A stretch of DNA of 64,000 nt from Candidatus Nanoarchaeia archaeon (GTDB lineage: Archaea; Nanobdellota; Nanobdellia; Pacearchaeales; GW2011-AR1). The notes under the pieces are model-generated. The model saw only the letters and a program-made list of their open reading frames with translations. It had not been told where the DNA came from and did not search any database. Positions 1 to 64,000 of this stretch are shown one piece after another (within the stretch, counting starts at the first letter, position 1; every line of letters starts with the position of its first letter). The translations under genes were made by a program, and so were the position numbers. The stretch is taken from positions 1,262 through 65,261 of the forward strand of contig DASZSY010000036.1 in the NCBI GenBank assembly GCA_035548435.1, written 5' to 3'.

Positions 1-723
1 TATCTTGTTGAGCATAAAAAAGTGAACATTTTAATTACCACTGCTGGAGGAGTTGAAGAAGATTTCATAAAATGCTACGGAGACTTTATTCTAGGAGACT
101 TTAGGGCAAGTGGAAAAGAATTAAGGGAAAAAGGAATAAACAGAATAGGAAACATATATGTTCCAAATAATAGATATGTTGATTTTGAAAAGTTTGTACA
201 TCCAATACTTGAAGAGTTTTATGAAAGACAGAAGAAAGAAGGAAAGGTAACAACTGCATCAGAATTAATATGGAAACTAGGAGAGAAAATAAACAATGAG
301 AAAAGTATTTACTTTTGGGCATGGAAAAATAAAATTCCTGTTTTCTGTCCTGCGCTCACAGATGGAAGCTTGGGAGACATGATTTACTTCTTTAAGCATA
401 AACACAATGATTTTGTACTCGACATTGCAGACGATGTAAAAAAGTTAAATGATACCACCATCGGGCTAAAGAAAGCTGGAGCAATAATTCTAGGAGCAGG
501 TGTTGTTAAACATGCTGCGCTTAATGCTCTCATGATGAGAAATGGTGCAGACTATGCGGTTTACATTAATACTGAACAGGAATTCAACGGAAGCGATGCA
601 GGAGCAATGCCTGAAGAAGCTGTTTCATGGGGAAAAATACTTCCGCAGGCAAAAAGAGTCAAAGTTTATGGAGATGCTACAATTTTATTCCCATTATTAG
701 TTGCTGAAAGCTTTGCCAAGTAA
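1..723 (+). CDS. dys: deoxyhypusine synthase, 5'-truncated at the window edge (the reading frame is open from position 1)
   Basis: C-terminal roughly 240 aa with [17 protein letters not shown] ... [15 protein letters not shown], typical of deoxyhypusine synthase; no in-frame stop upstream of 22. Confidence 0.75.
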
Positions 724-780
724 TATTTGTAGTAACTTAAAAATAATAACATTTATATACACATTTCTATCAGAGTTTAT

Positions 781-1419
781 ATGAGTAAACAAGGAAAACT
801 TTCTGTTAAGGCAATGATTGCTTTAGTATTCATATTTGCAGGACTTGTTTCAGTAATAGCTTATGGAACAAGCAATCCTTCTGTTTTCGGTCACAGTGCT
901 AGTGAAATTGATTTTACTGGAATGTCTGGAAATGTTGTAACTAGTGGAGATGTTCAGGCAAGCAGAATTTGCATAGGCACTGATTGTAGAACTTCATGGC
1001 CTACAAGTACCTCTACAGTTTCAACAGGAAGTCCAAGTATAGTATTTCAAGCACAAAGATTTACAGATGACGATACAAATTATTACATTGATATAAACAC
1101 TGGAGCACACATTGGTGGAAACTGGGCTCTTGATGGAGACTTAAACGTTAACGGAAAAGTAGAGGCAGACAGATTATGCATAGGTAGTGATTGTATATCA
1201 AGTTGGCCAAGTACAAGCTCATCTTCAAGCGCAACAGTAATTCAAACAACTGTGGGAACTTTGGAATCAGGATGCCATCCATCTGAAGACAATACTGCAC
1301 AATTCATGAATACATGTGGACACAGATTCTGTACTGCAAGAGGATACAAAACAGGATTTGTTGTTGAATACATGAGTGATGCTGCTAGCGCGCTAGCAGA
1401 CGTTTCTTGCTTTAGTTAA
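781..1419 (+). CDS. secreted or membrane-anchored hypothetical protein with an internal Cys-repeat (CIGTDCRTSWPTS / CIGSDCISSWPSTS) and a Cys-rich C-terminus
   Basis: N-terminal charged segment then a hydrophobic helix (MSKQGK-LSVKAMIALVFIFAGLVSVIA); two repeats of about 60 aa; Ser/Thr-rich linkers; TATA-like box about 25 nt upstream. Confidence 0.5.
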   Translation: MSKQGKLSVKAMIALVFIFAGLVSVIAYGTSNPSVFGHSASEIDFTGMSGNVVTSGDVQASRICIGTDCRTSWPTSTSTVSTGSPSIVFQAQRFTDDDTNYYIDINTGAHIGGNWALDGDLNVNGKVEADRLCIGSDCISSWPSTSSSSSATVIQTTVGTLESGCHPSEDNTAQFMNTCGHRFCTARGYKTGFVVEYMSDAASALADVSCFS

Positions 1420-1452
1420 GTCTGAGAAGCATTTTTATAGCTAGCCTATTAT

Positions 1453-2811
1453 TTGCATATTATGAAAAAAGGAATGATTGGACTTGAGATACACACGTAT
1501 CTTGTTACGAAACAAAAACTTTTCTGCTCTTGTCTTAATTCAAGAAAGAAAGGAACCAAACCAAATGTCAATATTTGTCCTATTTGCACTGGACAGCCGG
1601 GAAGTAAACCTCTTTCGCCTTCTGAAGAAGCAGTTTTCAAGGCAACACAACTAGGAATGATGCTGGGTTGTAAGATAAATAATAAAATGCACTGGCAAAG
1701 AAAGCACTACAGTTGGCCTGATTTACCTAAAGGATATCAAATTACTTTGTCTGGGAGCGGGGCCATTCCTTTAGGAGTGAATGGAAAATTCCATGGAATA
1801 AGAATTGGAAGTATGCACCTTGAAGAAGATCCTGCCTCTTGGGATCCTGAAACTGGAGCAATAGACTATAATAGATCTGGACTGCCACTAGTCGAGATAG
1901 TTACAGACCCTGATTTTACAACTTCTGAGGAAGTTATTTCTTGGCTTGATAAACTTACAAAACATCTTTCTTACCTAGGAATTGTTGACAGTGATGCAGG
2001 AATAAAGGTAGATGTTAACGTAAATATTCCTGGGAAGACAGAAAGAGTTGAAATAAAAAATATCAACTCTATGGAAAATATTTCTGTTGCCATAGAATCT
2101 GAATTTGAAAGACAGGAAAAAGAAGGAAGCGTAAGAGAAACTAGAAGATTTAATCCAGAGACAGGAAAGACAGAAAGAATGAGATCAAAAGAAGGGGCGG
2201 AAGATTACAGGTTCTTAAGAGACCCAGATTTGCCACTGCTTTATTTGGATTCGCATTTTTTGGAATCTGCTTTGAAATTATTACCTGAAGATCCTGAAAA
2301 AAGAAAGAAAAGATTTATTGATGAGTTCAATATCTCTGAAAAAGAAGCAGACACGGTTACTAAAGATAGATATGTTGCAGATCTTTTCGAAAATGCAACA
2401 AAGGAAGTTGGGCGAGAGCTAGCTTTAACATGGGTTGCTGGAGAGCTTTTGAGATTACTTAATACAAATAACTGTAGACTACAGGATATTGAATTCAAAG
2501 ATGAGCATTTTTTAGCGCTGCTTAAAATGATAAAAAATGGAGACCTTACTCCACTAAAAGGAAAGGAAATATTAAAGCAATTTTATCCTAAGAGTTTTAT
2601 GCCTTCAAACACAGAAAAGAGAATAACTGATAAGAAAGAATTAGAGACAATAATAAAGAAAGTTATTTCTGAAAATCAGAAGGTTGCAGAGGATTACAAA
2701 CAAGGAAACAAAAATTCTCTTAATTTCTTGCTTGGGCAAGTAATGAAAGCCACAAAGAAGATGGCTGATAGTGCCACAAGCATAGATATTCTAACTTCTT
2801 TGTTAAGTTAA
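1453..2811 (+). CDS. gatB: Asp/Glu-tRNA amidotransferase subunit B (GatB)
   Basis: GLEIHTYL...KLFCSC N-terminus, EDYRFLRDPDLP motif, YqeY-like C-terminal tail; about 450 aa. Confidence 0.8.
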   Translation: MHIMKKGMIGLEIHTYLVTKQKLFCSCLNSRKKGTKPNVNICPICTGQPGSKPLSPSEEAVFKATQLGMMLGCKINNKMHWQRKHYSWPDLPKGYQITLSGSGAIPLGVNGKFHGIRIGSMHLEEDPASWDPETGAIDYNRSGLPLVEIVTDPDFTTSEEVISWLDKLTKHLSYLGIVDSDAGIKVDVNVNIPGKTERVEIKNINSMENISVAIESEFERQEKEGSVRETRRFNPETGKTERMRSKEGAEDYRFLRDPDLPLLYLDSHFLESALKLLPEDPEKRKKRFIDEFNISEKEADTVTKDRYVADLFENATKEVGRELALTWVAGELLRLLNTNNCRLQDIEFKDEHFLALLKMIKNGDLTPLKGKEILKQFYPKSFMPSNTEKRITDKKELETIIKKVISENQKVAEDYKQGNKNSLNFLLGQVMKATKKMADSATSIDILTSLLS

Positions 2812-2850
2812 TAAGATAGCTTTTAAAAGCCGAAACTGCGTTCTGAAATT

Positions 2851-2923
2851 GACCTCATAGTTTAACGGATTAGAACACGGGACTTCGGATCCCGGAATCG
2901 GGGTTCAATTCCTCGTGAGGTCA
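2851..2923 (+). tRNA. tRNA-Arg (anticodon TCG)
   Basis: Folded by hand into a cloverleaf: acceptor GACCUCA/UGAGGUC, anticodon stem CGGGA/UCCCG with loop CUUCGGA, T-stem CGGGG/CCUCG with loop UUCAAUU, discriminator A; no encoded CCA. Confidence 0.8.
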
Positions 2924-2959
2924 TAGAGTATCTTTAATAAAGTTAAATAAGGTAAAAAT

Positions 2960-5371
2960 ATGAAGTTATATATGAGAAAAGCAATTTTACTTATATTTGT
3001 ATTTTTTTTGGTAATTGCATCAGTGCAGGCATTAGTTTTAGATGATTCTTTGCAGGATTTGACTGCAAATGAAACTGTCAGGATAAGTTTGGCAATTTCC
3101 GACAATGTTTCTTCAAGTTTCTTTAAAGTAAAAACAGCCGTGGATAAAGATGAAGTTATAAACGATTTAAAAGAAAATTATAATGTTGAGTATGTTGCCC
3201 AAACATTCAATGCTTTAACAGTGGAAGTTAATGGAAGTGAACTTCAAGAGCTAAAGGAAAGGAAAGATATTCTTGAAATAAAGAAGGCCTTAGATTTTCA
3301 TACTCTTTTACAGGACTCAAATTCTATTATTAATTCAACTTTGGCAGGAAACTTGCAGACTTTTGGTGTTAATTTGACTGGACAAGGGCAAACGGTGTGC
3401 ATTATTGACTCTGGAGTAAATTATACTCATCCTTCACTAGGAAATTGTACGACACAGCAATTTTTAGCAGGAAATTGTAGTAAGGTTATTGGAGGCTGGG
3501 CATACTATAATCCTGTAAATGCTTCAAATCAAAACGATGTTATGGGTGATAGTGATCATGGAACACATGTGGCAGGAATTGCTGCAGGAAATGGGCAGAT
3601 AAGAGGAATTGCTCCAGATGCAAAAATTGTTTCAATAAAAGCTTGTGGACCAACTTCTTCCTGTGATGGAAATGCCATAATTGACGGAATAAACTGGTGC
3701 ACTTCAAATAAAACTTTGTTTAATATAAGTGTAATAAGTATAAGCATAGGTACTAGCGCTCCTGATTTGTATAATACTTATTGTGATGATGAAATTCCAA
3801 GCTTTACAAGCGCAATTAACGCTGCAGCCGCAAAAAATATTTCTGTAGTTGTTGCAGCAGGAAATGATGGAAATAGAACTCATATTTCTTTGCCTGCATG
3901 TATAACTAACGCTACTGCTGTTGGAGCAACTACAAAGAGCGATGCGCTAAACTTTAATAGAAACTATTTAGTTAAGCTTGTTGCACCAGGAGTTAATATT
4001 AATTCAACTTTTCTTTCTGGATATGGGCTTGATTCTGGAACTTCCATGGCTACCCCTCATGTTTCTGGAGCTTTGATTGTACTAAATCAATTAATTAATT
4101 TCTTGAATGTAAAGATGCAGCCATCTCAATTAACTCAAATTTTAAACAACTCTGGAAAAACTATTACAGATAGTACTGGAGTTAATTATTCAAGAATAAA
4201 CTTGTATTCTGCAGTTATGTCTTTAGATACAATTTCTCCAGAAGTTAATTTAATTTCTCCGTCTTTTTCTTCAGCTTTAGTAAATGATTCATATATCTTT
4301 AGCGCTAACATATCTGATTGGAATTTAACAAATATGTCTTTTCAACTCAGAAATTCCTCTGGATATTTGATTAATGAAACTCTGGCAAATATATCTGGAA
4401 CTTTCAATCAAACTAGCATTCTAATTTATAATCTTTCAAATGGAACTTACAATTATAGTTTTACTGGCTTTGACTTTAAATCAAACTCTGGAAGCTTTAA
4501 TGGAACTTTAACTCTTTCTTATTCTAACATTACTTTGATAAGCCCAATGGATGGTTATTCTGAAACATCCAACTCTGCAAATTTAATTTTTAACTTTTCA
4601 CTTCTTAAGAACTTTACAAACTGTAGTTTATTTTTAGATAACGTTTCTGTTAAGAATATAACTGTTGTTGATTTCACCTTAAATCAAAACGTTTCCTATA
4701 CTTTAGGAGCAGGCAATTACATTTGGGCAATTAATTGCAGTGTTGATAGTTTATCTGAGCAAACAAACTCAAGATCTATAACAATAAGTGCTCCTGCTGT
4801 GGAACAAGTAACTACAAGGTCTAGTGGAGGTGGCGGAGGAGGTGGCGGAGCAGCTCCTATAACTGTGGTAAATCAAAATCAAACAAATGAAGGTTATACT
4901 AGGGTGCTTGGGAAGCAGGAGATAGTTCAATTTGTTTTGTTTGACTTGAAATCAAGCAAGCATACTTTAACAGTTAATTCTATAGGAAAAGATTATGTCA
5001 ATATTACTATAAGAAGTGACCCTATTAAATTAACTTTAGGCATCGGACAAAGCATAAAACTAAATTTGACTTCTGCTGAGTTTTATGATTTATATGTTAA
5101 ACTTGAAAATATTGTTAATGGAAAAGCTGAGATTACAATACAAACAATAAACGAGCCTAGATTAAATACTAAAGAGCCTGAAAGAAATGTAGATGACTTT
5201 AACTTTACAACAATGAATCAAACTCAGAATGAAATTCCTTTAGGAGAAGAGAATAAATCAAACAATATGTGGTTTTATCTCTTAATTCTAGTTATCTTTG
5301 TTGTACTTACTGCTATAATTACTCATATTTTAGACAGACGCAAAAGAAAACGTGCCTGGCATATAGATTAA
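2960..5371 (+). CDS. subtilisin-like serine protease (S8 family), extracellular, heavily N-glycosylation-sequon-rich, with a poly-Gly linker and a C-terminal transmembrane anchor plus basic tail
   Basis: Asp/His/Ser triad contexts (VCIIDSGV, HGTHVAG, GTSMATPHVSG); N-terminal signal peptide; dozens of N-x-S/T sequons; SSGGGGGGGGAAP linker; C-terminal hydrophobic helix followed by RRKRKR. Confidence 0.85.
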   Translation: MKLYMRKAILLIFVFFLVIASVQALVLDDSLQDLTANETVRISLAISDNVSSSFFKVKTAVDKDEVINDLKENYNVEYVAQTFNALTVEVNGSELQELKERKDILEIKKALDFHTLLQDSNSIINSTLAGNLQTFGVNLTGQGQTVCIIDSGVNYTHPSLGNCTTQQFLAGNCSKVIGGWAYYNPVNASNQNDVMGDSDHGTHVAGIAAGNGQIRGIAPDAKIVSIKACGPTSSCDGNAIIDGINWCTSNKTLFNISVISISIGTSAPDLYNTYCDDEIPSFTSAINAAAAKNISVVVAAGNDGNRTHISLPACITNATAVGATTKSDALNFNRNYLVKLVAPGVNINSTFLSGYGLDSGTSMATPHVSGALIVLNQLINFLNVKMQPSQLTQILNNSGKTITDSTGVNYSRINLYSAVMSLDTISPEVNLISPSFSSALVNDSYIFSANISDWNLTNMSFQLRNSSGYLINETLANISGTFNQTSILIYNLSNGTYNYSFTGFDFKSNSGSFNGTLTLSYSNITLISPMDGYSETSNSANLIFNFSLLKNFTNCSLFLDNVSVKNITVVDFTLNQNVSYTLGAGNYIWAINCSVDSLSEQTNSRSITISAPAVEQVTTRSSGGGGGGGGAAPITVVNQNQTNEGYTRVLGKQEIVQFVLFDLKSSKHTLTVNSIGKDYVNITIRSDPIKLTLGIGQSIKLNLTSAEFYDLYVKLENIVNGKAEITIQTINEPRLNTKEPERNVDDFNFTTMNQTQNEIPLGEENKSNNMWFYLLILVIFVVLTAIITHILDRRKRKRAWHID

Positions 5372-5408
5372 TGATAAGGTTTAATAAACTGGTTTCATAG
5401 AGCATATT

Positions 5409-6872
5409 GTGGCTGCAAAAGATAAACAAAAAATTGATGAGAAGGGTATTACTGTAAAGAAAAACGATGACTTCTCTGAATGGTACACTCAAGTAGTACA
5501 GAAATGTGAACTTTGTGACCTAAGATATAATGTAAAGGGATTTGTTGTATTTCAACCTTGGTCAGTTTTATCAATGGAAAAGATGTACTCATATTTCCAC
5601 AATGTTTTGCAGAGAAAAGGGCACAAGCCTTACTTTTTCCCAACGGTTATACCTGAAGGAAATTTAAAGAAAGAATCAAGCCATATTGCAGGATTCACTC
5701 CTGAAGTATTTTGGGTTACTGGAGCAGGAGAAGACAAGTTTGAAGAGAAACTTGCTTTAAGACCTACAAGTGAAACTGCATTTTATCAAATGTTTGGAAC
5801 ATGGATAAGAAGTTACAAGGATTTGCCTTTCAAGACATATCAAAGGGCAAATGTTTTCAGATATGAAACTAAAGCTACAAGACCATTTTTACGAAGCAGA
5901 GAATTTCATTGGATTGAAGCACATTGTGCACATGCCACCAAGGAAGATGCAATGAAGCAAGTGCACGAAGATATGGAAACAACTCAAGAAATACTTCACG
6001 ATGTATTTGGATTACCTTTCATATTTTTCAAAAGGCCCCAGTGGGACAAGTTTGCAGGAGCAGAAAATACTTTTGCAGCTGATGTTTTGAACCCTGATGG
6101 AAGAGTAGTACAGCAGCCGTCAACTCATATACTTAAACAAGATTTTGCTAAAGCTTTCAATGTAACATTTACTGATAAGGATTCAGAGCAAAAGCATGTA
6201 TGGATTACTTGTTACGGTCCTGCAATATCAAGAATATTTGCAAGTATAGTTATAGTTCATGGAGATGATAAGGGATTGAGATTCCCTTGGGATATTGCTC
6301 CAGTTCAAATTGCAATAGTTCCAATTGTTGATGATTCTAAGGTAATTAAGAAAGCAGAGGAACTTAAGAAAAAACTTTCTCAAAAATACTCTGTAGAGTT
6401 AGATGTTAGCGAGAAAAGTGCTGGAGAAAAATTCAATTATTGGGAGATGAAGGGAACTCCACTAAGAATAGATATTGGACTCAAAGATTTAGAAAAGAAG
6501 CAGATTACACTATTTAGAAGAGATTTAAACAAAAAAGAATCTGTGTCTGAGAAAGACTTTGAAGAATATGTAGAGAAAATTGCAAAAGAGTTTACTCATA
6601 ATTTGATAAAGGAAGCAGATAAGGTATTTGATAATAGAATTAAAACTGTAAAGTCATTTTCAGATCTTAAGAAAGCAATAGAAGAAGGGAACATTGCACG
6701 TTGTGCATTTTGCTCTGATGAGATGTCTGGCGCTAAATGCGGAGAGAAAGTTGAGAAAGAAGTTGGAGCTACTGTTAGGGGAACCAAGCTTGAGACAGAG
6801 AAAGCTAGCGGAGAATGTGTTGTTTGCGGAAAGAAAGCCAGTACAATAGTGTATATTGCAAGGCAATACTAA
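5409..6872 (+). CDS. proS: prolyl-tRNA synthetase, archaeal/eukaryotic type (GTG start)
   Basis: Class II ProRS motifs; C-terminal zinc-binding domain ending in a conserved terminal Tyr (IARQY). Confidence 0.9.
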   Translation: MAAKDKQKIDEKGITVKKNDDFSEWYTQVVQKCELCDLRYNVKGFVVFQPWSVLSMEKMYSYFHNVLQRKGHKPYFFPTVIPEGNLKKESSHIAGFTPEVFWVTGAGEDKFEEKLALRPTSETAFYQMFGTWIRSYKDLPFKTYQRANVFRYETKATRPFLRSREFHWIEAHCAHATKEDAMKQVHEDMETTQEILHDVFGLPFIFFKRPQWDKFAGAENTFAADVLNPDGRVVQQPSTHILKQDFAKAFNVTFTDKDSEQKHVWITCYGPAISRIFASIVIVHGDDKGLRFPWDIAPVQIAIVPIVDDSKVIKKAEELKKKLSQKYSVELDVSEKSAGEKFNYWEMKGTPLRIDIGLKDLEKKQITLFRRDLNKKESVSEKDFEEYVEKIAKEFTHNLIKEADKVFDNRIKTVKSFSDLKKAIEEGNIARCAFCSDEMSGAKCGEKVEKEVGATVRGTKLETEKASGECVVCGKKASTIVYIARQY

Positions 6873-6877
6873 AAACA

Positions 6878-7408
6878 ATGACTTATACTTTTTCAAGTGA
6901 TTTGGAGGATTGTTCCAGAAAAGATTTCGATATTACTTCTAAAATGTCTGAAGATTTTTTTGGAATGACTACTGACTCTGAGCAGTTTCAGGCATCTGAG
7001 GAGAATAAAGACTTTTTATTTAAACATTTGAAAAATTTTGTTAATATAATCAGATTCAATAAAGAAGTTATAGGATATTCTTTTATTATTCCCTCTAATA
7101 AGAAACTAATGTCTTTGTTTTTGAAAGGTAAAATAACTGAGAGTGAATTATTTGATAGAGTCAAATCAGAAAAAATAAATGAAAATAATTTTGATTGCCT
7201 TTATCTTTGTTCGGCTATTATTAAAGAAGAACATAGAGGCAAGGGCTTGTCTATTGAAGGATTCAAAAAACTAATTGTTAACCTGATAAAAATTAGGGGG
7301 AATGTTAAACCAGACTTATTCTTTTGGGAGTATTCTAAAGAAGGAAGTATTGTCGCTAAAAAAATTTCAGAACATTTCGGTTTTAATTTATTTAAGAGCA
7401 ACAATTAG
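6878..7408 (+). CDS. hypothetical protein, possibly a GNAT-type acetyltransferase
   Basis: An ATG at 6878 avoids overlap with proS; EEHRGKGLSIEGFKKLI resembles GNAT motif A. Confidence 0.4.
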   Translation: MTYTFSSDLEDCSRKDFDITSKMSEDFFGMTTDSEQFQASEENKDFLFKHLKNFVNIIRFNKEVIGYSFIIPSNKKLMSLFLKGKITESELFDRVKSEKINENNFDCLYLCSAIIKEEHRGKGLSIEGFKKLIVNLIKIRGNVKPDLFFWEYSKEGSIVAKKISEHFGFNLFKSNN

Positions 7409-7442
7409 GAACTTTTTAATATGCTTATATTTAGTATCTTAT

Positions 7443-8711
7443 ATGGTAGAAATTGATTTTAAGGCAGGAGATAGAGTTAAATTAAGACTTGTAACAGAAG
7501 AAGTTGAAGGGCAGTATGTTGAAAGTTCTGATGCACAAATTGTTTTGCTTAAACTAGAATCAGGTTATAATATTGGTATAAAAAAGGAAAATATTCTTTC
7601 TTCAAGAAAATTACCTGATAAAGAAGAAAAAATTCAAGAGCCAAGACAACAAAGACAAAGTAAAAATCTCCCCAAAATAGCAATAGTTGTTACAGGAGGA
7701 ACTATAGCTAGTAAAGTTTCTTACAAGACTGGAGGAGTAGAGCCTATAGAGAATCCGCAAGACTTCCTTGATCTTTATCCTGAAGTTGAAGAGATTGCAG
7801 AAATAAAAAAGCTTGAAATGCCATTTAGAATGTTATCTGAAAATATGGACTCTGAACACTGGATAAATATTGCCCAGACCATAAAACCCTTGCTTGAGGA
7901 CAGTGAAATACAAGGAGTAATACTTACACATGGTACGGACACACTGCACTACACTGCTGCAGCTTTGAGTTTCTTTTTAGGAAGACTAAACAAACCTGTT
8001 GTTTTGACTTACAGTCAAAAAAGCATCGATAGGGCGAGTAGCGACGCTAAGTTAAACTTAATTTCAGCTGTGAAAATGGCCTTGAGTGATTGTGCAGAAG
8101 TAATGCTTGTTGGACACGGTACAACAAATGATGATTTTTGTTATGCACTACGTGGAACAAAAGTAAAAAAAATGCACAGTTCAAAGAGAGCAGCATTTTT
8201 ACCTGTAAATACAGAGCCACTAGCGAAGATTTCCAAAGATAAAATAGAATTCTTGCAAAAATATAATCCTCGAAGTGATAAAAAAGTTGAAGTTGACACT
8301 TCTTTTACAGATAAAGTAGCTTTGCTCAAGTTTTATCCAGGACAAGATCCTAGCATTCTTGATTATTATGCCTTAAGTTACAAGGGAATTGTAATTGAAG
8401 GAACTGGACTTGGACATGTTGCTGCTTCTGGAGCAAATAAGAGTTGGCTGGCTGCACTAAAGAAGCACATAAGAAATGGACTTGTTGTTTGTATGACAAG
8501 TCAAACAGTTTTTGGAAGAGTTGATCCTTATATTTATTCAGCAGGAAGAGAAATACTTGATGCAGGAGTGATTTATCTTGAAGATATGCTTTCAGAAACT
8601 GCTTTTGTTAAATTAGGGTTTGTACTAGGCCACGCAGGTTGGAAAGTTAAGGCAAAGGAAAAGATGCTACAGAATATGGCCTACGAGCTTAATCAAGTTC
8701 ATTCTAGTTAG
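7443..8711 (+). CDS. gatD: Glu-tRNA(Gln) amidotransferase subunit D (GatD), asparaginase-like
   Basis: IAIVVTGGTIASK, LTHGTDT and EGTGLGH asparaginase-family motifs; about 420 aa from the in-frame ATG at 7443. Confidence 0.85.
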   Translation: MVEIDFKAGDRVKLRLVTEEVEGQYVESSDAQIVLLKLESGYNIGIKKENILSSRKLPDKEEKIQEPRQQRQSKNLPKIAIVVTGGTIASKVSYKTGGVEPIENPQDFLDLYPEVEEIAEIKKLEMPFRMLSENMDSEHWINIAQTIKPLLEDSEIQGVILTHGTDTLHYTAAALSFFLGRLNKPVVLTYSQKSIDRASSDAKLNLISAVKMALSDCAEVMLVGHGTTNDDFCYALRGTKVKKMHSSKRAAFLPVNTEPLAKISKDKIEFLQKYNPRSDKKVEVDTSFTDKVALLKFYPGQDPSILDYYALSYKGIVIEGTGLGHVAASGANKSWLAALKKHIRNGLVVCMTSQTVFGRVDPYIYSAGREILDAGVIYLEDMLSETAFVKLGFVLGHAGWKVKAKEKMLQNMAYELNQVHSS

Positions 8712-8715
8712 TATA

Positions 8716-8734
8716 GTAACTTTTAAGGAGTTAC
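8716..8734 (+). promoter_or_regulatory. palindromic operator-like site GTAACT-N7-AGTTAC, immediately upstream of TATA (TTTAAATA at 8745-8752) of the 8774 gene
   Basis: GTAACTTTTAAGGAGTTAC, a perfect 6-bp inverted repeat; a near-identical site precedes the next gene. Confidence 0.5.
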
Positions 8735-8773
8735 AAAACAAATATTTAAATAGTGGACAAAATATTCTTACAT

Positions 8774-9514
8774 ATGAGATTTAGTCATCTTGACGCAGCA
8801 ATTCCTGAAGGAAGAGAAGAAGATTTCTTTTCATTGTTTGGTAGACTACAAGAACCAACAAAATCTAATTTTGAGTTAGTTTTAGATCTTGGCGCTTATA
8901 TGAATGGTACACCTTTCAATGATAGATATGCTGTTACTGGGAGCTATGCTATTTTGTCTCATTTGATGAAACTTCACTCTCCAGAAATTGCTTCAACTTG
9001 GAAAGGTTTCAGTAATCCTACAATTGTTGGAAATGGACAAGTTCTTGGAGCACTACGCGCAGGATATCATACTAAGGGTGGACCTCAAAACAGAACTGAT
9101 ATGGTTCCTGTTTTTGATATGCTATTAAAGCTTGAAGGAAAAGATGAAAGATTAACTTTTGTTTACAATGAAGTTAGAAAGAATCCTGGAAGTGTTGAAA
9201 CAAACGAACACTTCGGAGTTCCATTGAAGGTAAATTCTCCTGAATCTTTACTGGAGCATAGACTTGGAAGACCTATGACAAGCCAGGGAAACATAGGAGA
9301 CACTTTGACTTTAGTTCATATAATGGAACAAAGAGGGTATTCTCCCGACAGCGTTGCAGAATATGCTATTGCGAATAAACAAGCAGATGAGCTTGCAAAG
9401 AGAATTAAGACAGGATATGACAAATTTGGAAGAGATAGATTTGGAGTATTTCCAAGCGATAAGTTTGTAGCCACATTACTAAAAAGACTTCACAAAGTAC
9501 GCCCAGTAGCATAA
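8774..9514 (+). CDS. hypothetical protein, first gene of the atypical cassette
   Basis: Start placed at the ATG 22 nt downstream of the TATA box, because the upstream GTG at 8753 would overlap the TATA; GC and codon usage (CGT, CCG, GGT-rich) deviate from neighbours; no recognisable domain. Confidence 0.45.
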   Translation: MRFSHLDAAIPEGREEDFFSLFGRLQEPTKSNFELVLDLGAYMNGTPFNDRYAVTGSYAILSHLMKLHSPEIASTWKGFSNPTIVGNGQVLGALRAGYHTKGGPQNRTDMVPVFDMLLKLEGKDERLTFVYNEVRKNPGSVETNEHFGVPLKVNSPESLLEHRLGRPMTSQGNIGDTLTLVHIMEQRGYSPDSVAEYAIANKQADELAKRIKTGYDKFGRDRFGVFPSDKFVATLLKRLHKVRPVA

Positions 9515-9533
9515 TTCTAAAGGGTTATTAGTG

Positions 9534-9552
9534 TAACTATGCAGGAGTTACA
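9534..9552 (+). promoter_or_regulatory. palindromic operator-like site GTAACT-N7-AGTTAC upstream of TATA (TTTAAAAG at about 9562-9570) of the Fic-like gene
   Basis: GTAACTATGCAGGAGTTAC followed by CAAA, same architecture and spacing as 8716-8734. Confidence 0.5.
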
Positions 9553-9591
9553 AATAGGAAGGTTTAAAAGGTTATAAGTTTTCAGTGAAAT

Positions 9592-10593
9592 ATGCACATA
9601 ATTGAAGAAAAACTACTACTTGATATAGAATCTGCAAAATCTAGATTGGACAGAAAAAGGTTAGATGATTTTGTTAGGGAGATGTTTAAATGCTTGTCTA
9701 GAGAAACTATGGAAAATGCTACTATTCAAGATGCAGATAATGCTAGAAGAAAGTCAGAAGTTTTCGCAAATTTTGAGATTGCATGGGATTATGGTACCCG
9801 AAACTTCAAAGAACCGGTAGATTTTGCTTATTTAGGCGATGTTGCTGGAAGAGTTGAACCAGGTTTATGTGCTCCAGGACAACACTATGCAAGTTTTCGT
9901 AATGGTTCTGCAACTTGTTTTGCAGGTTATTTACCTCCTGCTGATGAATCTAGAGTCAGAGAACATCTAGCTAGATCTCTTGATGTTTTGGAAAGTCAAG
10001 ATTGGCATCCTATTGAAAAAGCAGTTTTCTTGAATTTTCACATAACAAGAATTCAACCATTCCAAAATGGAAATAAAAGAACTGCAAATATAGTAACAAA
10101 TGCTACTTTAAAAAATAATGATTTTTTCCCAATTTCTATAAGTCAAAAGAACAAATCTCGTTATCAAGGATACTTGGCAGGTGCACTTAAAGACTTTGAA
10201 AACATGGGCGCAACTGTAGACGATCCTCTCCAACCTTATAAGTTTCCGGGCTTTGGTCAAAGACAATTTTACGATTTTCTTGCTAGAATAGAACTGTCTG
10301 AATTAAAGTGCGCAGAGGATAAATTATCAGGTTTATCTCATTACACTTTATCTTTCAATAATGCTCCAATAAATACTTTGTATGGAGTAAAGCATCATGT
10401 TAGAAATTGGCTTCAAGGACATAACATGTTACATCAGGTTAGATTAGATGTTGCTAGAAAGGAAATTACCGTTGCTGGAGATATTCCTCTTCATTCTTTA
10501 GAAATTGCAGTGGGAAAAATAAAAGGAATTGGTAAATATGAGATTAAGCCGTATAAACCTGCGAATGGTTCTTCAGGTCCCTTTAGTGTATAA
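9592..10593 (+). CDS. Fic/Doc-fold protein with a degenerate active-site motif (QPFQNGNKRTAN instead of HPFx[DE]GNGRxxR)
   Basis: The motif region is encoded at about 10038-10090; the NGNKR core resembles Doc-type HxFx(D/N)(A/G)NKR, but the canonical catalytic His position is Gln. Confidence 0.55.
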   Translation: MHIIEEKLLLDIESAKSRLDRKRLDDFVREMFKCLSRETMENATIQDADNARRKSEVFANFEIAWDYGTRNFKEPVDFAYLGDVAGRVEPGLCAPGQHYASFRNGSATCFAGYLPPADESRVREHLARSLDVLESQDWHPIEKAVFLNFHITRIQPFQNGNKRTANIVTNATLKNNDFFPISISQKNKSRYQGYLAGALKDFENMGATVDDPLQPYKFPGFGQRQFYDFLARIELSELKCAEDKLSGLSHYTLSFNNAPINTLYGVKHHVRNWLQGHNMLHQVRLDVARKEITVAGDIPLHSLEIAVGKIKGIGKYEIKPYKPANGSSGPFSV

Positions 10594-10594
10594 A

Positions 10595-11197
10595 ATGACA
10601 ACTAAAAAATGTAAGGGGCACAATTTTCTCGATGGGTATTATTCTACACAGAGGGGCTTAGCAGATTATTCAAGAGTTCATCAATTGGATTTTATTAGAC
10701 TTATAGAAGAAGCTAAATTGCAAGAAGGCACAGTAGTTGATTTGGGATGTGGTAATGCAAATTTTTTGGCTGATTTAAAGAAACTATTCCCAAATATGAA
10801 AGTTTATGGAGTTGACAAAGTACAGTATGAATCCAGACTTTCCGAGGATGAATTAATACAAGCAGATATCTCTAGAGGCGTTAAATGTCTAGATAGTGAA
10901 ATTGCAGACCTCGTTGTTAGCACTACTTTAGTGCAATGGTTGCCTGCAGACTCGGTGGACCCTTTTTATGTTGAAGTAAATCGTTTAATGAAAAAAGAAG
11001 GAAGAGGAATAGTTTTTCCTTTAGCTTCTAAAGAAGTATCTGAAGAAAGGGGAAGGTATTTTGTTAACGGATTAGAGTTTGAGAGACCAGTAAATATTAG
11101 AAAGATTAAGTTACCTGAAACTTTAGATGGTAAACTAGCTTCAGCATATCAGGTTTTATTTGGAGATTTTAGCGGCTTTCTAGACCTACATAATTAG
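10595..11197 (+). CDS. class I SAM-dependent methyltransferase
   Basis: VVDLGCGNANFLADL glycine-rich motif I; start at the ATG 1 nt after the Fic-like stop. Confidence 0.6.
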   Translation: MTTKKCKGHNFLDGYYSTQRGLADYSRVHQLDFIRLIEEAKLQEGTVVDLGCGNANFLADLKKLFPNMKVYGVDKVQYESRLSEDELIQADISRGVKCLDSEIADLVVSTTLVQWLPADSVDPFYVEVNRLMKKEGRGIVFPLASKEVSEERGRYFVNGLEFERPVNIRKIKLPETLDGKLASAYQVLFGDFSGFLDLHN

Positions 11198-11444
11198 CTC
11201 TATTGAAAATATCGTTTATTTTTTCTTCACTGAAGTTGTAGGGATTTAATTTCAATAGGTGTTTTATTTCAGAATCACTAGGTTTTAATTCAGGTTCCAT
11301 CCAATAAAATTCTCTCATATCTATTCCTTTTCTTTGAAATCCTTCTAATAGTGCACTTATTTCAGAATCATTCTCCCTATGTTTTAAGTAAAATGTTATA
11401 AAATCTAAGGTAAACTGTTCTGTTGGTTTTCTTAACAGAGACAT
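11169..11444 (-). CDS. hypothetical small protein (91 aa), convergent with and slightly overlapping the methyltransferase 3' end
   Basis: ORF only; no recognisable motif. Confidence 0.3.
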   Translation of the reverse strand: MSLLRKPTEQFTLDFITFYLKHRENDSEISALLEGFQRKGIDMREFYWMEPELKPSDSEIKHLLKLNPYNFSEEKINDIFNRANYVGLESR

Positions 11445-11534
11445 AAGGTTATATGGTGCCCAACTATATATTCTTTGTTGTGTTTTATTTTAAATTACCG
11501 CAACCTTTAATACCTCTAGCTTGTATTTTTTTGT

Positions 11535-12983
11535 ATGGACTATAGTAAGATAGGACTTAAAGCTGGAATTGAAATACATCAGCAGTTGGAAACAAGTGAA
11601 AAGCTTTTTTCTCATGCTCCTAGTTACTTAAGAAATGAAAAAGCAGATTATATTGTGCAAAGAAAACTACACAAAGTAGCTGGAGAACAGGGACAGGTTG
11701 ACGCAGCTGTTAAACATGAGGCCGAGCAAGACAGAGAATTTCATTATGAAGGATATAATGACACAGTTTCTCTTGTGGAACTAGACGAAGAGCCACCATA
11801 TATGGTAAATCAAGAAGCTTTGGAAGAATGTTTGAAAGTTGCACTGCTTTTGAATTGTGAAATTTATCAAAACACGCAAATAATGAGAAAGACGGTTATT
11901 GACGGAAGCAACACTTCTGGCTTTCAGAGAACTGTTCTAATAGGCCACGATGGATACGTTGAAACAAGTTTTGGTAAGGTAAGAATAGATACTGTTGTTT
12001 TAGAAGAAGACAGCGCTAGAATAATAAGCAAAGATGAAAGAAAGGCAGTTTACAGACTTGATAGACTTGGAATTCCATTAATTGAAATTGCTACTGCTCC
12101 TGATATGAACACTCCAGAGCAAATAAAAGAAACTGCATTAAAGATAGGAGAAATACTAAGAGCCTGTAATGTTAAAAGAGGACTTGGAACAATAAGACAG
12201 GACGTTAACGTTTCTATAAAAGGACATGACAGAGTAGAAATAAAGGGATTTCAAGATCCTAAGATGATGATTGAAACTGTAAATAAGGAAATCTTAAGAC
12301 AACAAAAAGATATTTCCGAAGGAAAAGTTAAAGGAGAAGTGCGTGGAGCATTGGAAACAGGAGAAACTGAATTTTTAAGACCTATGCCTGGAAAAGCAAG
12401 AATGTATCCTGAGACAGATTTACCTTTACTTTATGTTTCTCTTGATTTAATAAATAAATTAAAGAAAAATCTTCCTAAATTAAAGCAGGAAATAAAAGTT
12501 GAATTAAAGAAGAAAGGTTTGAATGATGAAATGATTAAACTTGTTTTGGAAGATGGAGTTGATGAGTTTGAGACATTACTTAACGTATATGACAAAGATG
12601 CTAATCTTGTTGCTAAAATGATAACTTTATGGAGACAAGAATTTTCAAGCAAAACAAAGAAGAATTTGGATGAAGTAAAACAAATACTAAATGAAAAAAT
12701 ACTGGAAAAAATACTTGAAAACTTAGCTACTGGAAAAATAAGCGATGGAGATGTTAAGACAATAATGCTTAAGGTCTTGGAAGGAAAGAATGTAGAAGAT
12801 GCTTTGAAAGTTGAAAAAAGCGATGATAATACACTTGAACATGGAATAAGAGAAATTGTTAAAGAAAAACCTGGACTAAGAGCAAATGCTTATATGGGGC
12901 TTGTAATTGCAAAGTTTGGAGCAAGCGTTGATAAAAGAAAAGCAATGGAAATCTTAAACAAAGTTGTGGGGGACGGGAAATGA
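11535..12983 (+). CDS. gatE: Glu-tRNA(Gln) amidotransferase subunit E (GatE), compact form
   Basis: GIEIHQQL N-terminus and RPMPGKARMYPETDLP motif (GatE-specific versus GatB EDYRY); only 482 aa, so it lacks most of the canonical GatE insertion. Confidence 0.7.
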   Translation: MDYSKIGLKAGIEIHQQLETSEKLFSHAPSYLRNEKADYIVQRKLHKVAGEQGQVDAAVKHEAEQDREFHYEGYNDTVSLVELDEEPPYMVNQEALEECLKVALLLNCEIYQNTQIMRKTVIDGSNTSGFQRTVLIGHDGYVETSFGKVRIDTVVLEEDSARIISKDERKAVYRLDRLGIPLIEIATAPDMNTPEQIKETALKIGEILRACNVKRGLGTIRQDVNVSIKGHDRVEIKGFQDPKMMIETVNKEILRQQKDISEGKVKGEVRGALETGETEFLRPMPGKARMYPETDLPLLYVSLDLINKLKKNLPKLKQEIKVELKKKGLNDEMIKLVLEDGVDEFETLLNVYDKDANLVAKMITLWRQEFSSKTKKNLDEVKQILNEKILEKILENLATGKISDGDVKTIMLKVLEGKNVEDALKVEKSDDNTLEHGIREIVKEKPGLRANAYMGLVIAKFGASVDKRKAMEILNKVVGDGK

Positions 12984-13234
12984 ACAAAACTTTAGTGGCA
13001 ATTGGAATGCTTGCACTTTTAGCATTTGGAGCAGGATTTTATGCTAAGGGAATTACGGGCAACGTTATTTTTGGGCAAAATGAGCAGAGTTATACTAAAG
13101 CCATATGCCATGAAAGCCAATGTTTAGATGTTTATGTTCAGTGTAATAATGGAAATCCTATAATTACTCCTATAACTCCATATACTCAAGTTAATACCAC
13201 TAAATTTAATATCACAAATGAGATAAAATGTTAG
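12980..13234 (+). CDS. small secreted protein (signal peptide plus about 60 aa)
   Basis: MNKTLVAIGMLALLAFGAGFYAKG signal-like N-terminus; start overlaps the gatE stop. Confidence 0.4.
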   Translation: MNKTLVAIGMLALLAFGAGFYAKGITGNVIFGQNEQSYTKAICHESQCLDVYVQCNNGNPIITPITPYTQVNTTKFNITNEIKC

Positions 13235-13242
13235 GATAGGAT

Positions 13243-13304
13243 AAATGAAAACTATTTTCATTTATGAAAATCATTTTCAATAATGTTTAAATACTTGAAA
13301 GTAT
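13243..13304 (+). promoter_or_regulatory. array of three palindromes flanking the TATA box (TTTAAATA at 13286-13293) of the 13320 gene
   Basis: AAATGAAAA-CTA-TTTTCATTT at 13243-13263; TGAAAAT-C-ATTTTCA at 13265-13279; ATACTT-GA-AAGTAT at 13291-13304; repeated TGAAAA/TTTTCA half-sites. Confidence 0.5.
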
Positions 13305-13319
13305 TGGATTTTATACTCT

Positions 13320-13919
13320 ATGGGCCCTAATTGGTGTTCTGCAGCGGATGCGAAAATATTTTATTATAGGTGCAAGTATGAAGAAGATTATCTAGGAGTT
13401 GAATGGGTACATGGAGCAGATACTTTACCATTTGTTTTAAATCCTGAAGAAGTTCTTTCTAAAGTAGATTATGATTTTCATAATATAAGTAGAGAAGACT
13501 TGGCAGTTAGAGCTTCTTTTATTTTAATGCCTGATAGTGTTAGACTGAGAGTAAGAGAAGGACACGCTCTTCTTCCTCCTCCAGAAAATTTATCTGAAGA
13601 AGAGAAAGTTAGGCTTGCAAGTAGAGAACTTCTAAGATATAATATTGAGCAAAGAGATTGGATGCTACGTGGAAAGAAGTTTCTTGCTGAAAGAGAGCAT
13701 CACGATCCTGATGTAAATGAGTTTGTTAGAGATTACTTTGCAAATGGTAGCCCTGTTTTCTATAAGATAAGAGATGTAATGTTGCATCCTGAAAGATATG
13801 TTAGAAGAGATGTTCTTCCACTATCTGAAGTGTTGCATGGCGGAATGGGTATTCAAGAAAGACTTTATGGGTCTCCAAGATTGCCTGATTTAGAAGCTCA
13901 GCCACCCGTCGCAGCATAG
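13320..13919 (+). CDS. hypothetical protein (199 aa, Arg/Pro-rich), apparently tightly regulated
   Basis: ORF with TATA 27 nt upstream and operator-like palindromes; no recognisable domain. Confidence 0.5.
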   Translation: MGPNWCSAADAKIFYYRCKYEEDYLGVEWVHGADTLPFVLNPEEVLSKVDYDFHNISREDLAVRASFILMPDSVRLRVREGHALLPPPENLSEEEKVRLASRELLRYNIEQRDWMLRGKKFLAEREHHDPDVNEFVRDYFANGSPVFYKIRDVMLHPERYVRRDVLPLSEVLHGGMGIQERLYGSPRLPDLEAQPPVAA

Positions 13920-13949
13920 ATTTTTAACTTTCTTTTTACTAATGAGGAG

Positions 13950-14801
13950 ATGAAGATATTAGCTATTGGAGATTTTCATGGAAATTTTCCTAAATCTATA
14001 AAAGAAATAATAAAAAAAGAAAAAATTGATTTTGTCTTATCTAACGGAGATTTTTTTCCTTTTTGGTACAGAAAGCTTTGGTTTAAGCATTGTTATGCAA
14101 AAAATGTTAATCTTTGGGAAGTTATTGGTAAGAACAAATACAAAAATTTTATTTTGAAAGATTTGAAAATGGGGGAGAAAGCAATTAAGGCACTTAATGA
14201 GCTGCCTGTTCCAGTTTATACTGTTGTAGGTAATCTTGATTATGCGAGATTGAATGATAGTTTAGATTTAGATGAATATTATGAAGAACATGGAGGAAAA
14301 ATTGCACATTGGGATTGGGGTGAACAGGACTTTTTTAGCAAGATAATAAAGAAATACAAGAATATTAGGAGAATTGATTACAAATCTGCAAGATTTGGAA
14401 ATTTTGTTTTGATTGGAGCCTATGGGGGAACTAACCCTGGTGAGCCTGAAAGTGAAACTTTTAAGAAATATCAAAAAAAATTGGCAAACATTTTTTTGAA
14501 GAATCGCGGGAAAAAAATAATTTTTGTTTCACATAATGTTCCTAATAATACTAAACTTGACAAGATTGGGAAACATGCACATAAACTTGTAAGAGGAAAG
14601 CATTATGGGTCCATACTTGTGAAAAAAGCAATTATAAAATTCAAACCTTTAGTTCATATTGGAGGGCATATTCATGAAGGTCGTGGAACTCAAAAGGTTG
14701 GAAAGACTGTCTGTGTGAATCCGGGAGCTGTTCATGAAGGGCAAGGGTCAATTGTTGAAATTGTTGAGGATAAAGTCAAAGTAAGGATGATTAAAGTTTA
14801 A
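13950..14801 (+). CDS. calcineurin-like metallophosphoesterase
   Basis: GDFHGN, GNLDY and GGHIHEG metallophosphatase motifs; GGAG ribosome-binding site upstream. Confidence 0.7.
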   Translation: MKILAIGDFHGNFPKSIKEIIKKEKIDFVLSNGDFFPFWYRKLWFKHCYAKNVNLWEVIGKNKYKNFILKDLKMGEKAIKALNELPVPVYTVVGNLDYARLNDSLDLDEYYEEHGGKIAHWDWGEQDFFSKIIKKYKNIRRIDYKSARFGNFVLIGAYGGTNPGEPESETFKKYQKKLANIFLKNRGKKIIFVSHNVPNNTKLDKIGKHAHKLVRGKHYGSILVKKAIIKFKPLVHIGGHIHEGRGTQKVGKTVCVNPGAVHEGQGSIVEIVEDKVKVRMIKV

Positions 14802-14851
14802 TTTTTGTAGTAAATCTAAAGCTTTATTAAACTTGAAACATAAAGAAGAAT

Positions 14852-15088
14852 ATGTTCGACGAAATACAAAAGGATGCTATAAGAGTTCAGGCGCATGCAA
14901 TACTGCAGAGATTTAGTGAAAAACTTGCAGACGTTAAAACTGCAGATGTTGTTGAGAAGCCATCAAGCAGTGGAATGAGGCATAACGAAATAATTAAAAC
15001 TGCAGATTCTGACTTTAGAGAAATGATTTTTAAGAATGCAATAAAGAAAGATGAAAGTTTCATATATGGAGAGACAAAGAAATGGTAG
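14852..15088 (+). CDS. gatC: putative Asp/Glu-tRNA amidotransferase subunit C (GatC), short form
   Basis: ILQRFSEKLADVKTADVVEKP and MRHNE...FKNAIKKDESFI resemble the conserved GatC core (ILxFxExLNEVDTxxVEP ... MREDE ... NAP); lies 2 genes upstream of gatA. Confidence 0.35.
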   Translation: MFDEIQKDAIRVQAHAILQRFSEKLADVKTADVVEKPSSSGMRHNEIIKTADSDFREMIFKNAIKKDESFIYGETKKW

Positions 15089-15639
15089 TAAAAAAGAAGC
15101 AAGCTAAGGAAGTTAAGAAATCTAAGCCTTCAAAGGTAGTTAAACCTTCAAAGGTCTTGACAAAGAAAGCCCAGAAGGAAGAGGAAGAAGAGCATAGCGG
15201 AGGAGCCAGCTTAGATGATGCTTTCGGTGATGATGAAGATGTTTCCTATGCAGAAGCAAAGCCTAAAAAAGAAAAGAAAAAGAAAGTGGATGAAGATGAA
15301 GAGCTTGATGATGAAGTTGAAGATGAACTTGATGAAATACAACATGCTGAAAATTCTGTTGAGAGAGGAGAAATAGAAATCAATCAATCAAAGCCAGTTT
15401 CTAAAATAAAGAAGGGCGATAAGATAAAAATTGACGGAGTCGAGTATGAAGTTGATGCTCATTACGTTCTTATCGACCATGGAACAACAAAGGAAATGAC
15501 TATTGAAATTTTTGATCCTAAGAGAGATAAAGATTTCCAACTTAGATATTTTGACGATCAACTTGAAGCAACTCTTGACTTGTATGAACTACAAGAAATT
15601 CTTTATATCAAGAGGGCTTTCAAGAAAGTAGAATGGTAA
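15082..15639 (+). CDS. Lys/Glu-rich low-complexity protein with a conserved-looking C-terminal domain, embedded between gatC-like and gatA
   Basis: Overlaps both neighbours by 7 nt (operon-like); KKEKKKK / DEDEELDDEVEDELDE tracts; C-terminal roughly 90 aa not low-complexity. Confidence 0.45.
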   Translation: MVVKKKQAKEVKKSKPSKVVKPSKVLTKKAQKEEEEEHSGGASLDDAFGDDEDVSYAEAKPKKEKKKKVDEDEELDDEVEDELDEIQHAENSVERGEIEINQSKPVSKIKKGDKIKIDGVEYEVDAHYVLIDHGTTKEMTIEIFDPKRDKDFQLRYFDDQLEATLDLYELQEILYIKRAFKKVEW

Positions 15640-16943
15640 TCGGACCAATTGAGCAAAAGGCAGCTACTCTTATGCAGAAAATAAGAAATGAGAATAAGAA
15701 GCTGAACATTCTTTTACAAGTTAACGATAAGCTGATTGAACAGGCTGCAGCACTGGATGCTAAAAAGGCAAAGGGCAAGCTTGCTGGAAAGTTTATTGTT
15801 GTTAAAAGTAATATAATGGTTAAAGGAATGATTGCAAATTGTGCTTCTAAGACTGTTGAAAACTTTGTTTGTCCTTATGATGCTACAGTAATTGAAAAAA
15901 TAAAAGCAGAAGACGGACTTATTGTTGGAATGGCGAACATGGATGAGTTTGCATGTGGAGGAAGCGGAGAGAACAGTGCATACGGAGCTACAGAAAACCC
16001 TGCCGCCTTAGGATATATTCCTGGAGGTTCAAGTTCTGGAAGCGTTGCAGCTGTTGCAGCTGGATTCTGTGATATTTCTCTTGGAAGCGATACCGGGGGA
16101 AGTATAAGAAATCCTGCAAGTCATTGTGGAGTTGTTGGACTAAAACCAAGCTATGGATGCGTTAGTAGATATGGACTGGTTGATTTGGCCATGTCTTTAG
16201 ACCAGATAGGGCCAGTTTCAAAGAACGTAGGAGATGTTTTTCTTTTACTTGATATAATAAAAGGAAAGGACCCAAGGGATCCTACAACTCTTGATTTTGT
16301 TTCTCATTCTTCTCCTTTGAATAATGCAAGAATAGGAATTTTGAGGATAAACGGAGTTGACTCTAAAATACAGAAGATGATTGATGTGCAAGTTAAAAAC
16401 TTACATAAAATATATGGATGGCAAGTTAAGGAAGTTAACATTGATGCAATAGACTTGGCAGTTGAGGCATATTATCCATTAGTTTATTCTGAATGTTTTT
16501 CTTCAACAAGAAAATTTGATGGAAGAAGATATGGACTAAATATAAACGAATCTGCTGGGCCAGAATTACTTCGAAGAATGATTGGAGGAAGTGAAATAAC
16601 TGAGGCTGAACATGCTGGAGCTTACTATCAGAAGGCACTAGAAGTTAAAAGATACATAAAAAAACAGTTTGAAGAGGTTTTCAAGAGCTTTGATGCAATT
16701 ATCTTACCTACTTGCCCTGGACTTCCTTGGAAAATAGGAGAAAAAATGAAAGTTGAAGAAGTTTATGCATATGATGCCTGTACAATTCCTGCAAACTTGG
16801 CTGGAATTTGCGCCATATCTATTCCTCTAGGAACCTTAAACAAAATTCCTGTAGGTATGCAGATATTCTGTAAATCTGGAGATGAAACAAAACTTCGCAC
16901 AATATCCGAATTGACCTCTAAATTAGCACCATTATCTTTATAA
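15633..16943 (+). CDS. gatA: Asp/Glu-tRNA amidotransferase subunit A (GatA), amidase-signature family
   Basis: GGSSSGSVAAVAAGFCDISLGSDTGGSIRNPASHCGVVGLKPSYG amidase signature; GatA-like N-terminus. Confidence 0.85.
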   Translation: MVIGPIEQKAATLMQKIRNENKKLNILLQVNDKLIEQAAALDAKKAKGKLAGKFIVVKSNIMVKGMIANCASKTVENFVCPYDATVIEKIKAEDGLIVGMANMDEFACGGSGENSAYGATENPAALGYIPGGSSSGSVAAVAAGFCDISLGSDTGGSIRNPASHCGVVGLKPSYGCVSRYGLVDLAMSLDQIGPVSKNVGDVFLLLDIIKGKDPRDPTTLDFVSHSSPLNNARIGILRINGVDSKIQKMIDVQVKNLHKIYGWQVKEVNIDAIDLAVEAYYPLVYSECFSSTRKFDGRRYGLNINESAGPELLRRMIGGSEITEAEHAGAYYQKALEVKRYIKKQFEEVFKSFDAIILPTCPGLPWKIGEKMKVEEVYAYDACTIPANLAGICAISIPLGTLNKIPVGMQIFCKSGDETKLRTISELTSKLAPLSL

Positions 16944-16965
16944 CAAACGAAAAGTTATCTTACAT

Positions 16966-17637
16966 ATGCGCTTTCAAGATATAGACATTGCATTTTTAGG
17001 ACATTCAGGTTTTTTGATTACCACTGATAAGGGTAAGAGGATTGCAATAGATCCATATGAAGTGTCTTCTAATTTGGGAAAGGTAGACATTCTTTTGATA
17101 ACTCATAGCCATTATGACCATTGTAGTTTTCCAGCAATACAATCTTTAGCTAAACCTGAAACCATAATAATTGCTACGGCAGACTCTCAAAGTAAAATAG
17201 CAAAGCTTGAGAAGGCAGATATGCAAATAATAGAGTCTGGAGACGAGTTTGACTTTGAAGATTTGAAGATTGAGGCAGTTCCTGCTTACAATCTTGAAAA
17301 GCCGCACCATCCTAAGAAGGAAGGAGGGGTAGGTTTTGTTATAAAGATAGGTAAACAGATTATTTATCATGCAGGAGACACAGATAATATTCCAGAAATG
17401 CAAAAGCTTACTGGATATAGCAAACATGACAACCATTTCTTGATTTTATTGCCTGTTTCTGGAGAAACAGTAATGGATGTAGAACAAGCAGTTGAGGTTG
17501 CTGATATGCTAAAACCTGATTTGGCAGTTCCAATGCATTACGGTGCAGGAGTTGTGGGTAATATTGAGCAGGCAAAGAAATTTGTTGAAATGTGTGTTGA
17601 GAAAGGAATAAGAGCAGAGGTAATGGATAAAATATGA
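16966..17637 (+). CDS. metallo-beta-lactamase-fold hydrolase
   Basis: LLITHSHYDHCS (HxHxDH) motif. Confidence 0.7.
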   Translation: MRFQDIDIAFLGHSGFLITTDKGKRIAIDPYEVSSNLGKVDILLITHSHYDHCSFPAIQSLAKPETIIIATADSQSKIAKLEKADMQIIESGDEFDFEDLKIEAVPAYNLEKPHHPKKEGGVGFVIKIGKQIIYHAGDTDNIPEMQKLTGYSKHDNHFLILLPVSGETVMDVEQAVEVADMLKPDLAVPMHYGAGVVGNIEQAKKFVEMCVEKGIRAEVMDKI

Positions 17638-18662
17638 GTATAGAATTTGTTATTGGAGATAGGAAAAGATTTTCTAACTTTATTTCAGGCATAGGAAAGG
17701 GAAGAATGGCCTTGATAAGTCATACTGACTGTGACGGAATTGCTTCTGCAAGGGTTGTGGACATAGCTTTGCAGCCAGATGAGGTTTTCTTTGTGGATTA
17801 TAAGGACTTAAACCAAGATTTTCTAAATAAAATTACTAAAGAGAACTTTGAAAGCGTTGTAATAACTGATTTGTTCTTTAAGAGCAAAGATGACTTGAAA
17901 GAATTAAGTAAAAAGTCAAAAGTTCTTATTATTGACCATCATAGCCCGGATGTTGACTTAAATTCAGAGAATATAGTTCATTTGAACTCCCAAGGGCATT
18001 GCGCAGCCATGATTGCGTATGAACTTTTCTCTAAAGTTACAAATTTAAAAGGTCTTGATTGGCTTGTGGCATGTGCATGTGCTGCAGATTGGCTTGTTGT
18101 TAACGACGCCGAGTTTCTAACTGAGGTTTATATGAAATATGGTGATAAATTCGAAATTATCGACGGAGAATTAAGAAAAACAGGACAAATATGGCAATGG
18201 AGTAGTGATATTTCATCTGGACTTGCTTATTTTAGAGGATTAAATTTGAAAGAAGGATACAAAGAGATTGGAAATAATCCCGGAGACTTTGGAAATTTTG
18301 CGAGGGCAGTGAAATTAGTTAATCAAGAAATAGATGAATTTAGAAAAAAATTTCAAAAAGAAAAAAAAGAAATTCCAAATGGATATTTTTTTGAATTAAA
18401 TCCAAAATATGAAATAAAAGGAATGCTAATAAGTGAATTATCATCACTAGAAAAAAATAAAACTTTAATTTTTGCAACTCCTTCAAAAGATAAAATTTTA
18501 TTGTCTTCCCGTCGACAAGATGGACTTGTGGACTTGAATAAATTTATGTTTGAAGCAACGGAGGGTATTGGAAGTGGTGGTGGACACAAAAGAGCAGCAG
18601 GTGGTTTTGTTAAAATTGAAAATTATTCTGAATTTAAGAAAAGAATTGGATTGAAAGACTGA
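17634..18662 (+). CDS. DHH/DHHA1 phosphoesterase (RecJ/NrnA-like)
   Basis: DCDGIAS (DHH motif I), IIDHH (motif III), C-terminal GGGHKRAAG (DHHA1). Confidence 0.7.
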   Translation: MSIEFVIGDRKRFSNFISGIGKGRMALISHTDCDGIASARVVDIALQPDEVFFVDYKDLNQDFLNKITKENFESVVITDLFFKSKDDLKELSKKSKVLIIDHHSPDVDLNSENIVHLNSQGHCAAMIAYELFSKVTNLKGLDWLVACACAADWLVVNDAEFLTEVYMKYGDKFEIIDGELRKTGQIWQWSSDISSGLAYFRGLNLKEGYKEIGNNPGDFGNFARAVKLVNQEIDEFRKKFQKEKKEIPNGYFFELNPKYEIKGMLISELSSLEKNKTLIFATPSKDKILLSSRRQDGLVDLNKFMFEATEGIGSGGGHKRAAGGFVKIENYSEFKKRIGLKD

Positions 18663-18767
18663 AAACTTTTCATAAAAATGTGAAAAAATATTGTATTTTT
18701 TCCTATAATCAAATATTTAAACTCTTATTATATTAATATTTCAACAAGGTGAAAGGAGGTTATACAA

Positions 18768-19847
18768 ATGGTACTAGATTTTGCAAAAGAAGCACTGAAA
18801 AACGTTGAGACACACAGTATCAACTTCGACGAGCTTAGAGCAGGAAAGGCTAACATCAAAGTATTTGGTTGCGGAGGATCGGGCTGTAACACAATTACAT
18901 GGCTTTTCAACAAAGGAATTAACGGCGCATCTATCTACGGAATAAACACTGACGCATTGCACTTGAGTATTACCAAAGCTGATGAGAAGATCCTCATAGG
19001 TAAGGAGCTTACAAGAGGGCTAGGTTGCGGTGGATATCCAACAAAGGGTAGAGAAGCTGCTAAGGAATCACTATCTGAGCTAAAGAGGGCTGCTACTGGT
19101 GCTGATATGGCTTTCGTACTTGCAGGAATGGGTGGAGGAACCGGAACTGGAGCTGCACCTGTTGTTGCACAACTTGCTAAGGAAAGCGGAGCAGTAGTCA
19201 TTGGTGTTGTTACAATGCCATTCGACTGCGAGAAAGCTAGACTTGACAAGGCTGAGTTCGGACTACAAGAGCTATCTGATGTTGTTGACACAGTTATTGT
19301 TATCGATAACAACAGACTAGTTGACATCGCTGGAAACTTGCCAATGGAGCAAGCATTCGCGGTAGCAAACGAGCTAGTTTCAACAATGATTAAAGGAATT
19401 GTAGAAACAATTACTTTGCCTTCATTGATTAACTTGGACTATGCTGACGTTAGCGCTATCATGAAGAACGGAGATGTTGCAGTTATTGGAGTTGGAGAAG
19501 CTGACACAACTGACAGAGTTGAATCTGCAGTTAAGCAAGCTTTGACACACCCATTACTGGATGTAGACTACAAGGGAGCTACAGGCGCATTGATTCACAT
19601 CACATGTGGACCAGACTTCAAGCTTGAGGAATTCTCAGGAGTTGGAGAGCTTGTAACTGAAAACATAAGCCAAGACGCACAAGTAATCATCGGAGCAAGA
19701 GTTAACAAGGACTTCGCAAACAAGGTAAGAGTTATTACTATCATGACTGGAGTTAAGTCTCCATACATTATGGGTAAGAAGTCTCACCAAGAAGAAGTTC
19801 AACACGCTCGCTCTGAGATGTCTGACTTAGGAATTCAGATCTTCTGA
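18768..19847 (+). CDS. ftsZ: cell division GTPase FtsZ (tubulin superfamily)
   Basis: GGGTGTGAAPVVA tubulin signature; strong ribosome-binding site AAAGGAGG 7 nt upstream. Confidence 0.9.
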   Translation: MVLDFAKEALKNVETHSINFDELRAGKANIKVFGCGGSGCNTITWLFNKGINGASIYGINTDALHLSITKADEKILIGKELTRGLGCGGYPTKGREAAKESLSELKRAATGADMAFVLAGMGGGTGTGAAPVVAQLAKESGAVVIGVVTMPFDCEKARLDKAEFGLQELSDVVDTVIVIDNNRLVDIAGNLPMEQAFAVANELVSTMIKGIVETITLPSLINLDYADVSAIMKNGDVAVIGVGEADTTDRVESAVKQALTHPLLDVDYKGATGALIHITCGPDFKLEEFSGVGELVTENISQDAQVIIGARVNKDFANKVRVITIMTGVKSPYIMGKKSHQEEVQHARSEMSDLGIQIF

Positions 19848-19861
19848 ATAAGCTAATTTGA

Positions 19862-19920
19862 GGCGTTAGCCTCTATTTTTGTTTTTTTTAAATTCAAGGG
19901 CCGCTCGAAAGGGCGGCCTT
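19862..19920 (+). terminator. two GC-rich hairpins with an oligo-T tract downstream of ftsZ
   Basis: GAGGC-GTTA-GCCTC followed by a T-run, then GGCCGC-tcgaaagg-GCGGCC; unusually GC-rich for this genome. Confidence 0.4.
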
Positions 19921-19965
19921 CATTCTCTTGGAATATTTTATTAACTGGTTGGTTTTGTTTATTTT

Positions 19966-20241
19966 ATGGAACATGTAAAGAAAGTTTTACCTGAATATTT
20001 TCAAAATATTTTAGAGGGAAAGAAAAATTATGAATTACGTCTTGCAGATTGGAAATGTAATGAAGGAGACGTTTTGTTGCTAAAAGAATGGGATTCAAAA
20101 TCAAAAAAATTTACTGGAAGAGAGATAAGAAAGAGAGTTACTTATGTAGGAAAAACTAAAGATATGTCTTTTTGGTCCAAAGAGGATGTAGAAAAGTATG
20201 GATACCAAATAATCTCTCTTGGAGATATCTCTAAGAAATAA
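19966..20241 (+). CDS. small ASCH/PUA-like (DUF3850-type) protein
   Basis: 91 aa; PEYFQNILEGKKNYELRL...GDVLLLKEWD...TGREI pattern as in DUF3850 family. Confidence 0.4.
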   Translation: MEHVKKVLPEYFQNILEGKKNYELRLADWKCNEGDVLLLKEWDSKSKKFTGREIRKRVTYVGKTKDMSFWSKEDVEKYGYQIISLGDISKK

Positions 20242-20247
20242 TTAAGA

Positions 20248-21423
20248 TTATCTAACAGAATTCTTTACTGCTTCTAAACCTGGAAGTGGCTTTCCGGCTA
20301 GGTAGGTTATTAGAGCTCCGCCTGAAGTTGAAATATGAGTGAATTTACCGTTGAGTTTAGCTCGTTTTATTGTGGTAGTTAGATGGCCTCCACCGATAAG
20401 GGTGTTTTTATCACCTTTTGAAATTGCTTTTAGAACTTGAATGGTTGCTTTCTCGAATTGTCTGTTTTCAGTGAAACCTATAGGTCCTTTCATGAAAACG
20501 CTCTTTTTGTCTTTGAGTTCTTTTTCTAGGAGCTTTATGGTTTCGTCTCCTAGGTCATATATTTTATAATTTAATGGAAATTCCCGAAGGGCAAAATTTT
20601 GTCTTTTTTTCTTTACATCACAGGCGAGATCAATTGGGAGAACTATATTATTTGGATATTTGTTGTATATTTCTTTGAGTTTAGGAACAAGCTGGGAGAA
20701 TCCATTTTCTGCAATCCACTTGTTTTCAAGTCCAAGGTCATGTCCTTTAGCTATGAGGAAAAGGTTTGCGAGGACTCCGCCGACAATTATTTTTCTATTT
20801 TCAGGAATATTTTCAAAAAGTTGTAAGTAATCAGGTATTTTCATTCCTGCAATTATGTAGCATGTTTTGTCTTGAATATTGAATTTACTAAGAATATTAA
20901 GTTCGGCTTCAAATGCAAGTCCAAGATAGGAAGGTATTATTTGAGGAGGAAGGGTTATACTTGCGGCATCTCTGTGTGATACAGAGAAAGCTTCATTAAT
21001 GAATAGGCTGAAATTTTTTGAAAAGTTTTTATATAAATTACCGGGGTTTTTTGTGTTTTTTTCATCATCATAATGACGAACGTTCTTTAGGAGTAAAACT
21101 TGGGAAGGTTTCATTTTGTTTATTTCTTCTTGCGCTTGTTCCTCAAACAATGAATCAACATACTTTACTTTCTGTTTTGTATATTTTGAAAGAATTTTTG
21201 CGTGTTCTTTAAGTTCTGTAAAATCACTGTCTCCTTGACGACCTTGATGAGCTATAATAACTATTTTAGATTTATTTTTTATAAGAAAATTAATTGTTTT
21301 TGAAGCTTCCTGGAATCTAGGGGAATCTTCCACTTTTCCTTTTGATACAGGAGAATTTAAGTCAAGACGAACAAGAACTTTTTTATTTTGCAGTTCTTTT
21401 TTTGAAAGTTTTGAAAGAAACAT
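20248..21423 (-). CDS. pgk: phosphoglycerate kinase
   Basis: N-terminal KKVLVRLDLNSPV and C-terminal GGGHLTT ... STSGGA PGK motifs. Confidence 0.9.
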   Translation of the reverse strand: MFLSKLSKKELQNKKVLVRLDLNSPVSKGKVEDSPRFQEASKTINFLIKNKSKIVIIAHQGRQGDSDFTELKEHAKILSKYTKQKVKYVDSLFEEQAQEEINKMKPSQVLLLKNVRHYDDEKNTKNPGNLYKNFSKNFSLFINEAFSVSHRDAASITLPPQIIPSYLGLAFEAELNILSKFNIQDKTCYIIAGMKIPDYLQLFENIPENRKIIVGGVLANLFLIAKGHDLGLENKWIAENGFSQLVPKLKEIYNKYPNNIVLPIDLACDVKKKRQNFALREFPLNYKIYDLGDETIKLLEKELKDKKSVFMKGPIGFTENRQFEKATIQVLKAISKGDKNTLIGGGHLTTTIKRAKLNGKFTHISTSGGALITYLAGKPLPGLEAVKNSVR

Positions 21424-21424
21424 T

Positions 21425-22411
21425 TTACACCAACATCTTTGCTACATCAACTAATCTGTTTGAATATCCCCACTCATTGTCATACCATCCTGCTATTGAA
21501 ACAAGATTTTCATTTACAAATGTTAAAGCAGAATCAAATGTACATGATGCAGGATTATAATGAATATCTGTGGAAACTAATTGTTCTTCAGTATATGCTA
21601 ATATCTTTTTGTATTCTTTTTGAGACATGCTCTTGAATAGGGAGTTTATTTCTTCTACAGTTGTTTTTCTGCCAAGTTCTGCAACAACGGTAGAGATTGA
21701 TCCATCCACTACAGGAACTCTAAGAGCATAACCTTGCAACTTTCCTTTCAAATCTGGAATTGCTTCAATAACTGACTGTGAAGCTCCAGAAGTTGAGGGA
21801 ATAATATTTTGACTTGCTGCTCTACCTCTGCGTAAATCTTTGTTATCTATTCCATCAATAAGTCTTTGAGTTGCAGTGTATGCGTGTGTTGTAACGAAAT
21901 GAGCTTTTTTTATTTTGAATTTATCATTTAGAATCTTAACCATTGGAGAAATACAGTTTGTTGTACAACTCCCGGCAGAAACTATTTTGTGTTCTTTCTT
22001 TAATTTTTCATCGTTTACTCCGTAAACTACTGTAATATCATGTCCTTTTGCAGGGGCAGAAATTAAAACTCTCTTTGCTCCAACATCTAGGTGTTTCTTA
22101 GCGTCTTCTCCCTTAGTATAGAATCCAGTGCAATCAACTACAAGGTCAATTTTCTCAGCTTTCCATGGCAATAATGCAGGATCTTTTATCGAATAAACTT
22201 TTATTTTCTTACCGTTTACAATTAAATGTTCTTTGTCTGTCTTAACATCAATTTTTTCGTAATGTATAGTATCATACTTTAGAAGGTAAGCTAAATTTTC
22301 TATGGAAGAAAGGTCATTTATTATAAAATTCCAGTTAACATTGTTCTTAAGGCAGGCAAGAAAGAACTTTTTACCTATTCTACCAAAGCCGTTTATTGCT
22401 ATATTCACCAT
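21425..22411 (-). CDS. gap: glyceraldehyde-3-phosphate dehydrogenase, class I (bacterial/eukaryotic type)
   Basis: INGFGRIGK N-terminus and SAGSCTTNCISP active-site signature (class I ASCTTNCLAP); directly abuts pgk. Confidence 0.9.
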   Translation of the reverse strand: MVNIAINGFGRIGKKFFLACLKNNVNWNFIINDLSSIENLAYLLKYDTIHYEKIDVKTDKEHLIVNGKKIKVYSIKDPALLPWKAEKIDLVVDCTGFYTKGEDAKKHLDVGAKRVLISAPAKGHDITVVYGVNDEKLKKEHKIVSAGSCTTNCISPMVKILNDKFKIKKAHFVTTHAYTATQRLIDGIDNKDLRRGRAASQNIIPSTSGASQSVIEAIPDLKGKLQGYALRVPVVDGSISTVVAELGRKTTVEEINSLFKSMSQKEYKKILAYTEEQLVSTDIHYNPASCTFDSALTFVNENLVSIAGWYDNEWGYSNRLVDVAKMLV

Positions 22412-22497
22412 CTTTAATCTTAAAGGAATAGGGGTTATTTAAATTCTATTCTCAGCTAAGGAGATAGCTTTTTATAAACAGGTTTCTTTAAAGTTGT

Positions 22498-23490
22498 ATG
22501 AATATAGCTTTTTTTGAGCTAAATGAAGAAGAGGGTAATGCATTCAAGAAAGAACTTAAGGGCAATCAGGTATCTTTCTTTAACGAACTTCTTACAAATG
22601 AGAATGTAACCAAGGCAAAGGACTGTGAAATTTTATCTGTCTTTATTGCTTCAAAGGTAAGCAGAGAAGTTTTAGACAACTTGCCTAATCTTAAACTTGT
22701 AGTTACAAGATCTACAGGATTTGATCATATAGACCTAGAGGAATGTAAAAAAAGAAAGATAAGAGTTTGCAATGTTCCAACCTATGGAGAAAACAGTGTA
22801 GCTGAGCATGCATTTGCATTACTTCTTTCCATATCAAGAAATGTACACAAGGCATATCTTAGATGTTTAACTGACGATTATGATATTCATGGACTGAAGG
22901 GATGGGATTTGCAGGACAAAACTATTGGGGTTTTGGGAACAGGACATATTGGACAGCATGTTATAAGAATGGCTAAAGGATTTGGAATGAACGTAATTGC
23001 ATATGATTTGTTTCAAAATAAACCCTTACAAAAGAAACTAGGTTTCAAATACGCTAAACTTGATGAAGTAATAAAAAAGAGCGATGTTATTACCTTGCAC
23101 TTACCATACAACAAGGGAACGCACCATATCATAGATGAAAAAATGATTTCTAAGATGAAAGATGGAGTTATAATAATAAACACTGCACGTGGAGGATTAA
23201 TTGACACTCACGCGCTTCTCAAAGCAATTGAAAATAAGAAGATTGGGGGAGCAGGACTAGATGTTATTGAATGCGAGGAAATAATTCATGAAGACAAGTC
23301 ACATTTGCCTAAGAATAGAATGGAAATGAAGAAAAGAATTGATGAATATAGACTTTTGAAGAATGAAAATGTTGTTTTCACTCCACATATTGCTTTCTTT
23401 AGTCAGGAAGCACTTGGAAGGATACATGACACTTCTCTTGAAAATATTCAAATGTTTCTAAAGAAGAAATTGCAAAACTCTGTAGTTTAA
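22498..23490 (+). CDS. D-isomer-specific 2-hydroxyacid dehydrogenase (D-lactate dehydrogenase-like)
   Basis: GVLGTGHIGQHV NAD-binding fold, catalytic R/E/H arrangement typical of the family. Confidence 0.8.
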   Translation: MNIAFFELNEEEGNAFKKELKGNQVSFFNELLTNENVTKAKDCEILSVFIASKVSREVLDNLPNLKLVVTRSTGFDHIDLEECKKRKIRVCNVPTYGENSVAEHAFALLLSISRNVHKAYLRCLTDDYDIHGLKGWDLQDKTIGVLGTGHIGQHVIRMAKGFGMNVIAYDLFQNKPLQKKLGFKYAKLDEVIKKSDVITLHLPYNKGTHHIIDEKMISKMKDGVIIINTARGGLIDTHALLKAIENKKIGGAGLDVIECEEIIHEDKSHLPKNRMEMKKRIDEYRLLKNENVVFTPHIAFFSQEALGRIHDTSLENIQMFLKKKLQNSVV

Positions 23491-23491
23491 T

Positions 23492-24070
23492 TTATCTATT
23501 TTCAGAATGATAAGTTAATTCGTGTTCTTCTGTTGCTGTAGGTCTTCTTTCCCCTTCAAATGTTTCCCATTTCACTGATGGAGTTAAAGATAATTTTCTT
23601 TTCTTTTTTTGTTTTAAAGCAGGATAACCTACGGGGATAATTGCTTCCACTTGCATATGTCCCGGGATTTTTAGAATGTGTCTTATCATTTCATCCGTAT
23701 AGGCTCCAACCCAGCATCCTGAAAGACCTTGATCAACAAGTTTAAACAAAATAGTATTTATTGCTGCTCCAGCTTGTTGGCGAGAGTAAACTCTTCCTCT
23801 ATCTCCATACATATCTTCTTGAATTGTATCGTCAGAGCAAACAACTATTGTTAGCTTTGAAGTTGCAATCCAGTTTTGTTGTGCGTGTTTTGCAAGTTGC
23901 TTTATCGTGTCTGGATGTTCTACAATTATGAATTTCAAATTATTCTTGTTTCCTGCAAATGGGCCTTGAAGAGCAGCATCTATTGCAAGCATAGCAGCTT
24001 TCCAGCTTGGTTTTTTAGAAGTGAACTCAGTTACAGAGGTTCTTTTTTCTACTATCTTGTCAAAGTCCAT
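23492..24070 (-). CDS. nitroreductase-family protein
   Basis: Nitroreductase fold pattern; start moved to an internal ATG (MDFDK) to remove overlap with the upstream GNAT gene. Confidence 0.65.
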   Translation of the reverse strand: MDFDKIVEKRTSVTEFTSKKPSWKAAMLAIDAALQGPFAGNKNNLKFIIVEHPDTIKQLAKHAQQNWIATSKLTIVVCSDDTIQEDMYGDRGRVYSRQQAGAAINTILFKLVDQGLSGCWVGAYTDEMIRHILKIPGHMQVEAIIPVGYPALKQKKKRKLSLTPSVKWETFEGERRPTATEEHELTYHSENR

Positions 24071-24107
24071 GGTATATTCTGACTTACTATATATAAAAAG
24101 ATGTTGA

Positions 24108-24656
24108 TTAGAGGTCTGAAACTGGGGAAGATAGGCCATATACTTTAAGATGTAATGCATTTCTTAGCTTATAGTAATCTTTTTCAGCTATTTCAGAAGG
24201 AGAAGTCATAAGATTCATTCTTACTGGAGATTTTCCATTGCCGTATGAAGGTTGAACATAACTATATTTGTTTAGTTGGAATCCTAATCTTTTATAAAAA
24301 TTAATTCTTCTCTTCGCTATATGGCTTGTTTCAGGTCTTTCGACTTCGACTAATATCTTTTTGTTTTTCTTTAAAAGCATTTTTACTACTTTTGTTCCAA
24401 GTCCTTGATTTCTAAGATCTTGTCTTATGGCAAAATGTTCAAAAAATTGATAACCTGATAATTCCCAAAGAGCAATAAAACCTACACATTCTTTATCTTC
24501 TATAATTGCATAAAAAGAGTAATCTTTATTTTTTAATAATTCAACTTGTTTGTCTTTTGTTCTTCTTTCATCTGAAGGAAAAGCTTCTTCATATATATTC
24601 CAAACGAGGCTGAAATTCGAGTCTTTCTCGTCGTTTATTTTCTTTATATCAATCAT
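24108..24656 (-). CDS. GNAT family N-acetyltransferase
   Basis: RQDLRNQGLGTKVV acetyl-CoA binding motif A. Confidence 0.7.
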   Translation of the reverse strand: MIDIKKINDEKDSNFSLVWNIYEEAFPSDERRTKDKQVELLKNKDYSFYAIIEDKECVGFIALWELSGYQFFEHFAIRQDLRNQGLGTKVVKMLLKKNKKILVEVERPETSHIAKRRINFYKRLGFQLNKYSYVQPSYGNGKSPVRMNLMTSPSEIAEKDYYKLRNALHLKVYGLSSPVSDL

Positions 24657-25747
24657 AGTTTAATTTCTCCACCTGCAATAAGAGTTTTCTGCCTATATAG
24701 AACAATGCTTTGGCCCTGCGCTATTGCTTCTTGAGGTTTTGAAAATGTGAAAGTCCAAAGATTGTTTTTCTTTTTTAGAGTACCTTGAATTATGGGGCCT
24801 AAATGTCTGTATCTTGCACCATATTTTCCTTGCTTAATCTTGTCTTTTGATGGAGAATACAGCTTAGGTATTTTTATTTCTCTTATTTTAAGTAAATCAT
24901 TATTTTCTGGAGCTACTTGGATAACATTTTTAGGTAATTTCTTTGCAACGTAATATCTTAGTTGAGAGTTTTCCTTTGGTTTGTTTATTTTAATTCCTAT
25001 GTTTTCAGCTGCTTTTTGCCCTATAGTATAAAAACTAGAACCTTCATGTGTTCCTAGAAGGTTTCCTTTTTCATCTATTACTTTACCTTGTTTTTTCTTT
25101 ATATGCCGCTTTAGATATGATTGCAATGGAACATTTCCTATGAAACATACTCCTGCAGATCCATGTTTGTCCCAGTTGGGAAATCTTTTTTCTTCAGCGA
25201 TTTTCCTTACTTTTTCTTTTGTTAATTTTCCAAGTGGAAATATGGCTATAGAAAGTTCTTTTTCAGTTAATTTGTAAAGAAAATATGATTGATCTTTTGT
25301 TTTATCTTTTCCTTGCTGTAGGTAGAATTTTTTGCCTATTTTTTTAACATTGGCATAGTGTCCTGTAGAAATAAAATCTGCACTAAATTGCTTTTTTGCT
25401 TTTAGAAGAGCAGGGAATTTTGTTTCATTATTGCACTCAATGTCAGGATTAGGGGTTTTATTTGCAGCATAGTCTGAAATCATTGGCTTAATTACTTTAT
25501 TTTTGTACTCTGATTCATAGTCGAGAACATGAAGTTCTATGTTTAACATATTTGCTATTGTTCTTGCTGTTCTTAGTTCGTCTTGCCACCAACATTCTCC
25601 TGTGAACTTGTTCTTCGTGTCTGAGAAATTTTTCATGAAAACTCCAATTACTTTGTATCCTTGCTTTTGAAGTAGCAATGCAGCAACACTGCTATCTACT
25701 CCGCCAGACATACCCAAAATTACTGTTTTTTGAAGATTCATATTCAA
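24653..25747 (-). CDS. mnmA: tRNA-specific 2-thiouridylase MnmA (bacterial-type)
   Basis: ILGMSGGVDSSVAA PP-loop and overall MnmA/TrmU pattern; overlaps the downstream GNAT gene by 4 nt. Confidence 0.85.
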   Translation of the reverse strand: MNMNLQKTVILGMSGGVDSSVAALLLQKQGYKVIGVFMKNFSDTKNKFTGECWWQDELRTARTIANMLNIELHVLDYESEYKNKVIKPMISDYAANKTPNPDIECNNETKFPALLKAKKQFSADFISTGHYANVKKIGKKFYLQQGKDKTKDQSYFLYKLTEKELSIAIFPLGKLTKEKVRKIAEEKRFPNWDKHGSAGVCFIGNVPLQSYLKRHIKKKQGKVIDEKGNLLGTHEGSSFYTIGQKAAENIGIKINKPKENSQLRYYVAKKLPKNVIQVAPENNDLLKIREIKIPKLYSPSKDKIKQGKYGARYRHLGPIIQGTLKKKNNLWTFTFSKPQEAIAQGQSIVLYRQKTLIAGGEIKL

Positions 25748-25781
25748 GGAAGTACTAGTGAGTATAAAAATATAGAGAAAA

Positions 25782-25854
25782 CGTCCCCTGGAAGACTCGA
25801 ACTTCCGACCCCATGATTAACAGTCATGTGCTCTACCGGCTGAGCTAAGGGGAC
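25782..25854 (-). tRNA. tRNA-Asn (anticodon GTT)
   Basis: Reverse complement folds: acceptor GUCCCCU/AGGGGAC, anticodon stem CAUGA/UCAUG with loop CUGUUAA, T-stem GGAAG/CUUCC. Confidence 0.8.
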
Positions 25855-25875
25855 ATACTAAAGGCAAATAAAATT

Positions 25876-25943
25876 GTTATTTAAAAGTTCCTGTTTGGAA
25901 CTTTTAAGCCACAAAAATCTTTGATTTTTGATGTTTAAAGCTT
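25876..25943 (-). promoter_or_regulatory. conserved ~70-nt element, copy 1 (perfect palindrome AAAAGTTCC-N5-GGAACTTTT), carrying the TATA box TTTTAAATA about 25 nt upstream of tRNA-Asn
   Basis: Near-identical to 48396-48472; on the minus strand reads GGCTTAAAAGTTCC...GGAACTTTTAAATAAC. Confidence 0.5.
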
Positions 25944-25959
25944 ATTATCTAAAGAAATA

Positions 25960-26256
25960 TTACTTAAATTTGGTCATTTGCTCAGCATCTGAGAATGGGA
26001 ATGGTCTTATATTTGATACAAATGTTATATATCTTACAAACTTGTAAGCTTCAGTGTTCCACCATTCACAAAGTTCTGCCATTCCTTTATGTCTCTTATT
26101 CTTTATTAGAACGTAAATAAAGTTGGCAACTATTAAAACACGAACAAGAAGATTCCAAACCCCAAGAATTATACCTGAAACTATTGCAACTAGAATTCTG
26201 AAAAGCAATTCTTTTCTTTCACTAAATTTTTCCATAGATATATTTAATTTTTCCAT
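25960..26256 (-). CDS. small membrane protein (2 transmembrane helices)
   Basis: Hydrophobic helices ILVAIVSGIILGVWNLLV and VLIVANFIYVLI; two candidate ATG starts. Confidence 0.4.
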   Translation of the reverse strand: MEKLNISMEKFSERKELLFRILVAIVSGIILGVWNLLVRVLIVANFIYVLIKNKRHKGMAELCEWWNTEAYKFVRYITFVSNIRPFPFSDAEQMTKFK

Positions 26257-26458
26257 TATATAAACTTGTTCCTTTAATATAATTTATAAAAAATAATTTT
26301 TTTTCGAAATTTTTTTAGAAAAAACCGGATTTTTGTAATTTTCACAATTTTTTCTTGTCGTCGATAAAAATATTTTTAATTTTTTAATTTTCTGAAAAAA
26401 TTAATTTTTTTGGTAAAACTATATAAAGAAAAGATGTTTTAATAATAAAAGGAGAAAA

Positions 26459-26530
26459 ATGCCAGCAAAGAAAAAAGCATCTAGAAGAACTTCTGCAAAG
26501 AAATCTTCTAAGAAGAAAAAGAAAAGATAA
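26459..26530 (+). CDS. 23-aa ultra-basic mini-protein MPAKKKASRRTSAKKSSKKKKKR
   Basis: Ribosome-binding site AAAAGGAG 6 nt upstream of the ATG; followed by a T-rich terminator region; too short for the ORF track. Confidence 0.3.
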   Translation: MPAKKKASRRTSAKKSSKKKKKR

Positions 26531-26582
26531 TTTATTCTTTTCATATTAAAAATAAATATTTTATTTTTTTATTTTCTATTTT

Positions 26583-27146
26583 TTAATCTTCTTCTGCTTC
26601 AGAATCTATGTCTTCAGCTTGTTGTTTCTTTTTATCAGACTTTATTCCTAAATCTCCACGATATTTCTTTTTCTCAGCGTTCATTCTCTCTAAAAATCTG
26701 TAAACATTGGCTTGTTTTGACCCTTTTATTAGGTTAGTTACTGCTTCAGTTGCTTTTTCTATGCTTTCTGCATGACAAATTATTCCTACTGCGCTTTCTC
26801 CAACTAATATTTCAGCATCTGCAGTTTCTTCAATTGTATTTCTTGTTCTTCCATGAGTTCCTATAAGTCTTCCTCTTACCTCATCCATATCTTTTCTTCT
26901 TGTATAGTCTTTAAGGTTGATTTTTCTAAATATTACATCTGGATCCGTTAAAAGAAGAGCCTTATTCACAGAGAAACCGAATTGTATGGCCTCAAAAATT
27001 ACTGAAGCTTCATATTCGTTCATTCCATCTGATGAATCAATTGTAACTTGTTTACCTTTTATGACTACTTTTACTTTTAACTTTCTTTCAAGTTCTTCAA
27101 TATTTGCCTTGACGTCAGATATCTTATCTATGTAGAATGTTTGCAT
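26583..27146 (-). CDS. KH-domain RNA-binding protein (aDim2/Pno1-like), with an acidic C-terminal tail
   Basis: Two KH-like segments (GKQVTIDS; IGTHGRTRNTIEE with a GxxG-like loop); lies in a cluster with aIF2-beta. Confidence 0.6.
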   Translation of the reverse strand: MQTFYIDKISDVKANIEELERKLKVKVVIKGKQVTIDSSDGMNEYEASVIFEAIQFGFSVNKALLLTDPDVIFRKINLKDYTRRKDMDEVRGRLIGTHGRTRNTIEETADAEILVGESAVGIICHAESIEKATEAVTNLIKGSKQANVYRFLERMNAEKKKYRGDLGIKSDKKKQQAEDIDSEAEED

Positions 27147-27166
27147 GTTATTTGTAGTACTCCAAA

Positions 27167-27466
27167 TTATATAAGTTTAAGTGCAAAGGGTATCTTAGCC
27201 ACTTTAGAAGTTGAATTACTTCCTATAATTCCTGCTGCGAATGCAGCTTTAACTGATTTTTCTCCAACTATGTTAAATGTAGCATCTTCAACAGAATGCC
27301 TTTGTAGTTGTTTAACTGCTTCTTCTTCAGTGAATTCGCTGCCTCTGTAGAAGTTTTCTCTTACATCTAATTGTTTATTCCCTTCTTCAAATTTTTTACC
27401 TATTATTTCTTTGTCGGCAACGGCAACTACTCTACGATAGGAATCATGGACTTTTATTGAAATCAT
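27167..27466 (-). CDS. DUF424-like small archaeal protein
   Basis: ISIKVHDSYRRVVAVADKEIIGKKFEEG ... FYRGSEFTEEEAVKQL ... VGEKSVKAA pattern. Confidence 0.4.
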   Translation of the reverse strand: MISIKVHDSYRRVVAVADKEIIGKKFEEGNKQLDVRENFYRGSEFTEEEAVKQLQRHSVEDATFNIVGEKSVKAAFAAGIIGSNSTSKVAKIPFALKLI

Positions 27467-27467
27467 A

Positions 27468-27878
27468 TTAGATTGATGCACGAACAGGAGATTTTGCTCC
27501 GCATGCAAGACAGTGTTTGTATTTAATTCCCTTTTCAGTTACTATTTCTGTATCTGGCTTTCCACATTCTTTACATATTACAAATTCTTTTGTATATTGT
27601 AGAACTTTATCATTAACTTTAACTGAATTTACTTTTGTGTTAAGTACAAGTCTATCTCCTTCAATCTTTCCAGATGTTGCAAGCTCTTTTAGTAGGAACT
27701 TGGACAAGTGATCTACAGGTCTACGTACATAATCTGCAATTTGTTTTATGTTTGTTATTAGAGTGTTTTTACCTGAAACTGCTCCAGCTACTTTTGGAAC
27801 CTCAAATCTATCAGAGGTTTTATCAGAAGTTTTGACTTTTGCCATTGCTTCCTTAAGCATTTCTTCGTAGGTTTTCAT
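27468..27878 (-). CDS. translation initiation factor 2 subunit beta (aIF2-beta)
   Basis: C-terminal C4 zinc ribbon CKECGKPDT ... CLACGA and conserved N-terminal helix. Confidence 0.85.
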   Translation of the reverse strand: MKTYEEMLKEAMAKVKTSDKTSDRFEVPKVAGAVSGKNTLITNIKQIADYVRRPVDHLSKFLLKELATSGKIEGDRLVLNTKVNSVKVNDKVLQYTKEFVICKECGKPDTEIVTEKGIKYKHCLACGAKSPVRASI

Positions 27879-27926
27879 AGAATTATGTAGATGATTGGTT
27901 TTTAAAACCTCTCTATTGTTATTTAA

Positions 27927-28541
27927 TTAACCTAAATATCTCAGTTTTCCCGGACGAGGCTCGTAAATCATTCCTTCTTCAAGAAGTTTCTTTATTTCAT
28001 TGTTTATTGCTTCTGGAGGCTCTTTTAGCTCTGTTATCAGCTTTTCAGTTTCAATTCCGCTGTCTTTTTCTGCATCCTTTATCATTGAAAGCATTTTGTC
28101 TTTTAGAGCTGCAATTTGTTCTCTTGGAAGTGCCTTAGGTAAGTTCTTTTCAACTTCAATTTTTCTTACAAGTAGAAATCCAGGTTCTTTTTTCTTTATG
28201 CTTTCTGGAGTAATATAAAGTTCATCTTTCCAGCTGCGCATAAGACCTATAACTTGAATTGTGTCTCCCTGGTTTAGCTGTTCGAATTGGTGAATATCTT
28301 CTCCAAAAACCTTCATTTTTAGCTGCCCTGAACCATCATCGAGTGTGAGGGAAGCGAATTTCTTCTCTCCATCTTGGATATATTTGTCTATAACATTGGC
28401 TATTACGTTTACTCTGACAACATTCTTATTATCTATCTCTATATGCTTTAATTTTTCTCCTTCAGCAACTTGCTTTCCATTTAATATGCTTCCAATTCTA
28501 TATTTGTAAGCTACATTTCTTTTGAATTGTTGTTCCACCAT
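27927..28541 (-). CDS. OB-fold plus winged-helix protein, RPA32-like
   Basis: Central OB-fold-like beta-rich region and C-terminal winged-helix-like segment; adjacent to mcm. Confidence 0.4.
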   Translation of the reverse strand: MVEQQFKRNVAYKYRIGSILNGKQVAEGEKLKHIEIDNKNVVRVNVIANVIDKYIQDGEKKFASLTLDDGSGQLKMKVFGEDIHQFEQLNQGDTIQVIGLMRSWKDELYITPESIKKKEPGFLLVRKIEVEKNLPKALPREQIAALKDKMLSMIKDAEKDSGIETEKLITELKEPPEAINNEIKKLLEEGMIYEPRPGKLRYLG

Positions 28542-28577
28542 CTTTTTTTACTTTTTATCCTTATAAGCTTTTATTTA

Positions 28578-30593
28578 TTACAAACGTTGTATAAATTTGG
28601 CCTTAGGTCTAAATAAGTCTCCTGATTTTATTAGTTGATTTATACTATCTTCAAGTTCCATTGGAGAAACTTTTCCTTCAAGTTCCTTTTCAAGTTCCTC
28701 AAGAGGAATTAATTTACCTATTTTTGCTTCAAGTTGAGATATTGTGTCCCTAACAAGCACTATTTTTCCTCTCTTTGACGATGTGATTCCTGTTGCAATT
28801 TTATCTATATCAAATGTTTTTGTTTCTTCATCATATCCTACTTGCATTAGTGAACTCTTTAGCAGGTCTATTGCTTTTTTTGCATCAAGTGCAGATACTT
28901 CTTCACTCAATCTTACTTTAGCGCATGCTTCAGCTAAACGAATTATTCCTTCAAGCTGTCTTGCAGTTATGGATATAGGTTTTACAGCAGAATCAGAACT
29001 TGTTGATTGATTTCTTAATTTGACGTAAAATTCTCTTATTTCGTCAACTGCACCTTTTGATAATTTAGGTTTTATTTTTTGTTTTGCATATGAAATGTAT
29101 TTTCTTAGAAGGTTTGGAGAAAGAATGTCTCTTATTACTTCTTGCTGGTGTTCTTCAAGAACGTGGGTTGCAATGGCTGCGTCTTGAACTTTATTCGGAA
29201 TATCTTTAATTATAAAGATTATATCGAATCTGCTAAGAAGTGAAGGAGAAATGTCTATTTGGCTTGAAATTGGAGAGTATGGGTCGAATCTTCCAAGTTT
29301 TGGGTTTCCTGCAGCAAGAACTGTTGTTTCTGCTCTTAGTGTAGCATGGATATTTGCTTTAGAAATAGTAACTGTTTGCTGCTCCATAGCTTCGTGCATT
29401 GTTGAACGATCTGTTTCGTTCATTTTTTCTATCTCATCTACGCAAACTGTTCCTTTGTTTGCTAGAACCATTGCTCCAGCTTCTAGTGACCAACCACGAA
29501 GAAATTCATCTTTAATTACCGAAGCTGTAAGTCCGGCCCCGGTTGTGGATTTTCCAGATACGAAACGTCCTTTTGGAGCGATTGAAGAAATAAATCTAAG
29601 TAGAACTGATTTAGCTACTCCTGGATCTCCAACTAAAAGCATGTGCATGTCTCCTCTTGTTGTTCCTCCGTCAGATTTCTTTTTCTTAACTCCTCCAAAC
29701 AATTGTAATAGTACTGCTTCCTTTATTTTATCAAATCCATAAATACTTGGAGCTACGCTGCTTGACAATCTATGTAATACCTTAGGGTCTGCGGCAAGTT
29801 CATGAATTTGTCTTTCTTCTTCTTCAGAGATGTTTAGATCTTCAAATGTTTCTTCCATTGGAATAACATTATTTGCTTCAACTGCAATGTCATATCTTGT
29901 TGAAATTGAACCTGTTTTCAATGGAACTGGAACTTCTTTTAGAACTCCATATATCTTAACTCTGCTTCCAGGGTTTGTTCTATCTTCCATCTTTGGATCT
30001 ACAAGGTCTTCCTTAAGGAAAACAGATATTCTTCTTGGCTGGGCTCCACCTTCAAGTGCGTCAGGGCTTTCTTCAATAACTAAACGCTGTACGTCTACCA
30101 TTTCCTTTGAAAGAATCTTAAATTCCCCTTTCCATCCGCAACTACATCTGTTAGGTTCACGGAATTTACTTTCTATTTGTAATACTGAAAGGATTGCTCC
30201 ACAATTAGGACACTCGAAACGCGCATTTACTACCTGTGGACGGACATCTGAAGTATTTCTTACTATTCCTTCCATTGAAAGGAATTTGTCAAGATGTTTT
30301 GCTCTTATTTCTCTTATTTTAACTTCACAGCTTTTAGGAAGATCGAGGATTCTTATTCTAGGACTCTTTATCAAACCCGATTCTTCTAAAGCATTTTCAA
30401 GTATTTCAAGAGTTTCTTCAGGCATTTCAAGCAAGCTTTCAGTTATTGCAGGAGAAGATTCTGAAAGTGGAAGAAAAGAAATCTTAACCACTCTTTCTCC
30501 AGAACGAATTGATTGTCCTATCTCTTTTTTGTAATCTTCAAAGAAACTTTTTGCTTCAAGTGCAAGTTCCTCATGTTTCTTCTTTCTTTCCAT
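28578..30593 (-). CDS. mcm: MCM replicative helicase
   Basis: C4 zinc finger (CPNCG ... CSCG), Walker A GDPGVAKS, Walker B and arginine finger regions, C-terminal winged helix. Confidence 0.9.
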   Translation of the reverse strand: MERKKKHEELALEAKSFFEDYKKEIGQSIRSGERVVKISFLPLSESSPAITESLLEMPEETLEILENALEESGLIKSPRIRILDLPKSCEVKIREIRAKHLDKFLSMEGIVRNTSDVRPQVVNARFECPNCGAILSVLQIESKFREPNRCSCGWKGEFKILSKEMVDVQRLVIEESPDALEGGAQPRRISVFLKEDLVDPKMEDRTNPGSRVKIYGVLKEVPVPLKTGSISTRYDIAVEANNVIPMEETFEDLNISEEEERQIHELAADPKVLHRLSSSVAPSIYGFDKIKEAVLLQLFGGVKKKKSDGGTTRGDMHMLLVGDPGVAKSVLLRFISSIAPKGRFVSGKSTTGAGLTASVIKDEFLRGWSLEAGAMVLANKGTVCVDEIEKMNETDRSTMHEAMEQQTVTISKANIHATLRAETTVLAAGNPKLGRFDPYSPISSQIDISPSLLSRFDIIFIIKDIPNKVQDAAIATHVLEEHQQEVIRDILSPNLLRKYISYAKQKIKPKLSKGAVDEIREFYVKLRNQSTSSDSAVKPISITARQLEGIIRLAEACAKVRLSEEVSALDAKKAIDLLKSSLMQVGYDEETKTFDIDKIATGITSSKRGKIVLVRDTISQLEAKIGKLIPLEELEKELEGKVSPMELEDSINQLIKSGDLFRPKAKFIQRL

Positions 30594-30679
30594 AGGAAAT
30601 GCAGGCTGGGGGCGTTTAAATGATTTGTTATTTTTTGGACTACATATTGGTTTATATTCTATATTGAATATATTTTAGC

Positions 30680-31180
30680 ATGGAATTTGTTAAGATTATA
30701 CTGTTTTCTTTACTATTTTTGATGTTAACTTTATTTTTTGTAAGGTTATTTTCACATTCTGAACTTGACGATGTACATCCAGATATTCAATGCGATAGGG
30801 AACTTATAGAAATGAGCGATGTTCTTTGGGTTATACCTAATTTTAACAATACTGATATTTCAAAAAATGTTGAATGGACTGCCTACATAAAAAGTACCAA
30901 CAAGAAATTGGGAATGCACGGAGTTTATCATAGCTACAAGGAATTTAATGAAGAAAGAGATGAAAATTATATTAATAATGGAATAAAAATTTTTGAAAAA
31001 TCTTTTTTTGAGAAACCCGCGATTTTTAAGGCTCCTCAGTTAGCATTTAATGAGAAAAATAAAAATTTAATTGAAAGCAGTGGAATGAAAGTAAAGGGAA
31101 AGTGGAATCAGCTTACACATAAGGTCTATCATTGCTCAGACACAGGAGTATTTCCTAATTGGTTGATTAGAATATTTTAA
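30680..31180 (+). CDS. membrane-anchored hypothetical protein, possibly polysaccharide-deacetylase-like
   Basis: N-terminal transmembrane helix; MHGVYHSY resembles the DUF2334 LHGYxH motif; weak. Confidence 0.3.
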   Translation: MEFVKIILFSLLFLMLTLFFVRLFSHSELDDVHPDIQCDRELIEMSDVLWVIPNFNNTDISKNVEWTAYIKSTNKKLGMHGVYHSYKEFNEERDENYINNGIKIFEKSFFEKPAIFKAPQLAFNEKNKNLIESSGMKVKGKWNQLTHKVYHCSDTGVFPNWLIRIF

Positions 31181-32286
31181 TGTTCAAACTCTATCTGGAA
31201 TCTTAGAATTCCTCCAACACCTTTTGTTACGTTGTTGAATTGTTCTCCATCCTGGTTGTCAAGTGAAATGAATTCTACTGTGGTTCCAGCATCATTTGCA
31301 AGTTTTTCAAGCTCTTCAGCCTGGTTTTTAGGAAGATTTTTTGAAATCATTAGCAAGTCTACAGCTCCACGCTCTAGAGCTATTTTTGTTTTTTCGTATG
31401 TATATGTTGTTTTTCCAGGGTTTTTTCCTAATGTTTCAAAGAACTTTGTAATTAGATTTTTTTCTTTAACCATCTCTTGCTGAGCTATTTCTTCTTGGGA
31501 GGCTTCCACAAGCAGCTTAAGTCCATGTTCATCTGTATATCCTAAATCTTTTGTTGCAATTATTTTTTCTTTTAATTTTACAGGAAGATCTCCATCACGA
31601 ATAAATTCGTCTTTTGTAGGCATTGGACCTCCAATTAAAATTCCCTTGAGTTTAGGCATGTCAAAGAATATGTTTTTTACTCCTTCAGATACTTCTTTGA
31701 AGAATGCTTTAGCCATGTCTTCTCTTATTCTTTCAAATCTTTGAGCAGACTGTCCTCCAGCTTTGTATTTTCCAGGAACGGAAGATTCAATTGTTCTAAG
31801 AACATCTATTTTCTTACCTTCAAGTATTCCTATTGTTGCTTGTTGTCTATCAATTACTATAAGGCCATATACTTCATCTACATCAAGCATTTCTTGTAAG
31901 GGTTCTATAACAAATTCTTTGTCGCATCGGTATATTCTAACACGTAGTTGTTTGAAGGGTTCTATTGCCCATATTCTAATATCTTGGTTACCTTCTTTTT
32001 CTGAAACATTTCCACAGAATAATGCCAAACCATTTGGAGGAGTTAATTTATAGTTTTTTAATTCTCTTATTATCATATCGAGGGCGTCAGTTACTGCAGT
32101 TCTTGTTGCTTTTGACTTTATGTTTTCTGCTGTGCTTCTTTCCGCAAATAATTGTGTTGAAACTTGATGAATATTTGAGCCTCCAGGTATTAGAACTGTT
32201 ACAAGTTCTGTGTGACTTCCACGAATACCTCCAAGTAGCTTAACGAGTTCTTCAAGTTCTTGGCGTTTTTTATCTTCTTTGCTCAT
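31177..32286 (-). CDS. prf1: peptide chain release factor aRF1
   Basis: NIKS motif (ENIKSKATR) and GGQ motif (KAGGQSAQRF). Confidence 0.85.
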   Translation of the reverse strand: MSKEDKKRQELEELVKLLGGIRGSHTELVTVLIPGGSNIHQVSTQLFAERSTAENIKSKATRTAVTDALDMIIRELKNYKLTPPNGLALFCGNVSEKEGNQDIRIWAIEPFKQLRVRIYRCDKEFVIEPLQEMLDVDEVYGLIVIDRQQATIGILEGKKIDVLRTIESSVPGKYKAGGQSAQRFERIREDMAKAFFKEVSEGVKNIFFDMPKLKGILIGGPMPTKDEFIRDGDLPVKLKEKIIATKDLGYTDEHGLKLLVEASQEEIAQQEMVKEKNLITKFFETLGKNPGKTTYTYEKTKIALERGAVDLLMISKNLPKNQAEELEKLANDAGTTVEFISLDNQDGEQFNNVTKGVGGILRFQIEFEH

Positions 32287-32321
32287 GATTTAATGCGAAT
32301 TTGAAGGGTTATAAATTTTGG

Positions 32322-33059
32322 CTATTGGGACCTTGCCATTTTCCATAAAAATTCAAAGTAAACTTTAAAGGAGTCAGCTATTTTCTTATTTTTAATCATG
32401 AAAACGAACGGCTTTTCTTCCCACATAAATATGTATACATACTCATCGAAAATATCCATTGCTATTGGAGAAACGTATCCCTTAGGCATGTATTTTATTT
32501 CAGCGTTATTTGACTTGATTGTTTCTTTTTGAAATTCTTTAGAAGAAATATCTGCAATTATCTTTAGTTTTTGTTTTTTCTCACAAGATCTTATGTTCAT
32601 ATTAGATAGGAATGTTTGTAAGTTTTCTGAATTGTACTGCTGGTGTGAAAAACCTATTATTTTAATTTCCCCCTTGTTTGGGCAGTCATCAATTATCTTC
32701 TTGAAAGCCGTTTTGAATCCTTCATATCCTTCATATATTGCAGTTATTGTGTTATTTTTGTCTGTGGACTGGATATCTTTTAATTGAGGTAATAATTTTT
32801 CTATTTTTGTAATCTTTTCTGTTTCTATTTCTTTTAATTTCTGAGGGTTGGAAGCACTAAAGTGTTTGCCGTCTTTTTGTATATTATATTTAACTAGACC
32901 CTTTATTGTAAGGCTATTAAGAGTTTCATATACTCTAGAATTTGCTATTTTTGTTTCTTTTATTATACTTCCTGTGGTGGTTTCTCCATTTTTTAATAAA
33001 AATAGATAGATTTTGCTTTCGTTTTTTGTTAGCCCCAATGATTCTAGTTCTTTTTCCAT
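32322..33059 (-). CDS. TrmB-family transcriptional regulator
   Basis: N-terminal TrmB-type winged helix-turn-helix (LGLTKNESKIYLFLLKNGETTTGSI...SRVYETLNSL). Confidence 0.7.
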   Translation of the reverse strand: MEKELESLGLTKNESKIYLFLLKNGETTTGSIIKETKIANSRVYETLNSLTIKGLVKYNIQKDGKHFSASNPQKLKEIETEKITKIEKLLPQLKDIQSTDKNNTITAIYEGYEGFKTAFKKIIDDCPNKGEIKIIGFSHQQYNSENLQTFLSNMNIRSCEKKQKLKIIADISSKEFQKETIKSNNAEIKYMPKGYVSPIAMDIFDEYVYIFMWEEKPFVFMIKNKKIADSFKVYFEFLWKMARSQ

Positions 33060-33143
33060 ATCTATTAGAGATTTTTCTTCTATTTATAGTTTCTCCTTAA
33101 CGGGAGAAATATAAGATAAATATGCCTTTTCTGTTACCACTGT

Positions 33144-33848
33144 ATGAAAACAACTTTACCTGAGATAACACAAAGCTTTATTGCAAAGATAAAGCAAGAT
33201 GCTGCAAAAGGTACGTACTCTGTAGATGTATCTGGAATTAAAATTGATGTATTTCCTTACATTTTCCCTCCTTGTTCTCCATTTTCTGAAAGTACTCATA
33301 CTGTTTATGATCAATTTGGAGATTTAAACGGAAAAGAAGTACTAGATATAGGTACAGGTACAGGGATTCAAGCAATACAGGCTAGTTTAGCCGGTGCTAA
33401 GCAGGTTGATGCCTGCGACATATTGTCTGAGGCAGTAGATTGTGCAAAACATAATGTGAATATAAATGGATTATCTCAAAAAATAAACTGTTTCCAAAGC
33501 GATTTATTTTCAAATGTTCTATTAAAAAGATATGATTTAATTATTGCTAATCTTCCAATAGTTGATTGTGCTGAGACTGATTTAAGATTACATTCTTTAA
33601 TTGATCCCTCATTCATGTATCACGAAAGATTGTTTGCAGATTCTAAACCTTATCTTTCAGACACAGGTAAAATAACTTTATGTCATGCAGATTTACAATC
33701 AAAAGATGATTTTGGCAAGCTTGAAGGTCTTGCCACTAAAAACGGTTTCGATTATACTATACGAAAAGAAGTATGCTCTTTAGGACATACCTGGAGAAAT
33801 TACGAATTTAGTTTATCAAAGAAAATAGGTGCAGTTAAAGATGACTGA
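33144..33848 (+). CDS. SAM-dependent methyltransferase of the HemK/PrmC small-domain type, with a degenerate NPPY motif (NLPI)
   Basis: VLDIGTGTGIQAI motif I; DLIIANLPIV where PrmC/Mtq2 has DLIVSNPPYI. Confidence 0.55.
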   Translation: MKTTLPEITQSFIAKIKQDAAKGTYSVDVSGIKIDVFPYIFPPCSPFSESTHTVYDQFGDLNGKEVLDIGTGTGIQAIQASLAGAKQVDACDILSEAVDCAKHNVNINGLSQKINCFQSDLFSNVLLKRYDLIIANLPIVDCAETDLRLHSLIDPSFMYHERLFADSKPYLSDTGKITLCHADLQSKDDFGKLEGLATKNGFDYTIRKEVCSLGHTWRNYEFSLSKKIGAVKDD

Positions 33849-34212
33849 AAATAAATTTGCAAGTTGGGGATGCAGTAGGATTTCAAAGCCCGATTTGGCT
33901 CAAACAGTATCGGACTTAAGACCTACTTTATTGCATCGTCTTGATCTTACAGAAGATCCTTTCTCTGGCAAACCCATAGTTTATGATAGCTATAGGGACT
34001 GTTACTGTCTAGAAGGAGCTTTTAAGATTAAAGTTAGACTTTCAGATAAAAAATATGGGGAATTTATTGCAGAGACAGATACATGTAATACTTATTTCAG
34101 AAGTTGTCATGCAGTACGAGAATATTCTTTGGTTGCACAAGGTCTCGGAAAAAGTAGACTCGAGGCATTTGATAATATGCTTGAAACTCTTCAGCGAGAA
34201 GCATATCGATAA
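33841..34212 (+). CDS. hypothetical protein, possibly dsRBD-like at the C-terminus
   Basis: ATGACTGA overlap with the upstream methyltransferase stop; C-terminal AQGLGKSRLEAFDNMLETL resembles a dsRBD region-3 motif. Confidence 0.35.
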   Translation: MTENKFASWGCSRISKPDLAQTVSDLRPTLLHRLDLTEDPFSGKPIVYDSYRDCYCLEGAFKIKVRLSDKKYGEFIAETDTCNTYFRSCHAVREYSLVAQGLGKSRLEAFDNMLETLQREAYR

Positions 34213-34218
34213 CAAAAT

Positions 34219-36633
34219 TTATATCAAGTTATGGCAGGCTTTCAAGTCTTGTTCAAATGCTTTGAGTTCTTTTGGAACTTCTATGCCTGAAATAGATTCT
34301 TTTAGTGAAATGTTTTTTTCACGCTTAGCTTTCCACACATTCGAATTAAACTGCGCTATTTTTTCTATTAACTTAAGGTCTTTTTCTTTTGCTTCTTTGC
34401 CTTTTGGAAATTCTGCCACGTGTAGGTCAATTCCAAGATCTGTGGAAATAACTGAAGTAATTTGAGGTATAATTGGATATAAAATAGTTAAGAGATTTTC
34501 AAGTAAATAGTACAAAGTGTATTTTGCTGAATCTGATTGTTCTTTGCTAAATTTATTTTCTTGATTGTAAGCTCTATTTTTAACTATTTCAATATAATGC
34601 GACGCGTAAGCGTCCCACAAAAATGCTCTGGCTTTTAGAGCTGGGCCGTGGAAATCATAAATTTCGTATTGTTTATCTGCTTGTTTAATCATATCTTCTA
34701 TATATGATATAAATAATTCATCTATTTCAACTAATTTTGGTTTTTTATTAGGTTTCTCAAATTGCATTACGAACTTGGCAACGTTTAGAAGTTTGTTCAT
34801 TGTCTTTAGTTCTGCTTTTATTTTGTCTTTAGAACAAAGAAGGTCTTGTTTTGAAAGGTCTCCTTCTATTGCAGACCAGAATCTCATTGCTTCAGCTCCA
34901 AAGTCTCTTATTATTTCTTGAGGATCTATTCCATTTCCAAGAGACTTAGACATTTTTCTTCCTTGAGCATCTAAAATGTGCTGATGAATCCAGGTATCTG
35001 TAAAGCAAGGTTCTTTTGTTTCAAGATATCCACGAAGTATTGTGTAATAAAGCCAGGTTCTAACTATTTCCTTTCCTTGAGGACGAAGGTTAGCAGGATA
35101 TGCTTTCTTGAAAAACTTATCATCTTTCTTGTATTTTAGCATTACAAGTTCAGATATAGAAGAATCAAACCAAGTATCAAGAACACGAGTTTCTCCTGTC
35201 CACTTTACATCTTTAAATTTACTATCTTTAGCAATTCCTAGCTTTTCTCCAGTGTATTTATTATAAATTTCTGCATCTTTAGGTACTTCTTGTTTCCAAG
35301 GTTGATAATATGGTCCAGGCTTAGGGATTGCTATAAGTTCACTTCCAAGTTTATCTTCTTGCTCATTCCAAAGAGGAACTGGAGTAGCATAAAATCTTCT
35401 CCTTGATATTGGCCAATCTATTGCAACTGAATCTATCCAAGAATCTAATATCTTTTTTGATTCCTTAGGATAAAAGTTAATTTTGTTTGCAGTTTTTCTT
35501 ACTTCTTCCTTGAATTCTAATTGTTTTAAGTAAAATTCAGGCATTTCAATAAATTCTATCTCTGCTCCACTACGCTCTGAGACTGGAGTGTTATGCTTTA
35601 TTTGTTCTTGTTTTTGCAGCAAACTCAGTGATTTCAATTTTTCTATTGTTTTTTCTCTTGCTTCTCTTACTTTAAGTCCTGCAAATTCTCCAGCCAACTC
35701 ATTCATCTTTCCTTCTTGAGTTACTGCAATTTGAGGCTTGAGTTTCATTTCTCTGAAGAATTGAATATCTGTTAAGTCTCCTCCAGCACACATCATTACA
35801 AGTCCAGAACCCTTATCTATTTTAGCAAATGGGTGCGGCATTATTTGAACTTCCTTACCAAAAATAGGAGATATTGCTCTTTTACCTTTAAGATGTTGGT
35901 ATCTTTTATCTTCAGGATTGTATATAACTGCACCCACTGTACAAATTAATTCTGGTCTTGTTGTTGCAATTATTATTTCTTCATCACTTCCCTTTACTTT
36001 CCATTTTACATGATTAAATGTAGAATCAATGTCTTTGTATTCTATTTCAGCGTCAGCAACTGTTGTTCTTAGCTTAGGATCCCAATTATTTATTCTAGTG
36101 TTTTCATATATTAATCCTTTTTTGTAAAGATCAATGAAAGTTGCCTGAGTTACTGAACGGTATTCTGGAGAATCTGTATTGTATACTGAACCTATTTCTT
36201 CTCCTTCCTTGTAAGATGTGAAAGAAATTCCAAGTTTTGCAAAACTATCAATACTTTCTGCAGAAGTTTCTGCTAAAAGTTTCTCGCAAGCTGCAAGGAA
36301 CTCATCGCGAGTCATCTTAAAAGCTGAAATATTGTATTTCTTTTCTGCAGCCATTTCTATTGGAAGTCCGTTTCTATCAAGTCCTAGAGGGAAAAGAACG
36401 TCAAAACCTTTCATTCTTCTATATCTTGCAGTCATATCCATGAAAGCATAGGTTACTGCATGTCCCATATGGATTGGGCTGTTAATATAAGGGGGAGGAG
36501 TATCTATAGAATATATTTTCTTTGCTTTTTTTGCATCAAGTTTGAATCTTTCTTCTGCTTTCCAAACTGGAGTTATTTGTTTTTCTACTTCTGGAGACCA
36601 GTTCTTTATATCCGATAGCTTGGGTATAGACAT
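34219..36633 (-). CDS. valS: class I aminoacyl-tRNA synthetase, most likely valyl-tRNA synthetase
   Basis: HMGH (HIGH) and KMSKS motifs; PPPYINSPIHMGHA ... GLDRNGLPIE resembles archaeal ValRS. Confidence 0.7.
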   Translation of the reverse strand: MSIPKLSDIKNWSPEVEKQITPVWKAEERFKLDAKKAKKIYSIDTPPPYINSPIHMGHAVTYAFMDMTARYRRMKGFDVLFPLGLDRNGLPIEMAAEKKYNISAFKMTRDEFLAACEKLLAETSAESIDSFAKLGISFTSYKEGEEIGSVYNTDSPEYRSVTQATFIDLYKKGLIYENTRINNWDPKLRTTVADAEIEYKDIDSTFNHVKWKVKGSDEEIIIATTRPELICTVGAVIYNPEDKRYQHLKGKRAISPIFGKEVQIMPHPFAKIDKGSGLVMMCAGGDLTDIQFFREMKLKPQIAVTQEGKMNELAGEFAGLKVREAREKTIEKLKSLSLLQKQEQIKHNTPVSERSGAEIEFIEMPEFYLKQLEFKEEVRKTANKINFYPKESKKILDSWIDSVAIDWPISRRRFYATPVPLWNEQEDKLGSELIAIPKPGPYYQPWKQEVPKDAEIYNKYTGEKLGIAKDSKFKDVKWTGETRVLDTWFDSSISELVMLKYKKDDKFFKKAYPANLRPQGKEIVRTWLYYTILRGYLETKEPCFTDTWIHQHILDAQGRKMSKSLGNGIDPQEIIRDFGAEAMRFWSAIEGDLSKQDLLCSKDKIKAELKTMNKLLNVAKFVMQFEKPNKKPKLVEIDELFISYIEDMIKQADKQYEIYDFHGPALKARAFLWDAYASHYIEIVKNRAYNQENKFSKEQSDSAKYTLYYLLENLLTILYPIIPQITSVISTDLGIDLHVAEFPKGKEAKEKDLKLIEKIAQFNSNVWKAKREKNISLKESISGIEVPKELKAFEQDLKACHNLI

Positions 36634-36683
36634 ATTTTTCTCATGAAGAACAGGGTTAAAAAGCTGGCGGTTTTAGAGAATAT

Positions 36684-37292
36684 ATGAATTCAAACAAAGC
36701 CTTAAAGCAACTAAATGAGATAGAAAAATTATCTGATAAGCCTAGATTGGCAGCTGAAGGTTGGAATGAAGACTGGAAGACTCTTATTGCAATACTTATG
36801 AGTGCTAGAACACTGGATAAAACCACTATTCCTGTTGCCCAAGAGCTTTTTGACAAGTATACAAGTTTAGAAAAACTTTCAAAAGCTAAACTTGCCGAAA
36901 TAGGAAAGATAATATTTCCTGTTAACTTCTACAAACATAAATCAAGATACATAAGTGAGCTTTCTAAAATACTTTTAAGAGATTATGATGGAAATGTACC
37001 AAGAGAATTTGAAAAACTTATTGAGCTACCAGGAGTTGGAAGAAAGACTGCGAATGTTTTTTTAGCTGAACAGGGAGAAGGAAGAATAGGAGTTGATACA
37101 CACGTTAATTGGGTATCAAAACAAATGGGGTGGACTAAAAGCGATAAACAAGAACAGGTTGAAAAAGATCTTGCAAAGATATTTCCTAAAAAAATACATG
37201 GAAAAGTTAATGAAATATTGGTTAGATTTGGACAAACACATAGAAGTAGAGCAAAAAAGATAGAAATGCTAAAAAAGATAAAAAAGAACTGA
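36684..37292 (+). CDS. HhH-GPD DNA glycosylase (endonuclease III-like) lacking the C-terminal 4Fe-4S cysteine cluster
   Basis: LIELPGVGRKTANVFL helix-hairpin-helix with a catalytic Asp region; no CxxxxxxCxxCxxxxxC. Confidence 0.65.
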   Translation: MNSNKALKQLNEIEKLSDKPRLAAEGWNEDWKTLIAILMSARTLDKTTIPVAQELFDKYTSLEKLSKAKLAEIGKIIFPVNFYKHKSRYISELSKILLRDYDGNVPREFEKLIELPGVGRKTANVFLAEQGEGRIGVDTHVNWVSKQMGWTKSDKQEQVEKDLAKIFPKKIHGKVNEILVRFGQTHRSRAKKIEMLKKIKKN

Positions 37293-37532
37293 TTAAGGTA
37301 GTGGCCGGGCTAATTCTCTGCTTCTCATTGCCTCGTATTCTGCATCAGTGTAAAATGATCCTGTAGCTATTCGTACATCCGCTGGAGAGTATCTTCCAGA
37401 TTGTGCTGCTCTAACCGTTTCTTGTCTAGTTGCTTCTGTAAATCTCATAGGTGGGAAGTCTACGTCAATTAGGTTTTTCCAATCAGAAAGTTTAATCCTT
37501 GCACTTAGAGCCATAGAACATAACTCAAGCAT
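37293..37532 (-). CDS. hypothetical protein (79 aa), uncertain
   Basis: ORF only; locally elevated GC; no motif recognised. Confidence 0.2.
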   Translation of the reverse strand: MLELCSMALSARIKLSDWKNLIDVDFPPMRFTEATRQETVRAAQSGRYSPADVRIATGSFYTDAEYEAMRSRELARPLP

Positions 37533-37546
37533 AACTTTTTATATGT

Positions 37547-37732
37547 TTGTTTGCTAAATCTAGTATGGCAAAAGAAGAAGGATCACAAATACCTGGAGTT
37601 TTCGGGGGACTCATGAGATATGATGAAGAAATTGGAAGTAGGTTTCAACTTTCACCTATCCACGTAGTAGGTTTTGTAGTAGGTATCCTTGTTTTTGTTT
37701 TGCTCTTGAAATTTATTTTTCCAATAGCTTAA
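37547..37732 (+). CDS. preprotein translocase Sec61-beta (archaeal SecG/Sec-beta)
   Basis: GLMRYDEE ... LSPIHVVGFVVGILVFVLLL matches the archaeal Sec-beta pattern (GLMRYxxE ... SP ... transmembrane helix). Confidence 0.55.
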   Translation: MFAKSSMAKEEGSQIPGVFGGLMRYDEEIGSRFQLSPIHVVGFVVGILVFVLLLKFIFPIA

Positions 37733-37734
37733 AA

Positions 37735-38040
37735 TTAGTTTACTTCATCTAATATTATTCTTTCATTGAATGAACCTTTATATTCTGCTTTTAATTTTCT
37801 TATTTTCTCTAGTTTAGCTTTGCCTATACCGTCTATTTCTGCTAATTGATACACCACTTCAATTATATCTACAAGTTCTTCTGGGCTGCTGTCTTTGAGA
37901 TATTCAGAGACTTCTTCTTTTAATTTTTCACGTAATTTTTTTCTGAATTCCGCTTCTTTTGCAGTGTGCGTTTTAACTTTCTTACCTTTCTGCTCAAGTA
38001 TTTCAGGTAATTTATCATGAACTAGAATATTTAATGCCAT
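37735..38040 (-). CDS. MazG-like/HisE-like nucleotide pyrophosphohydrolase (all-alpha NTP-PPase)
   Basis: About 100 aa; KLVRDKLPEIL...EEL-rich helical pattern of the family. Confidence 0.45.
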   Translation of the reverse strand: MALNILVHDKLPEILEQKGKKVKTHTAKEAEFRKKLREKLKEEVSEYLKDSSPEELVDIIEVVYQLAEIDGIGKAKLEKIRKLKAEYKGSFNERIILDEVN

Positions 38041-38072
38041 AATAATTATAGGATAGCAATCTATAAATATTC

Positions 38073-38420
38073 TTGTTTTTTCAGTGGAAGATGTTTGGCG
38101 GAGTAAATCCTAAGCAAGTGCAGGCCCTGATGAAACAAATGGGCTTAAAGCAAGAAGAGATAGAAGCAGACAGAGTTATTATTGAACAGGGAGACAAGAG
38201 AATTGTAATCGAGCCTGCAAATGTACAAAAGATTACTATGCAAGGTCAAACTAGCTGGCAAATTACTGGAGAAAGCAGAGAAGAAACAAAGGCCGTAGAA
38301 TTCTCAGCTGAAGATGTGGAGCTGGTAATGGAAAAGACTGGAAAATCAAAGAAAGAAGTGGAAAAAGTTTTGAAAGAAACAAAAGATATTGCTTCTGCTA
38401 TCGTGCAGCTAAGCGAATAA
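38073..38420 (+). CDS. nac: nascent polypeptide-associated complex protein (archaeal alpha-NAC)
   Basis: MFGGVNPKQVQALMKQMG N-terminus, NAC beta-barrel region, UBA-like C-terminus (IASAIVQLSE). Confidence 0.75.
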   Translation: MFFQWKMFGGVNPKQVQALMKQMGLKQEEIEADRVIIEQGDKRIVIEPANVQKITMQGQTSWQITGESREETKAVEFSAEDVELVMEKTGKSKKEVEKVLKETKDIASAIVQLSE

Positions 38421-38421
38421 T

Positions 38422-39624
38422 ATGGTTTATCATCCACAGCAAGAAATTCTAGATAAATATGCAGATGTTCTTGTAAATTTTGCACTTGGAGGAGGTAAGG
38501 GAGTTAGGAAAGGAGAAGTTGTTTTTATTCAGGTGCCAGAATGTGCGAAACCTCTTCTTATCTCTTTACAAAAAGCTGTTCTAAAAGCAGGAGCACATTA
38601 TATAACTCAATACCTTCCAGATGAAACAGAAAGACATTTTTACGAACTTGCCCAAGATCATCATCTTGACTTTTTTCCAGAAGAATATCTCAAGGCGAGA
38701 GTAAACACAATGGATCACCTTGTTTCTATAATTGCTGACGTTAACAAGCAAATATTGAAGGGCATTCCTCCAGAAAAGATAATGAGAAAAAGTAGATCTC
38801 ATAAGCCCTACATGGATTGGAGAACCGAGAAAGAAAACAATGGAAAACTTACTTGGACCTTGGCACTTTATGGAACTGCGGCCGCTGCTAAAGAAGCAGG
38901 ACTTTCTGAAGAAGAATATTGGAATCAAATAATTAGTGCTTGTTATTTAGATAAGAAAGACCCTGTTGCAGAATGGAAGAAATCATTTGCTGAAACTGAG
39001 AGGGTAAAAAAAGTTCTTGATAATATGGAAATAGACAAGTTGCATGTTGAAGCAGAAGGAGTTGATTTATGGGTAGGGCTTGGAGAGAAAAGAAAGTGGC
39101 TTGCTGGAATGGGAAGAAATATTCCTAGTTTTGAATTGTTCATAAGTCCAGACTGGAGAAGGACCCAAGGGCACATAGAGTTTGATCAACCACTTTATAG
39201 ATATGGAAATATTGTAAAAGGAATAAAAATTGATTTCAAAGAAGGAAAAGTTGTAAACTGTTCTGCTGATGAAGGGGAAGAAGTGCTAAAAAAAATGATT
39301 GAAGAAAAAAATGCTGATAAAATAGGAGAATTTTCTCTTACAGATAAAAGGTTATCAAAAATTTCCAAGTTCATGGCAGAAACATTATTTGATGAAAACT
39401 TTGGAGGAGAGTATGGAAACACCCACATTGCTTTAGGAAATGCATACAAGGATTCTTATCCAGGAGATGCATCAAAAGTTAGCAAAGAAGAATGGGACAA
39501 GTTAGGTTATAATGAATCTGTTGTTCACACAGATATTGTTTCAACAAGAAATAGGAAAGTAACGGCATATATGAAAGATGGCAAAATGAAAATTATTTAC
39601 AAAGATGGAATATTTTTAGTCTAA
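38422..39624 (+). CDS. aminopeptidase, M29 (AmpS/PepS-like) family
   Basis: Length and N-terminal pattern (LDKYADVLVNFALGGGKGVRKGEVVFI ... LKAGAHY) typical of thermophilic-type M29 aminopeptidases. Confidence 0.65.
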   Translation: MVYHPQQEILDKYADVLVNFALGGGKGVRKGEVVFIQVPECAKPLLISLQKAVLKAGAHYITQYLPDETERHFYELAQDHHLDFFPEEYLKARVNTMDHLVSIIADVNKQILKGIPPEKIMRKSRSHKPYMDWRTEKENNGKLTWTLALYGTAAAAKEAGLSEEEYWNQIISACYLDKKDPVAEWKKSFAETERVKKVLDNMEIDKLHVEAEGVDLWVGLGEKRKWLAGMGRNIPSFELFISPDWRRTQGHIEFDQPLYRYGNIVKGIKIDFKEGKVVNCSADEGEEVLKKMIEEKNADKIGEFSLTDKRLSKISKFMAETLFDENFGGEYGNTHIALGNAYKDSYPGDASKVSKEEWDKLGYNESVVHTDIVSTRNRKVTAYMKDGKMKIIYKDGIFLV

Positions 39625-39736
39625 AGTTCGTTTAATACGAGATTTTAAGGGTATTTAAAGGGTTTTTTCTGAAACATTTAAATATCTGGGGGTTCTATGT
39701 TATCTTACTCTCGTCGGTCATTTTTGACCCAAATTC

Positions 39737-40162
39737 ATGGAACGAATTATAAAAGAAAAGATAAGTGCTGACCACTTGCTTTATGTCAGCTTAAAGTACA
39801 CCAAAACGTGCGACGTAATTATTAATCTACTTCTTAGATGGAAAATAATGATTGAGATGGCAATGGACATGCTTGTTGATAAGGCTAAAAAGAATAAGAA
39901 ATGGAAACCTGTTCCTGATGCACCAAGAGCTAAACTACTACAACTAAAGAAAATATATGCTGATGATGAAGTTATTTCTAAAACACTTGATCTTTATGAG
40001 TTGTTTAGAGATATAGAACAACTTGAGAAAGTTAGGGAAAATGAATTTAGGAAAGGAGTTACATTAAAAGTGGCGTATAAGGGACAAACTATCAATGTTA
40101 CTATCGATACTTTAAAGGAATATTCTAATTTGCTCGAAAGGTTTATAAGTTCGTTAAAGTAA
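39737..40162 (+). CDS. hypothetical helical protein immediately upstream of minD
   Basis: ORF with GGTCA-TTTT-TGACC palindrome just upstream of the start. Confidence 0.4.
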   Translation: MERIIKEKISADHLLYVSLKYTKTCDVIINLLLRWKIMIEMAMDMLVDKAKKNKKWKPVPDAPRAKLLQLKKIYADDEVISKTLDLYELFRDIEQLEKVRENEFRKGVTLKVAYKGQTINVTIDTLKEYSNLLERFISSLK

Positions 40163-40203
40163 ATTCATCTACTTGGCTGAACATTGTTTAGCTTTAAAAA
40201 GAA

Positions 40204-40959
40204 ATGGCACGAATTATAACTATAACTTCTGGAAAAGGTGGTGTTGGTAAGACCACAACTGCGATAAATCTTGGAGCAGCTTTAAATTCATTTGGAAAAG
40301 AGGTAGTTATTTTGGATGCAAACCTCACAACTCCTAACGTTGGACTTCATCTTGGAGCACCAATAGTTCCTGTTAGTTTAAATCACGTACTTCTCGGAAA
40401 AGCAAAGATATCTGACGCAATATATGAGCATAGCTCTGGAACAAAGATAGTTCCAAGTTCTTTATCATATAGAGAACTTAAGAGACTTAATCATGGAAAA
40501 CTAAAAGAAGTTGGAAAGAAACTTAGAAAGATGGCTGATTTTGTTATTTTTGACTCTGCTGCAGGACTTGGTCCTGAAGCAATCGCTTCTCTTGAAGCTG
40601 GAGACGAACTTATAATTGTAACAAATCCTGAAATCCCAGCTGTAACTGATGCACTTAAGACAAGCAAATTGATTGAGCAACTTGGAAAGGAAGTTAGAGG
40701 AGTTATTGTTACAAGAGTAAGAGGAGAGAAGACTGAAATGCCTCTTGCAAATATACGTGATTTGCTTGAATTGCCTATTCTTGGAGTTATTCCAGAGGAA
40801 AAGAACATGCAATCTGCTCTTGTAATGAAAGATGCAATTGTTCATACACATCCAAAGAGTAAGGCTTCAAGAGCTTACAAAAGACTTGCCTCAAAGATTG
40901 CAGGCGATGTGAATTACAAAGACAAGTATACTATTCTTGAGAGATTGTTTGGTTATTAA
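40204..40959 (+). CDS. minD: MinD/ParA-family ATPase (archaeal MinD-like)
   Basis: Deviant Walker A SGKGGVGKTT at the N-terminus. Confidence 0.8.
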   Translation: MARIITITSGKGGVGKTTTAINLGAALNSFGKEVVILDANLTTPNVGLHLGAPIVPVSLNHVLLGKAKISDAIYEHSSGTKIVPSSLSYRELKRLNHGKLKEVGKKLRKMADFVIFDSAAGLGPEAIASLEAGDELIIVTNPEIPAVTDALKTSKLIEQLGKEVRGVIVTRVRGEKTEMPLANIRDLLELPILGVIPEEKNMQSALVMKDAIVHTHPKSKASRAYKRLASKIAGDVNYKDKYTILERLFGY

Positions 40960-40979
40960 AGAATAATTTTTTATCGCGT

Positions 40980-42872
40980 TTAACTTATCTTAAGTCCAGA
41001 CTTTGTTTTCTTTTCAGGAGATATAAGAACTACCGTTGATTTGTCATCTGTTCCTGCTGCTAACAACATTCCCTGGCTTTCTAGACCTTTCATCTTTCTT
41101 GGCTCGAGGTTTACAATACATATTATCTGTTTTCCAACAAGCTCTTCTTTCTTGTAGTAAGGCTTTATTCCTGCTAGAATCTGACGCTTTTCAGTTCCAA
41201 TGTCTACCTGAAGCTTGTAAAGTTTGTCTGCTCCTTCTATGTCCTCTGCTTTTTCTATATTTCCAACTCTTAAATCTAGCTTTGCAAAATCGTCATACTT
41301 TATTTGTGAAACTGACATAATTCCTTCAATTTTAGCAGGTTTATTAGGTTTTTCATTTTCTTTTTTGTCTTCTTTTTCTTTGAATTCTATCTTTGAGAAT
41401 AAAACCGGAGATTTCTTTATTTTAGTTATTTTTAGAGGTTTACCTACTTGCTTTATATCTATATCAAAATTGAAAATTTTGGAAATTTTTTCTGTTGTTT
41501 CTGGAATAAACGGCGAGATAAGAATAGATATATCTTTTATTGCGCAGACAAGTTCATAAATAATTTTATTGTCTTTTGTTTCCCATGGCTTTTTTTCTTG
41601 AGCATATTCGTTTGTTTTGTCTACTTGATGCATGAGCAAGTTAAGCGCTTTGTCAAATTCAAGTCTAGAAAGCTTTTCTGCTAGTTCTTCTTCTAAATCG
41701 CTTATCTTTAATATTTGTTTTTTACTTTCCTGCATTCCGTGTTGCTCTGCTAATGCTGAAACTCTAGAAACAAGGTTTCCTAATTTATTTGCCAATTCAT
41801 TATTGTGACGTTCAATGAGCATTTTTTGTGAGAAATCTCCGTCGTCTCCAAATGATGCTTCTCTTAGAAGAAAGTATCTTGCGCTGTCTACTCCAGCGTA
41901 ATTTATTAGCTCATCTACTTTAATTGCATTTCCTGCAGACTTACCCATCTTTTCATTTTGTACTGTCCACCACCCGTGGGCAAAAACTTTTTTAGGCATA
42001 TCAATTTCTGCTGACATTAAAATTGCAGGCCATATAACTGCATGGAACCAAAGAATATCTTTTCCAACTATGTGTACGTCGGCAGGCCAATATTTATTAA
42101 ATTGTTTCTTATTTTCTAAATAATTTATTCCAGAAATATAATTGGCAAGGGCATCGAACCACACATAGCACACATGCTTTTTATCAAAAGGTAGTGGAAT
42201 TCCCCAGGAGAAACTTGTTCTTGAAATTGACAAATCTTGCAATCCTTCTTTTACTCTATTTATTATTTCTTTTTGCTTTGATTTAGGAGAAATAAACTGT
42301 GGATTCTTTTTATACAAAGCAAGAAGTTTTTTTTGATATTTTGAAAGTTTGAAGAAATAAGATTCTTCTTTTATTTTTTCAACTGGTTTTTTATGTATTG
42401 GACAGCAACCTTCAACTAAATCTTTTTCAGTGTAATAGGCTTCACAACCTACACAATATAATCCTTCATAATTTCCCTTGTAAATATCTTTATTTTTAAG
42501 AGACTTTTCAAGAATATACTCTACTACTTTTTCATGATCTTTGTCTGTTGTTCTTATAAATCGATTATACTGTATGTTTAATTTCTTCCAAGCATCAATA
42601 AATCCAGGGACAATTGAATCTACAAATTCTTTTGTATTTTTTTGTTGTTTTTGTGCAGTCTCTTCCATCTTTTTTCCATGTTCATCTGTACCTGTAAGAA
42701 AGAAAACATCATATCCGTTTAGTTTATGCCAACGAGAAAGGACGTCTGCAGCTATTGTAGTATATGCATGTCCGAGGTGGGGAATGTCATTTGGGTAGTA
42801 AATAGGGGTTGTTACGTAGAAGGTCTTGCTTTTTGGCATATCTAGCAAGAGGGAATAAGGTTTAAAAACCAT
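40980..42872 (-). CDS. metG: methionyl-tRNA synthetase with a C-terminal EMAP/Trbp111-like tRNA-binding domain
   Basis: PHLGHAYTT (HIGH), KMGKSAGN (KMSKS), Cys-knuckle zinc motifs; C-terminal OB-fold tRNA-binding domain. Confidence 0.9.
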   Translation of the reverse strand: MVFKPYSLLLDMPKSKTFYVTTPIYYPNDIPHLGHAYTTIAADVLSRWHKLNGYDVFFLTGTDEHGKKMEETAQKQQKNTKEFVDSIVPGFIDAWKKLNIQYNRFIRTTDKDHEKVVEYILEKSLKNKDIYKGNYEGLYCVGCEAYYTEKDLVEGCCPIHKKPVEKIKEESYFFKLSKYQKKLLALYKKNPQFISPKSKQKEIINRVKEGLQDLSISRTSFSWGIPLPFDKKHVCYVWFDALANYISGINYLENKKQFNKYWPADVHIVGKDILWFHAVIWPAILMSAEIDMPKKVFAHGWWTVQNEKMGKSAGNAIKVDELINYAGVDSARYFLLREASFGDDGDFSQKMLIERHNNELANKLGNLVSRVSALAEQHGMQESKKQILKISDLEEELAEKLSRLEFDKALNLLMHQVDKTNEYAQEKKPWETKDNKIIYELVCAIKDISILISPFIPETTEKISKIFNFDIDIKQVGKPLKITKIKKSPVLFSKIEFKEKEDKKENEKPNKPAKIEGIMSVSQIKYDDFAKLDLRVGNIEKAEDIEGADKLYKLQVDIGTEKRQILAGIKPYYKKEELVGKQIICIVNLEPRKMKGLESQGMLLAAGTDDKSTVVLISPEKKTKSGLKIS

Positions 42873-42889
42873 TCTTTGTACATGTCAGA

Positions 42890-43462
42890 ATGGTTAAAGG
42901 ATTATATCATCACCTAAGAGGGGCATGGAAGAAGCCAGACTCAAAAGTTGAGCAATCTCGCCTTATTGAATGGAGAGCTAGCGAAGCTGTTGTAGTTGTT
43001 GACAAGCCACTAAGACTTGACAGAGCTAGAACTGTAGGTTACAAGGCAAAGAAAGGAATTATCGTAGTTAGAGTTAGAGTTAAGAGAGGAGGAAGAACAA
43101 GACCAAGACATAAGCACGGAAGAAAGACAAGAAAACAGCACGTTAGAAAGATACTAAAGATGAACTACAGATGGGTTGCTGAACAAAGAGTTCAACAAAA
43201 GTTCCCTAACCTTGAGATACTTAATTCCTACAATCTTGGAAAAGATGGAAAGCATTATTTCTTCGAAGTTATACTTCTAGACCCTGAAATGCCAGAGATA
43301 AAGAATGATAAAGTTTACTCATGGATTACAAACCCTGCAAACAGAAGCAGAGTATACAGAGGATTGACAAGTGCTGCTAAGAAATCAAGAGGACTTAGAA
43401 GCAAGAGTCCAAATATGAAAGTACGTCCTTCACTAAGAGCTTGGAACAGACAAGGTAAGTAA
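42890..43462 (+). CDS. rpl15e: 50S ribosomal protein L15e
   Basis: Highly basic; GLYHHLRGAWKKP ... VRVRVKRGGRTRPRHKHGRK pattern. Confidence 0.85.
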   Translation: MVKGLYHHLRGAWKKPDSKVEQSRLIEWRASEAVVVVDKPLRLDRARTVGYKAKKGIIVVRVRVKRGGRTRPRHKHGRKTRKQHVRKILKMNYRWVAEQRVQQKFPNLEILNSYNLGKDGKHYFFEVILLDPEMPEIKNDKVYSWITNPANRSRVYRGLTSAAKKSRGLRSKSPNMKVRPSLRAWNRQGK

Positions 43463-43524
43463 CTTCTCTAAGATATATCTTTGACCTAGATTTTGTTTAA
43501 ATAGTTGTTTTATTGATTTAATTT

Positions 43525-43890
43525 ATGAGTGATGGGCATAGTGATGTTGAACAAGATAAAACGCTGAGTGAAAGATTATCTAATTTATTGAGCTTGGAAG
43601 ATAAACTCGTTGTTGATACTAATTTTTTTGCAGACTTGAGACTTGATGATGCGCAAAAGCTTCTAAGACAATGGATTGAATATTCAAATATGAGAAGAGG
43701 ATATGACCTAGCCCCTAGAAAAGAATTTGCTTATTTACATATATTGGCCCTTGGAGACTTTCTAGGTCAAAGAATAGACTCTGGTAAATTATGGGCGGTA
43801 GTTTCTGGAAATTTACCTAATTATATGAAAACAAAAGAAGATGAAGAAAGAGTTAAGGGATATATTGAGAGATATTCTGAAGAAAATTAA
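43525..43890 (+). CDS. hypothetical protein (121 aa)
   Basis: ORF only. Confidence 0.35.
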   Translation: MSDGHSDVEQDKTLSERLSNLLSLEDKLVVDTNFFADLRLDDAQKLLRQWIEYSNMRRGYDLAPRKEFAYLHILALGDFLGQRIDSGKLWAVVSGNLPNYMKTKEDEERVKGYIERYSEEN

Positions 43891-43892
43891 AT

Positions 43893-46121
43893 TTATTGTT
43901 TTTCTTCTCTTTTAGCAGCCCAATTTGCTTTTTTAGCTTCCCATTCTGCTCTTTGTTGTTTTACTAAAGTGCATTCGGAATTGAAACATAATTCCCAAGG
44001 GCGTTTTGCTTTTCTTATTGCCAGCACTTTATCAAATCCGCATGATTCGCACTTTTTGTCTGACTTTTTTATTAAAGCGTTTGGAGGAAGAGTGTATGTC
44101 TGAGTGCATTCAGGATAACTAGAGCAGGATATAAAGTATCTTTTTGTTTTCTTTGAATAAGTTATTCGGAGATTTCCTTTTTTACATCTCGGACATTGAT
44201 TAAGTAGGTTGGCTTCTCTTTCTGCTTCTCTTTGTTGCTGAAGTCCAGAAAGTAATTCAGCTCCTATTTCTTGTTCTTTAGGTTGGAATGTTTCTGCTAT
44301 TTTTTTTATTGTAGATTCAGCTTTCTTTATTATTCCTTTTTCTTTTTCTTCTAAACCAGCACTACTTTCTTGAAATTGCTCTATTTCATCTTCTATCTCT
44401 CTTGTTAAGTTTTCATCTATTATAACTGGAGAATATTTTTCAAGGGCAGATATAAGTTGAAGGCCGAGATTTGTGGCCTTTATTGATTGCCCATCAAGAT
44501 ATCCTCTATCAAATAAGGTATCTACTATGGATGAACGTGTGGCTTTAGTTCCAAGATTTTTCTTTTCAAGAAGGGAAATCAAGGAAGTTGGGGTGAATCT
44601 TTTAGGGGGCTGCGTCTGGTGTTCCTCTATCTTTGTTTCATCAATTTTTACATCTCCATTCAAATCTTCTAAATCCTCATCATCTTTTTTATAAGGGTAA
44701 ACTGCAGACCATCCTTTACTTATTACTTTATTACAGGATGCTGAAAAATCAAGGTCATTTGCAGTTATTGTAACTTTCTTGTGTGCAACAATTGCATCTT
44801 CACAAAACGCAGATATAAATCTTTTAACTATGAGATTGTAAAGTTTTTCTTCTTGACCTGTCAAACTTGCATATTCTCCTGTAGGATATATTGAAGGGTG
44901 CGCTGGGTCTGATTTCTTTCCTTCTACAGGTTTTTGTCTTTTAGCATGAGATACTTCTTTAAATGCTCCAGAAAGCATTTTCAATATTTCTTTTGGCTTT
45001 ATTGACTCAGGTATTTTTTGAGAGCTTGTTCTCGGATATGAAATAAGTCCATCAAGATAAAGTTGTTGAGCTATCTTTAGAGTATTTGAAGGGGAAAGTC
45101 CATGTAGTCTATATGCTTCTCTTTGCAAGGTTGTTAAGTCGAATGGTTCTGGAGGAGAAACTTTTTCTTCTTTGTCTTTTGTCTGTGCAGTTCCATCTTT
45201 TAGATTGTTGAATTTGGAAAGTTCTTGTTTATCAAATATGTCTATGTTATGATAAAATAAGGTGTTTCCAACTTTAATTGCCACTTTCCAGAAAGGTACA
45301 GGTTTGAAAGATTCTATTTCTCTTTCCCTATCTACTATTATTTTTAGTGCAGGTCCTTGTACACGCCCAATTGATAATACTTTGAAAGATCCTGTTTTTT
45401 TTATTGCAGACATAAGTGCACGAGAAAGGTTTATTCCATATAACCAATCTAGAACGTGTCTTGTTTCTCCAGCATAGGCGTTACCCCAATTTAATTCTGG
45501 AAGTGCTTTTTCATATGATTCTTTTAGTTCATCCTTTGTTAAAGTTGAGAATTTCATTCTCTTTGCATTCTGTTGTTTACATATGAAACGTAGGACATTC
45601 CATCCTATAACTTCTCCTTCTATATCGAAGTCTGTTGCTACTATGAAACTTTTAGCTCCTTTTGCAAGGTCTTCTATTAAATCGTAATATCTTTTTGTGA
45701 AGGAGGCAGATTTTGTTTTATAGGATGGCTGCCATTCAACTTTGAAAACTGGCCAACCCTTCTCACCTTTTGAATATGTAAGCCCGAAAAGATGCCCTAC
45801 TGCTGAAGCAACAACTATTTTCTCTCCACCTTTAACAATTTCATAGTATGCTACTCCACTGTCCTGACGTTTTATTGCGCTGCCAAGAGCATCTGCAATT
45901 TTTTGAGCTGCTTGAGGTTTCTCAGTTATAATAAGAGTATAATCTTTTGTTCTTTGAGGTTTCTTTTTAGGAGACTGAGTTTTTTTAGAGGGTCTAAAAT
46001 TGTTAGCTTCAACTATTCCTGGCTGTTCTATTACGGTTCTTTCATCTATGGAAGGCTTCTGTCTAACTTCCTTCTGTATGGTCATTTTTGCATCGGTAGG
46101 TATGTAGGTGTCTATTGCCAT
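43893..46121 (-). CDS. topA: DNA topoisomerase type IA with C-terminal zinc ribbons
   Basis: TOPRIM N-terminus (LIITEKPQAA), catalytic Tyr region, two to three C4 ribbons (CPRCKKG ... CSSYPEC; CESCG). Confidence 0.85.
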   Translation of the reverse strand: MAIDTYIPTDAKMTIQKEVRQKPSIDERTVIEQPGIVEANNFRPSKKTQSPKKKPQRTKDYTLIITEKPQAAQKIADALGSAIKRQDSGVAYYEIVKGGEKIVVASAVGHLFGLTYSKGEKGWPVFKVEWQPSYKTKSASFTKRYYDLIEDLAKGAKSFIVATDFDIEGEVIGWNVLRFICKQQNAKRMKFSTLTKDELKESYEKALPELNWGNAYAGETRHVLDWLYGINLSRALMSAIKKTGSFKVLSIGRVQGPALKIIVDREREIESFKPVPFWKVAIKVGNTLFYHNIDIFDKQELSKFNNLKDGTAQTKDKEEKVSPPEPFDLTTLQREAYRLHGLSPSNTLKIAQQLYLDGLISYPRTSSQKIPESIKPKEILKMLSGAFKEVSHAKRQKPVEGKKSDPAHPSIYPTGEYASLTGQEEKLYNLIVKRFISAFCEDAIVAHKKVTITANDLDFSASCNKVISKGWSAVYPYKKDDEDLEDLNGDVKIDETKIEEHQTQPPKRFTPTSLISLLEKKNLGTKATRSSIVDTLFDRGYLDGQSIKATNLGLQLISALEKYSPVIIDENLTREIEDEIEQFQESSAGLEEKEKGIIKKAESTIKKIAETFQPKEQEIGAELLSGLQQQREAEREANLLNQCPRCKKGNLRITYSKKTKRYFISCSSYPECTQTYTLPPNALIKKSDKKCESCGFDKVLAIRKAKRPWELCFNSECTLVKQQRAEWEAKKANWAAKREEKQ

Positions 46122-46167
46122 CAGTGGCTAGAAGGCGTATTGTATATAAATATATTCAGAATTATGA

Positions 46168-46773
46168 CTATATCTCAAATATTCTACCATTGCGACCCAC
46201 GTTGATTATGGTAGTGTTTCCCCACATTTCTTCAAGACCTGCAGCTTCATGTATATGTCCATGAATTGCAAAAGTAGGTTTGAATTTTTCTATTGCTTGC
46301 CTCACCGCTTCACTTCCAAGAAAACCTGAAAATTCAGATTTGCTTCCTGCAGGATGCATATGGGTAACAAGGATTTTCTTATTTATCATTTCAAGTCCCT
46401 TGTGCGCCTTGTTTAAGGCCTTTGAAAGGTCCTTATCTGTAATAAATCCTGGAGCTAAATCTGCGCCTCCGGCGCCAAAAATTCCTACTTCTTTGTATAT
46501 TGCGCTGGAGCCGTGAATATTTTTTATTCCATAATATGCAGTCAATGAGTTAAGGTCTTGAAAATTCTCATGATTTCCAGGGATTACTAAAACAGGTTTA
46601 TTTTTTTCTTTGAAAGGTTTAATTATATTTTTAGTTTCATTCCATCCAAAAATATCTCCGCACAATAAAACCAGATCTACTTTTTCTTTTTCAGCTTTTT
46701 CAGCTAAAGAAATAAATTTATCACTATCTCCGTGTACATCGGATGCTGCAAGTATTCTAAACTTTTTTTCCAT
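46168..46773 (-). CDS. metallophosphoesterase (YfcE/MJ0936-like)
   Basis: SDVHGD, LLCGDIF, GNHE, THMHP, GHIHE motifs. Confidence 0.7.
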   Translation of the reverse strand: MEKKFRILAASDVHGDSDKFISLAEKAEKEKVDLVLLCGDIFGWNETKNIIKPFKEKNKPVLVIPGNHENFQDLNSLTAYYGIKNIHGSSAIYKEVGIFGAGGADLAPGFITDKDLSKALNKAHKGLEMINKKILVTHMHPAGSKSEFSGFLGSEAVRQAIEKFKPTFAIHGHIHEAAGLEEMWGNTTIINVGRNGRIFEI

Positions 46774-46811
46774 GTTTTTTTCTCGATAATCGGTGTTTTA
46801 AGCTTTACGTT

Positions 46812-46833
46812 TTGTTACTGAAAAAGGTAACAA
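46812..46833 (+). promoter_or_regulatory. inverted repeat TTGTTAC-N8-GTAACAA in the divergent promoter region
   Basis: Perfect 7-bp arms in the intergenic region between the metallophosphoesterase (-) and the winged-helix regulator (+). Confidence 0.4.
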
Positions 46834-46897
46834 TTTTGCAGTAAGATTTAAAAGCCGATACAAAGTGCGATATATAGGTTACAACATATACATTAAA

Positions 46898-47170
46898 ATG
46901 GCAGAAGAAAACTTCGACATCTTTTTCAGAAGGAAACCAGCTTTGATGCTGATTGCCTTAAAGAAAATTTCCCGTGCTCGTTATGGAAGCCTGCTTGCAA
47001 AGGAAGCTGATTGCACATACAGTCACGCAGTTAAAATTCTACAGGCACTAGAAAAATTGAACCTTGTTGTGTTTGAAAAGAAAGGAAGAATTAAGTTAAT
47101 TAAGCTTACAAAGAAAGGAACTGAAGTTGCTGATAGTATAGAGAATATTAAAAGAATTGTAGGTGGATAA
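46898..47170 (+). CDS. small winged-helix transcriptional regulator
   Basis: About 90 aa with a helix-turn-helix-like segment (YGSLLAKEADCTYSHAVKILQALEKLNLV); start at the internal ATG with TATA upstream. Confidence 0.45.
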   Translation: MAEENFDIFFRRKPALMLIALKKISRARYGSLLAKEADCTYSHAVKILQALEKLNLVVFEKKGRIKLIKLTKKGTEVADSIENIKRIVGG

Positions 47171-47347
47171 CTTTGATTGAAGACCTTTTTGGAGATGAAT
47201 TTTGTTTAATAATGGGTACAGATTTTAATTCATATATTCCCCAATTTAATTCACGTGGAAGACAGGTTTTTCCTTCTGACCCTCTAGAAGTTCAAAGAGA
47301 GTATGAAGATTACTTTTCTATTGCTGATTCTTTAAGAAAATAAGAAA

Positions 47348-47441
47348 TGGCCCCGACGGGATTTGAACCCGCGACACCTGGATTTCGCCAACCATGAAGG
47401 TTTAAGAGTCCAGTACTCTGACCGGGCTGAGCTACGAGGCC
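47348..47441 (-). tRNA. tRNA-Lys (anticodon CTT) with a roughly 19-nt intron at the canonical 37/38 position
   Basis: Reverse complement folds: acceptor GGCCUCG/CGGGGCC, D-stem GCUC/GAGU, anticodon stem CUGGA/UCCAG with the loop interrupted by an intron (AACCUUCAUGGUUGGCGAA), T-stem GCGGG/CCCGU; ends GGGGCCA. Confidence 0.7.
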
Positions 47442-47480
47442 TTGTAGCTTTAATTAAATGAGCGTTTAAAAACGTATTGC

Positions 47481-47990
47481 TTAGATTTGATAGTCTAAAC
47501 GGGATTGGTCTTGCAGTGTTAAGTTTGTAATTCCTCTAGATTGTGTTGTGTGCGTTTGAGCTGCTGTAGGCAAGGTAGCTCTTGTTTCAGTATATCCTGC
47601 TGGAGAGCTTCCAAAATCTGTATTTGTCTTAAGAGATTTTTCAACTATATTTGTAAGAGTTTGAATAGATACAGGCTTATGAATTACTCTTATTCCAGAT
47701 AGCTCTATTTCTTTTTCTCTTCTATCACTTAAAACCGTAGTAATTAAAAAATAATTTTTGGCGGCTCTTCCTTCAGTACGTAGAATATTATATGCTTCAA
47801 GTCCATTCAATCTAGGCATATTATCATCGCTCAAAACAAGATCATAGCTTTCTTGCCTTGCCTTGCTTACCAGGTCTTCTCCATTAAAAACTACTTCTAT
47901 ATGTGCCAGAGGTAAAGCTCTAACTACAATTTCTCTATACATCTTACCTAAGATTTCGTCATCGTCTGCAATAATTATTTTATGACTCAT
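47481..47990 (-). CDS. stand-alone response-regulator receiver (CheY-like REC) domain protein with a Thr/Ser/Gln-rich C-terminal tail
   Basis: IIIADDDEIL ... DLVLSDDNMPRLNG ... KP pattern (phospho-acceptor Asp in LSDDNMP); no histidine kinase in the window. Confidence 0.65.
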   Translation of the reverse strand: MSHKIIIADDDEILGKMYREIVVRALPLAHIEVVFNGEDLVSKARQESYDLVLSDDNMPRLNGLEAYNILRTEGRAAKNYFLITTVLSDRREKEIELSGIRVIHKPVSIQTLTNIVEKSLKTNTDFGSSPAGYTETRATLPTAAQTHTTQSRGITNLTLQDQSRLDYQI

Positions 47991-48064
47991 GGGAAACCTT
48001 TGTAAAAAATACTCTATTTAAAGTTATTTAAAGAAATTTTTATGTCGAATGCAAAAAGAGATAT

Positions 48065-48373
48065 TTATCTGTAAACTCTCCAAGTGTGTCTGCACTTTGT
48101 ACACTTGTAGAATTTTGTTTCTGATTCATCTGAAGCTCTTGTTTGAGTGGTCCAAAAGAATGCTTTCTTGTTTTCACACTTTGGACACTCTATCTGTACA
48201 ATCGGATAGGTATTTTGCTTATCTTCATCAATTACTGCAATGCTTTCTTTTGATTCAACTTTTTCAGTGGATTCTATTTTTATCTTCTTTTTTGGTTTAT
48301 AATTACAATTAGCACAAACGGCCTTTCCGTCTTGCAATATTAGTAAAGCTCCACAGCGATCGCAAAATTCCAT
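48065..48373 (-). CDS. tfs: transcription factor S / RNA polymerase subunit M (TFIIS-type zinc ribbon)
   Basis: N-terminal C4 ribbon (CDRCGALL ... CANC) and C-terminal TFIIS-type ribbon CPKCENKKAFFWTTQTRASDE...YKCTKCRHTWR. Confidence 0.8.
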   Translation of the reverse strand: MEFCDRCGALLILQDGKAVCANCNYKPKKKIKIESTEKVESKESIAVIDEDKQNTYPIVQIECPKCENKKAFFWTTQTRASDESETKFYKCTKCRHTWRVYR

Positions 48374-48395
48374 AATTGGTTAGTAAAAGCTAAAT

Positions 48396-48472
48396 GTTAT
48401 TTAAAAGTTCCTATTGTTCTTTTTTTGAACTTTTAAGCCAAGAAAAGCTTTGCTTTTCTATGTTTAAACCTT
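48396..48472 (-). promoter_or_regulatory. conserved ~70-nt element, copy 2, carrying TATA TTTTAAATA about 30 nt upstream of tfs
   Basis: Roughly 85% identical to 25876-25943 outside a variable spacer; hairpin arms AAAAGTTC/GAACTTTT. Confidence 0.5.
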
Positions 48473-48519
48473 TAGTCTATATAGACTAAATGGTTATCAG
48501 AATTAGAATAATTCCGAGG

Positions 48520-48550
48520 AGTTCCTATTGTTCGTTTTTGAAGCTTTTAT
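48520..48550 (-). repeat. partial third copy (core about 30 nt) of the conserved element, overlapping the stop codon of the signal peptidase gene
   Basis: AGTTCCTATTGTTCgTTTTTGAAgCTTTTA versus AGTTCCTATTGTTCtTTTTTTGAACTTTTA at 48405-48434. Confidence 0.45.
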
Positions 48551-49107
48551 TTACAGAATCCACGTTCAGATGAGCTCTTGAAAGGCTCAAAGAATATTAA
48601 TTTCACCCATCCCAGAAGAGGTATTTTTCCTACGGCTTTGCCAAGTACTTTATTTCCACTTATAGATTTTTCAATATCTAACTGTTGAAGGTTGTTGTCT
48701 CCTTTCGTGTTTAAAGGAACTGTATCAATTACTCTATGGATTACAGGATATTTTGTCCCTGCTAGAAATATTATTACATCTCCCTGCTCTATTTTATCTG
48801 CACCCTTGACAAAAATAATATCTCCCTTTGTAAAACCGTTTTCTAGGGTAAACTTTCTAAAAGTTTCTTTACTTATTCCTTGATCTTCATACCAAAGTCC
48901 GTTTTGATTCCACCATCCTTCAAAGTTGGAATTGTGATGCATTGAACATGACTCAACTACTACAAGAGGAAGTGAAGTTCCAGTTATCCAGGATAGAGAA
49001 GGAAATAATATGAATTTTATAATTATAAATATCAAAACCAATGAAACTAGCCAGGATGAGAATGTGTCTTTTTTGAGAAATTCCCAGAATTTAGTTAAAT
49101 TATTCAT
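48547..49107 (-). CDS. signal peptidase I, archaeal Sec11-type
   Basis: N-terminal transmembrane helix, catalytic Ser region VVESCSMHH, and conserved His/Asp region (YPVIHRVID). Confidence 0.7.
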   Translation of the reverse strand: MNNLTKFWEFLKKDTFSSWLVSLVLIFIIIKFILFPSLSWITGTSLPLVVVESCSMHHNSNFEGWWNQNGLWYEDQGISKETFRKFTLENGFTKGDIIFVKGADKIEQGDVIIFLAGTKYPVIHRVIDTVPLNTKGDNNLQQLDIEKSISGNKVLGKAVGKIPLLGWVKLIFFEPFKSSSERGFCK

Positions 49108-49189
49108 TTAGCAGATAGGAATTAGTGTCTTTTAAATTATATGAATTATCAATACTAATCTTTAAGAATAGCAAATATGGAGAAATTCA

Positions 49190-49471
49190 ATGAAAAGAAT
49201 AGAACTAGGATATTTACCAATACTTGCTTTTGATCCAAATAGAAGAACATATGATATTGCAGAGATTGCAAAGGTTACTTTAGATGACTACACTGTTCTT
49301 GATAGAGTGTTTGTTGTAGGAACAAGAAATCATGAAACCTGGCACCTTGTTTATTCTGAATCTTCTTCAAGGGATGGAAATATTGAGGAAGAAAAATTGA
49401 AGAGCGTGTCTCTCGACAGAGTTGTGGGATATAATCCAAATGTTTCAACAGATGCGCCGTGCGGGAATTGA
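49190..49471 (+). CDS. doubtful ORF (93 aa) whose 3' end overlaps tRNA-Gly on the opposite strand
   Basis: ORF only; overlaps tRNA-Gly by 19 nt. Confidence 0.15.
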   Translation: MKRIELGYLPILAFDPNRRTYDIAEIAKVTLDDYTVLDRVFVVGTRNHETWHLVYSESSSRDGNIEEEKLKSVSLDRVVGYNPNVSTDAPCGN

Positions 49472-49523
49472 ACCCGCCTCTCGAACTTGGGAAGCTCGCA
49501 TTCTACCGATGAACTAACAGCGC
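49453..49523 (-). tRNA. tRNA-Gly (anticodon CCC)
   Basis: Reverse complement folds: acceptor GCGCUGU/ACGGCGC, anticodon stem CGAGC/GUUCG with loop UUCCCAA, T-stem GCGGG/CCCGC, discriminator A. Confidence 0.75.
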
Positions 49524-49601
49524 ACTAGAATGACTGCATATAGTTCTATTAAAAGTTATATAAGTAATGTTTATAAACGGATTTCTTATTTTTAAATTAG
49601 A

Positions 49602-49675
49602 GATCCCGTAGCTCAGCCTGGTAGAGCACTACTCTGATACGGTAGGGGTCCCAGGTTCAAATCCTGGCGGGATCA
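49602..49675 (+). tRNA. tRNA-Ile (anticodon GAT)
   Basis: Acceptor GAUCCCG/CGGGAUC, D-stem GCUC/GAGC, anticodon stem CUACU/GGUAG with loop CUGAUAC, T-stem CCAGG/CCUGG with loop UUCAAAU. Confidence 0.8.
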
Positions 49676-50296
49676 TTCTTGTTTAGTATTAAACTCAACA
49701 ATAACCTTGTTTTTTTCAAGAACTACCGTTTTTATTGGTAAACTTATTGGAAGGGTATTAACGTACATCTTTTTGCTTCCCAGTGCTTTTACTTCATATC
49801 CAGATTCAAGGCGAGAAACAAATACGTCTTCAGTTGCAACAACTCCTGGAGTCGTTAGTTCATATATTACTCTATCTCCTAATCTTTTTATGTTTGTTTT
49901 AGCAGGTTTTCTTGGAAGAGAAGAAAGTCTTTTCATTTGGTCTTCTGTTAATGTTCTTTTTACAATTTTAGGTTCTGCTTTCTTTTTTGGCAGGGCAGGA
50001 GATCCTATTTTTATTTTTATTCCGTTAGGTAGATTTGTTACTTGAGCGTTTTCTGTTAGTTGTTTATCTAAATTCTTTATTACGCTGTTTAGAAGTGAAG
50101 AAATCATTTTATCTGTGAAGCCAGGCATTTGTTCCATTTCTTCAAAACCATCGTGTGCTCCCAATAATCCATAGTCTTCTCTTTGCTTGGCCTTGGAAAT
50201 TAAAGATTTTCCACAATAAGGGCAATAGCTAAAGTCGTCCTGTATTTTTGAATTACAGTTTCCACACATTTCTCCAGATTTTTTCTTAAAGAACAT
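49673..50296 (-). CDS. zinc-ribbon protein with a C-terminal beta-sandwich (Hsp20-like?) domain
   Basis: N-terminal CGNC ... CPYCG ribbon; beta-strand-rich C-terminal half. Confidence 0.45.
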   Translation of the reverse strand: MFFKKKSGEMCGNCNSKIQDDFSYCPYCGKSLISKAKQREDYGLLGAHDGFEEMEQMPGFTDKMISSLLNSVIKNLDKQLTENAQVTNLPNGIKIKIGSPALPKKKAEPKIVKRTLTEDQMKRLSSLPRKPAKTNIKRLGDRVIYELTTPGVVATEDVFVSRLESGYEVKALGSKKMYVNTLPISLPIKTVVLEKNKVIVEFNTKQE

Positions 50297-50333
50297 AGTC
50301 TAGTTCGAAATGAAATGAAATTTTTAAATGTTC

Positions 50334-51680
50334 CTACTTCTCTATGAGATTTTTTATCATTCTTGTATCGTGATGAATTGTTTTTAGAGGATGAATTAAA
50401 TCAAAATTTAATGTTTTAGAGTGAGAACTTCTTACATCTTTTAGTTTAGATAGGAACAATAAACTTACTGCTCCTCTAAATATCATTGCAATCAAGAATA
50501 CTATAAAGAAGATGTTTGGAACTGTTCTAAATGAAGTCAAAAGTAATCCTCCTAAAATAGATCCTACGACTGTTCCAAATCCACCTAGAACGTTTACGTG
50601 AGCTACAGTTGTTCCTCTGGTCTGAGTTGGAGTGTTTGCATAAATATAATTGGTTAATCCTATGTTAAGTGCGGCGTTGGCAATACCGTTTAACAATTGA
50701 GGAATTAATAATATTAGAATAGGGTTTTGGAATATTATCCACATTGGAGGAGTTATTGCGAAAAGAAATCCTGCCAAACTTAAAAGTGAAGCATTTCCAT
50801 ATCTATCAGAGAATTTTCCTATGAGTGGAAGAAAGATTAAGCTCCAAGCTGCGCTTCCCATTATCAAAATAGTATATATCAAATAGCTGTATTGTCTTTC
50901 TTGCAAAAGATAGACTGAGAAAAAAGGAGATGCAATCATTAAAGCAAAATTGAATGCAGCCATTCCTATTGTGAACTGTCCCATCTTGTCTTTTACTGAA
51001 AAGAATTTTTTCCAGGGCAATTCAATTATTTTTATTTTACCTTTTGGAGGATCGTACTGCCTTTTAAGATACATAAATGAAATTGCTCTGAAAATTGCAG
51101 CCAGAATAAATAGCAGAGCGAATCCGTAAATTACCTTGCTTATATCTTTGAAATAATCTAGAATCACTGCCCCCAGTAGAATACTTATCATTCCAACAAT
51201 CCCGATTATAACTCCGCGTTTACTGAAATATTTTCCACGTTCTTGTTTCTTTACAAGAGAACCCATCCAGGAGAAGAAAGCTGGGTGCAGCAAACCGCCG
51301 AGAATTCCTCCAAGAATATACAAAGTCATTATTGAATACAAGGGGATTTTATTTATCATCAAAGCAGGGATGATTAGAACTGCTCCAAGTAGCATCCAAC
51401 CTATTACTTGAAGAAATACGAAATTCAAAACTATTTTTTTATTAGGGTATTTTTTTTCTAGTTTATTTCCCCAGAGTTGAGCTAGTGGTCCCATTATTCC
51501 AGTAATTGCACTTAGAAAACCTACGTGTCCTGCAGTTCCTCCAACAGCTAACATTGCTGGAGTAACATACTGATCTCCAAAACCCATCATGGCGTTTGCA
51601 GCACAACCTTCTTTTATGCTAATTTCTAGAGCTTCTTTTTTTTGTCTTTCCTCTTTTATGGGCATAAAGCGAATAAACAA
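50334..51680 (-). CDS. major facilitator superfamily transporter (12 transmembrane helices)
   Basis: About 12 hydrophobic helices; MFS-like loop motifs. Confidence 0.7.
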   Translation of the reverse strand: MFIRFMPIKEERQKKEALEISIKEGCAANAMMGFGDQYVTPAMLAVGGTAGHVGFLSAITGIMGPLAQLWGNKLEKKYPNKKIVLNFVFLQVIGWMLLGAVLIIPALMINKIPLYSIMTLYILGGILGGLLHPAFFSWMGSLVKKQERGKYFSKRGVIIGIVGMISILLGAVILDYFKDISKVIYGFALLFILAAIFRAISFMYLKRQYDPPKGKIKIIELPWKKFFSVKDKMGQFTIGMAAFNFALMIASPFFSVYLLQERQYSYLIYTILIMGSAAWSLIFLPLIGKFSDRYGNASLLSLAGFLFAITPPMWIIFQNPILILLIPQLLNGIANAALNIGLTNYIYANTPTQTRGTTVAHVNVLGGFGTVVGSILGGLLLTSFRTVPNIFFIVFLIAMIFRGAVSLLFLSKLKDVRSSHSKTLNFDLIHPLKTIHHDTRMIKNLIEK

Positions 51681-51798
51681 AAAGTGTTTATAGATGTTTT
51701 TGATTTTTCATATTACGTCGATAAATAAGAATATGTTTATTTTACTTTCATAAAGTTTAAATAGTATATACGCTCCCGTGTATACATAAAAGAATAAC

Positions 51799-52167
51799 AT
51801 GACAGACATATTTGATACCACCATATTATGCAAGAAATGTAATATTAAAATGCAGCCTGGAATAGTAAATAGACAAGGCTTTGAACTTAGAGCAGTAAAG
51901 TGTAACAAATGCGGAGATACTATAATTCATCCGGCAGATATGAATGGTTTAGAACATTATAATAATATAAAGGGTAAAACTTTTAATGTTAAGCTGAGAG
52001 TTGTTGGAAATAGCCACGCCATCAGCATACCTAAAGAAATAATCAATTTTATGGAGGAACAACACAAACTTATGAGAAAGGACATGGATGACATGGTTAG
52101 ACTATGTTTTGAAGATTTTGATAAGTTGAGTGTTAAATTTGGAGATGAAGATGAAGAAAAATACTGA
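51799..52167 (+). CDS. zinc-ribbon plus AbrB/MazE-like swapped-hairpin domain protein, overlapping the start of cdc48
   Basis: CKKCN ... CNKCG ribbon; VVGNSHAISIPKEIINF resembles the AbrB/SpoVT motif. Confidence 0.5.
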   Translation: MTDIFDTTILCKKCNIKMQPGIVNRQGFELRAVKCNKCGDTIIHPADMNGLEHYNNIKGKTFNVKLRVVGNSHAISIPKEIINFMEEQHKLMRKDMDDMVRLCFEDFDKLSVKFGDEDEEKY

Positions 52168-54439
52168 ATTTAAGTTGAAAGTTGTTGAGGCATTGCAAGA
52201 CGATGCTTACAAGGGAGTTGCTAGAATAGATCCTCAGATAATGAGAAATCTTGGACTTAGTAGAGGAGACATAATTACAATAAAGGGTGGAAAGGAAACT
52301 GTTGCACTAGTTGATAGAGCTTACCCGGCCGATGTTGGGGAAACAATAATTAGAATTGATGGACTTATAAGAAGAAATGCAAAAACTTCTGTTGGAGAAA
52401 GTGTTAGCATTGCAAAGGCTGCAATAAAATCTGCAAATAAGGTTTCAATTGCTCCAGCACAACAGGGAGTTGTTGTACAGACAGACCCAGAAATATTCAA
52501 AAACGCTTTGCTTGGAAGACCTGTAGTAAAAGGAGATATAATTGCTCTAGGAGGAGTAAGACAAAGAAGAGATTTCCAAATGCAAGACGGTATGCCAGAT
52601 TTCTTTGGAGACTTGAATGATTTGTTTGGGCAGGGTCTTGGAGGATTTGCAGGATTCCAGAATCTGAAGTTCCACGTTTTTAGTACAAGCCCTAGTGCTC
52701 CTTGTGTTATAACTGAAGATACAGAAATAATTCTAAGCCCTAAAGCAGTGGACATGGCTGAGGAAACTTTCCCAGATGTAACTTATGAAGACATTGGAGG
52801 ATTAACAGATGAAGTAAAGAAGATAAGAGAAATGGTAGAATTACCTTTGAAGCATCCAGAAGTGTTTGATAAACTTGGAATTGAGCCGCCAAAAGGAGTT
52901 CTTTTGCACGGACCTCCAGGAACAGGAAAAACTTTACTTGCTAAAGCAGTTGCAAATGAATCTGAAGCACACTTTATATTATTAAATGGACCTGAAATAA
53001 TGTCTAAGTTTTATGGAGAAAGTGAAAAGAAAATAAGAGATATATTTGAAGATGCAGAAAAAAATGCTCCTGCAATTATATTCATAGACGAAGTTGACGC
53101 CATTGCCCCAAAGAGAGAAGAAGTTCAGGGAGAAGTTGAAAGACGTGTTGTAAGTCAATTGCTAACAATGATGGATGGACTTAAGTCTAGAGGAAAGATT
53201 GTTGTTATTGGAGCAACAAACAGACCTAATTCAATAGATCCTGCATTGAGAAGACCTGGAAGATTTGACAGAGAAGTTGAAATTTCTGTTCCTGATAAAA
53301 AAGGAAGATTGAACATTTTGAAGATACATACAAGAAATATGCCGTTGTCTAAAGATGTTAACTTAGAGATACTTGCTGGAAAAACACACGGATTTGTTGG
53401 AGCAGATTTAAATGCTTTGACAAAAGAGGCTGCTATGAGTGTACTAAGAAAACTTTTACCTGAAATGAAGCTTGAAGATGATCAGCCTGTTTCACAGGAA
53501 TTGCTTGATAAGATAGTAATCAAAGCTACTGACTTTGAAGAAGCTCTTAGAGTTGTTCGCCCTAGTGCAATGAGAGAAGTTTTAGTTGAAGCCCCTAATG
53601 TGGGTTGGAACGATATTGGAGGACTTGATGAAACCAAACAACAATTAAAGGAAGCAGTTGAGTGGCCTATTAAACATCCTGAAAGCTTTAGAAGACTTGG
53701 AATAAGACCTCCAAGAGGAATATTGCTTTACGGACCTCCAGGAACAGGAAAAACTTTACTTGCTAAGGCAGTTGCAAAAGAAAGCGAAGCCAATTTCATA
53801 AACGTTAAAGGACCAAGTTTACTAAGTATGTGGGTTGGAAAATCTGAAGAAGGAGTCAGAAAAGTATTTGAGAGAGCAAGACAAGTTTCTCCTTGCGTAG
53901 TATTCTTTGATGAAATAGATGCTTTGGCAGGAAGAAGAGGAGCAGATAGTGGACAGAAAGTTACTGAGAGAGTGTTGAATCAATTACTTGCTGAAGTGGA
54001 TGGACTTGAGGGACTCAAGGATGTAACTATAATTGGAGCAACAAATAGACCTGACATGCTGGATCCAGCACTGATGAGACCTGGAAGATTTGACAGAATA
54101 ATACTTGTAGATGTTCCAGATGAAGAATCAAGAAAGAAAATATTTGAAGTACATACAAAGAGTATGCCTTTGGCAAAAGATGTAAGCTTAACAGAGCTTG
54201 TTAAACAAACAGAAGGATTTGTTGGAGCAGATATTGAGGGACTAATAAGAGAAGCAGCTATGAATGCACTAAGAGCAAATCCAGAGTCAAAGGAAGTAAC
54301 AAAGAAAGACTTTGATGAGGCACTGAAGAAGATTAGACCTTCTGTTTCACCAGAGACGGCAAAGAGATACAAGAAAATGGAAGATTATTACATAAAGAGT
54401 GCTAAAGCTGGAATTGAAGTCGGACCAATGTATACTTAA
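52145..54439 (+). CDS. cdc48: CDC48/VCP-like AAA+ ATPase (double-psi N domain plus two AAA cassettes)
   Basis: Two Walker A sites GPPGTGKT, two Walker B DEVDA/DEIDA, SRH regions; N-terminal CDC48-N pattern. Confidence 0.9.
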
Positions 54440-54924
54440 TGGGAATAGAAGAAGTTGAAAGAGTGAAGAAAATATTTTCTGAATTACATCTTAATCCGAT
54501 ATACATGGAGCACGAAGCTGTTTTAACAAGTCAACAGGCAGCTGAGACAAGAGGATTTGAATTAAAACAAGGAATAAAGGCAATATTATTTGCAAATGGA
54601 CTTGGAGATTTTGCTTTAGTAAACGTTCCGGCTGATAAAAAAATAAATCAAAAGAAAGTTGCTGAAGTTTTAGGTTGGAACAAGAAAGACATAAGGATGG
54701 CTACCGAAGAAGAAGTTTTAGAGCAGACAGGGTGTCAAATTGGCAGTGTTCCTCCCTTTGGACATAAAAATAAAATTAAATTGCTTTTGGATGTTGGAGT
54801 TTATGATAATGAAGAAAGTGATTTTAATATAGGATTAAGAACTCAGTCTGTAAAAATAAAAACAGAAGAGATGAGAAGAGTTTTTCATTTTGTTGACGCG
54901 GAAGAAGGCCAATTTGCTAAGTAA
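54439..54924 (+). CDS. YbaK/ProX-type aminoacyl-tRNA trans-editing deacylase
   Basis: KAILFANG ... GCQIGSVPPFG pattern of the YbaK family. Confidence 0.65.
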   Translation: MGIEEVERVKKIFSELHLNPIYMEHEAVLTSQQAAETRGFELKQGIKAILFANGLGDFALVNVPADKKINQKKVAEVLGWNKKDIRMATEEEVLEQTGCQIGSVPPFGHKNKIKLLLDVGVYDNEESDFNIGLRTQSVKIKTEEMRRVFHFVDAEEGQFAK

Positions 54925-55998
54925 TTAAATAAATTTCTTTAAACTTTCCTGATTATTTCCGTTAAGTAATGTATGAGGTATAGATTCTCTCATTCCTGCC
55001 GATGTTATTTCAATAAAATCTGCTTTCCCTCTTAATTTTTCTATACTATCTGTTCCAACATAAGTCATTCCCGATGCAAGGCCTCCGAGGAATTTTTTTA
55101 TTATATTCTCAACAGGACCTTTGTAATCTATTGTATTGGATTCTCCTTCTACATTAAATGTTTCAGTTTCTTTACTTCCGTCAAGTTGTTTCTTTTTCAT
55201 TGTTGCTTCATAGCTGGCCATTCCGCGATAATTTTTGTATTTCTTTCCATTCTTTTCAATTATTTCTCCAGGAGCTTCTTCTGTTCCACAGAAAATACTT
55301 CCACTCATAATAGTGTCTGCTCCAGCTCCTATTGCTTTTGTTATATCTCCTGGATGTTTTATTCCTCCATCAGCACATAGAGGAACACGTCCTTGAGTTG
55401 CTTCAAATGCATCCATTATTGCTGTTACTTGCGGGACTCCAGCACCAGTCATTATTCTTGTGGAACATACAGAACCCGGACCTACTCCTATTTTTATTGC
55501 ATCAGCGCCCTTGGAAACAAAATACTCTGCTGCATCTTTTGTTGCTATATTTCCAATCATTACATCAATTTTAGGGTAGTTTTGCTTAACCCACTCTAAA
55601 GTTTTTCCAACGTATTTTGAATGTCCATGAGCTATGTCTATAACAATTATATTTACTCCCGCTCTTACAAGGGCCGGGACTCTTTCTGTGTAATCTTTAA
55701 CACCTACTGCTGCTGCAGCAATCAAGTTTTGTGCTTTAACTTTGATTACTTCTTTGGCTTGTTCTTCTACAGTTAAGAATCTGTGAATGACTCCTAGCCC
55801 TCCAAGCTTGCCCACTGCAATTGCCATTTTACTTTCGCATACTGTGTCCATATTAGCTGCAATAAGAGGCATATCTAACCAATAATTTTTTGTAACTCTT
55901 GTTTTGAAAGAAACATCTTTGCGGGATTGAATTTTATTATATTTAGGAACAATTAGAACATCATCATAGCTATATCCTTTACCTATTATGCGAGCCAT
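54925..55998 (-). CDS. guaB: IMP dehydrogenase/GMP reductase family protein lacking the CBS subdomain
   Basis: Catalytic loop [11 protein letters not shown] (IMPDH GIGPGSICTTR); only 357 aa, so no CBS pair. Confidence 0.7.
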
Positions 55999-56061
55999 CC
56001 ATGAAAATTCAAGGAACTTGAGTTTAAAAGAATATATGTTGCTAAATTATTTGGATTATTT

Positions 56062-56715
56062 TTAGGCAGCTTCCCTGAGTCCGTATCTTGAAAGATGCAT
56101 ATCTAAAACATCTGCAGGATTGGCTCCCCTTTCTTTTTCAAAGTCTATTAAAAGAGATGAAACAAGCTTTTTGTTTTTCTCAAGTCCAGCATTTCTGAGT
56201 GCTTTGCCAGTTGGAGTATAGAATTTTTGCTTATCTAGGAATCCTAAAACTTGAGAGTACCATCTTTGAAGATCAGTCAGGCCATATTCCTGTCTAACGG
56301 CTTCAGTTGATTTCCAAAATTCATTTCCTCCAATATTCCATATATCTGAGTCACATATTATTTTTTCTAGTAGTGTTGAAGGGTTTGTTGGTAGTTTTGT
56401 GGACATTACTAGAAGATCATTTACAGCTATTTCTTCATTTTTATAACCTATTTCTTTAAGATATTCACTAGCAAGGGCAGCGCTTCTTTCCTCATTATCA
56501 GTTCTTCCAGGGATTACAATTAGGTCGTGAGTGTATCCTCCAGTCTCTAGTAAAAATATTTCCTTGGATGTGCATCCTTCCATATATCCTAAAGCAGTGG
56601 CGTTGGCAACTACATATAATCCATGTTCAAAGTTGTGGTATGGAAGTTTAGGCATGATTTTTCTTGAGAAAGCTCTAACTTGCTCAAGTTTTTCTCTGTC
56701 TTTTTGGTTTATCAT
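56062..56715 (-). CDS. HD-domain phosphohydrolase
   Basis: HNFEHG ... HD metal-binding motifs. Confidence 0.6.
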   Translation of the reverse strand: MINQKDREKLEQVRAFSRKIMPKLPYHNFEHGLYVVANATALGYMEGCTSKEIFLLETGGYTHDLIVIPGRTDNEERSAALASEYLKEIGYKNEEIAVNDLLVMSTKLPTNPSTLLEKIICDSDIWNIGGNEFWKSTEAVRQEYGLTDLQRWYSQVLGFLDKQKFYTPTGKALRNAGLEKNKKLVSSLLIDFEKERGANPADVLDMHLSRYGLREAA

Positions 56716-56809
56716 GGTAATTATAGAGATATTAGGTATATGAAATAACGCTTCAATTATTGCGTATAAACCTAAATATTTATATATTAAATTAGTTTAT
56801 GTAGGATAA

Positions 56810-57841
56810 ATGAGATTCTTACCCCATTTAGAACCTGAAGGAGTTTCTTTGAAACAAAAAATTGATTTAAAGGATAGAAAAATACTTTATCATTTAAGTG
56901 AGAATGCAAGAATGCCTGCTTCCTCTATTGCAAAATTGACGGGACTATCAAGAGACAGCGTTTTATATAGAATGAAAAAATTAGAGGAAAAGAAAATAAT
57001 TAACTGTACTAGAACTTTAGTTGATGTTTCAAAATTGGGCTATGAAAACTTCCATCTTTTTGTGACCTTGAATAACCCTGAGAAACACATTGAAGATAAA
57101 ATTGTTAAAGAATTGTCTGGGCATGAATCTGTCAGAGTAATATTAAAATTCCATGGGAGCTATGACTTCGAGATAGGATTCATTGCAAAAGATTTGCATG
57201 AATGTGATAAAATAATGCAGGATTTAGTAAATATTATGGGTTCAAATTTAAGGTATCATGATTTATTTATAATTACTAAAACTTTGAGAGCAGGCGCTTT
57301 TCCTAATAGTTTTTTTGATAAATCAAATATTAAAAGAGAGCTGAGAAAAAACCAATTTTCCAAGGAAATTTCTAAATTGGATAAAAAAGATTTAGATTTA
57401 TTGAATTCATTAAGAGAAGATGCTCGCGTTCCTTTAATTGATATAGCAAAAAAATTGAAAATCTCTCCAGATAGCGTTTCCTATAGGCTTAGAGCTCTGG
57501 AGAAGTCTGGAGTAATCATCTCCTATTCTCCTGTGATTAATTACTCTGCTTTAGGCTACAGGGTTCATGCATTAATGTTTTCTATAAAACAATTTAATTC
57601 TGATAGGGAAAATATGATAAAGCGATTTATGGAATCTAATCCTCATGTCCTTTGGGCTGTTAAAACCCTTGGAAGATATGATGTGCTGCTTTATCTTTGT
57701 ACGGAAAGCGAAGAAGATTTTCATTCTTTTATATCTGAATTGAGAAAATTATTTCCAGAACAATTATTGCGTTATGATTCTCTACATGCATTTGCAGAAT
57801 ACAAGTATTTGTATGCTCCAGATGTTATTTTTAAAAATTAG
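56810..57841 (+). CDS. tandem (fused) Lrp/AsnC-family transcriptional regulator
   Basis: Two AsnC-type helix-turn-helix segments (DRKILYHLSENARMPASSIAKLTGLSRDSVLYRM; DLDLLNSLREDARVPLIDIAKKLKISPDSVSYRL), each followed by a RAM-like domain. Confidence 0.6.
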   Translation: MRFLPHLEPEGVSLKQKIDLKDRKILYHLSENARMPASSIAKLTGLSRDSVLYRMKKLEEKKIINCTRTLVDVSKLGYENFHLFVTLNNPEKHIEDKIVKELSGHESVRVILKFHGSYDFEIGFIAKDLHECDKIMQDLVNIMGSNLRYHDLFIITKTLRAGAFPNSFFDKSNIKRELRKNQFSKEISKLDKKDLDLLNSLREDARVPLIDIAKKLKISPDSVSYRLRALEKSGVIISYSPVINYSALGYRVHALMFSIKQFNSDRENMIKRFMESNPHVLWAVKTLGRYDVLLYLCTESEEDFHSFISELRKLFPEQLLRYDSLHAFAEYKYLYAPDVIFKN

Positions 57842-58851
57842 AGGGTAGTTACTATAACCTTTCCGTCTTTAATCAATATGGTATGTTCACTTTGAGCTAC
57901 AATTCCATTTCCCTGTTCAACAAGCATAGGATACTGGTGAAGGATTCCTGCCTGTTCTATTTGTTTTAATGCAATGAGTGCACGAGTTCCAAATTTTTTT
58001 ACAAGCCATCTACTTGAGAAAGGTAGGCTTATGTATTCTTCAGCAATAAAAGTTAAAACTTCTCTTGCAAATGAGTCTCTAACTGAACCTGCTTTTTGCA
58101 CGGCATATATTCCAGACATTCTGCTATCTCTAACTGAACCTGATCCATTTGTAACGAAAGGTTCTATTGCAAATAGGCCCTCTTCCATCTTGTGTGGTTG
58201 CTTAGTGTCATAGTTTGGAACCATCATACCTGCATGAAGGTCATAATGTTCAATCGAGTGTCCTGAAAGATTATGTATTGGAAGAAAGTTTTCTTTCTTT
58301 GTGGTGTTTTCTATTGTTTTTCCAATTTCTCCAAGGGAAATCTCTGCATTCACTATTTTAAGTGCATTTGACAAAGAATCTTGAGAATTTTTTATCAACT
58401 TTTTATTTAATTCAGAGTTTTCAAGATCTACTGAAACGGCCGTATCTGCAATCCATCCCTGAATATGAACTCCAAGGTCTATTTTCAAAAGGCCAAAGGC
58501 AACTCTCTTATCGTCATGTGAAGGTGTGTCGTGTGCAGCTACTTCGTTAATTGAAAGATTTACTGGGAATGCCGGTTTTCCACCAAGTTCAATTATCTTC
58601 GATTCTATTTTTTCAGCCAACTCTAGAAGAGGAACGCCTTTTTTTGCTATTGATAGAGCATATGCTCTAGCTTGAGAAGCTATTTGTCCTGCTTTAATTA
58701 TTTCAGAATATCCTTCAAATTCCATTTTAGTATTCTTTTCTTGAGGTTTATCTTTCTTTTGTTTTTGTTCAATATTTGTTTGTTTTATAGGTTTTACTTT
58801 TGTATTCTTAGCTCCAAAGGAAGAACTTCCACCGTAGTGTTTTTCAGTCAT
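57838..58851 (-). CDS. map: methionine aminopeptidase type 2 (archaeal MetAP) with a Lys-rich N-terminal extension
   Basis: Pita-bread fold motifs (FPVNLSINEVAAH, DLGVHIQGWIADTA, HSIE); the true start may be an internal ATG about 42 codons in. Confidence 0.7.
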   Translation of the reverse strand: MTEKHYGGSSSFGAKNTKVKPIKQTNIEQKQKKDKPQEKNTKMEFEGYSEIIKAGQIASQARAYALSIAKKGVPLLELAEKIESKIIELGGKPAFPVNLSINEVAAHDTPSHDDKRVAFGLLKIDLGVHIQGWIADTAVSVDLENSELNKKLIKNSQDSLSNALKIVNAEISLGEIGKTIENTTKKENFLPIHNLSGHSIEHYDLHAGMMVPNYDTKQPHKMEEGLFAIEPFVTNGSGSVRDSRMSGIYAVQKAGSVRDSFAREVLTFIAEEYISLPFSSRWLVKKFGTRALIALKQIEQAGILHQYPMLVEQGNGIVAQSEHTILIKDGKVIVTTL

Positions 58852-59297
58852 CTGTTTATCCTCCTATTCTTGGGAACGTAATTGAATATAACCTTTCCGT
58901 TAGATTTTCCGCATCCTAGGAAATAATCGTTGAATTTTATTACCACTACACCAGATTGAGTTTCAATATTCAAGTCTTTACCTCTCATCCAGTCGTTTGC
59001 TTGTTCTTCAGTTATCTCTACAACGTTTTTTGTTATTTGATCTTCAAATAGATATATTGAATCTAAACTTATTCTATAGGTGTCTTCTTTCTTTACTGCA
59101 TATAGTCCAATTAGCTCTATTCTACAAATCTTGTCAAGTTCAATTAATTGTTCACGTGTTAAACTTCCTGTGAACAGTCTTGTTTTCTCTCTGCCTGCTT
59201 CTATTAACATGCCTGGAATTTTTTTAATTCCAAATTGATTTTCAAGGTCAGTTATTACTTGTTTTTTCTCTCCTGCAGGAAGGAAATGAGTTCTCAT
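58848..59297 (-). CDS. Nip7-like PUA-domain RNA-binding protein
   Basis: GVVVIKFNDYFLGCGKS resembles the Nip7 C-terminal PUA region; overlaps the upstream NSUN gene by 4 nt. Confidence 0.45.
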   Translation of the reverse strand: MRTHFLPAGEKKQVITDLENQFGIKKIPGMLIEAGREKTRLFTGSLTREQLIELDKICRIELIGLYAVKKEDTYRISLDSIYLFEDQITKNVVEITEEQANDWMRGKDLNIETQSGVVVIKFNDYFLGCGKSNGKVIFNYVPKNRRINR

Positions 59298-60271
59298 TGT
59301 TCTATCTCCTTTTCTCTTATTTCTTCTAAAAGTTTTATCTTGGCTACAAAGAAACCCTCAGAGTCATTATCTTGAGGATATATTCTATGCGCGTTTTTTA
59401 CCTGTTCGTCGTATTTTTCTCCATTCCACTGCGTAACTCCAGGTCTTGTTTTCAAGGGAAGAGATATTTTTTCTATTTTAATTGGAAAGTTTTTTATTGC
59501 AAAATCAAGAACTTCTTCATTTTCTTCTGGTGCATGTGTACACGTTGAATAAACTAGTTCTCCACCAACTTTTAGGACTTTAAGGGCGTTGGCGATCATC
59601 TTTTTTTGCATTCTTGAAAGAGATTTAATCATTTTTGGATTCCACATAAGAAATGTTTTTGCACTACTTCTTAGAGTTCCTTCTCCAGAACAGGGAACGT
59701 CAAGCAAAATTTTATCGAACTTCATATCAGTTTTTTGAAATCTTTGACAAAGCTGAACTCCATCCATCCTAGTAATTACAGTGTTGGAGCAACCGCAGCG
59801 TTCAAGGTTTGATGCAAGAATTATTATTCTGTCCATCTTAAAGTCATTCGTTATTAAAGTTCCTTGATTTTCCATGCTTGCAGAAAGTTGAGTTGATTTA
59901 CTTCCAGGAGAGGCACACATGTCGAAAACTAACTCTCCTGCTTTAGGCTTGAGAGCAACTCCGGACATCATACTTGATATTTCCTGTACATAATAATATC
60001 CTAAAACATGTTCAATTGAACTTCCCAAATCTCCAGGCCCTAATTTAGAATTTATAAGCATTATTTCAGGATTTTCCTTGAAAGGTTGTATTACTTCCCA
60101 CTTCTTGTTTAACTTTTCCATTAGCTTCTCAGGAGTTATTTTAAGAGTGTTGCAACGAATGAAATTTCTTGGAATTTTGTGAATTATTTCTTGAAATTCT
60201 TCAAAGTCTTTGCTATCTTTAAGTAATAATTGCATTCTATCTTTGAATAGAGGTTTAAGTTCAGGTTTCAT
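59294..60271 (-). CDS. NOL1/NOP2/Sun-family RNA (m5C) methyltransferase
   Basis: VFDMCASPGSKSTQ SAM motif, DVPCSGEG and TCT catalytic cysteines. Confidence 0.8.
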   Translation of the reverse strand: MKPELKPLFKDRMQLLLKDSKDFEEFQEIIHKIPRNFIRCNTLKITPEKLMEKLNKKWEVIQPFKENPEIMLINSKLGPGDLGSSIEHVLGYYYVQEISSMMSGVALKPKAGELVFDMCASPGSKSTQLSASMENQGTLITNDFKMDRIIILASNLERCGCSNTVITRMDGVQLCQRFQKTDMKFDKILLDVPCSGEGTLRSSAKTFLMWNPKMIKSLSRMQKKMIANALKVLKVGGELVYSTCTHAPEENEEVLDFAIKNFPIKIEKISLPLKTRPGVTQWNGEKYDEQVKNAHRIYPQDNDSEGFFVAKIKLLEEIREKEIEQ

Positions 60272-60321
60272 TATTTTGATAACGGCGGCTGATTTTTAAA
60301 CTATAGTATGCTCTTGCTGCA

Positions 60322-60666
60322 ATGGCAAAGGGAAGTGCAGTTATGCATCATATAAGTGTTAGGAAAAGAATACATGAAAGAAATGAAGTTTATCCTCATC
60401 CTCAGATATTTAAGAGAATTATAGACAAAACGGTTTATTTTATAGGATTATTTGCTGTTTTAATTAGTATACCTCAGCTTTGGCAAATATGGCATTATCA
60501 AGATGCTTCTGGAGTTTCTGTTATAACCTGGGGATCTTATCTATTTATAGAGTTAATTTGGATAATGTATGGATTTTTACATAGAATTAAACCTATAATT
60601 TTTGCTTATTTTGCTATTTTTGTGGTTGACTTGTTTATAGTCATTGGAACCTTAATTTATAGTTAA
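60322..60666 (+). CDS. small 3-transmembrane membrane protein, possibly SemiSWEET/PQ-loop
   Basis: PQ motif in the first helix (ISIPQLWQIW), three hydrophobic helices in about 100 aa. Confidence 0.4.
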   Translation: MAKGSAVMHHISVRKRIHERNEVYPHPQIFKRIIDKTVYFIGLFAVLISIPQLWQIWHYQDASGVSVITWGSYLFIELIWIMYGFLHRIKPIIFAYFAIFVVDLFIVIGTLIYS

Positions 60667-60883
60667 ATTTTTTAAAATATTAAAAAAATTTTTTTGAAAA
60701 ATTTTCTTTTATATATTGCGCGCGAAATTTTTTTTTTGAAAATATCGAGGATTTTTTGCTATTTTTTCTTTTTTATATGATAATTAAGTATTTAGTTAAA
60801 TAATATCTTTTGTCTAAATAATATTGATAATTATTTTCATAATTGAACTAAATAAACAAAAAGCTTAAATACTTTCATTTTCT

Positions 60884-61507
60884 ATGGATGGTATGGAAAT
60901 TGATAGCTTCTTGACATTACCGAGGTGGAGAATTCTAGAAATTTTGTCTGCGCAACCTTCTTCCCCTATTGAAATTTCTGCTAAAATTAACACCTCAACT
61001 GCATATGTTAGTCAGCAGCTGAAGCTACTTGAGGCAGCCAACATTGTTAAAAAACATAAAACCGGGGCTGCAGACAAGGGAAAGCCTAGAGTGGTGTTTT
61101 CCATAGCTAAAGACATAGTTTATTTGACAATATTATCTGATAAATTTTCAACTAAAAAAGTAATTAGTATTGATGAGAAAAATAAAGTTATATTAAGAAT
61201 CTGGTTGGTTGATGACGTACATTTAAGACATTCTTTGGAGAAAGCCTATTGGCTTGTAGAAAAGAATCTTGATGATATCCAGGCAATTTATTTAGATCAA
61301 AGTGGAAAGAAGCCAGTTTTTGTTATTTTGACTGAATCTGATAAACTTAAGGCAAAACTCAATCTTATTTTCAAAGAAGGAGCAGAAGATTTAGATATAT
61401 CTATCAAAAATCCAGAATCTTGGAAGCGCTCTGAAAACCTCATTGTTCTCTATGAATCTAATTCATCAATGAACGAAATAAAAATGAAAGGAGGTATAGC
61501 CAAATGA
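60884..61507 (+). CDS. winged-helix (ArsR-like) transcriptional regulator with an uncharacterised C-terminal domain
   Basis: RWRILEILSAQPSSPIEISAKINTSTAYVSQQLKLL helix-turn-helix. Confidence 0.45.
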   Translation: MDGMEIDSFLTLPRWRILEILSAQPSSPIEISAKINTSTAYVSQQLKLLEAANIVKKHKTGAADKGKPRVVFSIAKDIVYLTILSDKFSTKKVISIDEKNKVILRIWLVDDVHLRHSLEKAYWLVEKNLDDIQAIYLDQSGKKPVFVILTESDKLKAKLNLIFKEGAEDLDISIKNPESWKRSENLIVLYESNSSMNEIKMKGGIAK

Positions 61508-62301
61508 TTAGTAACAAATTTAACTTTTTATTAAGTATAACTTTACTTATTGCAGTTTTGTCATTCATGCCTCTTGCACTTGCAGATCCTAATGGAGCTA
61601 AAGTTGTGAATGGAACTTCAAGTTCAGCAGCAGTAGACTCAACACCAGATGGAAACAATGCAATTGCAGGAAATGTAACAGAATTAACAATTTCAGGAAC
61701 AGTTACAACTCAAGCTTGGCAGGGATACTTCGGAAATGTATCTGGAGTAGTTAGACTTGCAAATTCTGCAGGACAAGCTATGTACAACTGGACTCAAGCA
61801 AGCCCCCAGGGAGAAGTTTATGCTTCTACCAACAGTACAGTTTATTGGACAAATATCCAATGCTTTAACTTTACAGCAGTTGGAGATTACACTTCAGAGA
61901 CTGGAAATGGAGGAACAACAAGCCTTTACGGTACTAATTTGACTCAGTTGCAAGCTCAATATGGAATTACAGCAGGAGATGCTGATACAGTTAATGGTAC
62001 ATTTAACTTAATTGGAGCTGGAACACACGATGCATTTTTCACAGCAAGTCAAGACTTCGCTGAAGGAGAATGTCAAAGTACAAGAGTTTATGATGATACT
62101 GGAGCTGGAGTTGCCAATAAGTTTGAAGAAGTTCTTCTTTACGAGCCAGATAGTGCTAGCGTAGTCTTCGCTTCCCTTTTAGAACAGGATGCGGATGGAT
62201 TTGACGCTGGAACACACGACTTTGAAATGCTTGTACTTGAGAATGGTCATGGAGTCGATGTTGCATCAACACCATACTACTTCTTCGTAGAGCTGCAATA
62301 A
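61504..62301 (+). CDS. secreted acidic Thr/Gly/Ala-rich protein (signal peptide), putative surface protein
   Basis: Sec-type signal MISNKFNFLLSITLLIAVLSFMPLALA; numerous N-x-S/T sequons. Confidence 0.5.
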   Translation: MISNKFNFLLSITLLIAVLSFMPLALADPNGAKVVNGTSSSAAVDSTPDGNNAIAGNVTELTISGTVTTQAWQGYFGNVSGVVRLANSAGQAMYNWTQASPQGEVYASTNSTVYWTNIQCFNFTAVGDYTSETGNGGTTSLYGTNLTQLQAQYGITAGDADTVNGTFNLIGAGTHDAFFTASQDFAEGECQSTRVYDDTGAGVANKFEEVLLYEPDSASVVFASLLEQDADGFDAGTHDFEMLVLENGHGVDVASTPYYFFVELQ

Positions 62302-62364
62302 AAAGATATATATTTATTGATTTTATTATTTTATAATGTTTGATAGGGAAAGAGAGGAAGAAAA

Positions 62365-63441
62365 GTGATACTGCTAGTAATAAACGTCCTAGTTTTATTA
62401 GCAGTTATTCTCTTTTTTGTAAAAGGTGCTGTTATTAATTATAGGAAGCACAGAGAATTTTCTTATCTTGAAATATTCTTAGCTTTCTTGGCATTTGTTT
62501 GTGCATTTCTCAATACTTTCTGGATTTTTGGAGTTTATTCTTACAGTACTAGCGATTTACTAACGCTCATTAATCTTTCAGCAGTGCTACAGGCAGTAAT
62601 CTTTTATTTTTTTGCTAGAATCTTCAAGAAAAATACTTTATCTAATATTACCTTATTTCTGTATATTTCTAGCTTAATTTTAATTTTTATATCTCCTCTT
62701 AATTTTAGACCTTTCTCAATAATACTTTCTTTCTTCTTTATGCTGCTGATGTTTACAAATTTGCTTGATTCAGTAAACCAGAATGTTAAAAGAATAGGAT
62801 ATGTAGGTATTTTGTATGCAGGAATATCTGTAATTCTTTTCTTTTTGTATATGTTTGGAATAGATAATCTTTCTTTATTTAACTTGATTTCTAACTTTGT
62901 ATTACTTTTAGTTGCAATGCTTTCTTCTATGGAGATTATTGAACTTCCTAAAAGCTTGAAGTTGGCGCGAGACGATTATTCTGTCTTTTTGGTTTTTGTT
63001 AGATATTTCATATTTATTCTAGCTTTTACAAACTTGGTTCTTATTGGGACTTTAGGATTACATGAATTCAGCCACGTACTTGTTGCTCGCTATTATGATT
63101 GTGATGCCCGAGCAATATTTTTTGAAAAAGGAATCTATCCCTACTCTGAAATAAATTGCACGAATTTGGCAGGTAAAAATATGATTGCTCTTGCAGGACC
63201 AGTTTTACCTATACTTTTAGCTATGATTTTATTTTTTGTTGAAAATTCAATTACCCGGGCTGTTGCTTTACTTGCAATAGGATTTAATCTAGTATCGGGG
63301 TATCAGGACTTCAAGGGAGTTGGAATTTCAGATAGCATAATTTTAGTTTTCACTTTATTTGGAATCTTTTTGCTTGTTTTGGGTGTTGTTGATCTTGCAA
63401 AGTTTATATTCAAGAGACAGATTAATACTCCTCAGCACTAA
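62365..63441 (+). CDS. polytopic membrane protein with a C-terminal M50/site-2-protease-like HExxH domain
   Basis: Roughly 8 hydrophobic helices; HEFSHVLVA in a membrane helix and downstream LAGP motif as in the S2P family. Confidence 0.45.
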   Translation: MILLVINVLVLLAVILFFVKGAVINYRKHREFSYLEIFLAFLAFVCAFLNTFWIFGVYSYSTSDLLTLINLSAVLQAVIFYFFARIFKKNTLSNITLFLYISSLILIFISPLNFRPFSIILSFFFMLLMFTNLLDSVNQNVKRIGYVGILYAGISVILFFLYMFGIDNLSLFNLISNFVLLLVAMLSSMEIIELPKSLKLARDDYSVFLVFVRYFIFILAFTNLVLIGTLGLHEFSHVLVARYYDCDARAIFFEKGIYPYSEINCTNLAGKNMIALAGPVLPILLAMILFFVENSITRAVALLAIGFNLVSGYQDFKGVGISDSIILVFTLFGIFLLVLGVVDLAKFIFKRQINTPQH

Positions 63442-63512
63442 AATTCATTAATTTTCTGTTTTATTATCGGCATTTTAACAAGATTTATATATTATCTAAA
63501 GGTTACAGCTAA

Positions 63513-64000
63513 ATGAACAAGAGGTTGATGTTTTTGTTGTTTGCCTGTCTAATATCTTTTATACAAATTACTAGTTTTGTTAGTTCTGCAGACGAAGATT
63601 ATAGTTATATTATAGCCAATTCAAATGACTGGAAAGATACATATTCTATATTACATTATTCAAATTTAAAAGAAATCTCTAGTGATTTTCTTGTTGGGCA
63701 GAATGATGGGCCTTTATTGGTTAAGGACCTAAATAAGGCAAATATTGTTAGAGTTATGTCTTCAAGGGACAATAATTTTATCATAAACTATGACGGTTAT
63801 TTGAAAGATCAGGATTTCAATGGAGCTTTTGAGACCACTTTCAAGGATGCAAATCTTGAGCTTATTGATGAGCTACCGGAAATAAATAATTTCATTATAG
63901 TAAATAATCAGTATGGATATAACGGTATTGCTGTTGCACCATATGCTGTTTTAAATAAGTCTTGGGTTTTTTTTGCTAGCAGAGCAAATATTGCTGAAAT
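63513..64000 (+). CDS. secreted hypothetical protein, 3'-truncated at the window edge
   Basis: Signal peptide MNKRLMFLLFACLISFIQITSFVSSA; open reading frame runs to the window end. Confidence 0.35.
   Translation, partial: MNKRLMFLLFACLISFIQITSFVSSADEDYSYIIANSNDWKDTYSILHYSNLKEISSDFLVGQNDGPLLVKDLNKANIVRVMSSRDNNFIINYDGYLKDQDFNGAFETTFKDANLELIDELPEINNFIIVNNQYGYNGIAVAPYAVLNKSWVFFASRANIAE

What the first reader, a model, noticed from the sequence alone, without database searches (positions are those of the whole stretch)
8712..11444. Compositionally atypical cassette: unknown protein + divergent Fic/Doc-fold protein + SAM methyltransferase (+ small convergent ORF)
Genes at 8774-9514, 9592-10593 and 10595-11197 form a tight co-directional block between gatD and gatE. 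Their GC content is visibly higher (about 38-42% versus about 30% in neighbours) and their codon usage differs (CGT, CCG, GGT frequent), suggesting horizontal acquisition. The middle protein has a Fic/Doc fold signature, and the methyltransferase start abuts its stop. The first two genes carry near-identical palindromic operators (see the next finding), implying they are a co-regulated functional unit. Fic/Doc enzymes are toxin-like protein modifiers (AMPylation or phosphorylation). A Fic-MTase-unknown trio of this kind is not a described archaeal module as far as I know, so it is a candidate novel toxin/defence or protein-modification system.
Basis: partly seen in the sequence, partly recalled or inferred. 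Interest (0 to 1): 0.75.

Follow-up and report, generated by a model that had tools for sequence, protein, structure and literature searches.

The report
Dead nucleotidyltransferase and histidine-less Fic, co-regulated
The block between gatD and gatE is not a foreign toxin cassette but a native, variable slot in a DPANN archaeon that holds an inactivated MenT-like nucleotidyltransferase and a Fic-fold protein lacking its catalytic histidine, two little-known protein families that share one conserved promoter operator in many related genomes.

Summary
The gene block, the Fic fold, the abutting methyltransferase and the paired palindromes are real. The claimed high GC and odd codon usage are not: GC is 0.35-0.37 against a window mean of 0.344, and codon-deviation ranks are 49, 31 and 19 of 59.

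Gene 2 is a FICD-like Fic protein from a small DPANN family. In that family the catalytic His is always Gln (RIQPFxNGNKR), so canonical AMPylation or Doc-type phosphorylation is unlikely.

The trio is not conserved. Close relatives carry an unrelated 315-aa gene in the Fic slot, and about 25 Fic homologs lie elsewhere without gene 1 or the methyltransferase.

The operator GTAACT-N7-AGTTAC plus TATA box recognisably precedes most homologs of both families: 13 near-exact sites in 314 kb against 1.1 expected. In one genome the Fic protein's C-terminal domain is a separate small gene upstream of an active nucleotidyltransferase.

Best reading: a shared regulon of translation-linked (pseudo)enzymes. 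The mechanism is inferred.

The parts
7440..8711 (+). gatD (left flank). The listed ORF starts at 7302, but the likely true start is ATG 7440.
   Evidence: Pfam GatD_N, Asparaginase and Asparaginase_C. 91% identical to the L009 ortholog.
8716..8734 (.). Operator 1: palindrome GTAACTTTTAAGGAGTTAC. It is followed by the TATA box TTTAAATA (8745-8752), about 26 nt before the ATG at 8774, which implies a leaderless promoter.
   Evidence: The same element recognisably precedes most gene-1 homologs in other genomes.
8774..9514 (+). Gene 1: a 246-aa, catalytically inactivated MenT/AbiEii-like nucleotidyltransferase-fold protein.
8936..9022 (+). Decayed active-site segment of gene 1. It reads TGSYAILSHLM...WKGFSNPTIVGN, where the family consensus is FGGYAVLSHLM...WRGSxDIDMAG.
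   Evidence: Alignments A3 and A4.
9533..9551 (.). Operator 2: palindrome GTAACTATGCAGGAGTTAC. It is followed by the TATA box TTTAAAAG (9563-9570), about 26 nt before the ATG at 9592.
   Evidence: A recognisable (often drifted) copy precedes most Fic-like homologs. It also precedes the non-homologous 315-aa gene in L009 and L040.
9592..10593 (+). Gene 2: a 333-aa FICD-like Fic-fold protein with a non-canonical motif and a C-terminal ferredoxin-like domain.
9727..9741 (+). Family-invariant QDxDN motif (Q46-N50), immediately N-terminal to the first core helix. This is the position where class II Fic proteins carry their inhibitory helix.
   Evidence: Invariant in A2 and in 10 further loci. The positional equivalence to the inhibitory helix is inferred from the model's secondary structure.
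10048..10089 (+). Fic active-site loop RIQPFQNGNKRTAN. Q155 replaces the catalytic His, N159 replaces Asp/Glu, K162 replaces Gly (as in Doc), and N166 replaces Arg.
   Evidence: Read directly from the sequence. Invariant across the family. Residue mapping onto FICD H363, D367, G370 and R374 comes from the HMM alignment.
10330..10557 (+). C-terminal beta-alpha-beta-beta-alpha-beta domain of gene 2 (residues 247-322).
10595..11197 (+). Gene 3: a 200-aa class I SAM-dependent methyltransferase, translationally coupled to gene 2 through the junction TAAAATG.
   Evidence: Pfam Methyltransf_11, _25 and _31 above their cutoffs. Only 3 homologs in 5.8 billion proteins. The same stop-start junction is used behind the unrelated 315-aa gene in L009 and L040. 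dN/dS 0.23.
11169..11444 (-). Small convergent ORF of 91 aa, function unknown. It overlaps the methyltransferase 3' end by 29 nt.
   Evidence: A positional homolog exists in L009 (41% identity over 73 aa, E 3e-22). No family hits. It evolves fast, with dN/dS 0.64.
11535..12983 (+). gatE (right flank).
   Evidence: Pfam GatB_N, E 5e-54. Gene-1 homologs sit directly 5' of gatE in L009-L014, L016, L017 and L021.

Best explanation
The block is a lineage-specific elaboration of a native, operator-controlled variable slot inside the gatD-gatE locus of a Woesearchaeota-type DPANN archaeon. It is not an imported toxin cassette.

SHOWN:
(a) Gene 1 belongs to an un-annotated DPANN family of MenT/AbiEii-like nucleotidyltransferases. 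That family ancestrally sits between gatD and gatE. The window copy has lost its whole catalytic set but is still under purifying selection, so it is a pseudoenzyme.
(b) Gene 2 belongs to a small DPANN family of FICD-like Fic-fold proteins. The catalytic His is invariably Gln, within an otherwise strictly conserved loop (RIQPFxNGNKR). A ferredoxin-like domain is fused at the C-terminus.
(c) Recognisable copies of the operator GTAACT-N7-AGTTAC plus BRE/TATA module precede most members of both families across genomes, centred about 50 nt before a leaderless start. This holds whether or not the two genes are neighbours.
(d) The middle ORF of the slot has been exchanged precisely between the promoter and the methyltransferase start in close relatives.
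(e) In one genome the Fic protein's C-terminal domain is a separate small gene between the operator and an active nucleotidyltransferase.

INFERRED:
- The two families form one regulon under a still-unidentified dimeric transcription factor.
- Active nucleotidyltransferases of this family act, like MenT, on RNA or tRNA 3' ends. This fits their gatDE and aminoacyl-tRNA-synthetase neighbourhood.
- The Fic-like protein, through its C-terminal domain, is the non-catalytic partner or regulator of the nucleotidyltransferase.
- In this genome the pair works by binding rather than catalysis.
- The methyltransferase and the small ORF are lineage-specific add-ons of unknown substrate.
For: COMPOSITION AND CODON USAGE are ordinary.

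GENE 1:
- The family has 114 representatives. 61 of 63 aligned keep GG...RG[S/T]xDxD...K...D...K...D. The window lineage lost five of these positions.
- These positions match MenT residues shown to be essential: D80, K189 and D211 (PMC7450476) and the phospho-acceptor S78/T39 two residues before the pol-beta Asp (PMC11375011).
- dN/dS is 0.14.
- Gene-1 homologs sit directly 5' of gatE in the window-like L009 and in L010-L014, L016, L017 and L021. L015 has an insert. gatE identity across these loci is 52-91%.

GENE 2:
- Fic fold.
- The His-to-Gln, Asp-to-Asn and Arg-to-Asn changes are invariant in 21 + 10 homologs.

OPERATOR:
- With at most 1 mismatch there are 13 sites in 314 kb, against 1.1 expected.
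- 10 of the 13 lie 30-70 nt upstream of a Fic-like, gene-1 or C-terminal-domain gene start.
- The other 3 lie in promoters of slot or neighbouring genes.

SLOT AND LINKS BETWEEN THE FAMILIES:
- The ORF swap has sharp boundaries.
- A stand-alone C-terminal-domain gene lies upstream of an active nucleotidyltransferase in L015.
- A genuine AbiEii nucleotidyltransferase lies directly downstream of a Fic-like gene in L005.
- In L001 the Fic-like gene alone occupies the gatD-gatE slot.
Against: - There are no experimental data.
- No transcription factor has been identified.
- Co-occurrence of the two families within the same genomes could not be tested, because only about 10-kb loci were retrievable.
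- L001 has the Fic-like gene but no gene 1 in the slot, so the Fic-like protein does not strictly need a neighbouring nucleotidyltransferase.
- The C-terminal-domain link to the nucleotidyltransferase rests on one locus (L015). The Fic-AbiEii adjacency rests on one lineage; its relative L041 has a kinase-like gene there instead.
- The tRNA target is inferred only from fold analogy and neighbourhood. DPANN genomes are rich in translation genes, and gatD-gatE synteny could preserve a passenger gene by inertia.
- The operator degenerates in some Fic-like loci (L008, L023, L026).
- A Gln-containing Fic loop might still support some unknown chemistry.
Confidence: 0.55

Rival explanations
1. The block is a horizontally acquired three-gene toxin, defence or protein-modification cassette. 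The Fic/Doc enzyme is the effector, gene 1 is its partner, and the methyltransferase is an accessory.
For: Tight co-directional arrangement with a stop-start junction. Fic fold. Weak PADLOC similarities to SoFic, PDC-S04 and mad2. The genes evolve faster than their flanks. Recombinase genes lie near some Fic-like homologs.
Against: Composition and codon usage are typical. The trio is found only in this genome, and close relatives carry an unrelated gene in place of Fic. About 25 Fic homologs lack both partners. Gene 1 is vertically inherited at gatE. The catalytic His is absent from the whole Fic family. Gene 1 is catalytically dead. No antitoxin-like or mobility gene lies in the block.
Confidence: 0.06
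2. The block is a chromosomally fixed, partly decayed MenAT/AbiE-like toxin-antitoxin or abortive-infection pair. The nucleotidyltransferase is the toxin. The Fic-like protein, or its free C-terminal domain, is the antitoxin and autorepressor that binds the palindrome. In the window lineage the toxin has been inactivated and the remnants are drifting or being repurposed.
For: MenT-like fold and motifs, including the phospho-acceptor Ser/Thr. A small C-terminal-domain gene sits in the classic upstream antitoxin position in L015. Fic-like followed by AbiEii in L005. A palindromic operator is typical of autoregulated toxin-antitoxin operons. The genes evolve fast. DUF1814 toxins are not always linked to antitoxins (PMC7450476).
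Against: Most nucleotidyltransferase homologs have no adjacent partner, with gatD directly upstream and gatE directly downstream. Position is inherited vertically across 52-91% gatE identity, which is unlike mobile toxin-antitoxin loci. The dead copy is under purifying selection rather than decaying (dN/dS 0.14). The C-terminal domain shows no recognisable DNA-binding fold. No PADLOC hit for gene 1.
Confidence: 0.2
3. The genes are functionally unrelated passengers. The shared operator is simply the site of a global or stress regulator, or a promoter cassette spread by recombination, in these archaea. Juxtaposition in this window is an accident of a recombination-prone slot.
For: The same element precedes unrelated genes: a GNAT acetyltransferase in L007, a 134-aa gene in L006, and the 315-aa gene in L009 and L040. 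Neighbours of Fic-like genes are highly variable. The middle ORF was swapped exactly at the promoter boundary.
Against: The element is rare: 2 sites in the 64-kb window and 13 in 314 kb. It is overwhelmingly tied to these two families. The independent C-terminal-domain-plus-nucleotidyltransferase operon in L015 and the Fic-AbiEii pair in L005 argue for a link beyond regulation.
Confidence: 0.19

Closest known systems
FICD/HYPE and other class II Fic AMPylases (for example BT_2513, SoFic)
   Different: The catalytic His is Gln, the metal-binding Asp/Glu is Asn, and the last Arg is Asn/Ser/Gly in every member. There is no TPR or wHTH domain; instead there is a ferredoxin-like C-terminal domain. 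The acidic motif is QDxDN, not [S/T]xxxE[G/N].
Doc (phage P1 Phd-Doc) kinase toxin
   Same: Fido superfamily. Lys replaces the second Gly of the motif (GNKR), as in HPFx[D/E]GN[G/K]R (PMC2686095).
   Different: No catalytic His. It is 333 aa with a flap and extra domains, against about 125 aa for Doc. There is no Phd-like antitoxin. The TIGR01550 score is 14 against a cutoff of 38.7.
Bartonella BepC and Bep8-type FIC domains with non-canonical motifs
   Same: Precedent for Fic domains that keep the PFxxGN loop and the fold but deviate at catalytic positions. [quoted passage not shown]
   Different: Those are secreted bacterial effectors that still retain the His in several cases. Here the His is lost across an entire archaeal chromosomal family.
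MenT1, MenT3 (TglT), MenT4 and AbiEii: DUF1814 nucleotidyltransferase toxins
   Different: Not recognised by Pfam PF08843 (1 of 63 at E 6e-4). Usually there is no adjacent antitoxin. The gene is fixed between gatD and gatE in DPANN archaea. The window copy lacks every catalytic residue except the last Asp.
Antibiotic nucleotidyltransferases ANT(2'') and LnuA, and TM1012
   Different: Only 10-16% identity. Gene 1 has an added C-terminal helical lobe like MenT. Nothing in its context suggests antibiotic resistance.

Membership tests
Fic/Fido superfamily (PF02661) | Pfam HMM match above the gathering score | tested here: met
   37.1 bits against a cutoff of 24, residues 113-172.
Fic/Fido superfamily (PF02661) | Fic core fold: helical bundle, flap hairpin, and an active-site loop between helices 4 and 5 | tested here: met
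Catalytically competent Fic AMPylase or Doc kinase | Signature HPFx[D/E]GN[G/K]RxxR with the catalytic His | tested here: not met
   The sequence is QPFQNGNKRTAN. Q155 aligns to FICD H363, N159 to D367 and N166 to R374. These changes are invariant in 31 homologs.
Class II Fic (auto-inhibited) | Inhibitory helix motif [S/T]xxxE[G/N] N-terminal to the core | tested here: inconclusive
   An invariant QDxDN motif lies at residues 46-50, just before the first core helix. It does not fit the consensus, and no coordinates were available to check its geometry.
Phd-Doc or FicTA toxin-antitoxin module | A small cognate antitoxin gene adjacent, and a match to the Doc-specific model | tested here: not met
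   The upstream gene is a 246-aa nucleotidyltransferase-fold protein and the downstream gene is a methyltransferase. TIGR01550 scores 14.2 against a cutoff of 38.65. No conserved neighbour appears across about 25 loci.
DUF1814 / AbiEii / MenT nucleotidyltransferases | Nucleotidyltransferase fold with a MenT-like C-terminal lobe | tested here: met
DUF1814 / AbiEii / MenT nucleotidyltransferases | Catalytic motifs: GG, [S/T]xDxD (pol-beta), third Asp, C-terminal Lys and Asp | tested here: not met
   Not met for the window protein, which has S57, F79, N81, T83, F114, T128 and R163 and keeps only D176. Met for the family as a whole, where 61 of 63 keep all positions.
DUF1814 / AbiEii / MenT nucleotidyltransferases | Match to Pfam PF08843 | tested here: not met
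   No hit for the window protein. 1 of 63 family members hits at E 6e-4.
DUF1814 / AbiEii / MenT nucleotidyltransferases | Upstream cognate antitoxin (AbiEi or MenA) | tested here: inconclusive
   In most loci gatD is directly upstream. Only L015 has a small upstream gene, and that gene is the Fic C-terminal-domain homolog.
DUF1814 / AbiEii / MenT nucleotidyltransferases | Nucleotide addition to tRNA 3' ends, and toxicity | not testable with these tools
   This needs biochemical and expression assays.
Class I SAM-dependent methyltransferase | Rossmann methyltransferase HMM match and a glycine-rich SAM loop | tested here: met
   Methyltransf_11 34.2 bits (cutoff 21.2), plus _25 and _31 above their cutoffs. 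The motif VVDLGCGNANF is visible in the translation.
Horizontally acquired genomic island | Atypical base composition or codon usage, and mobility genes | tested here: not met
   GC and GC3 lie within 1 sd of the window mean. Codon-deviation ranks are 49, 31 and 19 of 59. There is no integrase or transposase in 8.7-11.5 kb.

The most novel reading that the evidence does not exclude
The histidine-less Fic-like protein may itself be the operator-binding regulator of the regulon. In this reading a pseudo-Fic nucleotide- or phosphoprotein-sensing domain is fused to a dimerising ferredoxin-like C-terminal domain that recognises GTAACT-N7-AGTTAC. That protein controls its own gene and a chromosomal MenT-like tRNA nucleotidyltransferase embedded in the gatDE operon. 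Genome-reduced DPANN archaea would thereby have a domesticated toxin-antitoxin-derived switch that tunes tRNA charging and translation.
Probability: 0.12. Interest if true: 0.8.

Novelty: new variant of a known kind. Interest (0 to 1): 0.5.

Why it matters
Neither family is annotated or described as far as I could find. Pfam, NCBIfam and PADLOC are silent on gene 1, and four full-text literature searches returned nothing specific.

If the reading holds, it defines three things:
1. A Fic-fold family that has given up the catalytic histidine across an entire clade while keeping the rest of the active-site loop strictly conserved. It is therefore either a natural pseudoenzyme or an enzyme with new chemistry.
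2. A MenT-like nucleotidyltransferase family fixed inside the operon for tRNA-dependent Gln-tRNA synthesis in DPANN archaea. This points to a housekeeping or regulatory use of an enzyme type so far known as a bacterial toxin.
3. A sharply defined archaeal operator and regulon that can be tested directly. Very little is known about transcriptional regulation in DPANN archaea.

It is also a useful caution. A Fic domain hit next to a methyltransferase looked like a defence cassette, but comparative context shows otherwise.

Tried and rejected
- HIGH-GC OR FOREIGN CODON USAGE: rejected on per-gene GC, GC3 and codon chi-square.
- GENE 1 RELATED TO THE ~250-aa GENES NEXT TO Fic HOMOLOGS IN L003 AND L005: BLASTP and hhalign show no relationship. 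The L005 neighbour is a separate, genuine AbiEii.
- L009 MIDDLE GENE AS A DIVERGENT Fic: rejected. It carries a PRTase-like motif but has no Pfam or PDB hit.
- L041 166-aa + 87-aa ORFS AS A SPLIT AbiEii: rejected. The 166-aa ORF is APH/kinase-like.
- L006 134-aa AND 87-aa ORFS AS C-TERMINAL-DOMAIN HOMOLOGS: rejected.
- PDB SEQUENCE PROFILE SEARCH FOR GENE 1: no hit.
- Pfam, NCBIfam AND PADLOC FOR GENE 1, THE SMALL ORF AND ORF 13320-13919: no hits.
- Rfam AND tRNA SCANS OF 8000-13500: nothing.
- BROAD GENE-1 ALIGNMENT FOR LOCUS RETRIEVAL: the first attempt failed for lack of a conserved stretch. A narrower alignment worked.


Full report
**1. What is in the sequence**

- The window is a 34% GC DPANN archaeal segment. 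The identical proteins are recorded from a "Candidatus Nanoarchaeia archaeon" MAG.
- Between gatD (7440-8711; Asparaginase + GatD_N) and gatE (11535-12983; GatB_N) lie three co-directional ORFs at 8774-9514, 9592-10593 and 10595-11197. A convergent 91-aa ORF lies at 11169-11444.
- The methyltransferase ATG follows the stop codon of gene 2 by one base.
- Upstream of genes 1 and 2 lie near-identical 31-nt elements. Each contains the palindrome GTAACT-N7-AGTTAC (8716-8734 and 9533-9551).
- Each palindrome is followed about 10 nt later by a TATA box. The TATA box is centred about 26 nt before the ATG, which is the geometry of a leaderless archaeal promoter.

**2. The composition claim fails**

- Per-gene GC is 0.369, 0.347 and 0.351, against 0.344 ± 0.027 for 59 window genes.
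- GC3 is 0.217, 0.189 and 0.251, against 0.238 ± 0.034.
- A leave-one-out synonymous-codon chi-square ranks the three genes 49th, 31st and 19th of 59. CGT and CCG occur three times each.
- The real outlier nearby is ftsZ (18768-19847). There is no signal of horizontal acquisition.

**3. Gene 2 is a Fic-fold protein without the Fic catalytic residues**

- Pfam Fic is matched above threshold.
- A family profile hits human FICD at E 4e-17.
- The family is small. A word-indexed search of 5.8 billion proteins returned 21 sequences, and a metagenome scan added 10 more loci. All are 320-338 aa.
- In every member but one (no motif match was found in L029) the signature reads RIQPFxNGNKRTA. The HMM alignment maps its residues onto FICD as follows:
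  - the Gln onto catalytic H363;
  - the Asn onto metal-binding D367;
  - the Lys onto G370, as in Doc;
  - a variable Asn/Ser/Gly onto R374.
- An N-terminal QDxDN motif is also invariant. It lies where class II Fic proteins carry their inhibitory helix. That positional equivalence is inferred from the model's secondary structure only.
- Residues 247-322 form a beta-alpha-beta-beta-alpha-beta domain. It has only generic ferredoxin-like structural neighbours.
- His is described as essential for Fic/Doc catalysis (PMC4454073). Non-canonical Fic domains such as BepC have no detected activity and act by binding (PMC8401265).
- Canonical AMPylation or Doc-type phosphorylation is therefore unlikely. 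The strict conservation of the rest of the loop still argues for a functional ligand-binding site.

**4. Gene 1 is a dead member of a MenT-like nucleotidyltransferase family**

- No family library recognises it.
- An exhaustive HMM search found 114 cluster representatives, 34 of them at E below 1e-30.
- In an alignment of 63 sequences, 61 keep FGGYAVL...WRG[S/T]xDxD...K...D...K...D.
- The window protein and its nearest kin instead have S57, F79, N81, T83, F114, T128 and R163. They retain only D176.
- The lost positions correspond to residues shown to be essential in MenT3: D80, K189 and D211 (PMC7450476). They also correspond to the auto-phosphorylated Ser/Thr two residues before the pol-beta Asp (PMC11375011).
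- The dead copy is nevertheless under purifying selection. dN/dS is 0.14 against its 79%-identical ortholog, compared with 0.05-0.06 for gatD and gatE. dS is about 1, so these values are approximate.

**5. Neighbourhoods: the trio is not a module, but gene 1 belongs to the gatDE locus**

- Gene-1 homologs at 31-79% identity lie directly 5' of gatE in L009-L014, L016, L017 and L021. L015 has a 1.7-kb insert. Several of these loci read gatD-gene1-gatE.
- These genomes have gatE only 52-91% identical to the window. All are Woesearchaeota, Pacearchaeota or Nanoarchaeota MAGs.
- Only the two most distant homologs (L019, L020) lie elsewhere.
- Fic-like homologs have no conserved partner. Their contexts are:
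  - alone between gatD and gatE (L001);
  - after rpl13-rps9 (L002, L005, L006, L041);
  - next to aIF5B (L003, L007);
  - next to rps10/EF1A (L008).
- None of about 25 such loci has gene 1 or the methyltransferase nearby.
- The methyltransferase has only three homologs.
- In the two closest relatives (L009 with gatDE 91% identical, and L040) the middle gene is an unrelated 315-aa protein.
- DNA homology with the window runs through the end of gene 1 and the operator/TATA module. It stops at the middle gene's start and resumes exactly at the TAAAATG stop-start junction with the methyltransferase.
- The region is therefore a variable slot in a conserved backbone, and the Fic gene is one interchangeable occupant.

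**6. The operator links the two families across genomes**

- Recognisable copies of tGTAACT-N7-AGTTAC-a-N2-TAGAAAGGTTTAAAta precede most Fic-like homologs and most gene-1 homologs examined.
- This includes L011, where the site lies inside a mis-called N-terminal extension.
- In 314 kb of non-redundant DNA there are 13 sites with at most 1 mismatch, against 1.1 in shuffles.
  - Ten lie 30-70 nt upstream of a Fic-like, gene-1 or C-terminal-domain gene start.
  - The other three precede the L009 315-aa slot gene, a small gene heading the Fic-like gene in L006, and a GNAT acetyltransferase in L007.
- With at most 2 mismatches, 15 of 32 target promoters carry a site inside a 40-nt window.
The two families look like one regulon of an unidentified dimeric regulator whose site is centred at about -50.

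**7. Independent hints of a functional link**

- In L015 the operator precedes an 81-aa ORF lying immediately upstream of an active nucleotidyltransferase.
- That ORF is homologous over its full length to the Fic protein's C-terminal domain (hhalign probability 92.7%, E 4e-7).
- It is the only stand-alone hit among 2,468 ORFs.
- In L005 a genuine AbiEii (PF08843 above cutoff) directly follows the Fic-like gene.
- These are single-lineage observations. They fit a MenAT/AbiE-like logic in which a small partner gene sits upstream of the nucleotidyltransferase.

**8. Interpretation**

- SHOWN:
  - native composition;
  - a dead nucleotidyltransferase under selection;
  - a histidine-less Fic family;
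  - a non-conserved trio;
  - a conserved gatE linkage of gene 1;
  - a shared operator;
  - a precise ORF swap;
  - homology between the Fic C-terminal domain and the small ORF.
- INFERRED:
  - the two families form one regulon;
  - active family members act on RNA or tRNA 3' ends, by analogy with MenT and from the gatDE and aminoacyl-tRNA-synthetase context;
  - the Fic-like protein or its C-terminal domain is the partner or regulator of the nucleotidyltransferase;
  - in this genome both proteins act non-catalytically.
- RIVALS:
  - a decayed toxin-antitoxin or abortive-infection pair (about 0.2);
  - unrelated passengers under a global regulator (about 0.2);
  - the original foreign toxin cassette (about 0.06).

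**9. Novelty and score**

- Both proteins are new variants of known kinds: the Fic fold and the DUF1814-like nucleotidyltransferase.
- The trio as a "system" is not real.
- The histidine-less Fic family, the nucleotidyltransferase resident in the gatDE locus, and the conserved DPANN operator appear undescribed. All three are directly testable.
- Interest is 0.5.

Noticed in passing
window 18768-19847 (+): This is the only clear compositional outlier in the first 24 kb (GC 0.435, GC3 0.367, top codon-usage deviation of 59 genes). It is ftsZ (Tubulin + FtsZ_C), so the deviation probably reflects a highly expressed core gene rather than horizontal transfer.
   Followed up: yes
window 13320-13919 (+): A 199-aa ORF with no Pfam, NCBIfam or PADLOC hit. 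It is conserved downstream of gatE in L009 (82% identity) and present in L001 (38% identity). It is another lineage-restricted unknown in the same syntenic block.
   Followed up: partly
L015 3669-6440: This is the richest version of the slot. In order it holds the operator, an 81-aa homolog of the Fic C-terminal domain, an active nucleotidyltransferase, a second nucleotidyltransferase-like 315-aa ORF (FVGGVATQ...STDNVDIAFG, no Pfam hit), an EndoIII-like HhH-GPD gene, and gatE.
   Followed up: partly
L003/L004 5115-5897 (-); L008 4146-4898 (+); L041 5956-6456 (+): Protein kinases recur next to Fic-like homologs. There are two genuine Pkinase genes, only 27% identical to each other, and an APH/kinase-like 166-aa ORF that abuts the Fic stop codon. 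No homolog exists in the 64-kb window.
   Followed up: partly
L006 4654-4917; L041 6456-6719: An 87-aa protein family (28% identity, E 8e-8) lies upstream of the Fic-like gene in one genome and downstream of it in another. Its function is unknown.
   Followed up: no
L009 6803-7750; L040 1718-2665: The 315-aa gene that replaces Fic in close relatives carries a PRPP-binding-like motif (VMGIDEVVSGQS). It has no Pfam or PDB sequence hit. It uses the same operator and the same TAAAATG junction to the methyltransferase.
   Followed up: partly
L002 7001-8364; L005 7760-8299 and 10286-11119; L041 6724-7254 and 9410-10243: Serine-recombinase fragments and a tyrosine integrase lie just downstream of the Fic-like locus that follows rpl13-rps9. 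This suggests that site is an integration hot spot in those lineages.
   Followed up: no
window 11535-12983 (+) and 1453-2811 (+): gatE is only 482 aa and hits GatB_N but not the YqeY-type tail domain. A separate gatB in the same window has GatB_N + GatB_Yqey. The genome therefore appears to encode both the GatDE and the GatCAB-type B subunits.
   Followed up: partly
window 47348-47441 (-): ARAGORN reports a 94-nt tRNA-like gene with a 4-nt anticodon call (ttaa). It may be an intron-containing or otherwise atypical tRNA.
   Followed up: no
window 6815-7408 / 7302-8711: The mechanical gatD ORF starts at 7302 and overlaps the preceding 197-aa ORF, which has a weak acetyltransferase-like hit. The GatD_N domain and the orthologs indicate that the true gatD start is ATG 7440.
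   Followed up: partly

Follow-up and report, generated by a model that had tools for sequence, protein, structure and literature searches.

The palindrome GTAACT-N7-AGTTAC is most likely the duplex-DNA site of a dimeric transcription regulator common to the DPANN class Nanoarchaeia, in Woesearchaeota as well as in Pacearchaeota-type genomes. Its occurrence is non-random, it is deeply conserved, it keeps a fixed geometry and is used in either orientation, and it recurs in a characteristic gene context. Judged from this sequence evidence, the palindrome (hereafter the box) is probably a protein-bound cis-regulatory site that acts on the adjacent core promoter. Two copies are found in the window, the 64-kb stretch of DNA analyzed here, where they belong to the following features.

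7443-8711, + strand: gatD, Glu-tRNA(Gln) amidotransferase subunit D, upstream border of the slot described below (Pfam GatD_N, Asparaginase, Asparaginase_C; called gene L001 7852-9120)
8716-8734, + strand: palindromic box copy 1, GTAACT-TTTAAGG-AGTTAC then AAA (exact match; same place in all 13 orthologues found)
8735-8752, + strand: promoter 1, spacer/BRE region AAAACAAATA and TATA box TTTAAATA (8745-8752), read from sequence
8774-9514, + strand: 246-aa gene with an AbiEii/JHP933-like nucleotidyltransferase fold, catalytic DxD replaced (AlphaFold, Foldseek, weak Pfam)
9533-9551, + strand: palindromic box copy 2, GTAACT-ATGCAGG-AGTTAC then AAA (exact match)
9552-9570, + strand: promoter 2, AAATAGGAAGG (AAA and BRE) and TATA box TTTAAAAG (9563-9570), read from sequence
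9592-10593, + strand: 333-aa Fic-domain gene with the degenerate active-site motif QPFQNGNKRTAN (Pfam Fic PF02661)
10538-11197, + strand: SAM-dependent methyltransferase gene (Pfam Methyltransf_11/25/31; called gene in L001)
11535-12983, + strand: gatE, amidotransferase subunit E, downstream border of the slot (Pfam GatB_N on the called gene)

The pattern GTAACTNNNNNNNAGTTAC has exactly two exact matches in the 64 kb; shuffling gives a mean of 0.01 matches per window and reached two in none of 100 shuffles. With up to two mismatches allowed there are five matches in the window versus 2.4 expected, and when the 64 kb are scanned with a position-weight matrix derived from 11 orthologous sites, no third site of at least 10 bits appears. 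The box is present on only two of about 70 promoters in the window. Both copies read GTAACT-N4-AGG-AGTTAC followed by AAA. The sequence-only reading had placed the first copy correctly and the second one nucleotide off, at 9534-9552. It had also drawn in a half-site at 729-737 and inverted arms at 46812-46833, neither of which belongs to the family: the former falls in a stretch (732-750) with two mismatches that ends 1 nt from a TATA box instead of 10-12, and the latter is an everted repeat, TTGTTAC-N8-GTAACAA, with different spacing.

In promoter 1, 10 nt separate the palindrome from the TATA octamer and a further 21 nt separate the octamer from the ATG at 8774, a layout that agrees with the consensus of 41 unique metagenome sites. 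The corresponding distances in promoter 2 are 11 and 21 nt (ATG at 9592); this promoter fits the module consensus AAA-tAGAAAGr-TTTAwAwr, and its BRE is the consensus version of the BRE that is generic to these contigs. The distance of about 10 nt originally read between palindrome and TATA box at both genes holds. A TTTWWA-type box about 29 nt ahead of the ATG is, however, found at many other genes of the window. Leaderless promoters of this genome generally have this TATA-to-ATG distance. What is specific is the palindrome with its spacing to the TATA box, the one informative part of the shared geometry noted earlier.

The box precedes each of the 13 orthologues found for the 246-aa gene, at an unchanged distance to the BRE and TATA box and over protein identities of 30-86%. 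Among the upstream neighbors of these orthologues are gatD, TGT, a small TM protein and a gene on the opposite strand. The box also precedes the three Fic orthologues examined (L096, L097 and L098; 62, 46 and 42% identity), two of which lie outside the gatD-gatE context, and copy 2 is kept in L003 and L004 before a non-homologous gene. Absence before orthologues, which the sequence-only reading had said would speak against an operator, is thus not what we see; the box is retained in related and distant genomes alike. Among 17 sites collected gene-first, T2 and T6 are invariant, A4, C5, G15 and T16 are kept in 16, and spacer positions 7-10 vary freely. The extended consensus of the 19-bp palindrome at these sites is T-R-T-W-GTAACT-N4-AGG-R-GTTAC-AAA, and the arms GTAACT/AGTTAC can be extended to TTGTAAC/GTTACAA, dyad-symmetric around a variable spacer. 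The AGG at positions 11-13 is conserved on the promoter-proximal side only, such that the motif is not a pure dyad; a simple symmetric dimer leaves this one-sidedness unexplained, which counts against our main reading. So does the distance between half-site centers, which at about 14 bp is unusual for a compact wHTH dimer.

A motif-first search with a 22-mer returned 74 metagenome matches, 51 of which also have TTTWWA 10-12 nt downstream. The query contained neither TTTWWA nor the TATA and ATG spacings. At the 41 unique motif-first sites the box-to-TATA distance is 11 nt in 30, 12 nt in 8 and 10 nt in 3, and the range of 10-12 nt (mode 11) holds for the 17 gene-first sites as well. The ATG follows 21-22 nt past the TATA octamer in ~42 of the 49 motif-first matches with a called ORF. 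Many unrelated genes hence share one layout, consisting of box, AAA, tAGAAAGr, TTTAWA, about 21 nt and ATG, in which the promoter-proximal arm ends 3-4 bp before the BRE (AGAAAG) and about 49 bp separate the box center from the start codon. Used as internal negatives, the 23 TATA-less matches and every match in a viral contig lack AGG, AAA, BRE and ATG spacing together. On the collected sequence, control patterns with other spacings gave 0 and 5 sites and permuted arms gave 0, versus 65 for the box. The random scatter that the sequence-only reading had named as a counter-indication is accordingly not observed, as motif scan, shuffles and spacing controls all show non-random occurrence.

At five loci (L027, L030, L061, L078 and L089) the opposite strand holds a second TATA box at 11-12 nt from a single palindrome, in most cases followed by an ATG some 21 nt further on. 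One palindrome serving two divergent promoters fits a symmetric dimer; together with the dyad symmetry, the free spacer and the fixed distance to BRE and TATA box, it argues for a dimeric DNA-binding regulator. The box has the features of archaeal upstream regulator sites, namely a dyad, a fixed place upstream of BRE/TATA and conservation in orthologous promoters despite diverged flanks.

The first gene behind the box encodes a protein whose AlphaFold model (pLDDT 85) has a JHP933-like fold, with Foldseek matches to 4ok0 and 4o8s (E ~1e-4); Pfam AbiEii matches weakly in 2 of 31 homologues. The SDIDM of distant homologues is SNPTI in the window protein, DxD being replaced by NPT, and the catalytic DxD is lost in the clade to which this protein belongs. 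In L005, L008, L012 and L015 the gene has the same syntenic position between gatD and gatE. The second gene matches Pfam PF02661 above the gathering score (E 5.7e-9) but does not conform to the Fic active-site motif HxFx(D/E)GNGRxxR. Instead, it and all 20 members of its subfamily carry QPFxNGNKR(T/V)(A/S), where an invariant Gln replaces the catalytic His, whereas other box-driven Fic genes (L018, L029, L047 and L073) retain HPFxDGNGR. PADLOC gives only weak SoFic/PDC-S04 matches for Fic. The methyltransferase gene overlaps the 3' end of the Fic gene and a TATA scan of the window finds no TATA box at -33 to -25, suggesting that it may be co-transcribed with Fic.

More than half of the unique box sites (36 of 66) lie between gatD and gatE, and the genes in this slot differ among genomes. 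GatD is the recurrent upstream neighbor of the box (20 loci), its gene ending 17-50 nt upstream in several, and on the downstream side GatE recurs (20 loci), in many of them with its start about 0.8-1.1 kb from the box. In the closest relatives (L003 and L004), the same promoter is followed by a 315-aa ORF that is unrelated to Fic and gave no family match. The gene behind the second copy, proposed earlier as a Fic-like target, is not stably Fic. Across the clade the module heads a small set of accessory genes, among them Fic, the nucleotidyltransferase-like and 'KGSNPGG' families and many unknowns. The 'KGSNPGG' profile matches no PDB sequence and no Pfam family except for one sub-threshold hit to MarR_2. 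All of these 'regulon' genes come from uncultivated genomes, a further point against the main reading. The operator for a dimeric regulator that the sequence-only reading had seen at the two genes survives as one functional cis-element tied to both core promoters, but it is not private to them; it is a clade-wide promoter module before many unrelated genes, mostly between gatD and gatE.

From these features we infer that a protein binds the box, in which direction it regulates and where transcription starts. The box, the consensus BRE (AGAAAG) and the TATA box would form one module, with the start codon at about the start of a leaderless mRNA, as judged from the generic TATA-to-ATG distance. 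The bound regulator would touch or abut TFB/TBP and thereby set the rate of initiation. In the window, one regulator would control two tandem promoters, promoter 1 driving the catalytically degenerate AbiEii-like nucleotidyltransferase gene and promoter 2 the degenerate Fic gene, probably together with the overlapping methyltransferase gene. Supposing that the box is a protein-bound regulatory site, activation as the sign is close to an even call that tips slightly in its favor; activation or signal-dependent dual control appears most likely because known archaeal sites just upstream of BRE/TATA are activator sites.

The same element could also be a repressor operator, silencing toxin-like accessory genes by blocking access of TFB/TBP to a strong core promoter, which we regard as possible but rather unlikely. 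The toxin families of toxin-antitoxin systems are usually kept repressed, and the controlled families resemble such toxins (Fic by Pfam, AbiEii weakly). With BRE and TATA box both of consensus form, the core of the box promoters is presumably strong and should need no activator, and a gap of only 3-4 bp separates box and BRE. However, characterized archaeal repressors mostly overlap the BRE/TATA or the start site, whereas it is activators whose sites lie upstream of the BRE (PMC4158304, PMC6737238), and the box overlaps the BRE at none of the 66 sites. A promoter class read by the basal machinery itself, for instance through a second TFB/TBP paralogue that recognizes an extended core-promoter element, would account for the conservation of the 38-bp block (box, AAA, BRE and TATA box) as a unit and for the unusual uniformity of BRE and TATA box in these promoters. 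We nevertheless consider it highly improbable, as dyad symmetry and two-sided use are unexpected for the directional TFB/TBP complex and the usual BRE footprint does not reach the box.

The module could also be mainly a recombination substrate, with promoter activity secondary. As a repeat common to many genomes and found in tandem, it would offer crossover points for cassette exchange, site-specific or homologous, in the gatD-gatE slot. Unrelated genes do fill the slot in different genomes. Collinearity of the window with L003 breaks off 4 nt short of the Fic ATG and resumes from the start of the methyltransferase gene, the ORFs in between being unrelated. In the window, L003, L004 and L054 genes are flanked by tandem box copies, and a tyrosine-integrase gene lies behind one box (L072). 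Yet the TATA and ATG distances are strict in nearly every copy, the box is retained before a single-copy syntenic gene across divergence to 30% identity, and the module is also present at loci without gatD or gatE. A recombinase is not a recurrent neighbor among the ORFs within 4 kb of 61 loci, and exchange can arise as a by-product of any conserved flank, so that we judge this reading improbable. A virus- or plasmid-borne promoter was rejected as well, since in IMG/VR (2.9 million viral contigs) the strict pattern has 5 and the relaxed pattern 51 matches, none of which combines the features of the module; this counts against the recombination reading too. Still less credible is a nucleic-acid hairpin, either a terminator or processing signal of the upstream gene or a cruciform. 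A stem of 6-7 bp can form and shuffled sequences fold less well than copy 2 (z = -3.0), but the energies are just -3.4 and -4.2 kcal/mol, and arm changes in orthologues are not compensatory (T1 versus C19 in L003, G3 versus A17 in L011), the right arm being degenerate in L005, L010 and L014. Moreover, the upstream genes vary and are sometimes on the other strand, and the element stands upstream of the TATA box. Rfam has no match in 8300-10000 at E up to 1, which with the weak DNA hairpins and non-compensatory substitutions also led us to reject an RNA element.

Clustering of all ORFs within 4 kb of the 61 loci gave no DNA-binding family; the recurrent families are gatD, gatE, an approximately 130-aa TM protein and membrane proteins. 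A regulator encoded adjoining the sites was therefore rejected. Autoregulation by the 246-aa protein was likewise rejected, its JHP933-like model having no HTH domain, and so was autoregulation by the Fic protein, in whose model the C-terminal domain is ferredoxin-like (beta-alpha-beta-beta-alpha-beta) with no wHTH. That neither model contains an HTH and that no regulator gene recurs beside the sites are points against the main reading. For the four candidate regulators in the window that had been put forward (TrmB at 32322, Lrp at 56810 and winged-helix proteins at 46898 and 60884), no link to the box was established. The TrmB-domain gene (32322-33059) encodes a protein of 245 aa, the Lrp candidate is a double Lrp/AsnC protein (56810-57841) and the candidate at 60884-61507 is ArsR/MarR-like. 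The small wHTH protein encoded at 46898-47170 belongs to a family of more than 2300 homologues, the 120 best-scoring of which are at ~79-100% identity. As an autoregulated binder it is no more than a candidate: the everted palindrome upstream of it is not kept in L099 or L106, where only one arm and the BRE/TATA are.

A broader reading, unlikely as a joint claim, combines a regulator-controlled swappable slot, a link to tRNA charging and a single class-wide wHTH reader. The gatD-gatE interval of Nanoarchaeia would be a 'plug-in slot' dedicated to enzymes swapped behind an invariant palindrome-BRE-TATA module. These enzymes would be drawn from families that elsewhere are translation-targeting toxins, such as Fic/Doc and AbiEii/MenT-like nucleotidyltransferases, or from unknown ones such as 'KGSNPGG', some being active and others catalytically dead. 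Their placement between amidotransferase subunits might reflect a connection with tRNA charging, for example as a growth/dormancy switch in host-dependent archaea, and the box would have a single class-wide reader, a small and ultra-conserved wHTH protein, with the family of 46898-47170 as the candidate. A link of this kind to tRNA amidation or translation control would, if true, bear on growth regulation in these reduced symbionts.

Full-text literature searches found no published promoter motif or regulon for DPANN archaea. As these archaea are uncultivated, conserved cis-elements are among the few handles on their physiology. The box is sharply defined, class-wide and small enough for tests with synthetic DNA and recombinant proteins, and thus offers a concrete probe towards a first regulator-regulon pair in Nanoarchaeia. 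It also marks a set of 'dark' accessory genes evidently under common control and reveals a genomic hot spot in which unrelated genes are exchanged between gatD and gatE behind one promoter.

Among known archaeal elements, the closest in architecture are activator sites. The TFB-RF1 motif of Thermococcales (TRBM, TCTGAANTTCAGA) is, like the box, a short dyad at a conserved distance upstream of BRE/TATA; it was found by aligning orthologous promoters and is conserved across a whole order before a small regulon (PMC5937170). Its sequence differs, with arms and spacing of 4-N5-4 compared with 6-N7-6 for the box, and the TFB-RF1 gene adjoins its target, whereas no regulator gene lies beside the box sites. 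TRBM promoters have weak BREs, unlike the consensus BRE/TATA of box promoters; this difference from promoters aided by TFB-RF1 counts against our main reading and fits a repressor about equally. The Tar box of Thermococcus kodakarensis, TGGACA-N8-TGTCCA, is a proven activator site just upstream of the BRE/TATA of several operons (PMC6737238). Its architecture is nearly identical to that of the box, with 6-bp arms, a similar spacer (8 versus 7 bp) and the same position, but its sequence is unrelated and its regulon is a coherent biosynthetic pathway, whereas the box targets are heterogeneous accessory genes.

For inverted repeats of the TrmB family (TGM, TATCAC-N5-GTGATA; in H. salinarum, TACT-N7-8-GAGTA), position sets the sign and an upstream site means activation, such that TGM with TrmBL1/Tgr and H. 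salinarum TrmB provide activator precedents for dyads upstream of BRE/TATA (PMC4158304). The halobacterial motif and the box share the core ACT-N7-AGT (AACT-N7-AGTT in the box), but the half-sites GTAACT/AGTTAC match neither TACT/(G)AGTA nor TATCAC/GTGATA, and we saw no sugar metabolism genes linked to the box. We therefore treat the resemblance to TrmB sites, which is one of sequence, as a lead. The Phr/HSR1 heat-shock operator has the consensus [C/T]TAAC-N5-GTTA[G/A] and overlaps the start site; it was rejected because TAAC and GTTA are 9 nt apart in the box, which stands upstream of the BRE.

At the level of the locus, two other systems invite comparison. The AbiE (AbiEi/AbiEii) type IV toxin-antitoxin system resembles it in that the first gene has an AbiEii/JHP933-like nucleotidyltransferase fold, and in AbiE promoters, too, there are inverted repeats, to which a wHTH protein binds. 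This identity was rejected since there is no AbiEi-like partner, the upstream gene being gatD, and the DxD of the window protein is replaced by NPT; unlike AbiE, the 246-aa gene remains syntenic between gatD and gatE over deep divergence. Integron cassette arrays, like the slot, have a fixed chromosomal place and variable single genes, each with a conserved imperfect palindrome. However, attC lies at the 3' end of promoterless cassettes, whereas the box is 5' of each gene and fused to BRE/TATA; an attC-like cassette site was rejected on this ground and because there is no recurrent recombinase or adjacent integrase and the same module stands at other loci. As an element the box is a new example of a type already known; the variable slot between gatD and gatE is more out of the ordinary.

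A pattern scan of the window finds exactly two matches to the palindrome GTAACT-N7-AGTTAC (the box), at 8716-8734 and 9533-9551, against a mean of 0.01 in dinucleotide-preserving shuffles. Both copies conform to GTAACT-N4-AGG-AGTTAC-AAA. The sequence-only reading had already picked out the pair, with the second site one nucleotide too far downstream (9534-9552). The order of features is proS, a 176-aa open reading frame (ORF), gatD, box 1, a 246-aa gene, box 2, a Fic gene, a methyltransferase gene, a 91-aa ORF and gatE:

7443-8711, gatD
8716-8774, promoter 1: box 1, 10 nt, TTTAAATA at 8745-8752, 21 nt, ATG at 8774 (246-aa ORF)
8774-9514, plus strand, 246-aa gene
9533-9592, promoter 2: box 2, 11 nt, TTTAAAAG at 9563-9570, 21 nt, ATG at 9592 (Fic ORF)
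9592-10593, plus strand, Fic gene
10538-11197, SAM methyltransferase gene
Between the methyltransferase gene and gatE, minus strand, 91-aa ORF
11535-12983, gatE

The recurrence of the same geometry at both genes had been taken as a sign of common regulation, and this holds for part of it. A TTTWWA-type box about 29 nt 5' of the ATG is found at many other window genes and at 115 generic promoters in related contigs; the TATA-to-ATG spacing is how leaderless promoters are ordinarily laid out in this group. The distinctive part is the palindrome at its set distance from the TATA box, a combination carried by 2 of ~70 window promoters. Two further sites named earlier, at 729-737 and 46812-46833, fall outside the box family. 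The former has a GTAACT half-site without the box architecture, within a 31-nt block (GTAGTAACTTAAAAATAATAACATTTATATA, 728-759) upstream of the gene at 781-1419; this block is identical in the related locus L003, where the flanks have diverged.

Conservation was followed from the genes and, separately, from the motif. The 246-aa family is small (37 representative clusters). In 12 further loci, at 30-86% protein identity and with two mis-called starts corrected, every member has the box at a constant place relative to the BRE, TATA box and ATG, while the upstream neighbor varies (gatD, a tRNA-guanine transglycosylase gene, a small membrane protein gene or an opposite-strand gene). The three Fic orthologues examined in this way (62, 46 and 42% identity) all have it as well, with a TATA box 11-12 nt away, and in two of them the genomic context is quite different. 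Among the 17 sites found gene-first, T2 and T6 never vary, and A4, C5, G15 and T16 are present in 16; spacer positions 7-10 are unconstrained, the dyad extends outward (TTGTAAC...GTTACAA), and the AGG at positions 11-13 is conserved on the promoter-proximal side only. The box is thus neither a random occurrence, as the two copies against 0.01 expected indicate, nor missing upstream of orthologues, the two outcomes that would have counted against the original proposal. One Fic orthologue with a degenerate box (L097, 6001-7364) lies beside serine recombinase/resolvase genes, directly after a ribosomal protein operon, and this region may be an inserted element.

For the motif-first search, metagenomes were scanned for exact matches to GTAACTNNNNAGGRGTTACAAA, a query that includes neither the TATA box, the BRE nor the ATG spacing. 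Among 74 matches, 51 have TTTWWA 10-12 nt past the palindrome; the remaining 23 have none of the TTTWWA spacing, BRE or ATG spacing. The distance at the 41 unique sites is 11 nt in 30, 12 nt in eight and 10 nt in three, with a purine-rich BRE (AGAAAG) in between, and in about 42 of the 49 sites with a called ORF the ATG follows the TATA octamer by 21-22 nt. Over all fetched sequence, there are 65 cases of the exact palindrome with a TATA box 10-12 nt away, compared with 0 at 3-5 nt, 5 at 17-19 nt and 0 with permuted arms; because the control set was itself retrieved by motif, the meaningful comparison is that between spacings. Viral-contig matches lack the features of the module, including 51 to a relaxed pattern that requires a TATA-like hexamer. 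Five loci (L027, L030, L061, L078 and L089) have a TATA box 11-12 nt from one palindrome on both sides, one on each strand, so a single palindrome appears to serve two divergent promoters. The pattern search with a listing of downstream genes, as suggested from the sequence, thus finds box promoters ahead of many genes, and the box is a clade-wide promoter module rather than the private operator of two.

The genes behind it are heterogeneous in family. The largest group is a Fic cluster of nine sequences including the window gene, most with the canonical HPFxDGNGR motif. A ~280-aa family (seven sequences) has invariant KGSNPGG and IDLGC motifs and no convincing database match. The 246-aa family is also represented, as are single cases of an asparaginase, a tyrosine integrase, an AAA_21-type ATPase and DUF3232; many other box-driven ORFs have no database match whatever. 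The window 246-aa protein is confidently predicted to adopt a JHP933/AbiEii-like nucleotidyltransferase fold (pLDDT 85). Distant homologues keep GG...SDIDM where the window clade has SNPTI, so its catalytic aspartates are lost. With AbiEi absent and the nucleotidyltransferase dead, the locus does not qualify as an AbiE toxin-antitoxin pair. In the window Fic subfamily (21 sequences) the catalytic His is replaced by an invariant Gln, giving QPFxNGNKR(T/V)(A/S), and the C-terminal domain is modeled as a ferredoxin-like β-α-β-β-α-β arrangement with no winged helix. Neither protein looks the part of the box's DNA-binding partner.

The more unusual by-product of the analysis is that gatD and gatE enclose a slot of variable content. 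Clustering of all ORFs within 4 kb of box sites gives GatD and GatE as the most recurrent neighbors in 20 loci each, gatD ending 17-50 nt upstream of the box in several and gatE starting ~0.8-1.1 kb downstream in many. A ~130-aa predicted membrane protein is a neighbor in 14 loci, in most ending ~20-40 nt upstream of the box; L018, L032, L033, L042, L046, L060, L065, L075 and others have its gene between gatD and the box, where the window lacks it. The gatD-gatE context can be demonstrated for 36 of the 66 unique sites and excluded for six; the flanks of the other 24 are too short to show it either way. Because 12 of the 36 were retrieved gene-first, as members of the syntenic 246-aa family, the share is somewhat inflated. 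The slot gene differs by genome (nucleotidyltransferase-like, Fic, KGSNPGG, 355-aa, 433-aa or 224-aa ORF, DUF3232), and the window, L003, L004 and L054 have tandem slot genes, each with its own box. The window and L003 (79% DNA identity) are collinear over 7440-9587, a stretch that starts at gatD and stops 4 nt short of the Fic ATG; window 9588-10615 and L003 8795-9763 then have no detectable similarity, with Fic in one and a 315-aa ORF in the other, and collinearity resumes at 10616, inside the methyltransferase gene. This is a precise replacement of the ORF, with the promoter before it and the methyltransferase gene after it both conserved. The 315-aa ORF has no family match; by eye, its N terminus looks phosphoribosyltransferase-like.

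Selection maintains the box as a DNA element, and together with the core promoter it makes up one module; it functions in both orientations and is confined to a small subset of promoters. A role as RNA or hairpin is unlikely, as there is no Rfam match at the box, the hairpins are weak (-3.4 and -4.2 kcal/mol), arm substitutions among orthologues are not compensatory, and the box precedes the TATA box, the genes on its far side being unrelated or on the opposite strand. Most likely, a dimeric DNA-binding regulator would occupy the dyad directly adjoining TFB/TBP. We favor activation by analogy, since archaeal sites tested at this position are activator sites: the TRBM of TFB-RF1 (PMC5937170), the Tar site TGGACA-N8-TGTCCA (PMC6737238), and the upstream-placed TGM with TrmBL1/Tgr and H. 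salinarum TrmB (PMC4158304). A regulator that represses potentially harmful genes through the box would fit equally well with the consensus BRE/TATA that box promoters bear, which sets them apart from the weak-BRE promoters rescued by TFB-RF1; what speaks against repression is the activator role of those tested sites. The proximal AGG and the ~14-bp distance between half-site centers go beyond what a simple symmetric dimer explains. The earlier idea of a shared operator for a dimeric factor is thus retained in part, as a shared cis-regulatory dyad with a dimeric regulator as its probable reader; the dyad is found clade-wide and is not private to these two genes.

Four candidate regulators are encoded in the window:

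32322-33059, TrmB-domain protein
46898-47170, plus strand, 90-aa winged-helix protein resembling AF_1382 and AspA
56810-57841, double Lrp/AsnC protein
60884-61507, ArsR/MarR-like protein

TrmB is a candidate lead on the basis of an ACT-N7-AGT core common to the box and the H. salinarum TrmB motif. The 90-aa protein, whose likenesses include the palindrome-binding segregation protein AspA, has >2300 homologues, the best 120 being ~79-100% identical and from Nanoarchaeota and Pacearchaeota-type genomes; for comparison, GatD is 53-69% identical in most of the distant loci compared and the nucleotidyltransferase-like protein 30-45%. It is possibly a global DNA-binding protein and a candidate reader of the box: a box so strongly conserved would go well with an equally conserved reader, which is only a correlation. 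Between its gene and a minus-strand metallophosphoesterase gene lies an everted palindrome (TTGTTAC-N8-GTAACAA, 46812-46833), which is not conserved in two other genomes (L099 and L106), where the right arm and BRE/TATA alone are kept. Nearby, ARAGORN reports a 94-nt tRNA (47348-47441, minus strand) with a four-base 'anticodon' (ttaa), probably intron-containing.

In the full-text literature, of which our coverage is incomplete so that earlier work is possible, we found no promoter motif, regulon or gatD-gatE island for DPANN archaea. The mechanism as such is unsurprising; the box is a well-defined element that lends itself to experiment and is one of the first regulatory handles for Nanoarchaeia. 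Unlike an integron attC site, it sits 5' of each gene in one piece with the promoter, and no integrase adjoins it, which rules out that identity. Functionally, it is nearest to the TRBM, the Tar box and the upstream TGM, and by sequence it is a member of none of these.

Follow-up and report, generated by a model that had tools for sequence, protein, structure and literature searches.

A conserved Fic-fold protein of DPANN archaea carries glutamine in place of the catalytic histidine

Results

The fic locus

The window analysed here, a 64,000-nucleotide stretch of a contig from a Candidatus Nanoarchaeia archaeon, contains an intact open reading frame for a 333-aa protein that is 100% identical to a database entry named 'Fic family protein [Candidatus Nanoarchaeia archaeon]'. 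The gene is flanked by gatD and gatE, which encode subunits of the Glu-tRNA(Gln) amidotransferase (Table 1); the gatE product is 51-74% identical to GatE of other loci (tblastn). Inserted between gatD and fic is a lineage-specific ORF of 253 aa that has only 4 homologues and no match in Pfam, NCBIfam or PADLOC. On the other side, the likely ATG of a methyltransferase gene lies 1 nt past the fic stop codon, so the two genes are probably co-transcribed; no homologue of this methyltransferase was found in any other fic locus, and the gene is specific to the source genome. No frame of the window holds a second Fic-like motif.

Table 1. Features of the fic locus, in coordinates of the window.
Feature	Coordinates	Strand	Evidence or remark
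gatD (Glu-tRNA(Gln) amidotransferase subunit D), upstream flank	7434..8711	+	Pfam GatD_N, Asparaginase, Asparaginase_C; synteny
Second copy of the palindromic element	8713..8737	+	Upstream of the 253-aa ORF; 21.3 bits, second-best site in the window
Conserved palindromic element, candidate operator	9530..9554	+	GTAACT-N7-AGTTAC at 9533-9551, directly before the promoter
BRE/TATA-like promoter block GGAAGGTTTAAAAG	9557..9570	+	21 nt before the ATG
Fic-fold protein gene (333 aa)	9592..10593	+	Intact ORF; Pfam Fic above cutoff
Clade-specific motif Q46-D47-A-D49-N50	9727..9741	+	D47 aligned with the inhibitory Glu of class II (S/T)xxxE in canonical relatives
Flap region, about residues 99-116 (Y..A..R103....PP116)	9886..9939	+	Aligned with FICD 'FRTTQVLVG-HHIPP'
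Segment HITRIQPFQNGNKRTAN, flagged in the initial annotation	10039..10089	+	Translation; one base inside each end of the 10038-10090 first given
Variant Fic core Q155-P-F-Q-N159-G-N-K162-R163	10054..10080	+	Aligned with H-P-F-x-(D/E)-G-N-G-R; phmmer and family-profile register
C-terminal beta-alpha-beta-beta-alpha-beta (ferredoxin-like) domain, residues about 248-320, invariant K267	10333..10551	+	Secondary structure in both models
SAM-dependent methyltransferase gene	10595..11197	+	Pfam Methyltransf_11/25
gatE (subunit E), downstream flank	11535..12983	+	Pfam GatB_N

The block upstream of fic, which we take from general knowledge of archaeal promoters to be a BRE/TATA element, recurs 21-22 nt before the ATG in most fic loci, and its position would imply that fic has its own promoter and is predicted to yield a leaderless or near-leaderless mRNA. 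The exact palindrome next to it occurs 2 times in the window against 0 expected by chance, and it is kept upstream of fic in two other loci, L006 and L020, the latter encoding a Fic protein only 37% identical. With a position weight matrix (PWM) trained on other loci, the site before fic ranks first in the window at 22.9 bits, and the first site that does not adjoin the fic cluster scores 14.3 bits. In leave-one-out scans the fic-upstream site was the top hit in 11 of 27 loci and the second in 2 more. The element is not universal: loci of class C (rps10-EF1alpha) lack an upstream palindrome. A PWM match of 13.9 bits near a gene for a TrmB-family regulator could be a third operator copy, but it is a weak lead, as its promoter spacing differs and it overlaps the start of a divergent gene.

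Fold and core motif

The 333-aa archaeal protein has a Fic fold, with glutamine where the catalytic histidine is expected. The Pfam Fic profile (PF02661) matches residues 113-172 with an E-value of 5.7e-9 and 37.1 bits (gathering cutoff 24), which places the protein in the Fic/Fido superfamily, and a profile of the variant family matches FICD with an E-value of 4e-17 in the register given by phmmer and Pfam. A phmmer search of the PDB pairs 'hitriqpfqngnkrtan' with FICD 'klvyihpfidgngrtsr', so that IQPFQNGNKRTAN matches FICD IHPFIDGNGRTSR residue by residue. An AlphaFold2 (AF2) model (pLDDT 85.6, pTM 0.78) aligns in Foldseek with structures of FICD, BT_2513 and SoFic (E-values 4.6e-8 to 1e-5, TM about 0.5; FICD 4.6e-8) and has the helical Fic fold, with the motif on the loop joining two core helices. 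From the N-terminus, the protein has helices that include the former inhibitory-helix position, then the Fic core, which a long helix connects to the C-terminal domain. The initial annotation, made from the sequence, had proposed a Fic fold, this motif register (suggesting the Pfam alignment as a check) and a size well in excess of Doc; the searches and model bear out all three, the additional length being taken up by domains outside the core.

The four substitutions first read from the sequence are real: in the canonical AMPylating motif HxFx(D/E)GNGRxxR, the His is replaced by Gln, the Asp/Glu by Asn, the second Gly by Lys and the last Arg by Asn, giving Q-P-F-Q-N-G-N-K-R-T-A-N. The last of these, N166, stands where canonical Fic proteins have their second (gamma-phosphate) Arg, a position that is N, S or G in the variant clade and R in 106 of 107 canonical relatives; the clade has also lost a conserved E-R pair that follows the motif. 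The Doc-like character of the loop likewise holds at the level of the motif, as N-G-N-K-R without the final Arg, though the complete Doc motif HxFx(D/N)(A/G)NKR is matched at F, N, G, N, K and R and has Gln at its His. In Fic/Doc chemistry the motif His is the general base, and Gln is unable to deprotonate a hydroxyl; to our knowledge this His is used in all characterised Fic/Doc reactions, namely AMPylation, UMPylation, phosphocholination, phosphorylation and deAMPylation. The variant protein is not expected to AMPylate by the canonical mechanism. It had been proposed that the histidine of the nearby 'FHITRI' (H150) might stand in for the missing residue. However, H150 is present in 70 of the 107 canonical relatives that keep the catalytic His, and because it is equally conserved there it is not compensatory.

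Conservation of the altered site

We assessed conservation in an alignment of 21 sequences (A1, P0001-P0021; identity down to about 36%) and in a set of 40 cluster representatives of the clade from Woesearchaeota/Nanoarchaeia. Q155, F157, N161, K162 and R163 are invariant in A1; among the 40 representatives Q155, N161, K162 and R163 are invariant, as is the R-I directly before Q155, with F157 in 39 and N159 in 34. Across 164 related DPANN Fic proteins, a count that leaves 4136 weaker profile matches outside it, the residues at the catalytic His and the second Gly are (H,G) in 104, (Q,K) in 57, (H,S) in 2 and (H,H) in 1, and the mixed states (H,K) and (Q,G) occur in 0. Decay would be expected to scatter residues, and the single alternative state seen here points to an altered site that was selected; strong purifying selection together with strict coupling of the H to Q and G to K changes argues against simple decay. 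As far as these alignments can tell, the altered site is a conserved variant under strong purifying selection rather than a broken enzyme. That the gene is decaying, or the motif a chance match, is hardly credible: 4 of the 6 specified canonical residues differ, but the ORF is intact, the model and the FICD profile match are confident, and the invariance in A1 and the shared variant motif of the 40 representatives refute it.

The same switch is seen elsewhere among DPANN Fic proteins. P0098 (IQPVADTNKR) and P0093 (IHPFVDTNGR) are 48% identical over their full length, and in a crude neighbour-joining (NJ) tree 199 of 200 bootstraps place P0098 nearest to an H/G protein. A second Q/K family of about 250 aa (14 sequences, identity down to 27%) has an invariant I-Q-P-x-x-x-G-N-K-R, in which D, F and the last R are almost invariant too, and retains the inhibitory Glu of SxxxE as well as the last Arg; the kept inhibitory element hints that these proteins may have an activity to inhibit. 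The H to Q and G to K switch appears to have arisen independently more than once, with only two or three origins robust in the crude NJ tree.

Outside the core, the variant clade has a motif of its own at the N-terminus, where Q46, D47, D49 and N50 are invariant in A1, and D47, D49 and N50 are found in 38, 39 and 38 of the 40 representatives. Both hmmalign and MAFFT pair D47 with the inhibitory Glu of canonical relatives. The class II pattern (S/T)xxxE(G/N) itself is not present: canonical relatives have HSxLLE and the clade has (A/S)-(S/T)-I-Q-D47, a homologous segment in which Glu has become Asp and the spacing of the Ser has shifted. By homology to class II inhibitory helices, D47 and D49 would lie near K162; AF2 confidence over the QDxDN segment is modest, at about 65-76. 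The flap, which docks a target strand in Fic enzymes, is retained, with R103 in 39 and P116 in all of the 40 representatives, and both residues are conserved in canonical relatives too. The C-terminal domain is also common to the canonical relatives; searched against the PDB with Foldseek as a separate AF2 model, it gave just generic ferredoxin-like matches (HMA, CheA P2, an EF2 domain and acylphosphatase), the best with an E-value of 6.4e-3.

Relation to class II Fic proteins and to Doc

The best sequence and structure matches of the variant protein are class II Fic proteins of the FICD/HYPE type (PF02661; 4U04, 6I7G; BT_2513 3CUC, SoFic 3EQX), with which it shares the core helices, the flap, the register of the loop and an N-terminal helix at the position of the inhibitory (S/T)xxxE. 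Its FICD-like canonical relatives in DPANN archaea have the same 330-aa architecture throughout and sit in the same chromosomal slot, and full-length members carry HPFxDGNGRxxR and the SxxxE inhibitory motif. Unlike FICD-type proteins, it reads Q-P-F-x-N-G-N-K-R-x-x-N rather than H-P-F-x-(D/E)-G-N-G-R-x-x-R, has the Asp of QDxDN for the inhibitory Glu, and combines the absence of a TPR domain with a ferredoxin-like C-terminus. Its N-G-N-K-R pattern had initially been matched to the Doc sub-family. The protein scores 14.2 bits against TIGR01550 (DOC_P1; cutoff 38.65), and its best matches lie with the FICD-like class II, so by descent, as judged from these comparisons, it is a class II FICD-like Fic and not a Doc.

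The likeness to Doc, the EF-Tu kinase of the phage P1 Phd-Doc pair, is one of convergence, not descent. Like Doc, the variant protein has Lys for the second Gly, tolerates Asn at the acid position, lacks a second Arg past the motif and contains an identical 'NKRTA'. The Doc Lys at the second-Gly position inverts ATP, and Doc phosphorylates EF-Tu (PMC4177925, a 2014 review); the variant genes, too, lie near translation factors. Doc, however, retains the catalytic His and is a single domain of about 125 aa, built on a six-helix core and paired with the antitoxin Phd, whereas the variant protein has 333 aa, a class II-type N-terminus and no partner gene. Neither of the marks of the Doc family, a DOC_P1 match and a small single-domain toxin with an adjacent Phd-type antitoxin, is found here.

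Gln at the catalytic position was previously joined to N-K-R in silico in 'Clade D2' of the Doc subfamily (motif Qx[F|Y]x[D|E][G|V]NKR), a group of 45 usually single-domain sequences from bacteria only, which keep D/E and which, it was argued from conservation, may not be dead (Khater & Mohanty 2015, PMC4454073). The archaeal clade agrees with this motif at Q, F, G and NKR, but has Asn at the acid position in 34 of 40 representatives, and differs further in being archaeal, multidomain and derived from class II Fic and in its new QDxDN. The D2 motif does fit related Q/K families of DPANN archaea that have Asp. We found no experimental work in the literature on clade D2 or on the present archaeal Q/K clade.

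Genomic neighbourhood

In the window, and likewise in L006 and L020, the fic gene flanked by gatD and gatE is of the Q/K type. The same slot is occupied by canonical HPFxDGNGR relatives in at least 5 other loci: all three genes are present in L024, L028 and L060, and in L029 and L049 the contig shows just fic-gatE. A metagenome scan with the alignment of canonical relatives (A4) and the generic pattern R[IV]HP[FL]x[DE]GNG gave matches listed from mostly unrelated Fic loci, among which a tblastn re-screen found at least 4 linked to gatD/gatE.

The variant clade as a whole falls into four arrangement classes, all adjoining translation genes (gatDE; rpl13-rps9; rps10-EF1alpha-EF2; aIF5B). Synteny with core translation genes persists between Fic proteins just 22% identical. 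A second Q/K family adjoins a gene for a YchF/OLA1-like GTPase. In the rps10-EF1alpha class the fic and translation genes are convergent and not co-transcribed, and no translation gene lies next to the more distant relatives P0041, P0054 and P0069. DPANN genomes are small, and translation genes are abundant in them. The link of the variant Fic to translation is circumstantial, coming from only four independent arrangements.

A two-gene system was also considered. Comparison of the fic neighbours of about 250 aa across loci revealed no universal partner, and we therefore reject such a system; related neighbours came in two pairs only, L001 and L009 sharing a Pkinase and L005 and L018 an AbiEii-like nucleotidyltransferase. 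In L006 fic stands directly between gatD and gatE without a partner gene. Serine recombinase genes adjoin fic in L004, L005 and L012.

Discussion

Our preferred explanation, to which as a whole we give a probability of roughly 0.4, is that this is a chromosomal, non-toxin Fic-fold protein with a rebuilt active site and Doc-like ligand binding that acts on translation. Its ancestor would have been a canonical, self-inhibited class II Fic AMP-transferase sited between gatD and gatE, and in a clade specific to the Woesearchaeota/Nanoarchaeia (DPANN) the active site would have been rebuilt, not lost: Lys162 takes the place of the second Gly of the anion hole, Gln155 that of the general-base His and Asn159 that of the metal-binding acid, the gamma-phosphate Arg is gone, and the former inhibitory Glu has become the invariant Asp of the new QDxDN motif. 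The comparisons above show the fold and its register, the conservation, the Q/K coupling, the descent, the synteny and the cis-element; ligand binding, the chemistry and the target are inferred. In our view the N-K-R loop most likely continues to bind a nucleotide or phospho-ligand as in Doc, a component of the translation apparatus would dock on the retained flap, and phosphoryl or phospho-ester transfer would be the most plausible chemistry, with Lys162 and Asp47/Asp49 taking over the earlier roles of His and Asp. Expression would be driven by the gene's own leaderless-type promoter, with the conserved palindromic operator before it. Weighing against this reading is the role of the His as general base in every characterised Fic/Doc reaction. 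In addition, the clade retains neither the metal-binding Asp nor the gamma-phosphate Arg nor the E-R pair; because several active-site residues kept in canonical relatives are gone, a non-catalytic binding module fits equally well. A Doc-like phospho-ligand binder, possibly a phosphotransferase, on the translation machinery is the most likely function, and a non-catalytic pseudoenzyme is nearly as likely.

Such a conserved pseudoenzyme, a tentative alternative to be taken seriously, would use the Fic fold as a binding or scaffolding module that regulates a partner such as GatDE or a translational GTPase through the flap and C-terminal domain. The former phosphate site would be filled permanently by Lys162, with Asp47/Asp49 neutralising its charge and Gln155 as its hydrogen-bonding partner. 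That the general base and the metal-binding acid have both been replaced, along with the gamma-phosphate Arg and the E-R pair downstream, is consistent with this, as are the conserved flap and C-terminal domain, the housekeeping-type synteny with no toxin-antitoxin partner, and the occurrence of Q only with K, as expected for contacting side chains. Yet N161, K162, R163 and QDxDN are kept over deep divergence, as is seen more often in sites of ligand binding or catalysis than in filled cavities; the same two-residue switch recurs; and other Q/K families still have the Asp that binds metal, as well as the last Arg and the inhibitory Glu, residues that would serve no purpose in a dead site.

A role in hydrolysis or de-modification, by analogy with FICD in deAMPylation, we consider improbable. 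In such an enzyme Asp47/Asp49 would place a water molecule, and the phosphodiester of the modified target would sit in the N-K-R loop. D47 sits at the position of the Glu tied to deAMPylation in the FICD literature, the acidic DxDN cluster is newly fixed, and canonical AMPylating paralogues in the same lineages make a dedicated eraser conceivable. However, deAMPylation by FICD is understood to require the motif His as well, which is absent here, and in the gatD-gatE slot the variant gene replaces, rather than accompanies, the canonical Fic.

Still less is to be said for a Doc-type toxin of a toxin-antitoxin or anti-phage module on a mobile element, which we regard as very improbable. The N-K-R loop, weak PADLOC matches (PDC-S04 1.1e-7, SoFic 7e-7) and the recombinase and AbiEii-like neighbours of some loci point in this direction; against it stand the failure to reach the DOC_P1 cutoff, the lack of a conserved small partner gene, an N-terminal inhibitory-helix homologue built in where an antitoxin would be, and core-translation synteny kept across highly diverged proteins.

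A His-less state that is strictly coupled to a Doc-type Lys, kept over deep divergence and apparently arisen more than once suggests either unrecognised chemistry or a conserved class of Fic pseudoenzymes. P0093 and P0098, a natural pair differing essentially at two positions, and the canonical and variant positional orthologues in the same gatD-fic-gatE slot offer clean experimental material. The gatD-fic-gatE arrangement and the operator, of which we found no earlier description, point to an unstudied regulatory link between Fic proteins and translation in DPANN archaea. More speculatively, and in our view unlikely on present evidence, the coupled Gln/Lys state could represent a third mode of catalysis by the Fido fold, with the loop Lys as the key residue in place of a His (as base, electrostatic catalyst or even covalent nucleophile). 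DPANN archaea would have drawn this mode more than once from ancestors that AMPylate, and in the variant clade it would belong to a dedicated, operator-controlled circuit modifying the GatDE tRNA-dependent Gln pathway or translational GTPases. If true, this would give host-dependent archaea a built-in throttle on translation.

Active-site register and family of the Fic protein

The initial annotation had read a Fic motif with four substitutions in the 333-aa protein, and that reading stands. The Pfam Fic model (PF02661) covers residues 113-172 with 37.1 bits (cutoff 24) and puts the motif where it had been placed; phmmer against PDB sequences pairs window IQPFQNGNKRTAN with FICD IHPFIDGNGRTSR; and the family profile matches FICD at E 4e-17 in the register of the phmmer alignment. 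On this combined register the catalytic His is Gln (Q155), the Asp/Glu is Asn, the second Gly is Lys (K162), and the last Arg is Asn. An AlphaFold2 model with 21 homologues as input (pLDDT 85.6, pTM 0.78) matches the structures of FICD, BT_2513, and SoFic in Foldseek (E 4.6e-8 and upward), and a search of the 64-kb window found no second Fic-like motif. The C-terminal domain, modeled separately, has a ferredoxin-like fold of generic type that includes an invariant Lys, and Foldseek found no informative structural neighbor for it. The protein is a real, selected, uncharacterized variant of a known fold.

An indexed search returned 21 proteins at 36-100% identity, one of them identical and named 'Fic family protein [Candidatus Nanoarchaeia archaeon]' in its source. 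In their alignment R153, I154, Q155, F157, N159, N161, K162, and R163 are invariant, as is an N-terminal cluster of Q46, D47, D49, and N50. A profile search over 1.84 billion cluster representatives gave 4136 matches at E below 1e-3, and the window's clade comprises the best 40 of these among the matches listed. The species-representative genomes carrying it are labeled Woesearchaeota or Nanoarchaeota, except two 'uncultured Methanosarcinales archaeon' records (loci L015 and L022); their loci resemble Woesearchaeota ones, the gene order around fic in L015 being that of L001, and we suspect a possible mislabeling or binning problem.

The next tier of matches, from Woesearchaeota, Nanoarchaeia, and Pacearchaeota, has equal length and architecture, and the majority carry the canonical IHPFxDGNGRxxR with an N-terminal HSxLLE, the class II inhibitory (S/T)xxxE motif, whose Glu pairs with D47 in both hmmalign and MAFFT. 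In the window's clade the acid position has gone from Asp to Asn in 34/40, the last Arg has become N, S, or G, two features conserved in relatives (a His seven residues upstream and an E-R pair after the motif) are missing, and QDxDN has been gained. Judged from the alignments, the clade is further from the canonical site than the Q/K change by itself.

Membership of the Doc sub-family, suggested initially from the loop pattern, fails as a matter of descent: the DOC_P1 model gives 14.2, well short of its 38.65 cutoff, the class II N-terminus, flap, and C-terminal domain are present, and there is no Phd-like partner. The suggestion that H150 of 'FHITRI' substitutes for the missing His was rejected because this residue is equally conserved in canonical relatives that keep the catalytic His. 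A toxin-antitoxin or defence module was rejected in any consistent sense by the gene order at L006, neighbor comparison, and PADLOC.

Coupling of Gln and Lys

Among 164 aligned proteins covering the motif, the residues at the His and second-Gly positions are (H,G) in 104, (Q,K) in 57, (H,S) in 2, and (H,H) in 1, with (H,K) and (Q,G) both at 0. In a crude NJ tree excluding the motif columns, the 40-member clade is monophyletic and sixteen Q/K proteins outside it are interspersed with H/G proteins, a scatter mostly unreliable at these distances, among which two cases are solid. Over its full length the related Fic protein P0098 (...IQPVADTNKRTAR) shows 48% identity to P0093 (...IHPFVDTNGRTAR), and an unusual loop Thr is common to the two; the nearest neighbor of P0098 is an H/G protein in 199/200 bootstraps. 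The other is a separate family of ~250 aa (14 sequences, identity down to 27%) with invariant I-Q-P-x-x-x-G-N-K-R and nearly invariant D, F, and last R, in which the inhibitory Glu, metal-binding Asp, and last Arg are all retained. Gln with Lys is therefore an alternative form of the Fic site in its own right, discrete and selected rather than degenerate.

Chromosomal setting and descent

The window order is ProRS, a small ORF, gatD, a 253-aa orphan, fic, a methyltransferase gene, a 91-aa ORF (minus strand), and gatE. At L006 (Fic 62% identical to that of the window) nothing separates fic from gatD on one side and gatE on the other, and at L020 (37% identical) the order is gatD-epimerase-fic-gatE. 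A canonical Fic (HPFxDGNGR with SxxxE) occupies this slot at five loci, with gatD, fic, and gatE all present at L024, L028, and L060 and fic-gatE only on the short contigs of L029 and L049; GatE at these loci is 51-65% identical to window GatE, and the L024 Fic only 22% identical to the window protein. Variant and canonical proteins share this slot, so the variant arose there, from a canonical class II ancestor. A GatA-like amidase gene follows gatE at a distance of a few genes, so that gatD, gatE, this amidase, and ProRS are found together in the region.

Elsewhere in the clade, fic follows rpl13-rps9 (L004, L005, L007, L011, L012), is convergent with rps10-EF1alpha(-EF2) (L009, L017, L018, L019, L021), or stands beside a protein kinase gene near a PUA-methyltransferase and aIF5B (L001, L008, L014, L015). 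A YchF/OLA1-like GTPase gene adjoins one member of the second Q/K family. No adjacent translation gene was found at the more distant relatives P0041, P0054, and P0069; the locus of P0041 has an ArgRS gene some 3 kb away. The clade's proximity to translation genes is suggestive, considering that the independent arrangements number only four and that these genomes are small.

The 253-aa ORF matches nothing in Pfam, NCBIfam, or PADLOC, and 5.8 billion clusters yielded only 4 homologues of it. The 1-nt gap after fic suggests co-transcription with the methyltransferase gene, a homologue of which adjoins fic in none of the other loci compared; the 91-aa ORF has no family match. AbiEii-like nucleotidyltransferases beside fic in two different chromosomal arrangements are homologous (26% identity, E 1e-20; Pfam AbiEii 1.3e-5), and the serine recombinase/resolvase genes that directly follow fic where it adjoins rpl13-rps9 may mark an integration hotspot or mobile-element border.

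Coordinates of features in the window and at other loci carrying fic
Feature	Sequence	Position	Strand	Remarks
gatD, mechanical ORF	window	7302-8711	+	start overlaps preceding ORF (6815-7408); real start near 7434 (MVEIDFKAGD...), per GatD_N domain and homologues
Palindrome before 253-aa ORF	window	8716-8734
Palindrome plus TATA block of 253-aa ORF	window	8713-8752		own, fic-type
253-aa ORF	window	8753-9514	+	inserted between gatD and fic; source annotation: start Met8, 246 aa
Palindrome before fic	window	9533-9551
fic, 333 aa	window	9592-10593	+
Motif peptide HITRIQPFQNGNKRTAN	window	10039-10089	+	translation, within fic ORF
SAM-dependent methyltransferase	window	10595-11197	+	Methyltransf_11/25; likely ATG 1 nt after fic stop codon
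91-aa ORF	window	11169-11444	-	between methyltransferase and gatE; overlaps methyltransferase 3' end
GatA-like protein	window	15633-16943	+	Amidase family, Pfam E 1.4e-111
tRNA-Asn	window	25781-25855
Promoter-like sites	window	~25891-25925, ~48411-48445	-	box GGCTTAAAAGTTC[AC]AA upstream of GGAACTTTTAAATA
TrmB-family regulator gene	window	32322-33059	-
Weak palindrome match	window	33130-33154	-	13.9 bits
tRNA, 94 nt	window	47348-47441	-	Rfam 55.7 bits; ARAGORN anticodon abnormal, 4-base; probably an intron-containing archaeal tRNA
Extra palindrome	L007	4190-4214		upstream of unannotated 134-aa and 87-aa ORF pair adjoining fic
Extra palindrome	L011	6977-7001		upstream of unannotated 264-aa ORF adjoining fic
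AbiEii-like gene	L005	6990-7763	+
AbiEii-like gene	L018	3865-4638	-
Recombinase/resolvase gene	L004	7001-8364
Recombinase/resolvase gene	L005	7760-8299
Recombinase/resolvase gene	L012	2384-2920

Promoter and candidate operator

A BRE/TATA-like block (AAAGGTTTAAATA-type) stands at a constant 21-22 nt before the fic ATG in most loci, which implies that fic has its own promoter and a near-leaderless mRNA. Directly upstream of the block is the palindrome GTAACT-N7-AGTTAC, whose exact form occurs twice in the window against 0 expected by chance, and which is conserved before fic in L006 and L020 although the proteins have diverged to saturation. When a PWM trained on loci other than the window was run over the window's roughly 128,000 positions, the two palindromes took the first two places, at 22.9 and 21.3 bits, with the next site at 14.3. 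Leave-one-out scans place the fic-upstream site highest in the whole locus in 11/27 loci and second in 2 more, including loci outside the training set and loci with canonical Fic; these scans found it absent from the rps10-EF1alpha class. The upstream gene in L001 is divergent, so the palindrome cannot be that gene's terminator. We regard the palindrome as a candidate operator accompanying both fic and the genes that have been inserted beside it (window, L007, L011), and the extra copies in L007 and L011 suggest a small regulon under a common candidate operator.

The weak 13.9-bit match to the palindrome PWM falls between a TrmB-family transcription regulator gene and its divergent neighbor, at a promoter spacing unlike that of the fic sites; to name this regulator as the cognate one is speculative. 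Two promoter-like sites in the window have a box in common, one of them directly upstream of tRNA-Asn.

Possible function and relation to known Fic proteins

The idea of a His-less NKR motif is not new, since the class Qx[F|Y]x[D|E][G|V]NKR was listed as 'clade D2' of Doc, with 45 bacterial, usually single-domain sequences whose conservation was taken there as a sign that they may not be dead (Khater and Mohanty, 2015; PMC4454073). In Doc the Lys at this loop position inverts ATP, phosphate rather than AMP is transferred, and EF-Tu is the target (PMC4177925); from this mechanism and the present results we infer how the window protein might act. The intact, invariant N-K-R loop would still bind a ligand that carries phosphate, much as Doc does; Gln155 would orient rather than deprotonate; Asp47, Asp49, and Asn50, predicted to sit where the class II inhibitory Glu faces the active site, could take over metal binding and/or base function; and the retained flap may dock a target protein, plausibly a component of the translation machinery. 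Nearly as probable is that the protein is a conserved pseudoenzyme whose site is filled by K162, D47/D49, and Q155; this reading accounts for the strict Q-K coupling just as well as Doc-like catalysis does.

Full-text literature searches found no characterization of the clade D2 motif class after 2015, no study of a Fic protein from Woesearchaeota or Nanoarchaeota, and none linking Fic with GatDE. What is new here is an archaeal multidomain clade of class II origin whose His-less NKR motif goes with an Asn in place of the acid and with QDxDN; the coupling of Q to K, both strict and recurrent; a conserved gatD-fic-gatE slot common to variant and canonical orthologues; and a candidate operator upstream of fic.
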